Virus record (IMG/VR): IMGVR_UViG_2585427763_000004
Length of the DNA stretch: 47,112 nt
Strand: one strand, 5' to 3'
Source: a virus
Lineage: Duplodnaviria > Heunggongvirae > Uroviricota > Caudoviricetes
The notes beneath the pieces are model-generated. The model did not search any database. It was given only the letters and a program-made list of their open reading frames with translations, and was not told the origin of the DNA. Positions within the stretch are counted from its first letter, which is position 1, and every line of letters begins with the position of its first letter. This document shows, in pieces, positions 1 through 47,112 of this stretch. The translations under genes and the position numbers were made by a program.

Positions 1-1131
1 TCAAATGACCAGTTTTTTCCATTCCTTACCGCGTGCGTCGTTGTAAATATCGGTCATTTTTTGATTCGAATGGCCCAGCAAAATTTTGGTATCAACCCCC
101 TGCTCTCTGAACAATCGCTCTGATAAAGATCTCTGCTCATGGAAAGAGGGTGGGGTGCCATTAGCACGCCAGTTGTAATCCACAGAATCCCGGGCTTTTT
201 TAAATGCAACGGTTAATGTTGCTGGCTTAACCATCCCGCCGCGCTTAGCTGTCCCTTTCGCGTGATGGTGGTGCAATAGCCACGGACTAAGAACGCAATC
301 GCGGCAGGATGACACTACATCATCCAGGGTGAGATTTAATTTATCGCAACGCAGAGCCAGAGGGATGGCAATCCGGGTTCCTGTTTTTTGCTGTTCGACA
401 TGAAGATAACCATCCCGGATATCCGAAAATTGCATTTTGCAAATATCTGAAAGGCGCTGGCCTGTCATCAGTGCCAGCAGCATACCGCGCTGTAAAAAGT
501 AACCATCCTTTTCCGCTGCGTTATAAATCATCATCCACTCATCAAAAGTCAGTCGCTGTCTTGATATCCGCACCTGCGGTTTTTTTGCCGATTCTGCAGG
601 GTTAAAGCCTGGCGGGACATCGCCCGTTTGCTGAGCTTCCCGGAAAACATCGATCAGTACTTTCCTGAAAATTTGTCCCATTCTGTTATGTCCTCTGGCC
701 TTGTACTCTTCCAGTACTGATACCACATCTTTTACGGTTATGGCATCTAACGGTCTGGTGCCAAAACGTTCATCAAATACCCTGAGAGGGGCCGCTTTCT
801 GTTTCAGCGTGTTGAGTTTGATCTCGCCGTTTTCATATCTTTCCTGTTGAATTTTTCTGTAATTATTCAGAAAAATGGTAACGGTTGATGAACCGCCGGT
901 ATCACTAATAATTTTCTCCTGCAGACTGAGCATTTGTTCCATTTGCTGCCGGGCAAGACGGCTGTTCGCTTCTGCTGCAATAGTTTCTGCCAGTTTCTGG
1001 TCAATACTGCCGAGACCGTGATTTTTGCCTGTTATGGGATGCCTGTAACGCCAGTAAACTTTGTTATTTCTTTTGTCAAAATACGGAGATAATCCCGGAA
1101 CATCGGTTTTATATTTTCGCGGGCGCGCCAT
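1..1131 (-). CDS. int: Phage integrase (tyrosine site-specific recombinase)
   Basis: 376-aa ORF from the track. C-terminal region has the recombinase Arg box (QRLSDICKMQFSDI) and the His/Tyr box (LLGHSNQKMTDIYND). Overlaps the downstream excisionase ORF. Stop codon at window positions 1-3, so attL is outside the window. Confidence 0.9.
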   Translation of the reverse strand: MARPRKYKTDVPGLSPYFDKRNNKVYWRYRHPITGKNHGLGSIDQKLAETIAAEANSRLARQQMEQMLSLQEKIISDTGGSSTVTIFLNNYRKIQQERYENGEIKLNTLKQKAAPLRVFDERFGTRPLDAITVKDVVSVLEEYKARGHNRMGQIFRKVLIDVFREAQQTGDVPPGFNPAESAKKPQVRISRQRLTFDEWMMIYNAAEKDGYFLQRGMLLALMTGQRLSDICKMQFSDIRDGYLHVEQQKTGTRIAIPLALRCDKLNLTLDDVVSSCRDCVLSPWLLHHHHAKGTAKRGGMVKPATLTVAFKKARDSVDYNWRANGTPPSFHEQRSLSERLFREQGVDTKILLGHSNQKMTDIYNDARGKEWKKLVI

Positions 1132-1357
1132 CTTCCAGTATCCTCTTCAAAGCAGGGTGATCTGTGGCGATCACCTCCGGCTTGTTTACCATTCCGACAA
1201 AGCGAGCTTGCGGATCCACTCGCCAGCGTCTTCCAACTTTTTTGGGGAGAGGAAATATCATTCCGGCTTTAGCGTATTTACTTAACGTACTCGGAGTTGG
1301 GACCGGTTCACTGAATTCCTCTTTTGCCCACTCAGTGAGCAGAATAAGTCTTGCCAT
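1109..1357 (-). CDS. xis: Excisionase / recombination directionality factor
   Basis: 82-aa ORF immediately upstream of int and overlapping its start by about 22 nt, the classic xis-int arrangement. Small basic protein. Family assignment is by position and size, not by search. Confidence 0.65.
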   Translation of the reverse strand: MARLILLTEWAKEEFSEPVPTPSTLSKYAKAGMIFPLPKKVGRRWRVDPQARFVGMVNKPEVIATDHPALKRILEDGAPAKI

Positions 1358-1421
1358 GGGCGTCGTTCGCTAATCATGGTCGCCGCCACTATAGTTGGTG
1401 GGCAACGACCGGGGTTGAACA

Positions 1422-3896
1422 TTAAAAATCAGCCTGACTCGGGATCAGTTTTTGCCAGATAACTGAAACGTATTTTGCCTGGTAACGGGCGTCATCAAGT
1501 GCATTATGGCGCTCACCTTCGAATGGAATAGCCGTTCTGGCATCGAAGTCTATGGCTTTCCCCAGCTCAACGATTGTGCGTACATCGCGATCGTTGTAGT
1601 AACGCCACGGGTAGGGGATCCCCTGCCGTTCGTATGAACGGCGCAAAATCGTGTTGTCGAAGTTGGCTCCATTTCCCCAAACCTGAACAAAAAATTCACC
1701 GGAGTTTTCGTCGATAAATTCCCGCAATTGTAACAGTGCATCATCTAACGGGATTTCATCGGTCATAATGGCAGATTGCGCTTCGCGTGATTGCTTAAGC
1801 CACCATTTAATGGTGTCCCGATCAATGACTCCGCCAGCAGTTTCCAGATCGATAGTCTTACTAAATTCCGGTCCCATATCTCCGGTTTGCGGATCGAAAA
1901 ATATTGCACCTATTGAGATGATCGGGGCATCAGGATTTTTTCCCATGGTTTCAAGGTCGATCATTAGATGGTCACACGTCCTGCTGGTGGATGTGATTTC
2001 TTGATGACCGTTCACCTTAATTGAGTGATCTGCCGTCTCGCCAGTTTCATTATCGCTATCGTGATGCTGATTGCCGTCAGTGTTCTCCTTGTGTGGATGT
2101 TCAGCGCCTTCCATTTCCTCCGGATCATCTTCCTGAACTTCAACCTGATACTCTTCATCGAATGTTTCCTGGTATGTTGCGTCGCCCATCACCGCGCCAC
2201 AATCAGGGCAGTTGCCGCCGCCGGTCTGACCGCAGGCGGTGCAGACTTTTTCCACTTCCTGTTGCGCCACTGGTTCAGGCTGTTTCGTTTCTGGCTCGTT
2301 TTGTAACGCATTTGGGCTGTTTTGTTCCGCTTTCTGGCCGTTCTGTTCCGTTTCTTGCTGGTTCTGATTCACTGAATCGCGGGTTTCAATCCCCTTCACC
2401 CATTTCGGATCATTCGGGTCGCTAATCCCTGCAACAAATTCACCACGTGATACAGCAAGCAACTTATTGGCGTCAGGCTGGCTGATATTGGCTGCCTGCA
2501 TAATTTTGTTTACTTCGTCAGCGGTAACTTTTACCGGCTCTGGTTGTGCGATCGTGTCAGATGCACCAGTATTTTGTTGTGAACCTGAGTACGTGCCGTT
2601 TTTACGTGCGAAGTATTCCTCTTTTGTGATTTCCGTAGCTCCCAGGGCCAGTGCTTTTTCCAGACCAGAAAGTTTGTTTGCGCGACCGTATTTTTCGCCG
2701 TCCTTATCGGTGAAAAGGAAGTAGAACGGTCCCTCACGCTCTACAGATGGTTCGTCTTCCACTTCGCATTCGTTTTTTTCGTTGTCCGGCATTGCCGTTT
2801 CCACTGCATCAGTTTCTGGTACTGGTGACGGGAGAGTACCAGCTGTGCCCTGATTTGTTCCTTCGTCATCTTCAAACACGCCCTTGGTAGTCAGGTATTC
2901 AGTGATGTATTTGTTCAGTGCTACGGGATCTTTGTGAATGTCGATCGGACGCTCACGGACAAGGCCAAAAATAGTCTGACGGTCGTAGCGAACGGCATCG
3001 GGTTGTTTGCGCATTGATGCGGAAATGCGCTTCCAGTCTTCGCGATCTTTGTCGATAACTTCATTTTTTGCCCAGCGATGGATGCTGCCGTCAATGTTTC
3101 CGGTATCAATATCGCCAGGCCAGAGAGCGTAGGCCAGTTCTTCATCCAGCGTTTTCCATGTCTGCTTGTATTCGCGACAAATGGCGGCAGTGACTGGGTT
3201 GATTTTTCCTGCTGAGTTTTCAGTGTTCTGTTGATTGACTCTGGCGCTGGCGAGATCAACAACAGACGTGTATTTTCCAGTCTCTTTGCGCTCTGCGTCC
3301 TGCCGTTTTTTCCAGTTACGTAATTCAGCCTGAATTTCGGGCCATTTGGCACCCGGATTACATTTGTGTTTAACCCATCCGATAGCGAACAGTTTGCGTT
3401 CCGGATACATAGCGTTAATTTCAGGCGTTTTCATCAGTGCTTCAACGATATGCCCGTCAAAGGTAGCAACGTCTTCCTGCAGTAATTCCTGCGCGTCAAT
3501 CGCCATATCAACGGTGATGTTTTCACATGTACCGAACTTAACCAGGACCGCGTTCTGTACTTCAAGGGACAGCTTGTCAAAATTGACGTTCATCGGATCG
3601 GATTCTGGTTCGACCGGAATAAAGGAAGCGGATTCCTCATCCCAGCGGTTTTCCTGCATATATTCAGCATCCCAGGAATCGAGGGCAGGGCGGGGTATAC
3701 CGGGTTTATCCTCGCAGACAAGAAATTTATAAGCGCAGTCCTGAGCAGCCGGATAATGTTCCAGGAATTGCCAGTGAAATTTTGCGCGGGCGCGACGTTC
3801 ATCACCGGCTTCAATGGCAGTGGCTACAGCGACGGCACCTTCTTCCTTTATTGCCTGTTCGTCCGGAATGGCGGCGCAAATAAAGACTTTACTCAT
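1422..3896 (-). CDS. Large exonuclease (annotated in related prophages as exodeoxyribonuclease VIII-like) with C-terminal DnaQ-like DEDDh 3'-5' exonuclease domain
   Basis: 824-aa ORF. C-terminal about 180 aa carries motifs DLETMG (Exo I), WGNGANFD (Exo II) and HNALDDARYQ (Exo III). Central CxxC...CxxC element (CTACGQTGGGNCPDCG) and a Q/E/N-rich acidic linker. Sits in the lambda exo/bet position. Confidence 0.7.
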   Translation of the reverse strand: MSKVFICAAIPDEQAIKEEGAVAVATAIEAGDERRARAKFHWQFLEHYPAAQDCAYKFLVCEDKPGIPRPALDSWDAEYMQENRWDEESASFIPVEPESDPMNVNFDKLSLEVQNAVLVKFGTCENITVDMAIDAQELLQEDVATFDGHIVEALMKTPEINAMYPERKLFAIGWVKHKCNPGAKWPEIQAELRNWKKRQDAERKETGKYTSVVDLASARVNQQNTENSAGKINPVTAAICREYKQTWKTLDEELAYALWPGDIDTGNIDGSIHRWAKNEVIDKDREDWKRISASMRKQPDAVRYDRQTIFGLVRERPIDIHKDPVALNKYITEYLTTKGVFEDDEGTNQGTAGTLPSPVPETDAVETAMPDNEKNECEVEDEPSVEREGPFYFLFTDKDGEKYGRANKLSGLEKALALGATEITKEEYFARKNGTYSGSQQNTGASDTIAQPEPVKVTADEVNKIMQAANISQPDANKLLAVSRGEFVAGISDPNDPKWVKGIETRDSVNQNQQETEQNGQKAEQNSPNALQNEPETKQPEPVAQQEVEKVCTACGQTGGGNCPDCGAVMGDATYQETFDEEYQVEVQEDDPEEMEGAEHPHKENTDGNQHHDSDNETGETADHSIKVNGHQEITSTSRTCDHLMIDLETMGKNPDAPIISIGAIFFDPQTGDMGPEFSKTIDLETAGGVIDRDTIKWWLKQSREAQSAIMTDEIPLDDALLQLREFIDENSGEFFVQVWGNGANFDNTILRRSYERQGIPYPWRYYNDRDVRTIVELGKAIDFDARTAIPFEGERHNALDDARYQAKYVSVIWQKLIPSQADF

Positions 3897-3975
3897 TTTG
3901 TTTTACCTCATTACAGATTTAAGGGTGAACAAATCCCTGCCATTGCTGGCATATAAAAATGAAACTGGATATTAA

Positions 3976-4185
3976 TTACGGCGCTGTTTTTAATCCTGCC
4001 GGGATTTCGTTATTGTCCATGTGAATAACTTTATCGACCGGATAACAGTTGCCGGGAATTTTCTGTTCCGCTGCGGCAGCCATGCATTCTTTCATTGAGT
4101 TGTACATGCCGGTGATTGCATCAAGCGACTCACCAGTATTGAGATGTACAGTCAGAATGAGTACGAATAATGTGTTCATCGCCAC
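3976..4185 (-). CDS. Small hypothetical protein with hydrophobic N-terminus (DUF1482-like, tentative)
   Basis: 69-aa ORF in the early-left operon. N-terminal hydrophobic stretch LFVLILTVHL. Family name recalled from memory, unverified. Confidence 0.4.
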   Translation of the reverse strand: MAMNTLFVLILTVHLNTGESLDAITGMYNSMKECMAAAAEQKIPGNCYPVDKVIHMDNNEIPAGLKTAP

Positions 4186-4364
4186 TCTCCGAAAATACCG
4201 AGTTTAAGAAGGGCAATTCTGGAGAGTATGGAATTGTCATTCAGCAGGTAGGGTTCATATTTTCTCATATTGATTGCATCCTCGGTGAAATCCCTGTTAC
4301 TGAGCAGAACACCAATATTAAAGCACCCGTCAGACGTATTAACGTTTGGTAGTGACGTTTCCAT
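4176..4364 (-). CDS. Hypothetical small protein (kil-like position)
   Basis: 62-aa ORF overlapping the upstream gene end. No recognisable motif. Called from ORF context only. Confidence 0.3.
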   Translation of the reverse strand: METSLPNVNTSDGCFNIGVLLSNRDFTEDAINMRKYEPYLLNDNSILSRIALLKLGIFGEWR

Positions 4365-4374
4365 TATCGCGTCC

Positions 4375-4932
4375 TCAACAATGAATTTTTAGCAATTGCT
4401 CCACAGTCATATTTTTAATTGCGCTCCGGTTTACAAGAGTCCATCCTTGTTTCTCCAGATAAAACCGGAAGGTATCCAGGGTGCAGACCATTGCGCCGTC
4501 AGGAACGGTTTCAGTGAATTTGATATTGCCGTGTTCGTCGAGACGGATAACCAGGGTGCGTCCGTCCCCGTGAATCATTTTGTCGGGAGACGGGGCGTTA
4601 TTCTGGCGCAGTTCTGCTTCCATGCGGTCGAACTCAGCAATGTATGCCTCTTTAAATGCAGCGGCTTTTTTGCCAGTGAAGCCCATCACCAGGAAAACGA
4701 AGCCGTTTTTGGTGATTTGGTACATTGGGAGTTTGCGCCCGGTTGAGTCGGTGTATTCGCTCGACACAAAATTGTGCTCAGTGAATTTTGCTGAACAGTC
4801 CAGATTGCGAATTTTATCCAACACTCGTTCGTGGCGTTTGCCAAAGAACTCGGCGATCGCAACAGACGTAGTGACAGCGCGACCATTTTCGATGGTTACG
4901 TCAGGGTGAGAAAGGGTAAGGATAGTAGCCAT
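4375..4932 (-). CDS. Phage regulatory protein, Rha family
   Basis: The track ORF runs 4375..5229. The Rha-like core (TTSVAIAEFFGKRHERVLDKIRNL) begins near an internal Met whose ATG is at 4932-4930, preceded by GGAGG (minus-strand sense). A rho-independent terminator for the minus strand lies at 5102-5124 inside the longer ORF, so the short start is preferred. Confidence 0.6.
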   Translation of the reverse strand: MATILTLSHPDVTIENGRAVTTSVAIAEFFGKRHERVLDKIRNLDCSAKFTEHNFVSSEYTDSTGRKLPMYQITKNGFVFLVMGFTGKKAAAFKEAYIAEFDRMEAELRQNNAPSPDKMIHGDGRTLVIRLDEHGNIKFTETVPDGAMVCTLDTFRFYLEKQGWTLVNRSAIKNMTVEQLLKIHC

Positions 4933-5101
4933 GATGGCAGCCTCCGCGATGAATTTGATTAACTCACCACCGAGGTTTTCCACGACCATAAGGGTGGTGA
5001 GACGTACAGGGGTGGAAATACCGGTCATCACGGAACCCGGCCAGCCTTGCGGCTGCCCTGCACGCCCCACCATAATGCGAATGTGGCTGTGCTTAACGCA
5101 T

Positions 5102-5124
5102 AAAAAAACCGCCTGAGCGCGGTT
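5102..5124 (-). terminator. Rho-independent terminator (minus-strand transcription)
   Basis: Plus-strand sequence AAAAAAACCGCctgagcGCGGTT. On the minus strand this reads stem AACCGC / GCGGTT followed by a U7 run. Confidence 0.45.
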
Positions 5125-5775
5125 ATGCGCCGTGAATGATTTCGGGTTTCCACGCCCGGCACCCGTTTTATGAGGTGCAGGTGCACTATAATTCCACCCG
5201 TTCTGGTTTTCAATAGCTACATTCAACATTTTCTCTACCTTTCATCACCGAAGTGAACTTTGTTGATGCGGTGCCTGGTGCCTCCAGGTGACGTTAACCA
5301 GTTAACAATTAACGTCGGATACAGAGCATTCCCGTTACGCCCGTAAAAGACCGCTTGTTTTAACTGTTCCGCGTGCGCTGAGCCGCATTCACCGCATCAC
5401 AAAATTCACTTTAAAAAGGGCGGCAGAGCAGTCACGGAGTAGAACTGATACCGCCAAAAGTCACCAGAAAATTGATAACAGAGGGCGTTGCAGCGGAGTT
5501 GTCACTTAAGCGTATGGTCAACCTGACAACCCGGTGTCCTCAACGGGGGAAGGAATAACCCCGCCATACTTACCGCCGCGCCATTTCGCGGATTGCCACA
5601 ACCGGAAGCGCACGATCGAATTAAATTTAACGACGACCTATACAGAGAGACTAACTTCTCCGGGCGCTTTCGTGTTATGCCCTGACTTTTCAGGGATATA
5701 TCCTTTTCAGTAAACTGTCAGTGCCGGATTCTTATCCGTGTCCGGCGCACGCACTCTACCTCACCTGTGAATAAA

Positions 5776-6162
5776 TTAATGATTAATTGATATTTTGTTG
5801 TTTGATTCAACTTTCCCATCGGATGTGTGATGCTTTAAATCACAGGAATTAATACTGCTCGCTGTAAAATGATTTTCAAGGGGAGCTATTCGAATCCCTT
5901 TCTTTTTCATTAACAAGCCAAATCCTTTATTAATGATGTCCATTAATTCCAGGAAGTATTTTTCATGTAAATCCTGGTTATCAGAGAGCTGCTTCTCTTC
6001 GTACAGACCGATAAAGGCACGACGCACGTTACCGGATATAGTATCGATGGTTTCTTTTTCTACGGTACTCAGGTCAAGAGTCGCCAGTTGAGAGCGAACC
6101 ACATTCGATGCCATTTCCTGGAATGGTACTGGTAAATCTTTAAATTCCATCGTCAACCTCAT
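5776..6162 (-). CDS. Hypothetical protein (early-left operon)
   Basis: 128-aa ORF. Its start overlaps the stop of the upstream 50-aa ORF (TGATG-type coupling). An alternative start at MEFK, 12 nt downstream, is possible. Confidence 0.45.
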   Translation of the reverse strand: MRLTMEFKDLPVPFQEMASNVVRSQLATLDLSTVEKETIDTISGNVRRAFIGLYEEKQLSDNQDLHEKYFLELMDIINKGFGLLMKKKGIRIAPLENHFTASSINSCDLKHHTSDGKVESNNKISINH

Positions 6163-6314
6163 CAGTCAGTGTTTCTGGTTAACCAGCGACGCGCGCCAGC
6201 TTCAGTTTTAAACGTTTTGCTTCTGGTATACGTCATCGCGGTAAACGTGCCGTCCTGGTTGGGAAACACGCCGTACACCAGAGATTCGTTGTTGCCAAGA
6301 TCGATAGTATCCAT
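6162..6314 (-). CDS. Hypothetical small protein (50 aa)
   Basis: Not in the track (<60 aa). Found by manual translation: ATG at 6314-6312 preceded by GAGG, product MDTIDLGNNESLVYGVFPNQDGTFTAMTYTRSKTFKTEAGARRWLTRNTD, stop overlapping the next ATG. Confidence 0.35.
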   Translation of the reverse strand: MDTIDLGNNESLVYGVFPNQDGTFTAMTYTRSKTFKTEAGARRWLTRNTD

Positions 6315-6567
6315 GCTGACCTCATTTCCCCTTAACGCCGGGTGGCGGAACTAAAACCTACAGCGCCGTGCTGTTCTTGATAGAAATATTAGTAACGCGG
6401 ATATTTTAAGTCAACAGTATGGCGTATGATATTTTTGATTTGGTAACTATGTAAATGTTTTTTCAAGGGAAAAATATTAGTTATACAGCTGATTTGCAGA
6501 AGTTATGGCACAAAAAAACCAACTAAGACGTCGGTTTTTTTGTTGTGGATGGGGTAGTGAGCGGTGG

Positions 6568-7029
6568 CTACTGGTTACGTTTCTTTAGTGCCAGCATGTT
6601 CTCGAAGGCTTCCTCGTAGAGCTTGTTTAGTCCACGTAGCTGGTTAAGGAGTTTGGCTTTTTCTGACGCAGGTAGAATCTCGAAGAGGTTAAGTAACTCT
6701 GCCTGTTCTTCATTGACCAGCCTCCATCCTTTGCCTGAAAAGTTATCATCATAAGTATCTGATGATCTTACATAATTCATTAAGTCTTTAAGGTCTTCTC
6801 GAATGTCCTCTGGTTTTACCTTTAACAGAGCCGCAAATTTTAGCGCAGCGTCGGTATTTACCGGTATCTTGCCGTTCAGATACTGGCTAACGGTGCCTTG
6901 AGATTCGAATCCCAACAACTCAGCCGCCAGCTCTTGAGTCAGCTTCAGCTCTTTTTTTCTTGCATTCCATGCGGCTTTTAAATTCTTGCTCGCTTCTGGA
7001 GTTGCAATCACTTCGCGTGTTTTTTTCAT
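6568..7029 (-). CDS. Prophage repressor, HTH XRE/CI-type, without S24 peptidase domain
   Basis: 153-aa ORF with an N-terminal helix-turn-helix (LTQELAAELLGFESQGTVSQYLNGK). Divergently oriented to a Cro-like gene. No Ala-Gly/Ser-Lys autocleavage module visible. Confidence 0.75.
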   Translation of the reverse strand: MKKTREVIATPEASKNLKAAWNARKKELKLTQELAAELLGFESQGTVSQYLNGKIPVNTDAALKFAALLKVKPEDIREDLKDLMNYVRSSDTYDDNFSGKGWRLVNEEQAELLNLFEILPASEKAKLLNQLRGLNKLYEEAFENMLALKKRNQ

Positions 7030-7136
7030 ACATAGAGTTTATTTGTTTTACCAATATTATCAAAGATAGCCTGGCTATTGATCTTTAAAATTAGCGGGGC
7101 TAATATTTGCTCGAGGCATAACGTAGAAGGTTGGCT
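7030..7136. promoter_or_regulatory. Divergent promoter/operator region of the immunity switch
   Basis: 107-bp intergenic region between the divergent repressor and cro-like genes. Two palindromes with the same half-site: ATAGCCtGGCTAT (7066-7078) and TTAGCgggGCTAA (7091-7103), i.e. TAGC-N3-GCTA, centres 25 bp apart. Confidence 0.5.
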
Positions 7137-7412
7137 ATGAACTTAAGAGACTATTTAAAAGAGAAACATATCACCCAGCTACAGTTTGGGAAGCTAACGG
7201 GTTTATCTCAGGTGCATGTAAGTCGAGTGCTGGGGGGCTATGAAAGATTCAGCCCTGAAAAAGCATTACGTGTTGCTGAAGTAACGAATTTCGAGGTTAC
7301 ACCTCATGAACTCCGGCCTGATATTTACCCGAATCCAACCGACGGCTTACCTGTTGGATTCAAGGCTAACACACCAAATGCATCGGAGTTGATTCATGAA
7401 AATCAGGCATGA
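7137..7412 (+). CDS. Cro-like HTH regulator (YdaS-like)
   Basis: Track ORF begins at a TTG at 7131. The ATG at 7137 is preceded by GAAGG. HTH segment QLQFGKLTGLSQVHVSRVLGG. Divergent to the repressor. Confidence 0.7.
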   Translation: MNLRDYLKEKHITQLQFGKLTGLSQVHVSRVLGGYERFSPEKALRVAEVTNFEVTPHELRPDIYPNPTDGLPVGFKANTPNASELIHENQA

Positions 7413-7821
7413 GCACATCCGCATGGCGATGAATGCCTGGGCGCATCCGGACGGTGAAAAAGTTCCGGCAGCTGAAATAACCCGGGCTTATTTTGAGCTT
7501 GGTATGACGTTCCCGGAATTATATGACGACAGCCATCCGGAAGCCCTGGCTCGCAATACCCAGAAAATTTTCCGCTGGGTGGAGAAAGACACTCCTGATG
7601 CGGTTAAAAAAATTCAGGCGTTGTTACCAGCGATCGAAAAAGCAATGCCGCCTCTGCTGGTGGCCCGAATGCGCAGCCACAGTTCAGCTTATTTTCGGGA
7701 GCTGGTGGAGACGCGGGAACGACTGGTGAGAGACGCTGATGATTTTGTCGCAGTGGCGATCGCTGGTTTCAACCAGATGAATCGTGGTGGCCCGGCGGGA
7801 AATATTGTGGTTGTGCATTGA
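7396..7821 (+). CDS. YdaT-like protein (CII-like regulator family of Rac-type prophages)
   Basis: 141-aa ORF overlapping the 3' end of the cro-like gene. Sequence resembles Rac YdaT as recalled from memory. Assignment not verified by search. Confidence 0.55.
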   Translation: MKIRHEHIRMAMNAWAHPDGEKVPAAEITRAYFELGMTFPELYDDSHPEALARNTQKIFRWVEKDTPDAVKKIQALLPAIEKAMPPLLVARMRSHSSAYFRELVETRERLVRDADDFVAVAIAGFNQMNRGGPAGNIVVVH

Positions 7822-7892
7822 CTGACAATATTCATACCGGATCGCTTCCGGTAATTCGTGAGTAAAAAGATTCGGTATCAGAAGAGGTGAGT

Positions 7893-8933
7893 ATGGCTAA
7901 TGCCTGGCTCAGGTTATGGCATGACATGCCAAATGATCCTAAGTGGCGAACAATTTCCAGGGTGTCAGGACAGCCAATTGCAACAGTGATGGCGGTGTAT
8001 ATCCACCTTCTGGTGAGCGCGTCACGAAATGTCACGACATGTCACGGCGTGTCACTACGTGGTCACATTGATGTCACGACGGAAGATTTAGCAAGTGCGC
8101 TTGATGTGACGGAAGAAGTAATTGATTCAATTTTACAGGCAATGCAGGGGCGGGTACTTGATGGAGATTTAATCACCGGATGGGAAAAACGCCAGGTACT
8201 GAAAGAGGACAATGGCAACGTTTCACAAACCGCGAAATCCCCGGCAGAGCGCAAGAGAGCGCAGCGCGAGAGGGAAAAATTACGAAAACAGAATGAGGGG
8301 TGTCACGACGAGTCACGCATATGTCACGACATGTCACGACGAGTCACGACAGATAAAGATACAGATAAAGAATTAAACCCCACACATAACGCGCACGTGC
8401 GCGAGAGTGCTCCGACCAGTGAGTCGAGTGGTACGCCGTTGCAGGCAGCAGAACCTGCATCCCTGGATGGACTGAGCGAACCCATCGGGAAATTTCCGAT
8501 GGTCGATGACTGGCATCCGTCGCCGGATTTTCGACGACGGGCTGCGTTGTGGGGGATGGCTTTGCCGGAGCCGGAATTTACACCTGCTGAACTTGCCGCT
8601 TTCCGGGACTACTGGGCAGCGGAGGGGAAAGTTTTCACGCAGGTTCAGTGGGAGCAGAAATTCGCCCGTCACGTAAATCACGTCAGGGCGCAGGTTAAGC
8701 CAGTCAGCAAGGGGGTAAACCATGCAGCAGCACCAGGTGGCACCGCATCACGGGCAGTTCAGGAAATTCGGGCAGCACGTGAGCAGTGGGAACGTGAAAA
8801 CGGATTTATCAGCGACGGAAACGGTCTGGAAGCTGTGGGAACTCATGGGGGAGGTTTATTCGAACCGCTGGACCCAGAAGAACGGGGCCGCACCTTCGAA
8901 GCTCTGGATTGCACAGATTGGCGCGATGACTGA
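7893..8933 (+). CDS. Replication initiation protein (lambda O analogue; DnaT-like C-terminal domain suspected)
   Basis: ATG at 7893 preceded by GAAGAGG. Sits upstream of a P-like gene. Contains two in-frame arrays of TGTCACGAC-like iterons, as the lambda O gene contains ori. The last about 210 nt overlap the P-like ORF in another frame. Confidence 0.6.
   Translation: MANAWLRLWHDMPNDPKWRTISRVSGQPIATVMAVYIHLLVSASRNVTTCHGVSLRGHIDVTTEDLASALDVTEEVIDSILQAMQGRVLDGDLITGWEKRQVLKEDNGNVSQTAKSPAERKRAQREREKLRKQNEGCHDESRICHDMSRRVTTDKDTDKELNPTHNAHVRESAPTSESSGTPLQAAEPASLDGLSEPIGKFPMVDDWHPSPDFRRRAALWGMALPEPEFTPAELAAFRDYWAAEGKVFTQVQWEQKFARHVNHVRAQVKPVSKGVNHAAAPGGTASRAVQEIRAAREQWERENGFISDGNGLEAVGTHGGGLFEPLDPEERGRTFEALDCTDWRDD
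8020..8080 (+). repeat. Iteron array 1 (six direct GTCAC-containing repeats at about 10-11 bp spacing), candidate ori
   Basis: Read directly: GTCACgaaat GTCACgacat GTCACggcgt GTCACtacgt gGTCACattgat GTCACgac. An inverted GTGAC copy follows near 8106. Confidence 0.6.
8301..8350 (+). repeat. Iteron array 2 (five TGTCACGAC-like direct repeats) followed by an AT-rich tract
   Basis: Read directly: tGTCACgacg aGTCACgcat atGTCACgac atGTCACgac gaGTCACgac, then AGATAAAGATACAGATAAAGAATTAAA. Confidence 0.6.
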
Positions 8934-9387
8934 GCAGCAAATCCGACAGGTCTGCCGCCAGTGCATGGACCGCTGCCGGGCGGGTGAAACATGGCCTCCG
9001 GACCTGGCTGAGTTTGTGGCGCTGATTTCGGAGAGCGGAGCCAATCCATTCGGTCTGACGGTGGATGCTGTGATGGAGGAGTACCGCCGCTGGCGCAATG
9101 AGTCCTGGCGATATGACGGAAGTGATAAGTACCCGTGGCCTCAGCCTGTGCTGTATCACATTTGCCTTGAGATGCGTTCAAAGGGGATTGAGCGCCAGAT
9201 GACCGAAGGGGAATTAAAACGGCTTGCAGAACGGCAGCTGACGAAATGGGCAAAGCATGTTAGTAACGGCCTGAGCGTTCCGCCAGTCCGGCGACAACTG
9301 GCGGCACCCAAACGCCCGTCGGGGCCAACGCCAATTGAGTTGCTGAAACAGGAATATGAACGCCGGAAAGCGGCTGGGTTTGTCTGA
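8722..9387 (+). CDS. Replication protein P-like (DnaB helicase loader)
   Basis: 221-aa ORF. ATG at 8722 preceded by GGGGG at a 6-nt spacer. Central and C-terminal region aligns by eye with lambda P (YPWPQPVLYHICLEMRSKG versus lambda YPWKSNAHYWLVTNLY). In-frame alternative starts exist at 8845 and 8926. Confidence 0.7.
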   Translation: MQQHQVAPHHGQFRKFGQHVSSGNVKTDLSATETVWKLWELMGEVYSNRWTQKNGAAPSKLWIAQIGAMTEQQIRQVCRQCMDRCRAGETWPPDLAEFVALISESGANPFGLTVDAVMEEYRRWRNESWRYDGSDKYPWPQPVLYHICLEMRSKGIERQMTEGELKRLAERQLTKWAKHVSNGLSVPPVRRQLAAPKRPSGPTPIELLKQEYERRKAAGFV

Positions 9388-9419
9388 GTTGAGAAGTAAT
9401 TTTTACCGGGAGGAAATTT

Positions 9420-10172
9420 ATGGAGACTGTTTTTGACGCACTGAAAGCGATGGGAAAAGCCACGTCGGTAGAGCTGGCTGCGCGACTTGATATCAGTCGT
9501 GAAGAAGTGCTGAACGAACTATGGGAACTGAAAAAGGCTGGTTTCGTTGATAAAAGCGCGTACACCTGGCGTGTGGCTGATAACAACGTTCAGCAGGAAC
9601 AGCCAGCGCAGGCAGAACTGCCGGAAGAAACCACCACAGCAACAGTAGCGAAAATCTCAGAGTGCGATTTAACCGCAACGATTGAACAACGCGGACCACA
9701 AACGGCGGATGAACTGGCTACGTTTTTCGGCATCACATCACGCAAAGTGGCTTCAACGCTGGCAATGGCAATCAGTAAAGGTCGTCTGATTCGCGTTAAT
9801 CAGAACGGTAAATTTCGTTACTGCATGCCGGGCGATAATTTACCAGCAGAGCCGAAAGCTGCATCGGTAGCGGAAACTGATGGTAAAGCCTTTCCTCAGC
9901 CAGCCGGTGTTGCGTTACCAGTACTGGAAGCTGCAACACAGGAAGATATTAAAACCGAAACTGTGGCGGACATTGTGCAGTCGTTGCCATCGTTTACTGA
10001 AACGCAAGCGGATAACCTGATTTTACCATCGCTGCATATAGCAAATCGTGAACTGCGTCGGGCGAAAAGTCATGTCCAGAAGTGGGAACGAGTCTGCACC
10101 GCGCTGCGGGAGCTGAACAAGCACCGGGATATTCTTCGGGATATTACCGCGACCGGAGAGCTGCAGCGGTGA
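9420..10172 (+). CDS. Hypothetical protein with N-terminal winged-helix-like segment (DUF1627-like, tentative)
   Basis: 250-aa ORF in the nin-equivalent region. N-terminus [29 protein letters not shown] looks like a wHTH. Family name from memory. Confidence 0.5.
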
Positions 10173-10486
10173 GTGGCTGGAAGAAGTGGTACGAGGCTGA
10201 AATCATGATACTCCGGCAGTGTGCGGGAACGATGACGGTCGAAAGCATTGGGAGGCTGACCGGTCGTACAGGTGATGCTGTCAGAACGAAAGCGCGGGAA
10301 CTGGGTGTCAGCCTGATGTTACGGGGTGATTATCACCAGTCAACAAAATATCCGCAGAGTGATATTGAACTGGCGCGACAGCTGCATCAGCGTGGCGTAC
10401 CCAGGAGAGAAATCGCCAGAAAATTTGGAATGCCGTTGCGCACAGTGAATAACTACGTTTATTTCGACAGGAGAGTTCAGGAGTGA
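10169..10486 (+). CDS. Hypothetical HTH-containing protein
   Basis: Track ORF 10082..10486. Preferred start is the GTG at 10169 overlapping the upstream stop (GTGA). C-terminal HTH-like segment [19 protein letters not shown]. Confidence 0.4.
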
Positions 10487-10488
10487 GG

Positions 10489-10779
10489 GTGAGAGTTTAT
10501 ATTGCCGGTCCAATGACCGGGTATAAAAATTTCAACCGTGAGGCGTTCCACAAGGCGGAAGAGGAACTGAAACGGGAAGGGCATACAGTCTTGAACCCGG
10601 CAGTACTTCCGGATGGGCTGACACAGCCGCACTACATGGATATTTGCATGGCAATGATTCGTTGTGTGGATGCGATTTACATGCTGAAAGGCTGGCAGCG
10701 GTCAGCAGGTGCTAAGGCAGAACTGGCGCTGGCGGAGAAACTGGGGCATGCAGTTATTTTCCAGGAGGAGGTACAGTGA
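10489..10779 (+). CDS. DUF4406 / nucleoside 2-deoxyribosyltransferase-like protein
   Basis: N-terminal YIAGPMTG motif and a Rossmann-like pattern typical of the family. Track start is the GTG at 10483; the GTG at 10489 has better spacing from CAGGAG. Confidence 0.55.
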   Translation: MRVYIAGPMTGYKNFNREAFHKAEEELKREGHTVLNPAVLPDGLTQPHYMDICMAMIRCVDAIYMLKGWQRSAGAKAELALAEKLGHAVIFQEEVQ

Positions 10780-11051
10780 ATATCGACGCAACAATGACGA
10801 TTGGTACGGCCCTCAATACGGGGTTGGCGCTTCTTGGTTGGTGCTACATCATGTTCTGCTCATGGCGGTGGCTGTCACTGATGTTACTGAAAGAATGGAA
10901 TAAACGCTGTAAACAGACGCAGCGGCAGAAGGCAATGAATGCGTTTTTTGAGACCTTCGATATTGACAGTATAGAACCAGGAGAGCCAGCTCGCGTGATT
11001 AGCAGAGGTGACGTTGTAATTCTTGTATACCGGAGTGAAGAGAAAGCATAA
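10776..11051 (+). CDS. Small hypothetical membrane protein
   Basis: 91-aa ORF. GTG start overlaps the upstream stop. One hydrophobic helix (LALLGWCYIMFCSW). Confidence 0.4.
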   Translation: MNIDATMTIGTALNTGLALLGWCYIMFCSWRWLSLMLLKEWNKRCKQTQRQKAMNAFFETFDIDSIEPGEPARVISRGDVVILVYRSEEKA

Positions 11052-11156
11052 TCCAAATCTGAATAATTAAATCCAGCACTGTAAATAAAATTTAATCCTT
11101 AACCGGAGGGATTTCTGCACCCTCAGAACATCAGGAGGCCGCCTGAAAGGGCGGTA

Positions 11157-11579
11157 ATGAAAATGACTGAATTAACAAAAGAACAATTAATCGAAGAAGC
11201 CAAATTAAAAATAGCGATTACGAAATGCCACCCCAATTCAGGGATGGCGCGAGTAGAGGGCGAGTTATTCAAAATTGCACTGGCATCGCTGGAAGCAGAG
11301 CCGATAGCGTGGCGATATCGCTACGTGAAAAAAGGTGTTATGGACTCTCAGGGGGAGTTGTGGGTTGGTGACTGGAAATATGTACCGAAAAAAGAGGATT
11401 GTAACGACAGGCCGAACTATGAAATTCAGGCCTTATTCACTGCCCCACCAGTCCCGGTTACATCAGAAGAACTGGTTAAAGCTGTGCACTTTTATGAACA
11501 ACTAAAACGCGAAAATCCACCAGCATCCGGCAACCAGATTAATGGGTTAACTATGCCGGTTAAACGACCAGCCGACTGA
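11157..11579 (+). CDS. Hypothetical protein
   Basis: 140-aa ORF with a plausible RBS context. No motif recognised. Confidence 0.45.
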   Translation: MKMTELTKEQLIEEAKLKIAITKCHPNSGMARVEGELFKIALASLEAEPIAWRYRYVKKGVMDSQGELWVGDWKYVPKKEDCNDRPNYEIQALFTAPPVPVTSEELVKAVHFYEQLKRENPPASGNQINGLTMPVKRPAD

Positions 11580-11790
11580 AAAACGGAAACCTGATTACAG
11601 ATTCCCAGATAAGGCAATGAGCTACCTGGCGTAGAGTGGGCTGATAAGTATGGGGAATGTTTTACGATGAATATTTAGACTAAAGAGTTTGTAACGCTAT
11701 GTAAGTGATTTTTTCTGGTTTAGATATTTATATGTCCGGCCAAATTGAGGTGTGTTTAAATGTAATTGCACATTGATTGTAGGGGGAATA

Positions 11791-11970
11791 ATGAAAAACG
11801 CATTGCAGTTTTTGTTTGTTGCGTTCTGGTTGTTCGCATCATGTATGCCCATCATCTTCACAGCAAGGTATATGGAAAAAATTGATGTTTTGATATTAAT
11901 GTTTGGACATATAAATGCCCTTTTTTTAGGGGTGTTCATGGCGGTCACGTGCATTGAATACTGGCGGTAA
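11791..11970 (+). CDS. Small hydrophobic protein (2 predicted TM helices) in an AT-rich island
   Basis: Track ORF 11752..11970. Internal ATG at 11791 is preceded by AGGGGGA. Product MKNALQFLFVAFWLFASCMPIIF... Low-GC context. Confidence 0.3.
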   Translation: MKNALQFLFVAFWLFASCMPIIFTARYMEKIDVLILMFGHINALFLGVFMAVTCIEYWR

Positions 11971-12229
11971 ATACAGCGAACGCTATTGGTTTAGTTGGAT
12001 ATTTACTGTGCCGGACAAAAACGGTTTGCAGGGAAATCTTAGTTAAGTAGAATGACTGTGGGTGCTTGAGGCTATCTGTCTCAGGCATGAACACCAAAAG
12101 GCAGATAGAGAAAAGCCCCAGTTAACATTACGCGTCCTGCAAGACGCTTAACATTAATCTGAGGCCATATCTATGCTCTACACACGTAGGTTAGCCTCTT
12201 ACGTGCCGAAAGGCAAGGAGAAGCAGGCT

Positions 12230-12385
12230 ATGAAGCAGCAAAAGGCGATGCTAATCGCCCTGATCGTCATCTGTTTAACCGTCATAGTGACGGCACTGGT
12301 AACGAGGAAAGACCTCTGCGAGGTACGAATCCGAACCGGCCAGACGGAGGTCGCTGTCTTCACAGCTTACGAACCTGAGGAGTAA
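12230..12385 (+). CDS. hok: Hok/Gef-family type I toxin
   Basis: 51-aa product MKQQKAMLIALIVICLTVIVTALVTRKDLCEVRIRTGQTEVAVFTAYEPEE. It has the family pattern: TM helix, then LTRK-x-LCE[IV]R ... E-V-A-x-F-x-AYE. A longer upstream in-frame reading frame starts at 12173. A terminator follows. Confidence 0.75.
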   Translation: MKQQKAMLIALIVICLTVIVTALVTRKDLCEVRIRTGQTEVAVFTAYEPEE

Positions 12386-12453
12386 GAGACCGGGCGGGGG
12401 AGAAATCCCTCGCCACCTCTGATGTGTCAGGCATCCTCAACGCACCCGCACTT

Positions 12454-12480
12454 AACCCGCTTCGGCGGGGTTTTGTTTTT
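12454..12480 (+). terminator. Rho-independent terminator at the hok mRNA 3' end
   Basis: AACCCGCttcgGCGGGGTTTTGTTTTT: GC stem, tetraloop, U-run. Confidence 0.7.
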
Positions 12481-12604
12481 ATTTTCAACGCGTTTGAAGT
12501 TTTAGATGGTGCCGGAATAGAATCAAAAATACTTAAGTAGCGCGCAGGGAGAAGAGGGATGGACCCCGAAGGGGAAGAGCTATTTATCTGGAAGGATTCT
12601 GAAG

Positions 12605-12778
12605 ATGAAAATCGAAGAATTACGTGAAATTTTTAGTGAAGATGGCCTCTATGCTGTGCGCGTTGAGAATGGGGGTATTACCTACACAGCGTTAATTCCT
12701 GATGATCATGTAGTGTTATCTGTTGAGGCATTCATTGAATACTTGGAAAGACTCGGTTTCAAGGTAGTTCGGGAATAA
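12605..12778 (+). CDS. Hypothetical small protein (57 aa)
   Basis: Below the track cutoff; manual translation gives MKIEELREIFSEDGLYAVRVENGGITYTALIPDDHVVLSVEAFIEYLERLGFKVVRE, stop TAA at 12776-12778. Coding-like composition. Confidence 0.35.
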   Translation: MKIEELREIFSEDGLYAVRVENGGITYTALIPDDHVVLSVEAFIEYLERLGFKVVRE

Positions 12779-12837
12779 GTTATAATACGTGAGCCAGCCT
12801 GAACAACTGGCAACCTGCAGCGCCATTGGAGATGACA

Positions 12838-13110
12838 ATGGCGCATAATTTCAAATTTCGCAATTCTGATTCTGCCTTTGCCAGCAGGCACGGGTGGCGT
12901 TCTCACGCATTCAAATATGACTGGTATCAGCACGATCCCTGTACTGAAGAACAGGCCGAATGGCTGATTCATAACTACCGCAGACGTGGATATGAGTTTA
13001 GGAAAGCCCTCACCCTCGATTATCGTCACTGGATAATCTACGTCAGACTCCCTTATTCCGAACGCCCACCGCGTCCGTCCCGCACATTCCAGCAACGCAT
13101 CTGGAGGTAA
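12838..13110 (+). CDS. Hypothetical protein
   Basis: Track ORF 12826..13110. The ATG at 12838 is preceded by GGAG. Product about 90 aa, basic and Trp/Tyr-rich. Confidence 0.4.
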   Translation: MAHNFKFRNSDSAFASRHGWRSHAFKYDWYQHDPCTEEQAEWLIHNYRRRGYEFRKALTLDYRHWIIYVRLPYSERPPRPSRTFQQRIWR

Positions 13111-13111
13111 C

Positions 13112-14158
13112 GTGCGGGTATTACTTCGACCTGTTCTGGTACCGGAACTCGGGCTGGTGATCGTTAAGCCGGGCCGTGAATCCATGCCGGTATTCCACAA
13201 TACCCGGGTACTGGTGGAGCCGGAACCGAAAAGCATGCGTAATCTGCCGTCCGGGGTCGTTCCTGCCGTTCGCCAGCCGCTGGCGGAGGATAAATCATTA
13301 CTGCCATTTTTCAGCGACGAACGAGTGATTCGTGCTGCTGGTGGCGCTGGCGCATTGTCTGACTGGTTACTGCGCCATGTTAAATCCTGCCAGTGGCCAC
13401 ACGGCGATTATCACCACAGTGAAACCGTCATTCACCGTTATGGTACCGGCGCAATGGTGTTGTGCTGGCACTGCGACAACCAGCTGCGCGACCAGACCTC
13501 CGAATCACTCGGGCAACTTGCTCACCAAAACCTGTCTGCATGGATGATTGACGTCATACGCCATGCAATGAATGGCTCGCAGGAACGGGAATTATCGCTG
13601 GCTGAATTATCCTGGTGGGCGGTCCGCAATCAGGTGGCGGACGCGCTACCGGAAGCGGTATTACGTCGTTCGCTGGGGTTGCGTGCGGAAAAAATCCGCT
13701 CAATGTACCGTGAAAGCGACATCGTACCGGGAGAGCAGACCGCCACCAGCATACTGAAGCAGCGCACAAAAAATCTTGCGCCGCTGCCTCACGCCCACCA
13801 GCAAACCCCGCCACAGGAAGAGACGGTGGTCAGCATTGCCGTTGATCCTGAGTCTCCGGAATCTTTCATGAAACGACCTAAACGTCGCCGCTGGGTTAAC
13901 GAGAAATACACACGCTGGGTGAAGACACAGCCGTGTGCGTGTTGTGGTAAGCCAGCCGACGATCCCCATCACCTGATTGGTCATGGTCAGGGCGGAATGG
14001 GGACAAAATCTCACGATATTTTCACGCTACCGTTGTGTCGGGAGCATCACAACGAGCTTCATGCGGATCCTCTGGCGTTCGAAGAAAAGCATGGTTCTCA
14101 GGTTGATTTAATTTTTCGTTTTCTTGATCACGCCTTTGCAACTGGCGTGCTTGGGTAA
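13112..14158 (+). CDS. DUF968 (YdfU-like) protein with C-terminal HNH/zinc-ribbon-like motif
   Basis: 348-aa ORF. GTG start preceded by GGAGG. C-terminal CACCGKPADDPHHLIGHGQGGMGTKSHDIFTLPLCREHHNELH resembles an HNH-type metal-binding motif. Neighbours a hok gene as in the Qin prophage (recalled). Confidence 0.55.
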   Translation: MRVLLRPVLVPELGLVIVKPGRESMPVFHNTRVLVEPEPKSMRNLPSGVVPAVRQPLAEDKSLLPFFSDERVIRAAGGAGALSDWLLRHVKSCQWPHGDYHHSETVIHRYGTGAMVLCWHCDNQLRDQTSESLGQLAHQNLSAWMIDVIRHAMNGSQERELSLAELSWWAVRNQVADALPEAVLRRSLGLRAEKIRSMYRESDIVPGEQTATSILKQRTKNLAPLPHAHQQTPPQEETVVSIAVDPESPESFMKRPKRRRWVNEKYTRWVKTQPCACCGKPADDPHHLIGHGQGGMGTKSHDIFTLPLCREHHNELHADPLAFEEKHGSQVDLIFRFLDHAFATGVLG

Positions 14159-14170
14159 AAGAGGTGACTG

Positions 14171-14545
14171 ATGCTCATAGATTTGGTTTTACCTTACCCG
14201 CCGACGGTGAACACTTACTGGCGACGCCGTGGCAGCACATATTTTGTATCAAAAGCCGGGGAGCGTTATCGCCGGGCAGTGGCGCTTATTGTTCGCCAGC
14301 AGCGGCTGAAATTAAGCCTGTCCGGAAGGCTGGCGATAAAGGTGATTGCAGAGCCACCGGATAAGCGTCGTCGCGACCTGGACAATATCCTGAAAGCACC
14401 GCTGGATGCGCTGACGCATGCGGGAGTGTTAATGGACGATGAGCAGTTTGATGAAATCAATATCGTTCGTGGTCAGCCAGTATCTGGTGGACGTATGGGG
14501 GTGAAGATTTACCCCATAATGCATGAAGAGCAGGTCAAAAAATGA
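14171..14545 (+). CDS. rusA: Crossover junction endodeoxyribonuclease RusA (Holliday junction resolvase)
   Basis: 124-aa ORF. Sequence matches the RusA family as recalled (PPTVNTYW ... DLDN ... DDEQF). RBS AAGAGG. Directly upstream of Q as in lambdoid nin regions. Confidence 0.9.
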   Translation: MLIDLVLPYPPTVNTYWRRRGSTYFVSKAGERYRRAVALIVRQQRLKLSLSGRLAIKVIAEPPDKRRRDLDNILKAPLDALTHAGVLMDDEQFDEINIVRGQPVSGGRMGVKIYPIMHEEQVKK

Positions 14546-15363
14546 AACTGGAAGATTTACCGAAATACTACTCCCCAAAATCCCCTGGCCTGACCGATGC
14601 ATCGGCCTCAACGTCAAAAGATGCGCTGAGTATCACTGATGTGATGGCCGCGCAGGGCATGACACAGAATCGGGCTGAGATGGGGTTTTCTGCGTTCCTG
14701 GGGAAAATGGGCATCAGTATGAATGACAGGGCGCGGGCAACAGAATTACTGGCAGATTATGCACTCAGTCGGTGCGATCGTGTGGCGGCGTTGAGAAAAC
14801 TTCCGGCAGAAATAAAACCGGTAGTGATGCGCATTATGGCTTCGTATGCGTTTGAAGATTATGCCCGTAGCGCGGCGAGCAAAAAACAGTGCCCCTGCTG
14901 TCACGGAAAAAAATTTATTGAAAGCGAGGTTTTTACAAACAAGATCCAGTATCCGGATGGTAAGCCACCAGTGTGGGCAAAGTGCACAAAAGGCGTGTAT
15001 CCGTCTTACTGGGAAGAATGGAAAAAAGTCAGGGAGGTGGTAAAAGTTGCCTGTCCGGAGTGTGGCGGAAAGGGTGAGGTTTCCACCGCCTGTAAGGATT
15101 GCCGTGGGCGTGGTGTCGCCATTCATCGTGAAGAGTCGGTAAAACGTGGTATGCCTGTTATCAGAGATTGCCAGCGTTGTGGTGGTCGTGGCTGTGAAAG
15201 GCTGCCATCAACGGAGGCATTTAATGCCATATGCAAAGTGACGAGTGCTATCACGCTTGATACGTGGAAAAAATCAGTGAAACGCTTTTACGATACGTTG
15301 GTGGTTCGGTTTGACATTGAAGAGGCATGGGCGGAGCGGCAGTTAAAGAGGGTAACGCGATAG
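14542..15363 (+). CDS. Q: Late-gene antitermination protein Q
   Basis: 273-aa ORF immediately upstream of a PR'-like promoter and tR'-like terminator. Carries four CxxCxGxG-type zinc-binding repeats (CPCCHGKK, CPECGGKGE, CKDCRGRGV, CQRCGGRGC). Confidence 0.75.
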   Translation: MKLEDLPKYYSPKSPGLTDASASTSKDALSITDVMAAQGMTQNRAEMGFSAFLGKMGISMNDRARATELLADYALSRCDRVAALRKLPAEIKPVVMRIMASYAFEDYARSAASKKQCPCCHGKKFIESEVFTNKIQYPDGKPPVWAKCTKGVYPSYWEEWKKVREVVKVACPECGGKGEVSTACKDCRGRGVAIHREESVKRGMPVIRDCQRCGGRGCERLPSTEAFNAICKVTSAITLDTWKKSVKRFYDTLVVRFDIEEAWAERQLKRVTR

Positions 15364-15368
15364 TGTTG

Positions 15369-15396
15369 TTGATTTTTCCCGAATCTGTGGTAAATT
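15369..15396 (+). promoter_or_regulatory. Late promoter PR'-like (-35 TTGATT, -10 TAAATT)
   Basis: TTGATT at 15369-15374 and TAAATT at 15391-15396, 16-nt spacer. Downstream GGTAAATTTG...AACGATGGG resembles the lambda PR' region as recalled. Confidence 0.55.
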
Positions 15397-15444
15397 TGCT
15401 CTAACGATGGGCGTTTTATGCCTGACGTTAGAAGATTTTTTACA

Positions 15445-15468
15445 CCCCGCCGCCTGGCGGGTTTTTTA
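15445..15468 (+). terminator. tR'-like rho-independent terminator (end of short Q-modified leader transcript)
   Basis: CCCGCCgcctGGCGGG followed by TTTTTT, about 50 nt downstream of the PR'-like -10. Confidence 0.6.
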
Positions 15469-15589
15469 TGACTGAAATCGCGTCAGTACAGTAAACGCGC
15501 TGGTGGCGGTGAATACCTGTCTTTCAGCTTGCTGGCTTTTTCGACAAGAGTTATTGGTGTGTCACGTTAACCGGAAAAGGGAAAAAGAC

Positions 15590-15787
15590 ATGCTAAAACA
15601 GCAGGATATGACAGAAACCGCCAGAGTGGTGTTTAATGAATTAAGCGTTACCGAACCGGCGACAGTCGGGGAGATAGCGCAGAATACTTACCTTTCACGC
15701 GAACGCTGCCAGTTAATACTGACCCAGCTGGTTATGGCGGGTCTGGCAGACTATCAGTTCGGTTGTTACAGACGCCTTCCGCAGTGA
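15590..15787 (+). CDS. Small winged-helix-like hypothetical protein
   Basis: Track ORF 15503..15787. The ATG at 15590 is preceded by an AAGGGAAAAAG purine-rich tract. 65-aa product with an HTH-like segment (ATVGEIAQNTYLSRERCQLILTQL). Confidence 0.4.
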   Translation: MLKQQDMTETARVVFNELSVTEPATVGEIAQNTYLSRERCQLILTQLVMAGLADYQFGCYRRLPQ

Positions 15788-15798
15788 AGGCTTTTTTA
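15774..15798 (+). terminator. Rho-independent terminator
   Basis: GCCTTCcgcagtGAAGGC followed by TTTTTTATT. Overlaps the stop codon of the upstream small ORF. Confidence 0.55.
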
Positions 15799-15937
15799 TT
15801 TGTGGTAAATGGGCGGCTGGTGGGGGTTAGGGGCACCCACCAGCCATCTGCTCATGCGTTGGGTTCACAAGCAAACCTCAGGCCCACTGCTTTGCGCAAA
15901 AGCAGAATGAGCCTATCAGAGACAGGCTTAATGATCC

Positions 15938-16987
15938 ATGCTTAATACTGTAAAAATATCCAGTTGTGAGTTAATCAACGCCGACTGCCTGGAATTTATC
16001 CGGTCGTTACCCGAAAATTCTGTTGACCTGATAGTCACGGACCCGCCGTACTTTAAAGTGAAGCCTGAGGGCTGGGATAACCAGTGGAAGGGCGACGATG
16101 ATTACCTGAAGTGGCTGGACCAGTGTCTGGCGCAGTTCTGGCGGGTGCTGAAACCTGTCGGAAGTCTTTACCTGTTCTGTGGTCATCGCCTGGCATCTGA
16201 TATCGAAATCATGATGCGTGAACGCTTCAGTGTGCTGAACCATATTATCTGGGCGAAGCCGTCCGGACGCTGGAACGGATGCAACAAGGAAAGCCTGCGG
16301 GCGTATTTCCCCGCCACAGAGCGCATTCTGTTCGCGGAACATTATCAGGGGCCGTATCGTCCGAAAGATGCCGGGTATGCGGCGAAGGGCAGTGCACTGA
16401 AACAGCATGTGATGGCCCCGCTGATTTCTTACTTTCGTGATGCGCGCGCGGCCCTGGGGATAACGGCAAAACAGATTGCAGATGCCACAGGAAAGAAAAA
16501 CATGGTGTCGCACTGGTTCAGTGCCAGTCAGTGGCAGCTACCGAACGAAAGCGATTATCTGAAATTACAGTCGCTGTTTGCCCGGGTGGCAGAAGAGAAA
16601 CATCAGCGCGGTGAACTGGAAAAGCCCCACCACCAGCTGGTGGATACGTATACGTCACTGAACCGGCAGTATGTGGAGCTGCAGAGTGAATATAAGCATC
16701 TGCGGCGGTATTTTGGTGTGACGGCGCAGGTGCCGTACACGGATGTGTGGACACATAAACCGGTGCAGTTCTATCCCGGGAAACATCCGTGCGAAAAACC
16801 GGCAGAAATGCTGCAGCAGATAATCAGCGCAAGCAGTCGTCCGGGTGACCTGGTTGCAGATTTTTTTATGGGCTCAGGTTCAACGGTAAAAGCTGCACTG
16901 GCGCTCGGGCGTCGTGCGATTGGCGTTGAACTGGAGACCGGACGTTTTGAGCAGACAGTCAGGGAAGTTCAGGATTTAATCGTTTGA
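15938..16987 (+). CDS. DNA methyltransferase (N6-adenine/N4-cytosine class, beta-type motif order)
   Basis: 349-aa ORF. DPPY catalytic motif near the N-terminus (VTDPPYF) and the AdoMet-binding FxGxG motif near the C-terminus (DFFMGSGST). No adjacent restriction endonuclease gene. Confidence 0.85.
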   Translation: MLNTVKISSCELINADCLEFIRSLPENSVDLIVTDPPYFKVKPEGWDNQWKGDDDYLKWLDQCLAQFWRVLKPVGSLYLFCGHRLASDIEIMMRERFSVLNHIIWAKPSGRWNGCNKESLRAYFPATERILFAEHYQGPYRPKDAGYAAKGSALKQHVMAPLISYFRDARAALGITAKQIADATGKKNMVSHWFSASQWQLPNESDYLKLQSLFARVAEEKHQRGELEKPHHQLVDTYTSLNRQYVELQSEYKHLRRYFGVTAQVPYTDVWTHKPVQFYPGKHPCEKPAEMLQQIISASSRPGDLVADFFMGSGSTVKAALALGRRAIGVELETGRFEQTVREVQDLIV

Positions 16988-17036
16988 AACGGATGAGATT
17001 GCAGAATTAATTACGCACCATTATTATTCTGCTTCC

Positions 17037-17112
17037 GGCCCTTTAGCTCAGTGGTGAGAGCGAGCGACTCATAATCGCCAGGTCGCTGGTTCAAATCCAG
17101 CAAGGGCCACCA
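17037..17112 (+). tRNA. tRNA with CAU anticodon (Met or lysidine-modified Ile2; ileZ-like of lambdoid/Stx phages)
   Basis: 76-nt cloverleaf folded by hand. Acceptor GGCCCTT/AAGGGCC, D-arm GCTC..GAGC, anticodon loop CUCAUAA, T-arm GCTGG-TTCAAAT-CCAGC, 3' ACCA. Confidence 0.85.
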
Positions 17113-17212
17113 TCACAAACCGCCATTAGCTTATCAGGAAGAGCAGACGACACGATAACAGGGTTGTTGGTGCGGGGGCGGGTCCCCGATGACGGTCCAT
17201 TATCGGTATTCA

Positions 17213-17289
17213 GCGTTGTTAGCTCAGCCGGACAGAGCAATTGCCTTCTAAGCAATCGGTCACTGGTTCGAATCCAGTACAGCGCGCCA
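17213..17289 (+). tRNA. tRNA-Arg (anticodon UCU)
   Basis: 77-nt cloverleaf folded by hand. Acceptor GCGTTGT/ACAGCGC (one G-U), anticodon stem ATTGC/GCAAT with loop CUUCUAA, T-loop TTCGAAT, 3' GCCA. Confidence 0.85.
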
Positions 17290-17396
17290 TATTCATTCTT
17301 CCAGATTCCTTTCGGCAGAGCCTTATACTGAAATATACCTGGCTCAGGATATTGTTGAAAATATTATATGTTTGTCAAAAATAAAAGTTCTGTTAA

Positions 17397-17753
17397 GTGT
17401 TGATTGAGTGTTTGTTATACGGTCTAATGGTTTTTTCAGCATTAAATATTTATCATTCATATGGTGTGGGTAGAGTGAATATTGATGAGGCGTCGGGGTG
17501 TTTCATCCTTAGGCAGCGTATTGATATAGTCAATGCAGAACGAGCAAAGGCCTTCAGCCGTTTGACAGTTTTGTTCTGTACTCCTGATCGTCTTTCGGGA
17601 AGAGACGTTATTATTCTGAATAGTGATGCTATACAGAGGGTTTGCGATGAGTTCATGGTGGCTAATTCAGAATTATTTGCTCTTGTTCAGGAGTACAACA
17701 GAATAGCCAGGACCTGTGGTATGGATGAACTTCGGATTACTCATCTGGGGTAG
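17397..17753 (+). CDS. Hypothetical protein (AT-rich cargo region)
   Basis: 118-aa ORF in a low-GC segment downstream of the tRNAs. Start codon uncertain (track uses GTG). No motif recognised. Confidence 0.3.
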   Translation: MLIECLLYGLMVFSALNIYHSYGVGRVNIDEASGCFILRQRIDIVNAERAKAFSRLTVLFCTPDRLSGRDVIILNSDAIQRVCDEFMVANSELFALVQEYNRIARTCGMDELRITHLG

Positions 17754-18146
17754 ATACATATCTGGATTATCACCGGTTACGGTAAAAAGTGATTGCTTAC
17801 TGTTTTTGTGAATGGCATTGCAGCAGCCGGATAATGTCAGTGCTGGCTGACGGTGTGCTGGTGGCGGGTGTGGTGGTTGCTGCTTTCCCGTTGCTGAAAA
17901 AGAAAACGCCAGACTGTTAGCCGGGTATCAGTTAGCGGGAGAAATTTTTAAATACTTCACAATTCAGGCGGTTGACTGTTGTCTGGTTTGCGGGGAGTTT
18001 GTTAAAAGAAACTGGCATGGTGAATCCCCCTGTGCGGAGGGGCAATCAGCGAGTAGGTATATGGGATAATCGCGGATTCAGGTGCTGGTACTGAATTCAC
18101 CGGGAGGCACCCGGCACCATGCAATGGCACATAGCGCCACTCTCCA

Positions 18147-18175
18147 GCCCCTCTCCGGAGGGGCTGTTTATATTG
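18147..18175 (+). terminator. Rho-independent terminator
   Basis: Perfect 7-bp stem GCCCCTC tccg GAGGGGC followed by TGTTTATATTGATTTT. Confidence 0.55.
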
Positions 18176-18200
18176 ATTTTGTCAGATGTGAGTAAACTCC

Positions 18201-18536
18201 TTATGGACTTTGTTGTTTTAGCCCATAAGGACATATTTGCAGAGTGCAACGGTTATTAAAGCATTCATTCAATACGTTATCTGTATTTGTAGGGCATTCC
18301 TGGCTGTTTTTGATTAAATTCCAGAATGTTTTATTGAATGGTACTACGTTGTAAATGGTTACAGGCAGCACTTTGTTATTGAGCATGATGCCTGTGTGAG
18401 TCAGTGTAAATATACTTTCAGGAGGTAAGAAAGCATCCGATTGATACCAGATTATTAATTTTATTTTACTCCATATGACTGAAAAAGATATTCCGCATGA
18501 TGGCTGGATAACTGTATCAATCACAATCCACTTCAT
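18201..18536 (-). CDS. Hypothetical Cys-containing protein (AT-rich, opposite strand to late operon)
   Basis: 111-aa ORF, low GC. C-terminal cysteine cluster [27 protein letters not shown] long open frame in AT-rich DNA is unlikely by chance. Confidence 0.35.
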
Positions 18537-18796
18537 TTAGTTTCCTTGTTTATGCCTTGCTGGTGATGTTCTGAAAAGTATAAATGATATTTTTGATTGT
18601 AAACCATAGAGCAGAATTATTTTTCTGATGTTGTTTATTGTTTATTTAAATGCAGGGTGGTTTATATCTCGTCTTGTAGTTTATCCATGCATATCTGCTT
18701 GATGATGAGGTTTTTAATTAAGGTATGGTTTTGTGTTTTTTCTGTATTACATGTCAGGTATTTTAAAGAATCATTTTTCAGATGGTGGAAAGAACC

Positions 18797-20650
18797 ATGG
18801 CATTTAAACACTATGATGTTGTCAGGGCGGCGTCGCCGTCAGATCTTGCGGAAAAGCTGACACATAAACTGAAAGAGGGCTGGCAGCCGTTTGGTAGTCC
18901 GGTGGCCATAACCCCTTATACCCTGATGCAGGCGATTGCAGCAGAAGGTGATGTGGTCGTCAGTGGTGCAACTGAGCCGGAGTGGTACTACGTCATCGTA
19001 CTGGCCGGGCAGTCCAATGCCATGGCTTACGGTGAAGGGCTTCCGCTTCCGGATTCATACGATGCGCCCCATCCGCGCATTAAGCAACTGGCCCGTCGTA
19101 ACACAGTGACTCCCGGTGGTGAAGTATGCGTATTTAACGACATCATTCCTGCTGACCATTGTCTGCATGATGTTCAGGATATGAGTACGATTAACCATCC
19201 CCGGGCTGACCTGAGCAAAGGGCAGTACGGCTGTGTCGGACAGGGCTTACATATTGCCAAAAAACTGCTTCCGTATATCCCTAATAACGCGGGGATCCTG
19301 CTGGTACCATGCTGTCGTGGTGGTTCGGCATTCACCCAGGGCACGGAGGGGACATTCAGCGAGTCCACGGGGGCCAGTCAGGATTCGGCTCGCTGGGGAG
19401 TGGGTAAGCCGTTATATCAGGATCTGCTTTTCCGCACGAAGGCAGCATTGCAGAAAAACCCGAAAAACGTTTTGCTGGCGATATGCTGGATGCAGGGGGA
19501 ATTCGATATGACGAATGCCAGTTACGCCCAGCAGCCAGCAGCATTTCTTGCAATGGTACAGCAGTTCCGTGCTGACCTTGCCGGGCTGGCGGCGCAGTGT
19601 CACGGTGGAAGTCCGGCATCAGTCCCCTGGATTTGTGGCGACACGACATACGCGTGGAAACAAGAACACGGTACGCAATATGAAGTGGTATATGGTGCAT
19701 ATAAAGGTAAAGAATCCCAGCAGATTTATTTTGTTCCCTTTATGACCGATGGTAGCGGAGTTAATACACCGACAAACAACCCGTCAGAAGATCCTGATAT
19801 TGTCGGGTCTGGTTATTACGGTTCGGCATCCCGAACGAACAAAAACTGGGTATCATCAAATCGCCCGACGCATTTCAGCTCATGGGCGCGTCGTGGCATT
19901 ATTCCCGATCGTATGGCAACCGCTATTCTGAACGCAGCCGGGCGCACCTCAGCCTTCATCAGTGGTAAGGCACCGGAAATCAAACCCTCGCCCGGCGGCG
20001 ACACGCCATCGGGTCCGTCTGCAGATACGTCCGTTCGCACAATCTCCCTGCTGCCGACAGCCGGAGAGGCTGCTGCGCAGGGCTGGAGCATTAAGAATGG
20101 CGGAATTCAGTTGTCAGATGGTGTATTTAAGATCACCAAGCAGAGCAATAAAGCCTGGTCCCTGACGCGCCCGGTGGATGACGCAGTCTCCCTGCTGACA
20201 CGGGGTGGCAGACTGAGCTGTAAGTTTCGACTGTCAGGCGCACTGACCAACAACCAGTTCGGTCTGGGAATTTATCTGTATACCGATGTAGCGTTACCTG
20301 ACGTCGTGGCGATGACCGGGACTGGTAACCCGTTCCTGATGTCGTTCTTCACCCAGACCACAGACGGCAAACTGAATCTGATGCATCACAAGAAAGCCGG
20401 AAACACAAAGTTGGGCGAGTTCGGGAATTACAGTAACGACTGGCAGACGCTGGAGCTGGTGTTCACCGCCGGCAGTGCCACGGTTACTCCGAAACTGAAT
20501 GGAGTGGCTGGCCCGGCATTCCAGGTCATAAAAGACAGTCTGACAGTGGGACTAAATGCACTGACGCTGACGGATATTACCAAAAATGCAACGTATGGCG
20601 TTGAGATAGAAAGTCTGGTGCTGGAGATAAATGCACCGGCATCATCATAA
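18797..20650 (+). CDS. nanS: NanS-p-like sialate 9-O-acetylesterase (DUF1737 N-terminal domain + SASA/SGNH esterase domain)
   Basis: Track ORF 18782..20650; the ATG at 18797 gives [21 protein letters not shown] (DUF1737-like). Esterase block [17 protein letters not shown] with the GQSN motif. Occupies the slot downstream of tRNAs/stx in Stx-type phages (recalled). Confidence 0.7.
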
Positions 20651-20799
20651 AAAGTGAGCCAGTCAAATGGAAGGTATCGTTAAACTCACCGGTAGTGTCA
20701 GTGGGTCGTCTGAGACGCCTGCATGAGTTATCAGAGCCATCAGTACTTAACTGGTGGCTTTTTTATTGTTGTCAGCTTCCGGATAACGGGAGACGGGGT

Positions 20800-21015
20800 A
20801 TGTACCAGATGGAAAAAATCACAACAGGTGTGTCATACACCACGTCAGCGGTGGGAACGGGCTACTGGTTCCTGCAGTTGCTGGACAGGGTTTCCCCGTC
20901 TCAGTGGGCGGCAATAGGCGTGCTGGGGAGTCTGCTGTTTGGGCTGCTGACATATCTGACTAACCTGTATTTCAAAATCAGAGAGGACCGTCGTAAGGCT
21001 GCACGGGGAGAGTAA
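20800..21015 (+). CDS. S: Pinholin, S21-like class II holin
   Basis: 71-aa product [71 protein letters not shown] is near-identical over most of its length to phage 21 S as recalled. Dual-start motif M-Y-Q-M. RBS GGAG. Confidence 0.8.
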
Positions 21016-21019
21016 TTCA

Positions 21020-21334
21020 ATGACTCAAAACTATAAACTGATTGTGAAAGGGATCCGCAATTTTGAGAATAAAGTTACGGTAACTTTAGCGTTACGGGAC
21101 AAAAAACGCTTTGACGGTGAAATTTTTGACCTGGACATCTCGCTGGACCGTGTTGAAGGTGCCGCGCTGGAGTTTTATGAGGCAGCAGCCAGAAGGAGCA
21201 TCAGACAGGTCTTCCTGGATGTTGCTGCCGGGTTATGTGAAGGGGACGAGCTGTTGCCAGAAACGCGCCCCTGTTCAGAGGCGCGGTATACCATAAAAAT
21301 TAACAGTTCTGATAACTCGATTACGGGTTGTTAG
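21020..21334 (+). CDS. Hypothetical protein inserted between holin and endolysin
   Basis: 104-aa ORF with an RBS-like GGGGAGAG upstream. No motif recognised. Its position inside the lysis cassette is atypical for lambda. Confidence 0.45.
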   Translation: MTQNYKLIVKGIRNFENKVTVTLALRDKKRFDGEIFDLDISLDRVEGAALEFYEAAARRSIRQVFLDVAAGLCEGDELLPETRPCSEARYTIKINSSDNSITGC

Positions 21335-21389
21335 CTTTTTGCAGTTGGCTTTCCAGTATCTTTCATTGGTAGCATCCTGATAAATATCC

Positions 21390-21923
21390 ATGAGCGCAAA
21401 AATCAAATACGGCCTGTCAGCTGCTGTTCTGGCGCTGATTGCTGCAGGCGCGTCTGCTCCTCAGATACTTGACCAGTTTCTGGACGAAAAAGAGGGTAAC
21501 CACACAACGGCATACCGCGATGGTTCCGGCATCTGGACCATCTGTCGGGGGGCCACGATGGTGGATGGAAAACCCGTTTTTCCCGGTATGAAACTGTCGA
21601 AGGAAAAATGCGACCAGGTCAACGCCATTGAGCGTGATAAGGCGCTGGCATGGGTGGAGAAAAACATCAAAGTGCCATTGAGCGAACCCCAGAAAGCGGG
21701 GATCGCGTCATTCTGTCCGTACAACATTGGTCCCGGTAAGTGTTTCCCGTCGACGTTTTATAAACGAATTAATGCAGGTGATCGCAGGGGAGCGTGTGAG
21801 GCGATTCGCTGGTGGATTAAGGACGGTGGCAGAGACTGCCGTATTCGTTCAAACAACTGCTACGGTCAGGTATCCCGTCGTGACCAGGAGAGCGCGCTGG
21901 CGTGCTGGGGTATCGACAGATAA
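21390..21923 (+). CDS. R: SAR endolysin (GH24 T4-type lysozyme with N-terminal signal-anchor-release domain)
   Basis: 177-aa ORF. N-terminal weakly hydrophobic Gly/Ala-rich segment GLSAAVLALIAAGASA. Catalytic E-x8-D-x5-T pattern (EGNHTTAYRDGSGIWT). Pairs with a pinholin as in phage 21. Confidence 0.85.
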   Translation: MSAKIKYGLSAAVLALIAAGASAPQILDQFLDEKEGNHTTAYRDGSGIWTICRGATMVDGKPVFPGMKLSKEKCDQVNAIERDKALAWVEKNIKVPLSEPQKAGIASFCPYNIGPGKCFPSTFYKRINAGDRRGACEAIRWWIKDGGRDCRIRSNNCYGQVSRRDQESALACWGIDR

Positions 21924-22013
21924 GCAGAATATTTTGCTGAAAAATAAGGCATGGCCACGCGGGCGGATAACATGAAATCCTGCGAAGTGGCGAAACGTAA
22001 GTGAATAAAAGTA

Positions 22014-22050
22014 AAAACCCCGTTTGTTGGCACCAAGCGGGGTTTTGTGT
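22014..22050 (+). terminator. Possible rho-independent terminator
   Basis: AAAACCCCG ... CGGGGTTTTGTGTTT with a long loop. Weaker than the other terminators called. Confidence 0.35.
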
Positions 22051-22121
22051 TTCCTGACTCCGGAAAAGTCAAAGGAGAAAGTGTGTTTGATTTTAGCAAA
22101 CTGATTCGGGAGATTCGAGTG

Positions 22122-22220
22122 ATGGCTGAAAAATTATCCACCTGGAAGTTCATTCTTATCTGGCTGGTGTTTGTGATTATGGCCTCCGGTTATTTCATCG
22201 GTCAGATACGCTGGTGGTGA
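22122..22220 (+). CDS. Possible small membrane peptide (32 aa)
   Basis: Manual translation: [32 protein letters not shown], stop 2 nt before the Rz ATG, RBS-like GGGAG upstream. Could be spurious. Confidence 0.25.
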
Positions 22221-22221
22221 A

Positions 22222-22686
22222 ATGAACCGCGTACTGTGCGTGGTCATCATTGCCCTGCTGGTGGCCTGTGGTGCGCTTAGTCTGGGGCTGAATCATTACC
22301 GTGATAACGCCATTACCTACAAAGCCCAGCGCGACAAAAATGTCAGAGAACTGAAGCTGGCGAACGCGGCAATTACTGACATGCAGATGCGTCAGCGTGA
22401 TGTTGCTGCGCTCGATGCAAAATACACGAAGGAGTTAGCTGATGCGAAAGCTGAAAATGATGCTCTGCGTGATGATGTTGCCGCTGGTCGTCGTCGGTTG
22501 CACATCAAAGCAGTCTGTCAGTCAGTGCGTGAAGCCACCACCGCCTCCGGCGTGGATAATGCAGCCTCCCCCCGACTGGCAGACACCGCTGAACGGGATT
22601 ATTTCACCCTCAGAGCGCGACTGATAATAATGCAAAAACAACTTGAAGGGGCACAGCTATACATTCGAGAGCAATGCCTCAGATAA
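22222..22686 (+). CDS. Rz: Rz i-spanin (inner-membrane spanin subunit)
   Basis: 154-aa ORF. N-terminal TM helix, coiled-coil-like periplasmic domain. Contains an embedded +1-frame lipoprotein ORF (Rz1). Confidence 0.8.
22442..22624 (+). CDS. Rz1: Rz1 o-spanin (outer-membrane lipoprotein), embedded in Rz
   Basis: 60-aa ORF wholly within Rz in another frame. Lipobox LVVVGC, proline-rich mature part ([16 protein letters not shown]). True start may be an internal Met. Confidence 0.7.
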
Positions 22687-22993
22687 AAACCGGCCAAGGA
22701 TAATCCGCTGAAGATTCGCCGGTGGCTAAAGTGTGCCAAGAGTTCAATTTACGCAATTACTCCTGTCGATGCTATGCACCGTCTTTGTGAAGTCAATGGA
22801 TACCTGATTTATTTCTGTGCGCTGTATCGTCGCTGTACTCTTGCATTAATTATGACTGTAGCCTGACGGGGAACTCCTTCTGCACAAGTGTGGGGGAATA
22901 ATCAAAAACGATGCACACCGGGGTTACCGGGTACACATATTTCATCATGCCAGCGAGTCCGGTTCTGGTACGGAAGAAACCGGACGTTATGAT

Positions 22994-23404
22994 TTAGTGC
23001 GGAAATATTTGTGTAGTGTTCTGAATGTTCTCAGTAAAGAGTAATGAATTATCAAAGGTATAGTAATATCTTTTGTTTTCGTGGATATTTGTAATCCATC
23101 TGAAAACCCCTGCTGTAGCAAGATTTTTCCTGTATTCGTAAAATGATAACTCTCCTGATTTGAATCCTTTTAAGGTGGCTTCTATAAGGCATTTATTTTT
23201 TGAAAATCTTACATTTACAACCTTACCCTGTCCTTTTATTAAAACCGTATTATCGTTTTCAAGAACAAGATGAATATTCTCTGTGGCTAAATAGTAAATG
23301 TAATGTGAGACATTGTGACGTTTTAGTTCAGAATAAAACCAGTGATAGTTTAAATTATTTCGCACTTTATCGAATATTTGTTTAAAAATGGCAACCTGAG
23401 CCAT
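22994..23404 (-). CDS. Hypothetical protein (low-GC moron; YbcV/DUF1398-like position, tentative)
   Basis: Track ORF 22994..23419; likely start at MAQVAIFKQ (136 aa). AT-rich. Occupies the bor/ybcV slot between the lysis genes and cos. Confidence 0.4.
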
Positions 23405-23461
23405 TGTAGTACCTTCCATGTGATATGAGGGGGCGTAGTCTGCACGATTATCTAAATTGCT

Positions 23462-23695
23462 TCAATCTGGTCTGACCTGTTTTCTGAGCAATTCAGTAAT
23501 GTCACTCTTTTCTTTGTTTGCTTCAGGCGAAACTCTTTTTTCTGAGCACAGTCTCCGGCGGCAGGCTTCAATGACCCAGGCTGAGAAATTCCCGGACCCT
23601 TTTTGAACAAGAGCGATGTTAATTTGTTCAATCATTTGGTTAGGAAAGCGGATGTTGCGGGTTGTTGTTCTGCGGGTTCTGTTCTTCGTTGACAT
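23462..23695 (-). CDS. Ribbon-helix-helix (Arc/CopG-like) DNA-binding protein
   Basis: 77-aa ORF. RHH-like segment RNIRFPNQMIEQINIALVQKGSGNFSAWVIEACRRRL. Immediately upstream, on the same strand, of the 136-aa ORF. Confidence 0.45.
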   Translation of the reverse strand: MSTKNRTRRTTTRNIRFPNQMIEQINIALVQKGSGNFSAWVIEACRRRLCSEKRVSPEANKEKSDITELLRKQVRPD

Positions 23696-23894
23696 GAGGT
23701 TGCCCTGTATTCAGTGTCGCTGATTTGTATTGTCTGAAGTTGTTTTTACGTTAGGTTGATGCAGATCAATTAATACGATACCTGCGTCATAATTGATTAT
23801 TTGACGTGGTTTGATGGCCTCCACGCACGTTGTGATATGTAGATGATAATCATTATCGCTTTACGGGTCCTTTCCGGTGATCCGACAGGTTACG

Positions 23895-23906
23895 GGGCGG
23901 CGACCT
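23895..23906 (+). other. cos: cosN cohesive-end site (12-nt GGGCGGCGACCT identical to phage lambda)
   Basis: Exact 12-mer GGGCGGCGACCT, followed by CGCGCGTTTTCACTATTTATGA, closely resembling the lambda left end as recalled. About 215 bp upstream of the terminase small-subunit gene. Confidence 0.8.
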
Positions 23907-24122
23907 CGCGCGTTTTCACTATTTATGAGATTTTTTGAGGGGGTGGTTGTTGTTTAATTGTTTGGTATATCTAATTGATAAGTAAGGTGAAAATAAAATA
24001 AATACAACAACCTTACGATGTGTTTTGATGTCGTCAATGCGAAAAATGTCAATGATATCAAATGGTTTTGCAAAAACACATGGTTGTTGTTTCGCTTTTT
24101 ATCGATGACTTATGGAGAGGAG

Positions 24123-24629
24123 ATGGCCTTTTTATTGAATAAAAGTGATATGGCCTCCTCCATCGGTATCTCTGTTCAGGCATTTGATAAATGGGGCGTT
24201 CCTCCTGTTGAACGTCGGGGGAGGGAAGTTTTATATGACGTTAAAACTGTACTGGAGATAGATCGCGAGCGGCGACAACACAATCAGAGAACACCTGATG
24301 ACGGGGGAGAACTGGAGGAAAGGCTGCTTCGGGCCAGAGCTGAACTGACAGAAGAACAGGCTGTAGCTCAAAAACTTAAAAATCAGGTAACCGAAGGTAA
24401 GCTCATCGATTCAGACTTCTGCGTTTTCGCCCTCAGCAAACTGGCGATGGCATTGTCCAGTACGCTTGATTCCATTCCGTTATCCATGCAGCGACAGTTC
24501 CCGGATTTAACGCCACGTCATATTGACCATCTGAAAACCCTTATTGCAAAGGGCGCAAATCAGTGTGCGCGGGCAGGGGATAAATTACCGGATTTGCTGG
24601 ATGAATATATCAGAGCAACAACTGAATAA
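24123..24629 (+). CDS. nu1: Terminase small subunit (Nu1-like)
   Basis: Track ORF 24018..24629. The ATG at 24123 is preceded by GGAGAGG. Aligns by eye with lambda Nu1 (EVLYD..., FCVFALSKLAMALSSTLDSIPLSMQRQFPDL). Confidence 0.85.
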   Translation: MAFLLNKSDMASSIGISVQAFDKWGVPPVERRGREVLYDVKTVLEIDRERRQHNQRTPDDGGELEERLLRARAELTEEQAVAQKLKNQVTEGKLIDSDFCVFALSKLAMALSSTLDSIPLSMQRQFPDLTPRHIDHLKTLIAKGANQCARAGDKLPDLLDEYIRATTE

Positions 24630-26529
24630 TATGGTGGCCGCCGTTTCGGTTGCGCTGCAGCCTCTGGTCAGGGTTGTACCGATGACGGCAGTTGAATGGG
24701 CTGACCAGTATTATTATCTGCCGAAAGAATCCTCATACGGTGACGGCGAATGGAAAACGCTGCCGTTCCAGATCGCCATCATGAACAGTATGGGGAATGA
24801 TCAGATCCGCACTGTTAATCTGATTAAATCTGCCCGTGTTGGCTATACAAAGATGTTGCTGGGAGTCGCCGGGTATTTTATTGAGCATAAATCCCGAAAC
24901 AGTCTGCTTTTTCAGCCCACGGATTCTGCCGCTGAAGATTTTATGAAGTCTCACGTGGAGGCGACGATTCGGGACGTGCCATGCCTGAAAGATCTTTCCC
25001 CGTGGCTGGGTCGTAAACATCGTGACAATACTCTCACTCTGAAACGCTTTTCATCGGGGGTGGGCTTCTGGTGCCTGGGTGGTGCGGCAGCAAAAAACTA
25101 CCGTGAAAAATCCGTGGACGTGGTCTGCTATGACGAACTTTCCTCGTTCGAGCCGGATGTCGAAAAAGAGGGCTCGCCAACCCTGCTGGGGGATAAGCGT
25201 ATTGAGGGCTCGGTATGGCCAAAATCCATTCGCGGCTCGACGCCTAAAATAAAAGGCTCCTGCCAGATCGAAAAAGCGGCCAACGAGTCGGCGCATTTCA
25301 TGCGTTTTTATGTGCCCTGCCCGCACTGTGGGGAGGCGCAGTATCTGAAATTTGGCGATGAGTCCACGCCTTTTGGCCTTAAATGGGAGAAGGACAGCCC
25401 CGAAAGCGTTTTCTACCTTTGTGAACATCATGGCTGCGTGATCCATCAGTCTGAGCTTGACCAGAGCAACGGGCGGTGGATCTGCGAAAACACGGGGATG
25501 TGGACCCGCGACGGTCTGACGTTTTTCAGCGCCGCGGATAATGAAATTCCGCCGCCGCGCTCCATCACATTCCATATCTGGACGGCGTACAGTCCGTTCA
25601 CCACCTGGGTACAGATTGTCTATGACTGGCTGGATGCACTGAAAGATCCCAACGGCCTGAAAACCTTTGTGAACACCACGCTGGGCGAGACCTGGGAAGA
25701 GGCCGTGGGCGAAAAACTCGATCACCAGGTACTGATGGATAAGGTTGTTCATTACACGGCGGCGGTGCCTGCCCGGGTGGTTTATCTGACGGCGGGCATT
25801 GACTCGCAGCGAAACCGTTTTGAGATGTATGTCTGGGGATGGGCTCCGGGAGAGGAAGCCTTTCTGGTGGATAAAATCATCATTATGGGACGTCCCGATG
25901 AGGAAGAGACGCTGTTACGTGTGGATGCGGCGATCAACAAAAAATACCGCCATGCGGATGGCACCGAAATGACCATTTCCCGTGTCTGCTGGGACACCGG
26001 GGGGATCGATGGTGAAATCGTCTACCAGAGGTCAAAAAAACACGGTGTTTTCCGTGTGCTGCCGGTAAAAGGCGCGTCTGTCTATGGCAAGCCGGTGATC
26101 ACCATGCCGAAAACCCGCAATCAGCGGGGCGTTTATCTGTGTGAAGTGGGGACGGACACCGCAAAAGAAATTCTCTATGCCCGTATGAAAGCCGAGCCCA
26201 CGCCTGCGGATGAAGCCACGTCGTATGCCATCCGTTTTCCTGATGATCCGGAGATTTTTTCGCAGACAGAGGCGCAGCAACTGGTCGCGGAAGAGCTTGT
26301 GGAGAAGTGGGAAAAAGGAAAGATGCGTCTGCTGTGGGATAACAAAAAGCGGCGTAACGAAGCGCTGGACTGCCTGGTGTATGCCTACGCGGCATTACGT
26401 GTGTCCGTGCAACGCTGGCAGCTTGATCTGGCTGTACTGGCAAAATCCCGGGAAGAAGAGACGACCCGGCCAACCCTTAAAGAACTGGCAGCGAAGCTGT
26501 CCGGAGGAGTGAATGGTTACAGTCGCTGA
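24601..26529 (+). CDS. A: Terminase large subunit (gpA-like)
   Basis: Track ORF 24544..26529. Start at MNISEQQ (24601) matches the lambda A N-terminus MNISNSQ. Extensive identity to lambda A as recalled (TAVEWAD..YYLPKES, KSARVGY.KMLLGV, FVNTTLGETWE). Confidence 0.95.
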   Translation: MNISEQQLNNMVAAVSVALQPLVRVVPMTAVEWADQYYYLPKESSYGDGEWKTLPFQIAIMNSMGNDQIRTVNLIKSARVGYTKMLLGVAGYFIEHKSRNSLLFQPTDSAAEDFMKSHVEATIRDVPCLKDLSPWLGRKHRDNTLTLKRFSSGVGFWCLGGAAAKNYREKSVDVVCYDELSSFEPDVEKEGSPTLLGDKRIEGSVWPKSIRGSTPKIKGSCQIEKAANESAHFMRFYVPCPHCGEAQYLKFGDESTPFGLKWEKDSPESVFYLCEHHGCVIHQSELDQSNGRWICENTGMWTRDGLTFFSAADNEIPPPRSITFHIWTAYSPFTTWVQIVYDWLDALKDPNGLKTFVNTTLGETWEEAVGEKLDHQVLMDKVVHYTAAVPARVVYLTAGIDSQRNRFEMYVWGWAPGEEAFLVDKIIIMGRPDEEETLLRVDAAINKKYRHADGTEMTISRVCWDTGGIDGEIVYQRSKKHGVFRVLPVKGASVYGKPVITMPKTRNQRGVYLCEVGTDTAKEILYARMKAEPTPADEATSYAIRFPDDPEIFSQTEAQQLVAEELVEKWEKGKMRLLWDNKKRRNEALDCLVYAYAALRVSVQRWQLDLAVLAKSREEETTRPTLKELAAKLSGGVNGYSR

Positions 26530-26719
26530 ACTGCAGGCGCTGCGTCAGGCGCGCCTTGATTTATTAACCGGTAAACGGGTGGTGTCTGTCCAGAAAGATG
26601 GTCGCAGAATTGAATATACGGCAGCTTCTCTGGATGAGCTTAACCGGGCGATCAATGATGCGGAGTCGGTACTGGGGACAACCCGCCGTCGCCGTCGTCC
26701 GCTGGGAGTGAGGTTATGA
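26513..26719 (+). CDS. W: Head-tail joining protein gpW
   Basis: 68-aa ORF. LLTGKRVVSVQKDGRRIEYTAASL matches lambda W ([24 protein letters not shown]). RBS GGAGGAG. Confidence 0.85.
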   Translation: MVTVAELQALRQARLDLLTGKRVVSVQKDGRRIEYTAASLDELNRAINDAESVLGTTRRRRRPLGVRL

Positions 26720-28308
26720 AACGAACGCCTGTCCTGATTGATGTGAACGGCGTTCCGCTTCGGGAGAGCCTCAGCTACAACGGTGGCGGTGCAGGATTTG
26801 GCGGGCAAATGGCAGAGTGGTTGCCACCCTCGCAGAGTGCCGATGCGGCCCTGCTGCCCGCGTTGCGTCTGGGGAATGCCCGTGCAGATGATCTGGTGCG
26901 CAATAACGGAATAGCGGCCAATGCGGTGGCCCTGCATAAGGATCACATTGTCGGGCATATGTTTCTTATCAGCTACCGTCCGAACTGGCGCTGGCTGGGG
27001 ATGCGGGAGACCGCGGCAAAAAGTTTTGTCGATGAGGTGGAGGCGGCCTGGTCAGAATACGCAGAAGGGATGTTTGGTGAGATCGACGTGGAAGGGAAAC
27101 GCACGTTTACGGAATTTATCCGTGAAGGTGTGGGCGTTCATGCGTTTAACGGCGAAATCTTTGTGCAGCCGGTCTGGGATACGGAGAGTACGCAACTGTT
27201 TCGTACGCGTTTTAAAGCCGTGAGTCCGAAACGGGTGGACACGCCAGGACACGGTATCGGGAACCGTTTTCTGCGGGCCGGTGTGGAGGTTGATCGATAT
27301 GGCCGTGCCGTTGCGTACCATATCTGTGAGGATGATTTTCCTCGCTCCGGGAGTGGACGATGGGAACGGATCCCGCGTGAACTACCCACCGGGCGTCCGG
27401 CCATGCTGCATATTTTCGAGCCGGTGGAGGACGGGCAGACCCGTGGAGCCAATCAGTTTTACAGCGTTATGGAACGGCTGAAGATGCTGGATTCCCTGCA
27501 GGCAACACAGCTTCAGTCGGCCATAGTGAAGGCGATGTATGCAGCGACGATTGAAAGTGACCTTGATACCGAAAAGGCCTTTGAATATATCGCCGGTGCG
27601 CCGCAGGGGCAGAAGGATAATCCGCTTATTAATATTCTGGATAAGTTCTCCACCTGGTATGACACGAATAGCGTGACGCTGGGCGGTGTCAAAATTCCGC
27701 ACCTTTTCCCCGGTGATGATCTGAAACTTCAGACCGCGCAGGATTCAGACAATGGATTTTCGGCGCTTGAACAGGCGCTGCTGCGGTATATCGCCGCCGG
27801 TCTTGGCGTTTCCTACGAACAGTTGTCCCGTGATTACTCGAAGGTCAGTTACTCAAGTGCCCGCGCATCCGCCAATGAGTCGTGGCGCTATTTTATGGGG
27901 CGGCGAAAATTTATTGCGTCCCGGCTGGCCACGCAGATGTTTTCCTGCTGGCTGGAAGAGGCACTTCTTCGGGGGATTATTCGTCCGCCACGGGCACGTT
28001 TTGATTTTTATCAGGCGCGATCAGCCTGGTCACGGGCTGAGTGGATTGGAGCCGGAAGAATGGCCATTGACGGGCTCAAGGAGGTTCAGGAATCAGTGAT
28101 GCGCATTGAGGCCGGACTGAGCACGTATGAGAAAGAGCTGGCGCTGATGGGCGAGGATTATCAGGACATTTTCCGCCAGCAGGTCAGGGAATCTGCAGAG
28201 CGGGAAAAAGCCGGACTCTCACGTCCGGTGTGGATAGCGCAGGCGTATCAGCAGCAGATAGCGGAGAGTCGCAGGCCGGAAGAGGAGACAACACCACGTG
28301 AGACGTAA
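26716..28308 (+). CDS. B: Portal protein gpB
   Basis: 530-aa ORF. Strong identity to lambda B as recalled (GNARADDLVRNNG, FEPVEDGQTRGANQFYSVME, LRYIAAGLGVSYEQLSR). Confidence 0.95.
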   Translation: MKRTPVLIDVNGVPLRESLSYNGGGAGFGGQMAEWLPPSQSADAALLPALRLGNARADDLVRNNGIAANAVALHKDHIVGHMFLISYRPNWRWLGMRETAAKSFVDEVEAAWSEYAEGMFGEIDVEGKRTFTEFIREGVGVHAFNGEIFVQPVWDTESTQLFRTRFKAVSPKRVDTPGHGIGNRFLRAGVEVDRYGRAVAYHICEDDFPRSGSGRWERIPRELPTGRPAMLHIFEPVEDGQTRGANQFYSVMERLKMLDSLQATQLQSAIVKAMYAATIESDLDTEKAFEYIAGAPQGQKDNPLINILDKFSTWYDTNSVTLGGVKIPHLFPGDDLKLQTAQDSDNGFSALEQALLRYIAAGLGVSYEQLSRDYSKVSYSSARASANESWRYFMGRRKFIASRLATQMFSCWLEEALLRGIIRPPRARFDFYQARSAWSRAEWIGAGRMAIDGLKEVQESVMRIEAGLSTYEKELALMGEDYQDIFRQQVRESAEREKAGLSRPVWIAQAYQQQIAESRRPEEETTPRET

Positions 28309-29803
28309 TCTTTCACACATTATTGCCGCAGCATTCAATGAACCGCTGCTTCTGGAGCCCGCCTATGCGCGGGTTTTCTTTTGCGCGCTCGGGCGCGAGA
28401 TGGGGGCAGCAAGTCTTTCGGTACCACAACAGCAGGTACAGCTTGATGCTCCCGGAATGCTGGCTGAAACGGACGAGTACATGGCCGGAGGTAAACGACC
28501 GGCCCGTGTTTACCGGGTGGTGAACGGTATTGCGGTACTGCCGGTGAGCGGCACGCTGGTGCACCGGCTGGGGGGGATGCGGCCATTTTCCGGAATGACT
28601 GGCTATGACGGCATTGTCGCCTGTCTTCAGCAGGCAATGGCAGATAGCCAGGTGCGGGGCATACTGCTGGACATTGACAGTCCGGGCGGGCAGGCCGCCG
28701 GCGCGTTTGACTGCGCTGACATGATTTACCGCCTCCGTCAGCAGAAGCCGGTCTGGGCACTGTGCAATGACACGGCCTGTTCTGCAGCCATGCTGCTGGC
28801 GTCGGCCTGCTCCCGACGGCTGGTTACCCAGACATCCCGTATCGGCTCCATTGGCGTGATGATGAGCCATGTCAGCTATGCCGGTCATCTGGCGCAGGCC
28901 GGTGTGGATATCACGCTGATTTATGCCGGGGCGCACAAGGTGGATGGCAATCAGTTTGAAGCGTTGCCGGCAGAGGTTCGCCAGGATATGCAGCAGCGGA
29001 TTGATGCGGCGCACCGGATGTTTGCCGAAAAAGTGGCGATGTATACCGGGTTGTCTGTGGATGCGGTCACGGGAACAGAGGCCGCCGTTTTTGAAGGTCA
29101 GTCCGGCATTGAGGCCGGGCTGGCGGATGAATTAATCAATGCGTCGGATGCCATCAGTGTGATGGCCACGGCGCTGAACAGTAATGTCAGAGGAGGCACT
29201 ATGCCGCAATTAACTGCAACGGAAGCCGCCGTGCAGGAGAACCAGCGAGTGATGGGGATCCTGACATGCCAGGAAGCGAAAGGACGTGAACAGCTTGCCA
29301 CGATGCTGGCAGGGCAACAGGGCATGAGCGTTGAACAGGCCCGGGCTATTCTGGCCGCGGCGGCACCGCAGCAGCCGGTGGCATCCGCGCAGAGTGAAGC
29401 CGATCGCATTATGGCGTGTGAAGAAGCGAACGGTCGTGAACAACTGGCAGTAACGCTGGCGGCGATGCCGGAGATGACGGTGGAAAAAGCCCGCCCGATC
29501 CTGGCTGCTTCACCGCAGGCGAATGCCGGACCATCACTCCGTGATCAGATCATGGCACTGGATGAGGCAAAAGGGGCTGAGGCGCAGGCTGAACAGCTGG
29601 CTGCCTGCCCGGGAATGACCGTGGAGAGCGCCCGGGCTGTGCTGGCTGCGGGCTCAGGTAAGGCAGAACCGGTCTCTGCATCCACAACCGCCCTGTTTGA
29701 ACATTTCATGGCGAACCATTCACCGGCTGCGGTCCAGGGGGGCGTGTCACAGGCGTCAGAAGACGGTGATGCGGACGTGAAAATGCTCATGGCCATGCCA
29801 TGA
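28298..29803 (+). CDS. C: Prohead protease / minor capsid protein gpC (S49 family) with C-terminal scaffold domain
   Basis: 501-aa ORF with GTG start. N-terminal half matches lambda C (AFNEPLLLEPAYARVFFCAL, GIAVLPVSGTLV). C-terminal part is Nu3-like. Confidence 0.9.
   Translation: MRRNLSHIIAAAFNEPLLLEPAYARVFFCALGREMGAASLSVPQQQVQLDAPGMLAETDEYMAGGKRPARVYRVVNGIAVLPVSGTLVHRLGGMRPFSGMTGYDGIVACLQQAMADSQVRGILLDIDSPGGQAAGAFDCADMIYRLRQQKPVWALCNDTACSAAMLLASACSRRLVTQTSRIGSIGVMMSHVSYAGHLAQAGVDITLIYAGAHKVDGNQFEALPAEVRQDMQQRIDAAHRMFAEKVAMYTGLSVDAVTGTEAAVFEGQSGIEAGLADELINASDAISVMATALNSNVRGGTMPQLTATEAAVQENQRVMGILTCQEAKGREQLATMLAGQQGMSVEQARAILAAAAPQQPVASAQSEADRIMACEEANGREQLAVTLAAMPEMTVEKARPILAASPQANAGPSLRDQIMALDEAKGAEAQAEQLAACPGMTVESARAVLAAGSGKAEPVSASTTALFEHFMANHSPAAVQGGVSQASEDGDADVKMLMAMP
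29201..29803 (+). CDS. nu3: Nu3-like scaffold protein from an in-frame internal start within C
   Basis: ATG at 29201 in the C frame, preceded by AGGAGG (4-nt spacer). Product begins MPQLTATEAAVQENQRVMGIL, like lambda Nu3 (NSRIMGIL). Contains three tandem about 45-aa repeats. Confidence 0.5.
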   Translation: MPQLTATEAAVQENQRVMGILTCQEAKGREQLATMLAGQQGMSVEQARAILAAAAPQQPVASAQSEADRIMACEEANGREQLAVTLAAMPEMTVEKARPILAASPQANAGPSLRDQIMALDEAKGAEAQAEQLAACPGMTVESARAVLAAGSGKAEPVSASTTALFEHFMANHSPAAVQGGVSQASEDGDADVKMLMAMP

Positions 29804-29839
29804 AGTCAGTGCTGAACATCAATACGAGGTTTTAACAAT

Positions 29840-30187
29840 ATGGTGACGAAAACCATCACTGAACAGCGTGCGGAAGTACGTATTTTTGCCGGTAATGATC
29901 CGGCTCACACCGCCACAGGCAGCAGCGGGATTTCCTCGGCAACACCAGCACTGACACCCCTGATGCTGGATGGGGCCACCGGGAAACTGGTGGTCTGGGA
30001 CGGACAGAAAGCCGGTAGTGCGGTTGGCATACTGGTACTGCCGCTTGAAGGCACAGAGGCGGTGCTGACGTATTACAAGTCGGGGACCTTTGCGACGGAG
30101 GCAATCCGCTGGCCTGAAAGTGTGGATGAACACAAAAAGGCCAACGCCTTTACCGGCAGTGCCCTGAGTCACGCGGCGCTGCCGTAA
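29840..30187 (+). CDS. D: Head decoration protein gpD
   Basis: 115-aa ORF. NDPAHTAT, TPLMLD, VVWDG, AVGIL, YKSGTF match lambda D as recalled. Confidence 0.9.
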   Translation: MVTKTITEQRAEVRIFAGNDPAHTATGSSGISSATPALTPLMLDGATGKLVVWDGQKAGSAVGILVLPLEGTEAVLTYYKSGTFATEAIRWPESVDEHKKANAFTGSALSHAALP

Positions 30188-30244
30188 CACGTTATCAGGC
30201 CACCGCGTTGGCCTGACTGATTTCTTAATGAAAGGAACTGATTT

Positions 30245-31273
30245 ATGGGATTGTTTACGACCCGCCAGTTACTCGGTTATACCGAACAAAAAGTGAAATT
30301 CCGTGCGCTGTTTCTGGAGCTGTTTTTCCGCCGTACGGTGAATTTCCACACCGAAGAGGTGATGCTGGACAAAATTACCGGAAAAACGCCGGTGGCGGCC
30401 TATGTCTCCCCGATCGTTGAAGGAAAAGTGCTTCGCCATCGCGGTGGTGAAACCCGCGTGTTACGTCCGGGCTACGTCAAGCCCAAACACGAATTTAATT
30501 ACCAGCAGGCGGTTGAGCGCCTTCCTGGTGAAGATCCGGCTCAGCTGAACGACCCGGCCTACCGTCGTCTGCGTATCATTACCGATAACCTCAAACAGGA
30601 AGAGCACGCTATTGTCCAGGTGGAAGAAATGCAGGCGGTGAATGCCGTGCTGTATGGCAAATATACGATGGAAGGAGACCAGTTCGAGAAAATTGAAGTC
30701 GATTTTGGCCGATCGACGAAGAATAACATCATACAAGGTAGCGGTAAGGAGTGGTCAAAACAGGATCGTGACACGTTCGACCCGACATATGATATCGACC
30801 TTTTCTGTGATCAGGCCAGTGGTCTTGTGAATATTGCCATTATGGACGGTACCGTCTGGCGTCTGCTGAATGGCTTTAAGCTTTTCCGCGAAAAACTGGA
30901 TACCCGTCGCGGTTCAAATTCACAACTCGAAACGGCAGTGAAAGATCTGGGCGCAGTGGTATCCTTCAAGGGGTATTACGGCGATCTGGCCATTGTGGTA
31001 GCGAAAACGTCTTATGTGGCAGAGGACGGTACCGAAAAACGTTATCTGCCGGAGGGCACGCTGGTGCTGGGGAATACGGCAGCAGAGGGGATTCGTTGCT
31101 ATGGAGCCATTAAGGATGCACAGGCGTTGTCTGAAGGAGTGGTGGCTTCTTCCCGTTACCCGAAACACTGGCTGACCGTGGGCGATCCGTCCTGTGAATT
31201 CACCATGACGCAGTCCGCGCCGCTGATGGTGCTGCCGGATCCGGATGAGTTTGTGGTGGTACAGGTGAAATAA
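30245..31273 (+). CDS. E: Major capsid protein gpE
   Basis: 342-aa ORF. Extensive identity to lambda E as recalled (YVSPIV, PGYVKPKHE, EEMQAV.AVL.GKYTM, KLDTRRGSNS.LETAVKDLG). Confidence 0.95.
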   Translation: MGLFTTRQLLGYTEQKVKFRALFLELFFRRTVNFHTEEVMLDKITGKTPVAAYVSPIVEGKVLRHRGGETRVLRPGYVKPKHEFNYQQAVERLPGEDPAQLNDPAYRRLRIITDNLKQEEHAIVQVEEMQAVNAVLYGKYTMEGDQFEKIEVDFGRSTKNNIIQGSGKEWSKQDRDTFDPTYDIDLFCDQASGLVNIAIMDGTVWRLLNGFKLFREKLDTRRGSNSQLETAVKDLGAVVSFKGYYGDLAIVVAKTSYVAEDGTEKRYLPEGTLVLGNTAAEGIRCYGAIKDAQALSEGVVASSRYPKHWLTVGDPSCEFTMTQSAPLMVLPDPDEFVVVQVK

Positions 31274-31324
31274 TCCGTGAGCGGGGGCGAAATGCCCCCG
31301 TGTTTTTTTCACAGGGAGCTGGAT

Positions 31325-31693
31325 ATGGCAACAAAAGAAGAAAATCAGAAACGTCTTCGTGAACTGGCTGGTCTGCTGGGGCGCGAGGCGGATATGTCGG
31401 GGAGTGCTGCGGATATCGCACAGCGTGTGGCAGAGTGGGAAGAGGAGGTTTGCGCCTCGGAAAATGAAATCGCAGATGTTGATGATACCGTTCATGAGCA
31501 GGCATGCAGGCACACCGGTGAGGATGACGTTGGTATTCTGGAACGTATCAGGCTTCTGAAGTGTTTTTACCTGTGTGGTGTTGACGATGAAACAGGTGGG
31601 CCTGTTGAGCATGTTGATGCTGGCAGAGTAATTCTGATGCCCCCCTCAGTGGCAAAAGACATGGTCAGGAGCGGAGTGGCCGTTTATGCGTGA
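31325..31693 (+). CDS. FI: DNA packaging protein FI
   Basis: Track ORF 31277..31693; likely start at MATKEENQKRL (31325). Acidic protein between E and FII. Assigned by position with weak resemblance to lambda FI. Confidence 0.65.
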   Translation: MATKEENQKRLRELAGLLGREADMSGSAADIAQRVAEWEEEVCASENEIADVDDTVHEQACRHTGEDDVGILERIRLLKCFYLCGVDDETGGPVEHVDAGRVILMPPSVAKDMVRSGVAVYA

Positions 31694-32039
31694 TTTTGAG
31701 AATTCCTTTGATGCTGCCCTTGCCGGGGTGGACAGAACGATTGTTGAAGTGATGGGGCTCTGTGCGCAGTTCACCTCGGGGGCACAGTGTGGCAGCGAAG
31801 TTCAGGGGGTTTTTGACGATCCGGAGTCGCTGGGTTTTGCCGGTGGCGGGGTCCGTATTGAAGGAAGCAGCCCGTCATTATTTGTGCGGACGGATACGGT
31901 GCGTGCCGTGCGGCGTGGTGACACGCTGACCATTAACGGCGAGATGTTCTGGGTGGATCGTGTTTCTCCGGATGACGGGGGAAGCTGTTATCTCTGGCTC
32001 AACCGTGGGCAACCACCCGCTGTTAACCGGCGACGATAA
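31686..32039 (+). CDS. FII: Head-tail connector protein FII
   Basis: 117-aa ORF. GVRIEGSSPSLFVRTD...RRGDTLTI...FWVDRVSPDDGGSC.LWL.RG.PPAVNRRR is near-identical to the lambda FII C-terminus as recalled. Confidence 0.9.
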   Translation: MRDFENSFDAALAGVDRTIVEVMGLCAQFTSGAQCGSEVQGVFDDPESLGFAGGGVRIEGSSPSLFVRTDTVRAVRRGDTLTINGEMFWVDRVSPDDGGSCYLWLNRGQPPAVNRRR

Positions 32040-32054
32040 ACGCAGGGTGAAATT

Positions 32055-32630
32055 ATGGCGATAAAAGGGCTTGATCAGGCGATTGATAATCTGAGCCGGG
32101 TTCGTAAAAACGCCATTCCGGCGGCTTCAGCAATGACGATTAACCGCGTGGCCACAACGGCGATTAATCAGTCTTCATCACAGGTTGCCCGGGAGACAAA
32201 GGTACGCCGGAAACTGGTTAAGGAACGGTCCAGACTGAAACGGGCCACGGTCAGAAATCCGAATGCCAGAATTATCGTTAACCGCGGTGATCTCCCTGTG
32301 ATTAAGCTGGGGATCAGAATGCTGGGGCGTCGTCCGGACAGCATACTCAAAGCCGGTCAGCATCGTTATCAGCGGGCATTTATCCAGCGATTAAATAATG
32401 GGCGCTGGCATGTTATGCAACGTCTTCCTCAGGCCAGATATGAGGAGGGCAATGACGACAAGGGAAGGAAAAAGCGTAATCGCCTTCCCATTCAGGTGGT
32501 GAAAATCCCGATGGCGGCCCCACTGAAACAGGCATTTGATGAGAATGTTGACCGTATCCGGCGTGAACGCCTGCCTAAAGAACTGGCATACGCGCTGAAA
32601 CAACAACTGAGGATTGCGATAAAACGATGA
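32055..32630 (+). CDS. Z: Tail completion protein gpZ
   Basis: 191-aa ORF. N-terminus MAIKGLDQAIDNLSR and C-terminus RIRRERLPKEL match lambda Z as recalled. Confidence 0.9.
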   Translation: MAIKGLDQAIDNLSRVRKNAIPAASAMTINRVATTAINQSSSQVARETKVRRKLVKERSRLKRATVRNPNARIIVNRGDLPVIKLGIRMLGRRPDSILKAGQHRYQRAFIQRLNNGRWHVMQRLPQARYEEGNDDKGRKKRNRLPIQVVKIPMAAPLKQAFDENVDRIRRERLPKELAYALKQQLRIAIKR

Positions 32631-33022
32631 AACACACTGACATTCGTGCCGCAGTGCTGGATGCACTCGAGCAGCATGAACACGGGGCGACGCTGTTTGA
32701 TGGTCGCCCCGTTGTTTTTGACGAAGAGGATTTTCCTGCGATCGCGGTTTATCTGACGGATGCAGAGTATACCGGTGAAGAGCTGGATGCAGATACCTGG
32801 CGGGCCACGCTGCATATTGAGGTGTTTTTACCGGCACAGGTACCGGATTCAGAGCTCGATCAGTGGATGGAAAGCCGGATTTACCCGGCGATGACCGCGA
32901 TCCCGGCACTGGCAGGACTGATTACCACGATGGTTACGCAGGGCTATGAGTATCGTCGTGATGACGATATGGCGTTATGGAGTTCTGCAGATCTGACTTA
33001 TTCCATTACATACGAGATGTGA
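32627..33022 (+). CDS. U: Tail terminator protein gpU
   Basis: 131-aa [18 protein letters not shown]...[24 protein letters not shown] is near-identical to lambda U as recalled. Confidence 0.9.
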
Positions 33023-33029
33023 GGACGAT

Positions 33030-33782
33030 ATGGCAACACCAAATCCTCTTGAGCCGGTAAAAGGTGCCGGTACCACTCTGTGGGTTTACAACGGCAAGGG
33101 TGATGCTTATGCAAACCCGTTGTCAGACGATGACTGGCAGCGACTGGCTAAGGTGAAGGATCTGACGCCGGGCGAGATGACGGCAGAATCCTACGATGAT
33201 AACTACCTGGATGATGAAGACGCGGACTGGACCGCGACCGGGCAGGGGCAGAAATCTGCAGGTGATACCAGTTTTACGCTGGCCTGGAAACCGGGAGAGG
33301 AAGGCCAGAAAGGGCTTATAGGCTGGTTTGAAAGCGGCGATGTCCGGGCCTATAAAATCCGTTTTCCGAATGGCACGGTGGATGTGTTTCGTGGCTGGGT
33401 CAGCAGTATCGGTAAGGCCGTGACGGCGAAAGAAGTGATCACCCGCACGGTGAAAGTCACTAACGTGGGTAAACCTTCTGTAGCGGAAGAACGCAGCAAA
33501 ATTACGCCGGTCAGTGCGATTAAGGTGACGCCGACATCCGGTACGGTGGCAAAAGGGAAAACAACCACCCTGACGGTTTCTTTTGAGCCGGAAAGTGCAA
33601 CCGACAAGACGTTCAGAGCGGTTTCCGCCGATCCGTCGAAAGCCACCATTAGTGTGAAAGATATGACAATTACGGTAAACGGCGTGGCGACAGGTAAGGT
33701 GCAGATCCCTGTGGTGAGCGGAAATGGTCAGTTCGCCGCAGTGGCTGAAGTCACCGTTACTGAAGCGGGCGCTGCAGGGTAA
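33030..33782 (+). CDS. V: Major tail tube protein gpV (with C-terminal Ig-like domain)
   Basis: 250-aa ORF in the V position. C-terminal Big_2-like region ([34 protein letters not shown]). Confidence 0.9.
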
Positions 33783-33795
33783 ACGGAGGTAATAC

Positions 33796-34227
33796 ATGTT
33801 TCTGAAAACAGAACAATTTGAATATAACGGTGTGTCTGTCACGCTTTCCGAATTGTCTGCGCTGCAGCGTATCGAGCATCTTGCCCTCCTGAAACGGCGT
33901 GCAGAACAGGCAGAATCCTGCGGCAACCTGCAGGTAAGCGTGGAAGATCTCGTCAGAACCGGCGCGTTTCTGGTGGCGATGTCCCTGTGGCATAACCATC
34001 CACAGAAAACGCAGTCACCGTCAATGAATGAGGCCGTGATGAAGATAGAGCAGGAAGTGCTCACCACCTGGCCTGCCGATGCCATTGCCCGGGCGGAAGA
34101 CGTGGTGTTGTGCCTGTCCGGGATGATCGAAGCTGTTCGTCCGGATACTGATATTACTGAAGTGGCGAAAAATAACACGCTGACTGATGATGATTTTTCT
34201 GCGGGAAAGTCTTCGACGGCGAGCTGA
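33796..34227 (+). CDS. G: Tail assembly chaperone gpG
   Basis: 143-aa ORF. MFLKTEQFEYNGVSVTLSELSALQRIEHLAL matches lambda G. Slippery heptamer G GGA AAG at 34203-34209 near the 3' end. Confidence 0.9.
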   Translation: MFLKTEQFEYNGVSVTLSELSALQRIEHLALLKRRAEQAESCGNLQVSVEDLVRTGAFLVAMSLWHNHPQKTQSPSMNEAVMKIEQEVLTTWPADAIARAEDVVLCLSGMIEAVRPDTDITEVAKNNTLTDDDFSAGKSSTAS

Positions 34228-34667
34228 ACTTTGCCCTCAGACTGGCGCGTGAGATGGGGAGACCCGACTGGCGCACCATGCTTGCCGGGATGACATCCAC
34301 CGAATATGCCGACTGGCACCGTTTTTACCGCACGCATTATTTTCAGGATACCCAGCTGGATATGCATTTTTCCGGGCTGACGTACGCTGTACTCAGCCTG
34401 TTTTTTTGCGATCCGGATATGCATCCCTCTGATTTCAGTCTGCTTGTCCCCCGGCATGAGGAAGAGCAGGTGGAGAGGCCGGATGAGGACAAAATGCTGA
34501 TGCAGAAAGCGGCAGGACTTGCCGGCGGCGTCCGGTTCGGTGGGGACGGAGGGCGCGATATTTTATCGTCTGCGGATGTGGCGGATGTCATGGTGGATGA
34601 TGCCGCATTAATGATGGCTTCAGCGGGGATTCCGGGAGGTGTGAGATATGTCCCAGCCGGTTGGTGA
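33796..34667 (+). CDS. T: Tail assembly chaperone G-T fusion, produced by programmed -1 ribosomal frameshift at GGGAAAG (34203-34209)
   Basis: The -1 frame from the heptamer reads KVFDGELNFALRLAREMGRPDWRTMLAGM..., continuous with the track ORF 34254..34667 and matching lambda gpT as recalled. Heptamer X XXY YYZ in the G frame. Confidence 0.75.
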
Positions 34668-37221
34668 TCTTGTTATTGACCTTAGTCTGGATGCTGTCCG
34701 TTTCGATGAGCAGATGAGCCGGGTAAGGCGTCATTTTTCAGGTCTGGATACCGACGCCAGAAAAACCGCCAGTGCTGTTGAACAGGGCCTGAGCCGCCAG
34801 GCGCTGGCTGCACAAAAAGCCGGGATTTCCGTCGGGCAGTATAAAGCGGCCATGCGAACCCTGCCCGCACAGTTTACGGATATCGCCACGCAGCTTGCCG
34901 GTGGTCAGAATCCCTGGTTGATCCTGCTGCAACAGGGCGGTCAGGTGAAGGACTCCTTCGGCGGGATGATCCCCATGTTCAGGGGGCTTGCCGGTGCGAT
35001 CACCCTGCCGATGGTCGGGGTCACCTCGCTGGTGGTGGCGACAGGTGCGCTGGCGTACGCCTGGTACCAGGGCGACGCCACGCTTTCAGAATTTAATAAA
35101 ACGCTGGTCCTTTCCGGCAATCAGGCCGGACTGACTGCCGATCGTATGCTGACGCTCTCAAGAGCCGGGCAGGCAGCAGGGCTGACGTTTAACCAGGCGA
35201 GAGAGTCACTGGCAGCCCTGGTGAATGCCGGTGTGCGTGGTGGTGAACAGTTTGATGCCATTAACCAGAGTGTCGCGCGTTTTGCGTCTGCATCCGGTGT
35301 GGAGGTGGATAAAGTCGCTGAAGCCTTCGGGAAGCTGACCACTGACCCGACGTCGGGACTGATGGCGATGGCGCGCCAGTTCCGTAACGTGACGGCAGAG
35401 CAGATTGCGTATGTTGCACAACTGCAGCGTTCCGGAGACGAGGCCGGGGCCTTACAGGCGGCGAACGATATCGCCACGAAAGGCTTTGATGAGCAGACCC
35501 GTCGCCTGAAAGAAAACATGGGAACACTGGAGACCTGGGCGGATAAAACAGGGAAGGCATTCAAATCGATGTGGGATGCCATTCTGGATATCGGTCGTCC
35601 GGAATCCTCAGCGGATATGCTCGCCAGTGCACAGAAGGCATTTGATGAGGCGGATAAAAAATGGCAGTGGTACCAGAGTCGGAGCCAGCGCCGCGGTAAA
35701 ACCTCCTCTTTCCGGGCCAACCTTCAGGGCGCATGGGATGACCGGGAAAATGCCCGTCTGGGTCTGGCAGCGGCAACGCTGCAGTCGGATATGGAAAAAG
35801 CCGGTGAACTGGCGGCAAGGGACAGGGCTGAGCGTGAGTCGTCACAGCTGAAGTATACCGGAGAGGCGCAGAAGGCGTATGAGCGCCTGCTGACGCCACT
35901 GGAGAAATATACCGCCCGGCAGGAAGAGCTGAATAAGGCCCTGAAAGACGGGAAAATCCTGCAGGCGGATTACAACACGCTGATGGCGTCGGCAAAAAAG
36001 GATTATGAGTCGACGCAGAAAAAGCCGTCCGGTGTGAAGGTGTCTGCCGGTGAGCGCCAGGAAGACCAGGCGCATGCAGCCCTGCTGGCGCTTGAAACTG
36101 AGCTCAGGACGCTGGAGAAGCACAGCGGTGCGAATGAAAAAATCAGCCAGCAGCGCCGTGATTTATGGAAAGCGGAAAATCAGTATGTGGTCCTGAAAGA
36201 GGCCGCCACGAAACGGCAGTTATCTGAGCAGGAAAAATCCCTGCTGGCTCATGAGAAAGAGACGCTGGAGTACAAACGCCAGCTGGCTGAGCTGGGAGAC
36301 AAGATTGAACACCAGAAGCGGCTGAATGAGCTGGCACAGCAGGCGGCGCGGTTTGAACAGCAGCAAAGCGCGAAGCAGGCGGCAATCAGCGCAAAAGCCC
36401 GCGGCCTCACCGACCGTCAGGCGCAGCGGGAGTCGGAAGAGCAGCGCCTTCGTGAGGTGTACGGTGATAATCCGGCTGCGCTGGCGAAGGCCACATCTGC
36501 ACTGAAGAACACCTGGTCTGCGGAGGAGCAGCTTCGTGGAAGCTGGATGGCCGGGATGAAGTCCGGCTGGGGAGAGTGGGCGGAAAGTGCGACGGACAGT
36601 TTTTCGCAGGTTAAAAGTGTGGCCACGCAGACCTTTGACGGTATTGCACAGAATATGGCGGCGATGCTGACCGGCAGCGAACAGAACTGGCGCAGCTTCA
36701 CCCGTTCCGTGCTGTCCATGATGACAGAAATTCTGCTTAAGCAGGCAATGGTGGGGATTGTCGGGAGTATCGGCAGCGCCATTGGCGGGGCTGTTGGTGG
36801 CGGCGCATCCGCGTCAGGCGGTACAGCCATTCAGGCCGCTGCGGCGAAATTCCATTTTGCAACCGGAGGATTTACGGGAACCGGCGGCAAATATGAGCCA
36901 GCGGGGATTGTTCACCGTGGTGAATTTGTCTTCACGAAGGAGGCAACCAGCCGGATTGGCGTGGGAAATCTCTACCGGCTGATGCGCGGCTATGCCACCG
37001 GCGGTTATGTCGGTACACAGGGCAGCATGGCGGACAGCCGGTCGCAGGCGTCCGGGACGTTTGAGCAGAATAACCATGTGGTGATTAACAACGACGGCAC
37101 GAACGGTCAGATAGGGCCACAGGCACTGAAGGCTGTTTATGACGTAGCCCGTAAGGCGGCAATGGATGTTGTGACCGGGCAGATGCGCGATGGTGGTCTG
37201 TTCTCCGGAGGTGGACGATGA
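34648..37221 (+). CDS. H: Tail tape measure protein gpH
   Basis: 857-aa ORF. Size and position match lambda H (853 aa). Coiled-coil-rich centre, Gly-rich C-terminal region. Confidence 0.95.
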   Translation: MSQPVGDLVIDLSLDAVRFDEQMSRVRRHFSGLDTDARKTASAVEQGLSRQALAAQKAGISVGQYKAAMRTLPAQFTDIATQLAGGQNPWLILLQQGGQVKDSFGGMIPMFRGLAGAITLPMVGVTSLVVATGALAYAWYQGDATLSEFNKTLVLSGNQAGLTADRMLTLSRAGQAAGLTFNQARESLAALVNAGVRGGEQFDAINQSVARFASASGVEVDKVAEAFGKLTTDPTSGLMAMARQFRNVTAEQIAYVAQLQRSGDEAGALQAANDIATKGFDEQTRRLKENMGTLETWADKTGKAFKSMWDAILDIGRPESSADMLASAQKAFDEADKKWQWYQSRSQRRGKTSSFRANLQGAWDDRENARLGLAAATLQSDMEKAGELAARDRAERESSQLKYTGEAQKAYERLLTPLEKYTARQEELNKALKDGKILQADYNTLMASAKKDYESTQKKPSGVKVSAGERQEDQAHAALLALETELRTLEKHSGANEKISQQRRDLWKAENQYVVLKEAATKRQLSEQEKSLLAHEKETLEYKRQLAELGDKIEHQKRLNELAQQAARFEQQQSAKQAAISAKARGLTDRQAQRESEEQRLREVYGDNPAALAKATSALKNTWSAEEQLRGSWMAGMKSGWGEWAESATDSFSQVKSVATQTFDGIAQNMAAMLTGSEQNWRSFTRSVLSMMTEILLKQAMVGIVGSIGSAIGGAVGGGASASGGTAIQAAAAKFHFATGGFTGTGGKYEPAGIVHRGEFVFTKEATSRIGVGNLYRLMRGYATGGYVGTQGSMADSRSQASGTFEQNNHVVINNDGTNGQIGPQALKAVYDVARKAAMDVVTGQMRDGGLFSGGGR

Positions 37222-37547
37222 AGACCTTCCGCTGGAAAGTGAAACCCGGTATGGATGTGGCTTCGGCCCCTTCCGTAAGAAAGGTGCGCTTTGGTGATGG
37301 CTATTCCCAGCGTGCGCCTGCCGGGCTGAACGCTGACCTGAAAACGTACAGCGTGACGCTTTCTGTCTCCCGCGAGGAGGCCACGGCACTTGAGTCGTTT
37401 CTGGCTGAGCACGGGGGCTGGAAATCCTTTCTGTGGACGCCGCCTTATGAGTGGCGGCAGATAAAGGTGACCTGCGCAAAATGGTCGTCGCGGGTCAGTA
37501 TGCTGCGTGTTGAGTTCAGCGCAGAGTTTGAACAGGTGGTGAACTGA
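37218..37547 (+). CDS. M: Minor tail protein gpM
   Basis: 109-aa ORF overlapping the H stop. Position and size match lambda M. Confidence 0.9.
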   Translation: MKTFRWKVKPGMDVASAPSVRKVRFGDGYSQRAPAGLNADLKTYSVTLSVSREEATALESFLAEHGGWKSFLWTPPYEWRQIKVTCAKWSSRVSMLRVEFSAEFEQVVN

Positions 37548-38245
37548 TGCAGGATATCCAACAGGAAACACTGAATGAATGCACCCGTGCGGAGCAGTCG
37601 GCCAGCGTGGTGCTCTGGGAAATCGATCTGACAGAGGTCGGTGGAGAACGTTATTTTTTCTGTAATGAGCAGAACGAAAAAGGTGAGCCGGTCACCTGGC
37701 AGGGGCGACAGTATCAGCCGTATCCCATTCAGGGGAGTGGTTTTGAACTGAATGGCAAAGGCACCAGTACGCGCCCCACGCTGACGGTTTCTAACCTGTA
37801 CGGTATGGTCACCGGGATGGCGGAAGATCTGCAGAGTCTGGTCGGCGGAACGGTGGTCCGGCGTAAGGTCTACGCCCGTTTTCTGGATGCGGTGAACTTC
37901 GTCAACGGAAACCGTGACGCCGATCCGGAGCAGGAGGTGATCAGCCGCTGGCGCATCGAGCAGTGCAGCGAACTGAGCGCAGTCAGTGCCTCTTTTGTAC
38001 TGTCCACGCCGACGGAAACGGATGGCGCTGTTTTTCCGGGACGTATCATGCTGGCCAACACCTGCACCTGGACCTATCGCGGCGATGAGTGCGGTTATAG
38101 CGGTCCGGCGGTCGCGGATGAATATGATCAGCCGACGTCCGATATCACGAAGGATAAATGCAGCAAATGCCTGAGCGGCTGTAAGTTTCGCAATAACGTC
38201 GGCAACTTTGGCGGCTTCCTTTCCATTAACAAACTTTCGCAGTAA
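37547..38245 (+). CDS. L: Minor tail protein gpL
   Basis: 232-aa ORF. C-terminal cysteine cluster (CSKCLSGC) as in lambda L. Confidence 0.9.
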   Translation: MQDIQQETLNECTRAEQSASVVLWEIDLTEVGGERYFFCNEQNEKGEPVTWQGRQYQPYPIQGSGFELNGKGTSTRPTLTVSNLYGMVTGMAEDLQSLVGGTVVRRKVYARFLDAVNFVNGNRDADPEQEVISRWRIEQCSELSAVSASFVLSTPTETDGAVFPGRIMLANTCTWTYRGDECGYSGPAVADEYDQPTSDITKDKCSKCLSGCKFRNNVGNFGGFLSINKLSQ

Positions 38246-38249
38246 TCCC

Positions 38250-38993
38250 ATGACAGAGACAGAATCAGCGATTCTGGCGCACGCCCGGCGATGTGCGCCA
38301 GCGGAGTCGTGCGGCTTCGTGGTGAGAGCGCCGGAGAGGGAAAGATATTTCCCCTGCGTGAATATCTCCGGTGAGCCGGAGGCGTATTTCCGTATGTCGC
38401 CGGAAGACTGGCTGCAGGCAGAAATGCAGGGTGAGATTGTGGCGCTGGTCCACAGCCACCCCGGTGGTCTGCCCTGGCTGAGTGAGGCCGACCGGCGGCT
38501 GCAGGTGCAGAGCGATTTGCCGTGGTGGCTGGTCTGCCGGGGGGCGATTCACAAGTTCCGCTGTGTGCCGCATCTCACCGGGCGGCGCTTTGAGTACGGG
38601 GTGACGGACTGTTACACACTGTTCCGGGATGCTTACCATCTGGCGGGGATTGAGATGCCGGATTTTCATCGCGGGGATGACTGGTGGCGTCACGGTCAGA
38701 ATCTCTATCTTGACAATATGGAAGCTACTGGTTTTTACCGTGTCGCACTGACAGAGGCGCAGCCGGGCGATGTGCTGCTGTGCTGTTTTGGTTCATCGGT
38801 GCCGAATCACGCCGCCATTTACTGCGGCGACGGTGAGCTGCTGCACCATATTCCTGAACAACTGAGTAAACGAGAGAGGTATACCGACAAATGGCAGCGA
38901 CGCACACACTCCCTCTGGCGTCACCGGGAATGGCACGCATCTGCCTTTACGGGGATTTGCAACGATTTGGCCGCCGCATCGACCTTCGTGTGA
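38250..38993 (+). CDS. K: Tail assembly protein gpK (JAB/MPN + NlpC/P60-like)
   Basis: Track ORF 38208..38993; start at MTETESAIL (38250) matches the lambda K N-terminus. HSHPGG (JAB-type) motif present. Confidence 0.9.
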   Translation: MTETESAILAHARRCAPAESCGFVVRAPERERYFPCVNISGEPEAYFRMSPEDWLQAEMQGEIVALVHSHPGGLPWLSEADRRLQVQSDLPWWLVCRGAIHKFRCVPHLTGRRFEYGVTDCYTLFRDAYHLAGIEMPDFHRGDDWWRHGQNLYLDNMEATGFYRVALTEAQPGDVLLCCFGSSVPNHAAIYCGDGELLHHIPEQLSKRERYTDKWQRRTHSLWRHREWHASAFTGICNDLAAASTFV

Positions 38994-39532
38994 AAACGGG
39001 GGCTGAAGCCATCCGGGCACTGGCCACACAGCTCCCGGCGTTTCGTCAGAAACTGAGCGATGGCTGGTATCAGGTACGGATTGCCGGGCGGGATGCAGGA
39101 GAAACCGAATTATCATCCCGTCTTAATGAGCCGCTGGCAAATGGTGCCGTGATCCACATCGTGCCGCGTCTTGCGGGAGCAAAAAGTGGCGGTGTGTTTC
39201 AGGCGGTGCTGGGTGCGGCGTTGATTGCTACGGCAATCTGGATGCCGGGGATCAGTATCGCTTTCAGTGACATTCTCTTTTCAATGGGTGCGGCGATGAC
39301 GCTTGGTGGTGTGGCGCAGATGCTGGCACCGAAAGCCAGAACTCCCCGTACACAGACAACGGATAACGGCAAACAGAACACCTATTTCTCCTCACTGGAT
39401 AACATGGTTGCCCAGGGCAATGTCCTGCCTGTTCTGTACGGTGAAATGCGCGTGGGGTCACGTGTGGCATCTCAGGAGATCAGCACGGCAGATGAAGGGG
39501 ATGGTGGTCAGGTTGTGGTAATTGGGCGGTAA
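38891..39532 (+). CDS. I: Tail assembly protein gpI
   Basis: 213-aa ORF. N- and C-terminal regions near-identical to lambda I as recalled (MAATHTLPLASPGMARICLYGDLQRFGRRIDL ... TDNGKQNTYFSSLDNMVAQGNVLPVLYGEMRVGSRV). Overlaps the K 3' end as in lambda. Confidence 0.9.
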   Translation: MAATHTLPLASPGMARICLYGDLQRFGRRIDLRVKTGAEAIRALATQLPAFRQKLSDGWYQVRIAGRDAGETELSSRLNEPLANGAVIHIVPRLAGAKSGGVFQAVLGAALIATAIWMPGISIAFSDILFSMGAAMTLGGVAQMLAPKARTPRTQTTDNGKQNTYFSSLDNMVAQGNVLPVLYGEMRVGSRVASQEISTADEGDGGQVVVIGR

Positions 39533-39604
39533 TATTATTTACTCATGTTCTAACTGATTTAATATTTATATCGAACACTGATAATTATTCTATTGGTTAG
39601 CTAT

Positions 39605-39943
39605 ATGAACAAAACGATTTTATTCTGCACGATTATTGCCTTAACAGGATGTAAATCTTTGGATTACGTAAAATCCGGAAAACCTGTAATGGAAGGTAAT
39701 TCATTAAAAAATATTGATGAATTGTCAGGCTGCATATCCAGACAATGGGCTGGTAATGGAACACCTATAACATCCCTTCCTATTGAGAATGGGGTAAGCC
39801 TTTTAGTTCCACAGGCTATGGGGGGATATGATGTTGTGCTTGATATCAAAAAAGCAGGAAATGGCAGTAGTTTTACTCTTTATGAACGTGTACCAGCATT
39901 AACGCCAAAAATTTTTGCTGATAGTGTTAATGCATGTAAATAA
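39605..39943 (+). CDS. Lipoprotein of unknown function (moron between I and J)
   Basis: Track ORF 39593..39943; start at MNKTILFCTIIALTGC (39605) gives a signal peptide plus lipobox LTGC. AT-rich codon usage in a GC-rich tail operon. Flanked by an AT-rich upstream region and a terminator. Confidence 0.6.
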   Translation: MNKTILFCTIIALTGCKSLDYVKSGKPVMEGNSLKNIDELSGCISRQWAGNGTPITSLPIENGVSLLVPQAMGGYDVVLDIKKAGNGSSFTLYERVPALTPKIFADSVNACK

Positions 39944-39968
39944 TAGTTAATCCTGCCGTAACTCATGA

Positions 39969-39994
39969 GCCGCCTTTTGGGCGGCTTTGTTGTT
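39969..39994 (+). terminator. Rho-independent terminator after the lipoprotein gene
   Basis: GCCGCCttttGGGCGGC followed by TTTGTTGTTT. Confidence 0.6.
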
Positions 39995-40009
39995 TATGGA
40001 GTGTGAGGA

Positions 40010-43000
40010 ATGGGTAAAGGAAGCAGTAAGGGGCATACCCCGCGCGAAGCGAGGGACAACCTGAAGTCCACGCAGCTGCTGAGTGTGATCGATGCCATCA
40101 GCGAAGGGCCGGTTGAAGGTCCGGTGAATGGGTTAAAAAGCGTGCTGCTGAACAGTACGCCAGTGCTGGACAGTGAGGGGAATACCAATATCTCCGGTGT
40201 CACGGTGGTGTTCCGGGCAGGTGAGCAGGAGCAGACACCGCCGGAGGGATTTGAATCCTCCGGCTCCGAGACGGTGCTGGGTACGGAAGTGAAGTACGAC
40301 ACGCCGATTACCCGGACCATCACGTCTGCAAACATCGACCGTCTGCGCTTTACCTTCGGTGTGCAGGCACTGGTGGAAACCACCTCAAAGGGGGACCGGA
40401 ATCCGTCGGAAGTCCGCCTGCTGGTTCAGATACAGCGTAACGGTGGCTGGGTGACGGAAAAAGACATCACCATTAAAGGCAAAACCACCTCACAGTATCT
40501 GGCCTCGGTGGTGGTGGGTAACCTGCCGCCGCGCCCGTTCAATATCCGGATGCGCAGGATGACGCCGGACAGCACCACAGACCAGCTGCAGAACAAAACG
40601 CTCTGGTCGTCATACACCGAAATCATCGATGTGAAACAGTGCTACCCGAACACGGCACTGGTCGGCGTACAGGTGGATTCGGAGCAGTTCGGCAGCCAGC
40701 AGGTGAGCCGTAATTATCATCTTCGCGGGCGAATTCTGCAGGTGCCGTCGAACTATAACCCGCAGACGCGACAATACAGCGGTATCTGGGACGGAACGTT
40801 AAAACCGGCATACAGCAACAACATGGCCTGGTGTCTGTGGGATATGCTTACCCATCCGCGCTACGGCATGGGGAAACGTCTTGGTGCGGCGGATGTGGAT
40901 AAATGGGCGCTGTATGTCATCGGCCAGAATTGCGACCAGTCGGTGCCGGATGGCTTTGGTGGCACGGAGCCGCGTATCACCTGTAATGCGTACCTGACCA
41001 CGCAGCGCAAGGCGTGGGATGTGCTCAGTGATTTCTGCTCTGCGATGCGCTGTATGCCGGTATGGAACGGGCAGACGCTGACGTTCGTGCAGGACCGACC
41101 GTCGGATAAGGTGTGGACCTATAACCGCAGTAATGTGGTGATGCCGGATGATGGTGCGCCGTTCCGCTACAGCTTCAGCGCCCTGAAGGACCGCCATAAT
41201 GCCGTTGAGGTGAACTGGATTGACCCGAATAACGGCTGGGAGACGGCGACAGAGCTTGTGGAGGACACGCAGGCCATTGCCCGTTACGGTCGTAACGTCA
41301 CGAAGATGGATGCTTTTGGCTGTACCAGCCGGGGGCAGGCACACCGCGCCGGGCTGTGGCTGATTAAAACAGAACTGCTGGAAACGCAGACCGTGGACTT
41401 CAGCGTGGGTGCCGAAGGGCTTCGCCATGTACCGGGCGATGTCATTGAAATCTGCGATGATGACTATGCCGGTATCCGCACCGGCGGGCGCGTGCTGGCG
41501 GTAAACAGCCAGACCCGGACGCTGACGCTCGACCGTGAAATCACGCTGCCATCTTCCGGCACCACGCTGATAAGCCTGGTTGACGGGCAGGGGAGTCCGG
41601 TCAGCGTGGAGGTTCAGTCCGTCACCGACGGCGTGAAGGTGAAAGTGAGCCGTGTTCCTGACGGCGTTGCTGAATACAGCGTATGGGGGCTGAAGCTGCC
41701 GACGTTGCGCCAGCGCCTGTTCCGCTGCGTGAGTATCCGTGAGAACGACGACGGCACGTATGCCATCACCGCCGTGCAGCATGTACCGGAAAAAGAGGCC
41801 ATCGTGGATAACGGGGCGCACTTTGACGGCGACCAGAGCGGCACGGTAAATGGTGTCACGCCGCCAGCGGTGCAGCACCTGACCGCAGAAGTCACCGCAG
41901 ACAGCGGGGAATACCAGGTGCTGGCCCGCTGGGACACGCCGAAGGTGGTGAAGGGCGTGAGCTTCCTGCTTCGCCTGACCGTGGCAGCGGATGACGGCCG
42001 TGAGCGGCTGGTCAGCACGGCCCGGACGACGGAAACCACTTACCGCTTCACACAACTGGCTCTGGGGAACTACAGGCTGACAGTCCGGGCAGTAAATGCG
42101 TGGGGGCAGCAGGGCGATCCGGCGTCGGTATCGTTCCGGATTGCCGCACCGGCAGCGCCGTCGCGGATTGAGCTGACGCCGGGCTATTTTCAGATAACCG
42201 CCACGCCGCATCTTGCGGTTTATGACCCGACGGTACAGTTTGAGTTCTGGTTCTCGGAAAAGCGGATTGCGGATATCAGGCAGATTGAAACCGCAGCCCG
42301 CTATCTTGGCTCGGCGCTGTACTGGATAGCTGCCAGTATCAATATCAAACCGGGCCATGATTATTATTTTTATATCCGCAGTGTGAATACTGTTGGCAAA
42401 TCGGCATTCGTGGAGGCTGTCGGTCGGGCGAGCGATGATGCGGAAGGTTACCTGGATTTTTTCAAAGGCGAGATAGGGAAAACACATCTGGCCCAGGAGC
42501 TGTGGACGCAGATTGATAACGGTCAGCTTGCGCCTGATCTGGCTGAAATCAGGACGTCCATTACGAATGTCAGCAATGAAATCACGCAGACCGTCAATAA
42601 AAAACTGGAAAATCAGAGCGCGGCAATCCAGCAGATACAGAAAGTTCAGGTTGATACAAATAATAACCTGAACAGCATGTGGGCCGTGAAACTGCAGCAG
42701 ATGAAGGACGGACGCCTTTATATTGCGGGTATCGGAGCCGGTATTGAGAATACGCCAGCAGGTATGCAGAGTCAGGTGCTTCTGGCTGCTGACCGGATTG
42801 CGATGATTAATCCTGCGAATGGCAACACAAAGCCGATGTTTGTTGGTCAGGGCGATCAGATATTCATGAACGAAGTGTTCCTGAAATACCTGACGGCTCC
42901 CACCATTACCAGCGGCGGTAATCCTCCTGCATTTTCCCTGACACCGGACGGAAAGCTGACCGCTAAAAATGCAGATATCAGTGGCAGTGTGAATGCGAAC

Positions 43001-43489
43001 GCCGGTACGCTCAACAACGTTACGATAAATGAAAACTGTCAGATTAAAGGGAAACTGTCAGCCAACCAGATTGAAGGCGATATTGTCAAAACAGTGGGTA
43101 AGGCTTTCCCGCGGGACTCCCGGGCACCGGAGCGGTGGCCATCAGGGACCATTACCGTCAGGATTTATGACGATCAGCCGTTTGACCGGCAGATTGTTAT
43201 TCCGGCGGTGGCATTCAGCGGTGCTAAACATGAGAGAGAGCATACTGATATTTACTCCTCATGCCGCCTGATAGTGAAGAAAAATGGTGCTGAAATTTAT
43301 AACCGTACCGCGCTGGATAATACGCTGATTTACAGTGGTGTTATTGATATGCCAGCTGGTCACGGCCACATGACACTGGAGTTTTCGGTGTCAGCATGGC
43401 TGGTAAATAACTGGTATCCCACAGCAAGTATCAGCGATTTGCTGGTTGTGGTGATGAAGAAAGCCACTGCAGGCATCACGATTAGCTGA
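40010..43489 (+). CDS. J: Tail tip / host specificity protein gpJ
   Basis: 1159-aa ORF. Size and position match lambda J (1132 aa). Fibronectin-III-like central repeats. Confidence 0.95.
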
Positions 43490-43556
43490 ATTTTATAACC
43501 CAGATACGGGCGCCAGAAATGGCGCCTTTTTTATTGCAGAAAAGCGAGAGGTAATT

Positions 43557-44156
43557 ATGCGTAAATTATGTGCTGTTATTTTGTCCGCAGTAGTCTGGCA
43601 GGTCGCCGCTGCTACGCCAGCGAGTGCAGCAGAACATCAGTCCACGCTGAGCGCGGGGTATCTCCATGCCTCGACGAACGTTCCCGGTAGTGATGATCTG
43701 AACGGGATTAACGTGAAATACCGTTATGAGTTTACGGACGCGCTGGGGCTGATTACGTCCTTCAGTTATGCCAATGCTGAGGATGAGCAAAAAACGCGCT
43801 ACAGCGATACCCGCTGGCATGAAGATTCCGTGCGTAACCGCTGGTTCAGCGTGATGGCGGGGCCGTCTGTACGCGTGAATGAATGGTTCAGCGCGTATTC
43901 GATGGCGGGTGTGGCTTACAGCCGTGTGTCGACTTTCTCCGGGGATTATCTCCGCGTAACTGACAACAAGGGGAAAACGCACGATGTGCTGACCGGAAGT
44001 GATGACGGTCGCCACAGCAACACGTCTCTGGCGTGGGGGGCTGGCGTGCAGTTTAACCCGACCGAATCCGTGACCATTGACCTTGCTTATGAAGGTTCCG
44101 GTAGTGGCGACTGGCGATCGGATGCATTTATTGTTGGTATCGGATACCGTTTCTGA
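43557..44156 (+). CDS. lom: Outer membrane protein Lom (Ail/Lom family beta-barrel)
   Basis: 199-aa ORF with signal peptide. GINVKYRYE...SVMAGP...AYEGSGSGDWR.D.FIVG.GY.F matches lambda Lom as recalled. Confidence 0.85.
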   Translation: MRKLCAVILSAVVWQVAAATPASAAEHQSTLSAGYLHASTNVPGSDDLNGINVKYRYEFTDALGLITSFSYANAEDEQKTRYSDTRWHEDSVRNRWFSVMAGPSVRVNEWFSAYSMAGVAYSRVSTFSGDYLRVTDNKGKTHDVLTGSDDGRHSNTSLAWGAGVQFNPTESVTIDLAYEGSGSGDWRSDAFIVGIGYRF

Positions 44157-44261
44157 CAACAGACGCCGATTTATCTTCTGTAAATATTGTTATGATACGC
44201 AGGTTCATCCACCTTATGGGGTGAACTGCGTTTGAGGAAACGTAAAGTTACACTGTCCTGA

Positions 44262-44293
44262 AGCCCGTGGCGTCACTGCTGCGGGCTTTTTTT
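44262..44293 (+). terminator. Rho-independent terminator downstream of lom
   Basis: AGCCCG ... CGGGCT followed by TTTTTTT. Confidence 0.5.
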
Positions 44294-44307
44294 ATTGGTG
44301 GAAAAGT

Positions 44308-47112
44308 ATGACAGTAAAAATTTCTGGCGTGCTTAAAGATGGCACAGGAAAACCAGTACAGAACTGCACCATTGTGCTGAAGGCCAGACGAACCAGCAGC
44401 ACGGTGGTGGTGAACACGGTGGCCTCTGAAAATCCGGATGAAGCCGGACGTTACAGCATGGATGTTGAGCATGGTCAGTACAGCGTCACCCTGCTGGTTG
44501 AAGGTTTTCCGCCTTCACATGCCGGGACCATTACCGTCTATGAAGGTTCCAGACCAGGTACGCTGAATGATTTTCTCGGTGCCATGACGGAGGATGATGT
44601 CCGACCGGAGGCACTGCGCCGCTTTGAGCAGATGGTGGAAGAAGTGTCACGTAACGCCTCCGCGGTTGCACAGAATACGGCAGCCGCGAAAAAATCAGCC
44701 AGCGATGCCAGTGCATCAGCCAGCGAGGCGGTAACTCATGCAACCGATGCTGCAGCCTCAGCACGTGCCGCCAGCACGTCAGCCGGACAGGCCGCGTCGT
44801 CGGCTCAGTCAGCGTCTTCCAGCGCAGGAACGGCATCAACAAAGGCCAGTGAAGCATCGAAAAGTGCTGCTGCTGCAGAGTCCTCAAAAAGCGCGGCAGC
44901 TACCAGTGCCGCTGCGGCGAAAACGTCAGAAACGAATGCGGCAGCGTCACAACAATCAGCAGCCACTTCTGCATCCGCCGCGACCACGAAGGCGTCAGAA
45001 GCAGCCACCTCAGCCCGGGATGCGGCGGCCTCAAAAGAGGCAGCGAAATCATCAGAAACGAACGCATCATCAAGCGCCAGTAGTGCCGCTTCCTCGGCAA
45101 CGGCGGCAGGCAATTCCGCGAAGGCGGCAAAGACGTCTGAGACAAACGCCAGGTCTTCTGAAACGGCAGCGGGACAGAGCGCCTCGGCTGCGGCAGGCTC
45201 AAAAACAGCGGCTGCGTCGTCTGCCAGTGCCGCGTCAACAAGTGCCGGGCAGGCCTCAGCCAGTGCCACCGCCGCCGGAAAATCGGCAGAAAGCGCCGCA
45301 TCATCCGCTTCAACAGCCACAACGAAGGCTGGCAAAGCCACTGAGCAAGCCACTGCAGCAGCGAGGTCTGCTTCTGCAGCAAAAACCTCTGAAACAAATG
45401 CAAAGACTTCAGCAGACAATGCTGCTTCCTCTAAGGCGGCAGCCGCATCGTCAGCCAGTTCAGCGGCGTCATCGGCATCATCTGCGTCTGCTTCAAAAGA
45501 TGAGGCGACCAGACAAGCGTCAGCAGCGAAAGGTAGTGCCACGACAGCAACAATGAAAGCATCAGAGGCAGCTGGTAGTGTGACGGCGGCAGCTCAGAGC
45601 AAAAGTACGGCGGAATCCGCGGCAACGCGCGCCGAGACAGCAGCAAAACGGGCAGAGGATATTGCATCCGCCGTGGCGCTGGAGGATGCGAGCACGACGA
45701 AAAAGGGGATAGTACAGCTCAGCAGTGCGACCAACAGCACTTCCGAGTCACTGGCGGCAACGCCAAAAGCGGTTAAGGCGGTAATGGGTGAAACGAACAA
45801 GAAAGCGCCCTTAAATAGTCCTGCACTGACCGGAACGCCAACAACACCAACTGCGCGACAGGGAACGAATAATACCCAAATCGCAAGCACGGCTTATGTT
45901 ATGGCTGCGATCGCTGCCCTCGTGGACTCGTCGCCTGACGCACTGAATACGCTGAACGAGCTGGCTGCGGCGTTGGGCAACGACCCGAATTTTGCGACCA
46001 CCATGACTAACGCGCTTGCGGGTAAGCAACCGAAAGATGCCACCCTGACGGCGCTGGCCGGGCTTGCTACTGCGGCAGACAGGTTTCCGTATTTTACGGG
46101 GAATGATGTTGCCAGTCTGGCAATCCTGACAAAAGTTGGGCGGGATATTCTTGCGAAATCGACCGTTGCCGCCGTTATCGAATACCTCGGTTTACAGGAA
46201 ACGGTAAACAAGGCTGGTAACGCCGTTCAGCGTTCCGGCGATAAAATGACCGGAGAACTGAAAATTGGCACGGTGAATGCGCTGCGAATTTTCAATGATG
46301 CCTTCGGTCTTATTTTCCGTCGTTCAGAAGATTTTCTTCATTTCATTCCGACGGCTGAAGGACAAGGCGAAAACGGTGATATCGGCCCATTAAGGCCATT
46401 CGCTATAAATCTGAGAACAGGTGCTATATCTGTCAGCCACGGGGCCAAAATTGATGGTGGGCTGGCGCTTGGTACAGATAACGCACTGGGCGGTAATTCC
46501 ATTACTCTCGGAGATAACGACACTGGTATTAAACAGGGCGGCGACGGTGTCCTTTTATTCTATTCAAATGGACAACTGGCATTTGGGCTTCAACCCGCAT
46601 CTGCTGATTTTTATAAGCGGGTTGCATATATTCATCAGGGAATAATTCCTGATGGAAGTGGCGCATTTGCAGACCAGTTGAATAATGCCACCGCGCCTTT
46701 TGTTCAGACGCAGTTTGCCTGGAATCCCACTCCTGGTGGTCATTACGTGCCGATAGTTAAGGGCTTGTCCATTCGCAATGGACAGGGCTATCCCGGCGCG
46801 GTCAGCTTTGGGTATTTACTGACAGAACAGTATGGATTTCCGGTTCCATGTATTCATATGCGTGGCGATGGCGGTAATGATGCTTTATGGCAGTTTAACC
46901 CGAACCATAAATCCTTTATTTCACCGGGTGCTCTTATTGCGGGTGGCGTCCGTTATAACACCGATGGAAATATATTTGGTGGGTGCTGGGGGTCAAACTT
47001 AAATGATTACCTGAATAGTTCTTTTATCAGAAATGTGCGTCTGGGAGGCAGACGTTCTGACACATTATATCGCGGAGGACTTTGCGAACCAGGTAATGGT
47101 CATGTGACAACA
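44308..47112 (+). CDS. stf: Side tail fiber protein (Stf-like), 3'-partial: runs off the window end
   Basis: Not in the track because there is no stop in the window. Manual translation from the ATG at 44308 is open for 935 codons to 47112. N-terminus MTVKISGVLKDGTGKPVQNCTIVLKARR is near-identical to lambda Stf (MAVKISGVLKDGTGKPVQNCTIQLKARR). Ala/Ser-rich SETNA repeat region, then a divergent distal part. Confidence 0.85.
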   Translation, partial: MTVKISGVLKDGTGKPVQNCTIVLKARRTSSTVVVNTVASENPDEAGRYSMDVEHGQYSVTLLVEGFPPSHAGTITVYEGSRPGTLNDFLGAMTEDDVRPEALRRFEQMVEEVSRNASAVAQNTAAAKKSASDASASASEAVTHATDAAASARAASTSAGQAASSAQSASSSAGTASTKASEASKSAAAAESSKSAAATSAAAAKTSETNAAASQQSAATSASAATTKASEAATSARDAAASKEAAKSSETNASSSASSAASSATAAGNSAKAAKTSETNARSSETAAGQSASAAAGSKTAAASSASAASTSAGQASASATAAGKSAESAASSASTATTKAGKATEQATAAARSASAAKTSETNAKTSADNAASSKAAAASSASSAASSASSASASKDEATRQASAAKGSATTATMKASEAAGSVTAAAQSKSTAESAATRAETAAKRAEDIASAVALEDASTTKKGIVQLSSATNSTSESLAATPKAVKAVMGETNKKAPLNSPALTGTPTTPTARQGTNNTQIASTAYVMAAIAALVDSSPDALNTLNELAAALGNDPNFATTMTNALAGKQPKDATLTALAGLATAADRFPYFTGNDVASLAILTKVGRDILAKSTVAAVIEYLGLQETVNKAGNAVQRSGDKMTGELKIGTVNALRIFNDAFGLIFRRSEDFLHFIPTAEGQGENGDIGPLRPFAINLRTGAISVSHGAKIDGGLALGTDNALGGNSITLGDNDTGIKQGGDGVLLFYSNGQLAFGLQPASADFYKRVAYIHQGIIPDGSGAFADQLNNATAPFVQTQFAWNPTPGGHYVPIVKGLSIRNGQGYPGAVSFGYLLTEQYGFPVPCIHMRGDGGNDALWQFNPNHKSFISPGALIAGGVRYNTDGNIFGGCWGSNLNDYLNSSFIRNVRLGGRRSDTLYRGGLCEPGNGHVTT

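Follow-up and report, generated by a model that had tools for sequence, protein, structure and literature searches.

The closest described counterparts of the locus considered here are found in lambdoid prophages of Escherichia coli K-12 and in phage lambda. In the Qin prophage, ynfO (b4533) and ydfO (b1549) are neighbors of a packaging gene of the Nu1 type (nohA), and a solution NMR structure of YdfO has come from structural genomics (2HH8). In the prophage DLP12 the order of the genes is borD–ybcV–ybcW–ylcI–nohD, and at the right end of lambda it is bor–lambdap78–lambdap79–an unnamed ylcI-like ORF–cos; in both cases about 590 bp with the opposite-strand gene ybcW separate the homolog of ydfO (ybcV, or the ybcV-like lambdap78) from the homolog of ynfO.

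Other well-known systems are also relevant to such genes. Among the small ribbon-helix-helix (RHH) repressors of the Arc/Mnt/CopG type, P22 encodes Arc and Mnt within its late operon; arc, in immI, lies antisense within the lambdoid late region with a larger gene, ant, next to it. RHH proteins also occur as antitoxins in type II toxin–antitoxin pairs, as is the case for ParD, RelB and CcdA in ParDE, RelBE and CcdAB. Finally, lambda bor and lom are non-essential late-region genes with atypical GC content, and bor also lies on the opposite strand; unlike what is established for ynfO and ydfO, their products are envelope proteins with known expression in the lysogen and known phenotypes. In a 2020 review, the lambda genes reported to be expressed in lysogens are only cI, rexAB, lom and bor (PMC7067206).

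The window, that is, the whole analyzed stretch of 47,112 nt of viral DNA (Caudoviricetes; IMG/VR record IMGVR_UViG_2585427763_000004), carries between Rz and cos a pair of genes that corresponds to the Qin pair in order, strand relation, lengths (234 and 411 nt) and the neighboring Nu1-type gene. Qin is a cryptic remnant, however, whereas the module of the window lies within an apparently complete lambda-like late region. The genes in lambda and DLP12 are homologous to those of the window and share their slot and orientation, but there bor lies downstream, and the YlcI proteins have 64 amino acids and a different tail; the window contains neither ybcW nor bor. On balance, the locus is probably the Qin-type ynfO–ydfO accessory region of lambdoid phages, in which two separate moron genes lie side by side without being an obligate pair.

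Genes and boundaries of the region

The two minus-strand ORFs listed for the region, of 77 and 136 amino acids, had already been picked out in the first-pass annotation of the sequence (Table 1). Both are real genes and not chance ORFs, because their Pfam scores are far above the cut-offs and their dN/dS ratios are low: 0.06-0.09 for codons 1-50 of ynfO, when compared with the copies in Stx phages, and 0.22-0.38 for the larger gene. Both genes are under purifying selection. What the first-pass annotation missed is that they are already known, being named ynfO and ydfO in K-12 and ylcI and ybcV in DLP12, with the ybcV-like gene of lambda designated lambdap78.

Table 1. Positions of the genes, boundaries and sequence elements between the lysis and packaging genes of the window
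Feature	Position	Strand	Basis or remark
Rz	22222..22686	+	Pfam Phage_lysis, 177.7 bits; left flank, end of lysis cassette
Rz1	22442-22624	embedded in Rz	Pfam Rz1, 71.3 bits
Non-coding remnant 3′ of the DUF1398 gene	22687..22993	-	Alignment with lambda right end
ydfO/ybcV-type gene, 136 aa (DUF1398)	22994..23404	-	Pfam; predicted soluble alpha/beta protein with two alpha-alpha-beta-beta-beta repeats
57-nt spacer	23405..23461	-	Read from sequence; in frame with both genes, single TGA
ynfO/ylcI-type gene, 77 aa (DUF3950; YlcI/YnfO family)	23462..23695	-	ORF, Pfam and NCBIfam
PdhR-box-like palindrome AACAGGTCAGACCAGAT	23465..23481	-	Overlaps last ynfO codons; ~60 nt upstream of DUF1398 start
ynfO codons 1-50, conserved domain	23546..23695	-	Near-invariance in 20 homologs
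Imperfect inverted repeat, 13-nt arms, 7-nt gap	23765..23797	.	70-100 nt upstream of ynfO start
cosN GGGCGGCGACCT	23895..23906	+	Single exact match; right boundary of module
Nu1-type small terminase subunit	24123..24629	+	Pfam Phage_Nu1, 76.2 bits; packaging genes begin

The 77-aa protein passes the cut-offs of both models of the YlcI/YnfO family (Pfam PF13132 DUF3950, 72.8 bits, cut-off 25; NCBIfam NF041551, 35.2 bits, cut-off 30), is identical to K-12 YnfO at 75 of 77 residues, and is annotated by RefSeq in an identical locus as a DUF3950 or YlcI/YnfO family protein. In 20 homologs, residues 1-50 are almost invariant, and comprise in order a basic arm (MSTKNRTRRTTTRN), an IRFP strand, a helix, a GSGNFS turn and a second helix, whereas the tail beyond about residue 50 is hypervariable in both sequence and length. 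From cos to about codon 50 of ynfO, the window and lambda share about 99% identity. Because the junction in the window is without the ~590-bp ybcW segment, the last ~7 codons of ynfO match non-coding DNA that lies upstream of the ybcV-like gene in lambda.

The 136-aa protein covers the whole of Pfam PF07166 DUF1398 (positions 1-119 of 119; 147 bits, cut-off 22), which is its sole Pfam match. A start at an alternative upstream ATG (23419) would give 141 amino acids, but only the 136-aa start is preceded by a Shine-Dalgarno sequence (GGAAGG, 23412-23417, 7 nt upstream). The protein is 75-77% identical to YdfO and YbcV (75% to the Qin allele and 76-77% to the DLP12 and lambda alleles), and its differences from YdfO cluster at residues 58-97. 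Conserved positions of the protein include R15, T41, N43, W103 and R112. Structure prediction, which the first-pass annotation had suggested for this protein, yielded an unusable AF2 model from an alignment of close homologs only (pLDDT 48), and a model with a pLDDT of 89 when distant members of the family were added. The latter matches the NMR structure 2HH8 and thus has the YdfO fold; it bears no similarity to toxin folds, and structure comparison found no neighbor other than YdfO, so that the fold is an orphan.

In the databases, homologs of the 136-aa protein are labeled as a ‘head protein’ (PHROG 413 and RefSeq phage records) or as a ‘putative envelope protein’ (lambda records). That DUF1398 is a structural or envelope protein, as these labels would have it, is nevertheless extremely unlikely: its sequence contains no visible signal peptide or hydrophobic segment, the NMR structure of YdfO is that of a soluble protein, the gene runs antisense to the late operon that encodes the virion, a lone chromosomal gene also occurs far from any phage genes, and knock-down of lambdap78 leaves the plating of lambda unreduced (efficiency of plating ~1.9; PMC10695390). 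Both labels should be regarded as unsupported.

The region has also been described in the first-pass annotation as an AT-rich island, and the base composition bears this out, with a GC content of 0.31-0.37 across about 22900-23500, whereas that of the lysis and terminase genes is about 0.50-0.55. On the right it is bounded by cosN and the Nu1-type gene, which at the equivalent position of a 99.9% identical locus is labeled ‘terminase small subunit’ by RefSeq. On the left, the first ~150 nt of the non-coding remnant are homologous to the lambda sequence that follows lambdap78, and alignment with the lambda right end, together with the annotations, shows that bor is missing from the remnant, which is its place in lambda and DLP12. 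The remark that the island occupies the bor/ybcV slot is literally correct even so, because the 136-aa protein is the ybcV/ydfO homolog. The module thus has several properties of a moron: it is inserted between conserved modules, namely the lysis cassette and cos, it is antisense to the late operon, atypical in base composition and non-essential, and among related phages it may be present or absent.

Occurrence of the two genes together and apart

The locus of the window is matched in 4332 of 5426 complete E. coli genomes as well as in lambda itself, and intact ORFs of both genes are present in thousands of genomes, which places the module among the commonest unexplained gene pairs of E. coli prophages. 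Nevertheless, each gene frequently occurs without the other. Complete E. coli genomes contain 8365 ylcI-like places as against 3411 DUF1398-like places, and phage records contain YlcI in 155 cases and DUF1398 in 43. In Stx phages, ylcI stands alone at the junction of the lysis and packaging genes, beside a different packaging module (HNH-terS-terL), and divergent YlcI genes on Klebsiella and Enterobacter plasmids adjoin Icd and capsid genes, again without DUF1398. Conversely, K-12 ycgX is a DUF1398 gene that stands alone, and more than 30 other chromosomal genes of the family do so too, with YlcI absent from the 4 kb around them. All of the distant DUF1398 genes found (28-53% identity) are without YlcI over this distance and have unrelated neighbors. 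Where both genes occur at an identity of at least 97%, they nearly always adjoin each other (79 of 80 viral contigs, the copies not being independent), and within that lineage the two genes may be functionally linked.

These distributions bear on the proposal of the first-pass annotation that the two genes resemble an antitoxin–toxin pair, which would make YnfO an RHH antitoxin and DUF1398 the toxin of a type II system. The layout is suggestive, since the gene of a small, probable DNA binder immediately precedes that of a larger protein, in the same orientation, within an AT-rich mobile island, and RHH antitoxins do exist; yet the likeness to ParDE, RelBE and CcdAB is superficial. The supposed partners fail to co-occur in either direction, the supposed toxin family often standing alone as in ycgX, and the C-terminal tail of YlcI, which would be expected to bind the toxin, is hypervariable where a conserved region would be looked for. 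DUF1398 corresponds to no known toxin family or fold, and no toxin or defense model matched the 136-aa protein, the best PADLOC result being a sub-threshold match with Csx23 (E 0.025). In addition, the chain in 2HH8 is that of YdfO alone with extra residues past position 141, which suggests that YdfO was overproduced without a partner, and a rare natural read-through fusion of YnfO and DUF1398 exists. The toxin–antitoxin proposal is accordingly very improbable, and the module should be left out of lists of candidate toxin–antitoxin or defense systems.

The read-through fusion, a protein of 233 amino acids (P0014), is found in only six short contigs, and the other members of its cluster are ordinary 136-aa proteins or fragments. 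Although the spacer of the window is in frame with both genes, 31 of 79 close relatives have the two genes out of frame with each other, and programmed read-through of the TGA was therefore rejected as a conserved feature.

Probable DNA binding by YnfO and control of the two genes

The first-pass annotation called the 77-aa protein an RHH protein. YnfO resembles the Arc/Mnt/CopG repressors in being small and basic and in its strand–helix–turn–helix order, and the assignment is plausible: profile–profile comparison by hhalign gave P=8.6e-5 and a probability of 60% in the correct register (P=0.29 for the reversed control), and the ungapped scores of YnfO exceed those of most shuffled sequences, the score with NikR being reached by 12 and that with Arc by 46 of 2000 shuffles. 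Sequence similarity nevertheless remains below the threshold, as the best match of YnfO in the PDB, a CopG-family RHH protein (9kkd_A), has a non-significant E value of 1.3, and HMMER searches with YlcI profiles found no RHH family in Pfam and no significant RHH match in the PDB. Because these searches gave nothing significant, the call is based on the weaker profile–profile and register evidence, by which YnfO is probably a small RHH DNA-binding protein, with moderate support that is not statistically secure.

If YnfO is such a protein, the locus could be a regulator–effector cassette similar to arc–ant, in which YnfO would autoregulate a single promoter near cos, from which both genes would be transcribed, and DUF1398 would be the effector under its control, such as a protein that modulates a regulator of the host or the phage. 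Consistent with this alternative, the genes share a strand across a gap of only 57 nt in which scanning revealed no minus-strand terminator-like site, the arrangement is kept in nearly all of the close relatives mentioned above, the weak similarity of YnfO to Arc is in the correct register, and the position within the late operon is that of arc and mnt. In Enterobacter satellites, YlcI-family genes are also listed next to AntA/AntB antirepressors (PMC13612085). On the other hand, the gene downstream of ynfO is unrelated to Ant, DUF1398 shows no similarity to antirepressor families, and YlcI is far more common without DUF1398 than with it, being usually without any downstream partner. Because about 590 bp and an opposite-strand gene separate the two genes in lambda and DLP12, DUF1398 must have a promoter of its own there, and in the window a PdhR site lies between ynfO and the DUF1398 gene. 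A cassette of this kind is thus unlikely, although in a looser sense the locus may consist of a regulator adjoining a gene under its control.

A candidate for an operator of YnfO is the inverted repeat upstream of its start, which is identical in lambda. In Stx phages, homology begins at the ATG of ylcI, and the repeat is absent from the different upstream region, which also argues against the cassette; the repeat is therefore kept only as a candidate operator or promoter region.

The PdhR-box-like 17-mer is an exact match that is unique in the window, with none expected by chance, and is identical to a site found by SELEX between ynfO and ydfO in K-12 Qin; a separate PdhR site lies between ybcV and ybcW, and ybcV mRNA is reduced 10-fold in a pdhR mutant (PMC7660256). 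In lambda, the counterpart of the box lies outside coding DNA, upstream of the ybcV-like gene. The spacers of the window and Qin are equal in length, their first 51 nt are identical, and that of the window contains a −10-like hexamer (GATAAT, 23447-23452). For neither gene did scans of the region reveal a sigma-70 promoter of the consensus type, the matches being at the level of chance, nor were there terminators beyond chance, and an Rfam search yielded no usable match. In DLP12, expression of ybcV and ybcW rises more than 1000-fold on overexpression of the T4 protein MotB, which the title of that report links with altered H-NS-dependent repression (PMC7827196).

Possible functions of the two genes

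Both genes are non-essential, appear to be tightly silenced under laboratory conditions, and still belong to the ‘y-ome’ of uncharacterized genes in E. coli, all of which would fit a decaying, functionless remnant that persists only through its position beside cos. This explanation is nonetheless very unlikely, because both genes are under purifying selection, intact ORFs are as widespread as described above, and the conserved YlcI domain persists even in phages whose packaging module and upstream DNA are unrelated.

Under the preferred explanation, that of two separate moron genes, the N-terminal 50 residues of YnfO would fold as an Arc/CopG-like RHH domain that dimerizes and binds DNA, which would make YnfO a transcriptional regulator whose target is, most simply, its own promoter or that of a neighboring moron. 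The tail of YnfO may be dispensable and no more than a by-product of recombination junctions. The DUF1398 protein would be soluble and cytoplasmic with a pseudo-twofold alpha/beta platform fold, and its gene may be transcribed from a promoter of its own within the 3′ end of ynfO or immediately beyond it. On the AT-rich DNA this promoter would normally be silenced in the manner of H-NS, and it would depend on the pyruvate sensor PdhR. DUF1398 could then be a factor in host physiology or fitness that binds a host partner or ligand, and would be neither an enzyme nor a toxin. Lytic growth would require neither gene, and the ybcV::kan mutant of the Keio collection is viable (PMC3945230). A statement that overexpression of YdfO increases resistance to oxidative stress (PMC4077768) was not found in the main text of the work it cites, and is not used as evidence here.

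As found, the module matters little, and the useful results are mostly negative. The small gene is the more interesting of the two, since it carries a conserved domain of 50 residues that probably binds DNA and lies antisense at the junction of lysis and packaging genes in many lambdoid phages, including lambda. In a more far-reaching reading, which is decidedly unlikely, YlcI/YnfO would be an Arc-like RHH repressor of this junction and DUF1398 a factor gated by PdhR and H-NS. Lambdoid phages and capsid-forming satellites would then keep YlcI, whatever their packaging module, at the junction of lysis or regulatory genes with packaging or head genes, and always transcribed against the late operon, where it could impose a lysogeny-specific control, of the antisense or roadblock kind, on read-through of the late operon, or else could control neighboring morons. 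DUF1398, for its part, would tie the behavior of the prophage to the pyruvate status of the host, and the variation in its central segment (residues 58-97) would follow that of a partner in the host or phage.

Many apparent ‘hosts’ of DUF1398 or YlcI that do not belong to the Enterobacteriaceae, among them Staphylococcus, Kitasatospora, Flavobacterium and a Nanosynbacter MAG, were left out of account. The majority contain copies of the lambda type (76% identical, with ybcW-type spacing), often on contigs of ~3.5 kb, and therefore point to contamination with phage-lambda control DNA, whereas the Nanosynbacter MAG contig contains a module of the window type at 100% identity and looks like carry-over of an E. 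coli prophage.

Identity and setting of the two genes

The two minus-strand ORFs that the first-pass annotation had reported in a low-GC island between Rz and cos are both present at the positions it gave. They are separated by 57 nt, and the GC content is 0.31-0.37 over 22900-23500, against approximately 0.50-0.55 in the flanking DNA. An alternative ATG at 23419, upstream of the start of the large gene, would give a product of 141 aa; the Shine-Dalgarno sequence GGAAGG at 23412-23417 serves only the 136-aa start, and the 141-aa start has none. The large protein matches DUF1398 (147 bits) and the small protein DUF3950 (72.8 bits), both far over threshold, and the small protein also matches NCBIfam YlcI_YnfO_N at 35.2 bits. 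Codons 1-50 of the small gene have a dN/dS ratio of 0.06-0.09 when compared with Stx-phage copies; for the large gene, compared with the lambda, Qin and DLP12 copies, the ratio is 0.22-0.38. Both ORFs are genuine genes on which purifying selection acts, and this selection speaks against a functionless remnant, a reading that is very unlikely.

Coordinates of the two genes, their flanking features and other annotated features of the window
Feature	Position	Strand	Remarks
Q antiterminator	14542-15363		
DNA methylase	15938-16987		
tRNA-Met(CAT) + tRNA-Arg(TCT)	17037-17289		
DUF1737 + SASA sialate-O-acetylesterase + DUF6645 protein	18782-20650		622 aa, NanS-p type
Small lysis-cassette ORF, DUF1327/YdfR-family protein	21020-21334		104 aa, between holin and endolysin
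Small lysis-cassette ORF, phrog_6632	22047-22220		57 aa, hydrophobic C-terminal half, between endolysin and Rz
Rz	22222-22686		left flank
Rz1	22442-22624		left flank
Large ORF (DUF1398)	22994..23404	minus	136 aa, 411 nt
Small ORF (DUF3950)	23462..23695	minus	77 aa, 234 nt
cosN, GGGCGGCGACCT	23895-23906		right flank
Nu1-type small terminase	24123-24629		right flank

The small protein is identical to E. coli K-12 YnfO at 75 of 77 residues, and the large protein shares 75% identity with YdfO and 77% with YbcV. At 234 and 411 nt, the genes are as long as those of the K-12 Qin prophage, which also has the 57-nt spacer, and a RefSeq locus of 1.5 kb, 99.9% identical, is annotated 'DUF1398 domain-containing protein' and 'DUF3950 domain-containing protein'. 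The module is almost certainly already known, as a sequence, a family, a structure and named genes of K-12 and lambda; lists from 2024-2025 still gave ynfO, ydfO and ycgX as uncharacterised.

Homologues of both genes lie at the right end of lambda, which aligns at approximately 99% identity from cos to about codon 50 of the small gene. Lambda differs in an extra segment of approximately 590 bp, absent from the window, that carries an opposite-strand ybcW-like gene. Homology resumes approximately 20 nt ahead of the ynfO stop codon of the window, and therefore the last seven or so ynfO codons correspond to lambda non-coding DNA upstream of the ybcV-like gene. The order in DLP12 is borD–ybcV–ybcW–ylcI–nohD; bor is the next gene in both lambda and DLP12, whereas in the window it is missing from this usual site downstream of the DUF1398 gene (gap 22687-22993). 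Within the gap, a leftover promoter-like TTGACT-16-TAGCAT (22769-22796, minus) is aimed antisense into Rz/Rz1. In a promoter scan of the region, promoter-like sites were no commoner than expected by chance.

One TGA and 19 sense codons (23402-23464) lie between the two genes, which share a reading frame here as they do in K-12. Read-through as a designed feature was rejected, because the frame is not conserved (31 of 79 close relatives lack it) and the fusion is so rare: the 233-aa TGA-to-TGG fusion protein P0014 occurs in public data on only six short contigs.

Distribution and association of the two families

Sequences matching the region occur in 4332 of the 5426 complete E. coli genomes. 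When 1.84 billion representative proteins were searched exhaustively with HMMER, only 189 clusters emerged, and among 185,579 species genomes scanned the true hosts were Enterobacteriaceae only (Escherichia, Shigella, Citrobacter, Klebsiella, Kluyvera, Pseudocitrobacter and Salmonella diarizonae). The lambda right end was also found in numerous public 'genomes' and 'plasmids' assigned to unrelated organisms (loci L013-L036 and L045-L049), including Staphylococcus, Xanthomonas, Kitasatospora, Flavobacterium and Synechocystis, and plasmid records such as CP127227.1, CP113245.1 and NZ_CP092122.1. These copies, often on contigs of approximately 3.5 kb, have ybcW-type spacing and a DUF1398 gene 76% identical to that of the window. 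They look like leftover sequencing control DNA (lambda amplicon), which makes the host range of DUF1398 and DUF3950 look wider than it is. Separately, a Nanosynbacter MAG (L005) looks like E. coli prophage carry-over, because its window-type module is 100% identical.

Among close relatives (at least 97% YlcI identity), DUF1398 lies directly downstream in 79 of 80; these are copies of a single module that has spread recently, and do not count as independent. Beyond them, each family is common alone. No DUF1398 locus at 28-53% identity, K-12 ycgX beside bluR/bluF included, has a YlcI homologue within 4 kb, and their neighbours are unrelated from locus to locus. By tblastn, YlcI occurs in 155 phage records and DUF1398 in 43, and complete E. 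coli genomes hold 8365 ylcI-like versus 3411 DUF1398-like places. Stx-converting phages, whose packaging module differs (HNH endonuclease, terS, terL), carry ylcI without DUF1398 at the same lysis/packaging junction, antisense to the late operon, and their similarity to the window begins exactly at the ylcI ATG. On plasmids of Klebsiella and Enterobacter, satellite-like elements encode divergent YlcI proteins (38-45% identity) beside Icd-like and capsid genes, and YlcI/YnfO proteins are listed in capsid-forming phage-inducible chromosomal islands, which are phage satellites, in a 2026 survey (PMC13612085). Past residue ~50 the YlcI tail is hypervariable, in length as well as sequence, which is not what would be expected of a toxin-binding region, and DUF1398 gave no match above noise to PADLOC models. 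The antitoxin-toxin resemblance proposed earlier is therefore not upheld: the two genes are very probably neither an obligate pair nor a toxin–antitoxin system, and the latter in itself is extremely improbable.

YlcI-family genes (L155 3501-3728 and L156 3001-3201 in Stx or related phages; L159 3001-3195 and L160 2257-2784 on plasmids) hold one position across very different elements, directly beside packaging or head genes and in the opposite direction; the neighbours are Nu1/A in lambda, HNH-terS-terL in Stx phages, and Icd and capsid genes in satellite-like elements. The small gene merits specialist attention, as its 50-residue domain is kept at the lysis/packaging junction of phages whose packaging modules and upstream DNA are unrelated.

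Possible roles and expression

YnfO is probably a ribbon-helix-helix (RHH) protein, as had been proposed. HMMER searches with YlcI found no significant RHH family or structure, and the top match of a more diverse YlcI profile against the whole PDB, a CopG-family RHH protein aligned end to end in the correct register, had E=1.3. An hhalign comparison with twelve RHH cores aligned by hand gave P=8.6e-5 and a probability of 60% (reversed control, P=0.29), placing IRFP as the beta-strand and GSGNFS as the inter-helix turn. Ungapped YnfO scores against NikR and Arc also beat nearly all shuffles.

Both genes are separately mobile, selected and non-essential, and both lie in AT-rich DNA, antisense to the late operon. 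In K-12, the DNA between ynfO and ydfO has a PdhR-binding site, the 17-mer AACAGGTCAGACCAGAT, and a second site lies between ybcV and ybcW; in a pdhR mutant, ybcV and ybcW mRNA is down approximately 10-fold (PMC7660256). The exact 17-mer lies at 23465-23481 in the window. Over-production of T4 MotB raises DLP12 ybcV and ybcW more than 1000-fold in a paper whose title ties MotB to altered H-NS-dependent repression (PMC7827196), and ydfO is induced by ionic liquid (PMC4077768). Lambda plating is not reduced by lambdap78 knock-down (PMC10695390), and a ybcV deletion mutant is viable (PMC3945230).

YnfO may be an RHH regulator that works as a dimer, with residues 1-50 as its functional part. DUF1398 would be a cytoplasmic, non-enzymatic binding protein and may give the lysogen a conditional fitness benefit. 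Its gene would have its own promoter, one that is silenced on AT-rich DNA and dependent on PdhR. This sketch could equally well prove right or wrong; identity, lack of obligate pairing and mechanism, taken as one account, are somewhat favoured as the best explanation. A cassette of the Arc–Ant type, with YnfO repressing one promoter shared by the two genes in the Qin-type arrangement, is unlikely. Homologues of DUF1398, for example in the RefSeq phage records NC_001416 and NC_049953, are labelled 'head protein', a PHROG 413 label that has passed into RefSeq phage annotation, or 'putative envelope protein', as lambdap78 is in old lambda annotation. That DUF1398 is a virion or envelope protein, as these labels suggest, has a negligible probability: it is encoded antisense to the late operon, is non-essential by lambda knock-down, is soluble, and has lone chromosomal paralogues. 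Both labels are without support.

DUF1398 alleles and other observations

Differences between DUF1398 alleles cluster in residues 58-97 (23108-23233), the long loop and helices 3-4 of the model, where dN is 0.34-0.36 and dN/dS 0.36-0.78, compared with 0.10-0.29 in the flanks. Two allele classes occur in E. coli genomes, at 80-90% identity (1649 records) and at least 99% (1063 records). The variable segment could reflect relaxed constraint or a variable interaction surface.

The late-regulatory region (14542-20650) resembles that of Stx-type lambdoid phages, with no toxin genes noted. Between cos and the ynfO start, an imperfect inverted repeat at 23765-23797, ATCAATTAATACG / CGTCATAATTGAT with a 7-nt gap, overlaps a -35-like hexamer, TTGATC; it is absent upstream of ylcI in Stx phages and identical in lambda.

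Follow-up and report, generated by a model that had tools for sequence, protein, structure and literature searches.

An accessory lipoprotein gene of a mobile phage-borne family lies between tail genes I and J of a lambda-like Escherichia coli prophage

Lambda has 60 nt, and no gene, between its tail genes I and J. In the 47,112-nucleotide stretch of viral DNA analysed here (IMG/VR record IMGVR_UViG_2585427763_000004; hereafter the window), 477 bases separate the stop codon of I from the ATG of J (40010), which raises the question of what the additional DNA encodes, how it came to lie there and what its product might do. The window is a lambda-like E. coli prophage with an integrase at its left end and a late region that includes a NanS-like esterase, and its tail genes follow the order V, G, T, H, M, L, K, I, J, then lom. 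An earlier sequence-only reading had described the interval as a self-contained lipoprotein moron, that is, an AT-rich cassette encoding an exported lipoprotein and closed by its own terminator. The features of the interval and its flanks are collected in Table 1.

Table 1. Positions of the inserted cassette, its parts and its neighbours in the window.
Feature	Position	Strand	Basis
Left flank: homologue of tail assembly protein I	38891..39532	+	Pfam Lambda_tail_I, E = 4e-24
Inserted cassette, 431 bp, from the I stop codon to the pre-J hairpin	39533..39963	+	Empty-site alignment (PhiR49_1star, ev099, lambda)
AT-rich leader, 72 nt, GC 0.22; weak promoter-like hexamers, weak Shine-Dalgarno	39533..39604	+	
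Lipoprotein gene, 112 aa; WP_001332187.1 'hypothetical protein', PHROG 914 member	39605..39943	+	
Signal peptide and lipobox LTGC; Cys16 codon 39650-39652; +2 Lys, +3 Ser	39605..39652	+	
Cys43 (39731-39733) and Cys111 (39935-39937), putative disulfide pair	39731..39937	+	Invariant in 53 sequences
Pre-J hairpin, GAGCCGCC-TTT-GGGCGGCTT with T-rich tail; terminator-like	39967..39997	+	Common to lambda and other lambdoid tails
Right flank: J, central tail fibre / host-specificity protein, 1159 aa	40010..43489	+	

When the interval was aligned with the three phages in which the site is empty, homology extended up to the I stop codon and began again at the hairpin that precedes J, and these two points delimit the insert. 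Its GC content is 0.341, compared with 0.56-0.59 in the flanks, and the lipoprotein ORF (GC 0.363) has a GC3 of 0.239, compared with 0.57-0.67 for H, M, L, K, I and J; homologues from Klebsiella, Enterobacter and Fraca likewise lie below their flanks in GC. The insert is real and its ORF is not a chance one, as judged from the empty-site alignments, a full-length match to the PHROG 914 profile and an excess of synonymous changes. Three claims of the sequence-only reading therefore held: a gene stands between I and J that lambda lacks, the cassette contrasts in composition with the GC-rich tail operon, and it encodes a 112-aa lipoprotein with a signal peptide and an LTGC lipobox. Other candidate features within the insert were rejected. 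Two antisense ORFs (39633..39764 and 39664..39849) and a minus-strand promoter-like site (39940-39911) were at chance level (2 sites vs 2.0 expected), an upstream TTG start at 39593 would place four more residues before the signal peptide but the homologues begin at the ATG, and an Rfam scan of the insert returned only a sub-threshold chance match to GcvB.

We then considered the hairpin downstream of the gene, which had been read as the cassette's own terminator. Its stem (39967-39987) comprises 9 bp, is GC-rich and is followed by TGTTGTTTAT; with a folding energy of -15.4 kcal/mol (z = -3.7) it is terminator-like by score. The window junction reads TAA, then the 431-bp insert, then GAGCCGCC-ttt-GGGCGGCTT-tgttgtttatggagtgtgaggaATG, and the I-J junction of lambda reads TGA-tgcaaaatgttttatgtg-AAACCGCC-tgcg-GGCGGTTT-tgtcatttatggagcgtgaggaATG, with a pre-J hairpin (-15.2 kcal/mol) as stable as that of the window. 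A GC-rich hairpin, a T-run and TTTATGG right before the J start recurred in each further lambdoid tail locus read (Klebsiella L002, Enterobacter L006, Fraca L009, L080, L082 and L092), so that lambda and six further lambdoid loci have the same pre-J hairpin with no cassette at that site. Since homology resumes at the hairpin, and since lambda and other lambdoid tails share it, the hairpin of the window is a resident feature of the I-J junction. It matches the lambda pre-J hairpin in position and sequence, where there is no moron, and the notion of a terminator belonging to the cassette was not borne out.

Similar hairpins with a T-run were also found 3' of the homologous lipoprotein genes at the K-I and T-H junctions, where the neighbouring genes normally abut, so a hairpin accompanies the gene in general and may either travel with it or mark where it lands. 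As an observation in its own right, each lambdoid tail examined has a terminator-like hairpin ahead of J, and morons land beside such hairpins, which bears on how morons move.

The idea that the cassette is self-contained fared no better on the side of transcription initiation. A sigma-70 consensus scan, whose reach does not include weak or non-sigma-70 promoters, found no coding-strand site of at least 9/12 upstream of the gene in the window, nor any next to the gene when 180 nt upstream were scanned in the window and 14 homologous loci. By eye, two 8/12 candidates could be picked out in the leader, TTTACT (39538) and TAATAT (39560) with a spacing of 16, and TTTAAT and GATAAT (39580), also with a spacing of 16, but AT-rich DNA yields such sites by chance. 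At three loci with the order K, lipoprotein, I, the K stop codon is only 32 nt from the lipoprotein ATG, with an AGGAG Shine-Dalgarno sequence, an arrangement that suggests translation from a late polycistronic message. A perfect LexA box, TACTGTACATAAATACAGTA (L083 6891-6910), lies about 90 nt upstream of the ATG of the Burkholderia gladioli homologue. Taken together, the missing promoter signal, the 32-nt gaps and the LexA box give a hint that the gene is expressed upon induction or in late infection, not in the quiescent prophage.

Morons have been recognised by extra DNA, deviant composition, an own promoter, an own terminator and prophage expression (Juhala et al., as summarised in PMC3594210). 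The cassette is additional DNA that separates genes adjoining one another in related phages, and its composition is unlike that of the surrounding genes. What stands of the 'self-contained lipoprotein moron' is thus an insert of foreign composition for an exported lipoprotein, whereas its own promoter and its own terminator found no support. We conclude that the gene was acquired horizontally and is accessory to the late tail operon that holds it, a moron in the loose sense.

Next, we examined the product. The protein begins with MNKTILFCTIIALTGC followed by KS, and this N-terminus comprises a basic n-region, a hydrophobic core and the lipobox LTGC. The window sequence MNKTILFCTIIALTG-C fits the lipobox pattern [LVI][ASTVI][GAS]C, as do 49 of 53 family members. 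Across an alignment of these 53 sequences the lipobox Cys, Cys43 and Cys111 are invariant, and P27, K35, W48 and G63 are nearly so. Among the 49 members with a parsed lipobox, residue +2 is never Asp, and exactly two further Cys are present in 42. Asp at +2 is the Lol-avoidance signal of Enterobacteriaceae; the window lipoprotein, having Lys at +2 and Ser at +3, does not carry it, and its sorting signals predict an outer-membrane location.

An AlphaFold2 model of the protein (pLDDT 83.7, pTM 0.76) showed a beta-alpha-beta4-alpha fold, with a folded alpha/beta domain of ~96 aa and no C-terminal transmembrane segment; the mature part measures 96-108 aa across the family, typically ~98 aa. Cys43 and Cys111 would form one periplasmic disulfide, tying the helix that the model places at residues 37-50 to the C-terminal helix at 103-111. 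Alleles from E. coli differ by 11 synonymous and 6 non-synonymous polymorphisms, which indicates that the gene is under purifying selection; polymorphism density is alike in leader, ORF and tail.

The window protein matched the PHROG 914 profile end to end (E = 7.3e-33; residues 1-112 against profile positions 1-118 of 118), a family annotated as 'unknown function'. An exhaustive profile search gathered 125 cluster representatives, almost all of 105-125 aa. Searches against named families returned little: Pfam gave no family at E <= 1 for the window protein, including no Lambda_Bor, and neither Lambda_Bor nor DUF3568 for the 53 family members; the only NCBIfam match, to VirB7 (E = 0.08), was confined to the signal peptide; five family members had no meaningful match to PADLOC-DB defence models; and searching PDB sequences with either the single sequence or the profile returned signal-peptide or chance matches only. 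Fold searches recovered generic helix-grip neighbours (DUF302, KA1 and Bet v 1-like domains), with Flpp3, according to its PDB entry a virulence determinant of Francisella, as the best structural neighbour and a protein of Pseudomonas phage phiAH14a as the closest viral model (TM 0.70/0.83). Across sources, family members are named only hypothetical, lipoprotein or phage protein, and a literature search on the PHROG 914 / WP_001332187 lipoprotein family found no paper. The family is uncharacterised and phage-borne; it is new in being unrelated to the known exclusion lipoproteins, and as a kind of gene it is unsurprising.

We then determined where the cassette and its relatives occur. The 431-bp insert was present at 98-100% identity in 337 of 5,426 complete E. 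coli genomes (~6%). Carriers include reference pathogens (UTI89, O104:H4 2011C-3493, O55:H7 CB9615, the type strain ATCC 11775) as well as APEC and O111 strains, and are also commonly commensal, animal and environmental isolates. The gene is annotated 'hypothetical protein' in all E. coli carriers (for example UTI89_RS29190 in UTI89 and O3K_RS14155 in O104:H4), and three of 61 E. coli-type copies are frameshifted. Among 50,697 phage records, megablast with the cassette gave no DNA match, and tblastn against the same records found relatives only in Fraca and LMessi, while 147 related phage records match the I and J flanks without the insert, as does lambda. A scan of genome contigs found one locus only.

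The position of the gene varies among its relatives. In E. coli it occupies the I-J junction. Relatives of 48-62% identity, from Klebsiella, Kluyvera, Jejubacter-like and metagenomic prophages, sit at the K-I junction, as does the more distant relative in phage Fraca (~31% identity). HK97-like prophages of Enterobacter, Citrobacter and Salmonella carry homologues at the T-H junction, between the chaperone T and the tape measure. Outside tail modules, the homologue in a Burkholderia gladioli prophage lies beside an HTH_3 repressor gene, and other distant members lie on the opposite strand within a replication module or on a non-phage island next to alaS-csrA. One K-I locus (L071) has the gene in the penultimate position of a 4.8-kb island with Arc/Mnt-, Bro/Ant-, KilA-N- and XRE-like ORFs and a second lipoprotein, a layout that recalls the immI region of P22. 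That region holds sieA. With three tail-operon junctions and several non-tail positions, the gene is not a conserved tail component; the scenario of a tail component conserved in relatives, named beforehand as one that would count against a moron, did not materialise, the gene being missing in lambda and most relatives and variable in position.

If the lipoprotein masked the receptor of its own phage, as Cor and Llp do, it would be expected to co-vary with the receptor-binding end of J. Across 59 E. coli-type loci, the lipoprotein was 99-100% identical, whereas the C-terminal 249 aa of J ranged from 54 to 100% identity and fell into at least four classes; the tape measure of the same loci ranged from 27 to 100%. 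Intact alleles of 99-100% identity were found across J C-terminal types (L017, L031, L049, L057, L060, L016, L044, L054 and L040). Conversely, the VT1-Sakai and PPompW prophages have the same J tip as the window (96% identity over the C-terminal 249 aa) and do not have the gene, and Fraca carries a family member together with a separate cor gene. Co-variation of the Cor/Llp type between the lipoprotein and its own receptor-binding domain was thus not observed, and the lipoprotein is not coupled to the J C-terminus. Receptor-matched blocking is unlikely given at least 99% identical alleles beside J C-termini of 54-100% identity, and the result favours either a receptor-independent action on the envelope or a function unrelated to phages.

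The best explanation of the gene, to which we assign a probability of roughly 0.4, is that it encodes an accessory envelope protein acting as an outer-membrane, periplasm-facing phage exclusion factor. Its disulfide-stabilised alpha/beta domain of ~96 aa would face the periplasm, where the lipoprotein would act on the cell envelope and hinder the entry of incoming phages (superinfection or 'lytic-conversion' exclusion), probably at a step independent of the receptor recognised by the resident J tip. Transcription would most likely be read-through from the Q-antiterminated late operon, so that the protein would be made during induction. Lysogenic expression, if any, would depend on a weak putative promoter within the leader, and a transcript of this kind, not being antiterminated, would end ahead of J at the resident hairpin. 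In favour of exclusion we counted the export and sorting signals, the accessory status, the mobility, the occupation of the HK97 gene 15 slot by the Enterobacter homologues, the immI-like island of one relative, the precedents of Llp and the mEpimmI lipoproteins, the signs of expression during lytic growth and the purifying selection; against it we counted the lack of homology to Cor, Llp and Lpp021, the lack of a PADLOC match, the independence from J, the cor gene in Fraca and the phages that share the J tip but not the gene.

A bolder version of the exclusion reading, quite unlikely as it stands, is that the PHROG 914 lipoproteins form a new class of entry blockers in Gram-negative siphophages that act independently of the receptor: a periplasmic domain tethered to the outer membrane, produced upon induction or late in infection, would intercept tail-tip penetration or DNA delivery at a conserved step in the periplasm. 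Candidate targets would be the tape measure or tip proteins, or a shared host factor. In function such a blocker would parallel Gram-positive Ltp and HK97 gp15, though with an unrelated fold, and its gene would spread by hopping between hairpin-marked tail-operon junctions. If true, a receptor-independent entry block would matter for the host range of therapeutic phages in clinical Enterobacteriaceae, and the known exclusion proteins would gain a new fold; if the protein does not block entry, it is one more hypothetical moron. Relatives of the E. coli gene were found in Klebsiella, Enterobacter, Citrobacter, Salmonella and Burkholderia.

Among the alternatives, lysogenic conversion to the benefit of the host survives best, although we consider it unlikely. 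Much like lambda Bor/Iss or Lom, the lipoprotein would here be expressed from the prophage and alter serum resistance, adhesion, permeability or the tolerance of envelope stress. Its independence from the receptor-binding end of J would agree with such a role, as would its presence in extraintestinal and diarrhoeagenic pathogens (UTI89, O104:H4, O55:H7, APEC, O111), its place one gene away from lom, a known host-interaction moron, the resemblance to Flpp3 and the distant family members on non-phage islands. However, the gene is also common in commensal, animal and environmental isolates, neither Lambda_Bor nor any other Pfam family was matched, and no promoter was detected for lysogenic expression; the overwhelming placement of the family in late tail operons and the LexA box of one member point to expression upon induction, not in the quiescent lysogen.

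Receptor-matched blocking of the Cor/Llp type, in which the lipoprotein would bind the periplasmic face of the J-tip receptor and mask it against superinfection and against loss of progeny on debris, is decidedly unlikely. The gene does lie immediately upstream of the receptor-binding J, one copy beside a divergent J C-terminus (L070) is a pseudogene, a lipid anchor and a conserved Cys pair are also found in Llp (PMC9586334), and structural-cluster lipoproteins of the mEpimmI phages bring about exclusion of phages with the same receptor usage (PMC11893012). Yet intact, nearly identical alleles accompany at least four J C-terminal types, relatives of ~50% identity accompany J proteins of 1,186 to >3,000 aa, phages with the same J tip do without the gene, and homology to Cor and Llp is limited to the signal peptide.

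Very improbable is an accessory role in lysis or release, with a late outer-membrane lipoprotein aiding or timing disruption in a spanin-like way, or modulating vesiculation at burst. Co-transcription with late genes is probable and the predicted outer-membrane lipoprotein would suit the part, but the window has its own lysis cassette ~17 kb upstream, with its own 'lysis protein' gene and a gene at the spanin position (22222..22686), the product is a folded alpha/beta domain of ~96 aa with no C-terminal transmembrane segment and not a short proline-rich o-spanin, and the gene is dispensable in most relatives.

That the protein is a tail assembly or virion component conserved in relatives is effectively refuted: tails assemble in the cytoplasm, so a lipoprotein with a Sec/Lsp export signal cannot join their assembly, and a gene that lies in the tail operon in the orientation of the tail genes is nonetheless missing in lambda and 147 related phage records, varies in position among tail genes, has members outside tail modules and is frameshifted in some copies. 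We also considered an immunity protein for the NlpC/P60 domain of K, since the gene most often follows K, and rejected it: the gene is also found away from K, and K acts in cytoplasmic tail assembly.

How, then, does the gene compare with known systems? The lambda protein Bor is encoded in the lysis region and expressed in lysogens. Like Bor/Iss and Lom, the window product would be an outer-membrane protein encoded by a prophage accessory gene; Bor is likewise a lipoprotein and of about the same size, and J is directly followed by lom, but unlike Bor the window product has no Lambda_Bor Pfam match. The gene of an o-spanin (Rz1-like) is embedded in or next to an i-spanin gene of the lysis cassette, whereas the gene considered here belongs to the tail operon and is separated from the lysis genes by ~17 kb. 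The likeness to Flpp3 / DUF3568 and to the N-terminal domain of BamC (helix-grip) is at the level of the fold only, with 6-12% identity. Tail-assembly-interference (Tai) proteins were rejected as a comparison, being cytoplasmic and encoded elsewhere. Phage phiAH14a carries a lipoprotein gene between K and I, for which its authors speculated a Cor-like role (PMC4936722).

Closer in design are the exclusion lipoproteins. Llp of T5 is a disulfide-bonded lipoprotein on the inner leaflet of the outer membrane that faces the periplasm, is encoded next to the receptor-binding gene and closes FhuA through reverse allostery (PMC9586334). The Cor family (T1, phi80, N15, HK022) comprises small phage lipoproteins, likewise anchored in that leaflet, with an intramolecular disulfide and encoded next to receptor-binding or tail-fibre genes (PMC9586334). 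Like these, the window lipoprotein has the same targeting signals, has an invariant Cys pair and adjoins J. Lpp021 and Lpp010 of the mEpimmI coliphages are encoded within the structural gene cluster and exclude phages when expressed from a plasmid (PMC11893012), and their exclusion follows receptor usage (OmpA, LamB) (PMC11893012). Unlike the window gene, the Lpp021 gene encodes 72 aa and lies downstream of J on the opposite strand. The homology that the sequence-only reading had proposed to seek among Cor-like or exclusion lipoproteins did not appear: the family profile aligned with the annotated Cor of Fraca over 30 columns, covering the signal peptide only, T5 Llp (8a60_B) aligned with the family by its signal peptide alone, with no sequence or fold homology, and hhalign of Lpp021 (mEp021) against the family gave a probability of 45% over 20 columns, again within the signal peptide. 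Cor, Llp and Lpp021 are thus not relatives of the window lipoprotein, but they are functional precedents for it.

Accessory genes of tail operons have repeatedly proved to be exclusion or host-interaction factors, among them HK97 gp15, Cor and Lom. Gene 15 of HK97 was the first moron described, as an extra gene in a siphovirus tail operon (PMC3594210). Its product is described as a small inner-membrane protein (PMC3594210). It excludes phages without blocking the surface receptor, and both its promoter and its lysogenic expression have been shown. The window gene resembles gene 15 in its deviant composition and its place in the tail operon, and the Enterobacter homologues occupy the exact gp15 slot between the chaperone (G/T) and the tape measure; unlike the inner-membrane gp15, the window product is a predicted lipoprotein. 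The receptor-independent action of gp15 is of the kind that the comparison with J suggests for the window lipoprotein.

The gap between tail genes I and J of a metagenomic prophage (L093, 6217-6894) holds a different moron from the window's lipoprotein gene, one encoding a 225-aa protein that matches the Pfam family 8xMP, a multi-pass membrane protein. Cargo has thus entered the I-J gap recurrently. The same prophage also carries the lipoprotein gene, at its K|I junction.

We read the region directly 5' of the J start codon in the window, in lambda, in Klebsiella, Enterobacter and phage Fraca loci (L002, L006 and L009), and in the I-J gaps of three further lambdoid tail loci. Every lambdoid tail locus examined had a GC-rich hairpin followed by a T-run and TTTATGG, with or without a moron at the locus. 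This hairpin may act as an attenuator or mRNA-stability element within the late operon, and is possibly a favoured joint for moron insertion.

Further AT-rich islands occur in the window, with GC fractions of 0.30-0.37 versus a window mean of 0.52, and we regard these as candidate additional morons.

Pre-J hairpin elements, and AT-rich islands of the window with genes among them
Feature	Locus	Position	Strand	Context
Pre-J hairpin element	Window	39962-40009
Pre-J hairpin element	L089 (lambda)	761-805
Pre-J hairpin element	L002	7015-7050
Pre-J hairpin element	L006	12300-12335
Pre-J hairpin element	L009	10008-10040
Pre-J hairpin element	L080, L082, L092	I-J gaps
AT-rich island	Window	18151-18900
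AT-rich island	Window	22901-23550
AT-rich island	Window	11501-12050
AT-rich island	Window	5651-6050
AT-rich island	Window	17201-17650
AT-rich island	Window	23751-24250
Unassigned 110-aa ORF	Window	18201..18536	minus	Just upstream of NanS-like esterase gene
DUF1398 gene	Window	22994..23419	minus	After lysis genes

The lipoprotein gene is a pseudogene in three of its 61 E. coli-type copies: L068 and L069 have a frameshift near codon 74, and L070 has several frameshifts and also a divergent J C-terminus (56% identity). The leader varies in length only by a 1-nt indel at window position 39538, its sixth base, within a T/A run right after the I stop codon; relative to the window, 23 of 59 E. coli cassettes (about 40%) carry this indel, those of UTI89, O104:H4 and ATCC 11775 among them.

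In a Burkholderia gladioli prophage (L083), the lipoprotein homologue starts at an ATG at 7001, and a perfect LexA/SOS box, TACTGTACATAAATACAGTA, lies at 6891-6910, between this homologue and an HTH_3 repressor gene, with no occurrence expected by chance (0/200 shuffles). The box suggests that expression of this family member would be SOS-induced. Where the lipoprotein gene sits between T and H in Enterobacter, its Shine-Dalgarno GGAGG could pair with an upstream CCTCC (L006 5970-6000, aaCCTCCttacttctGGAGGtgtgaaaATG; likewise in L073 and L077), a possible translational control hairpin.

At another locus (L071, 2060-6910), tail genes K and I are separated by a 4.8-kb island whose ORFs resemble Arc/Mnt (ribbon-helix-helix), Bro-N/Ant, KilA-N and XRE proteins, followed by the lipoprotein homologue and, after it, by another lipoprotein that is unrelated (149 aa, 6406..6855). 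In its layout, this island is similar to P22 immI.
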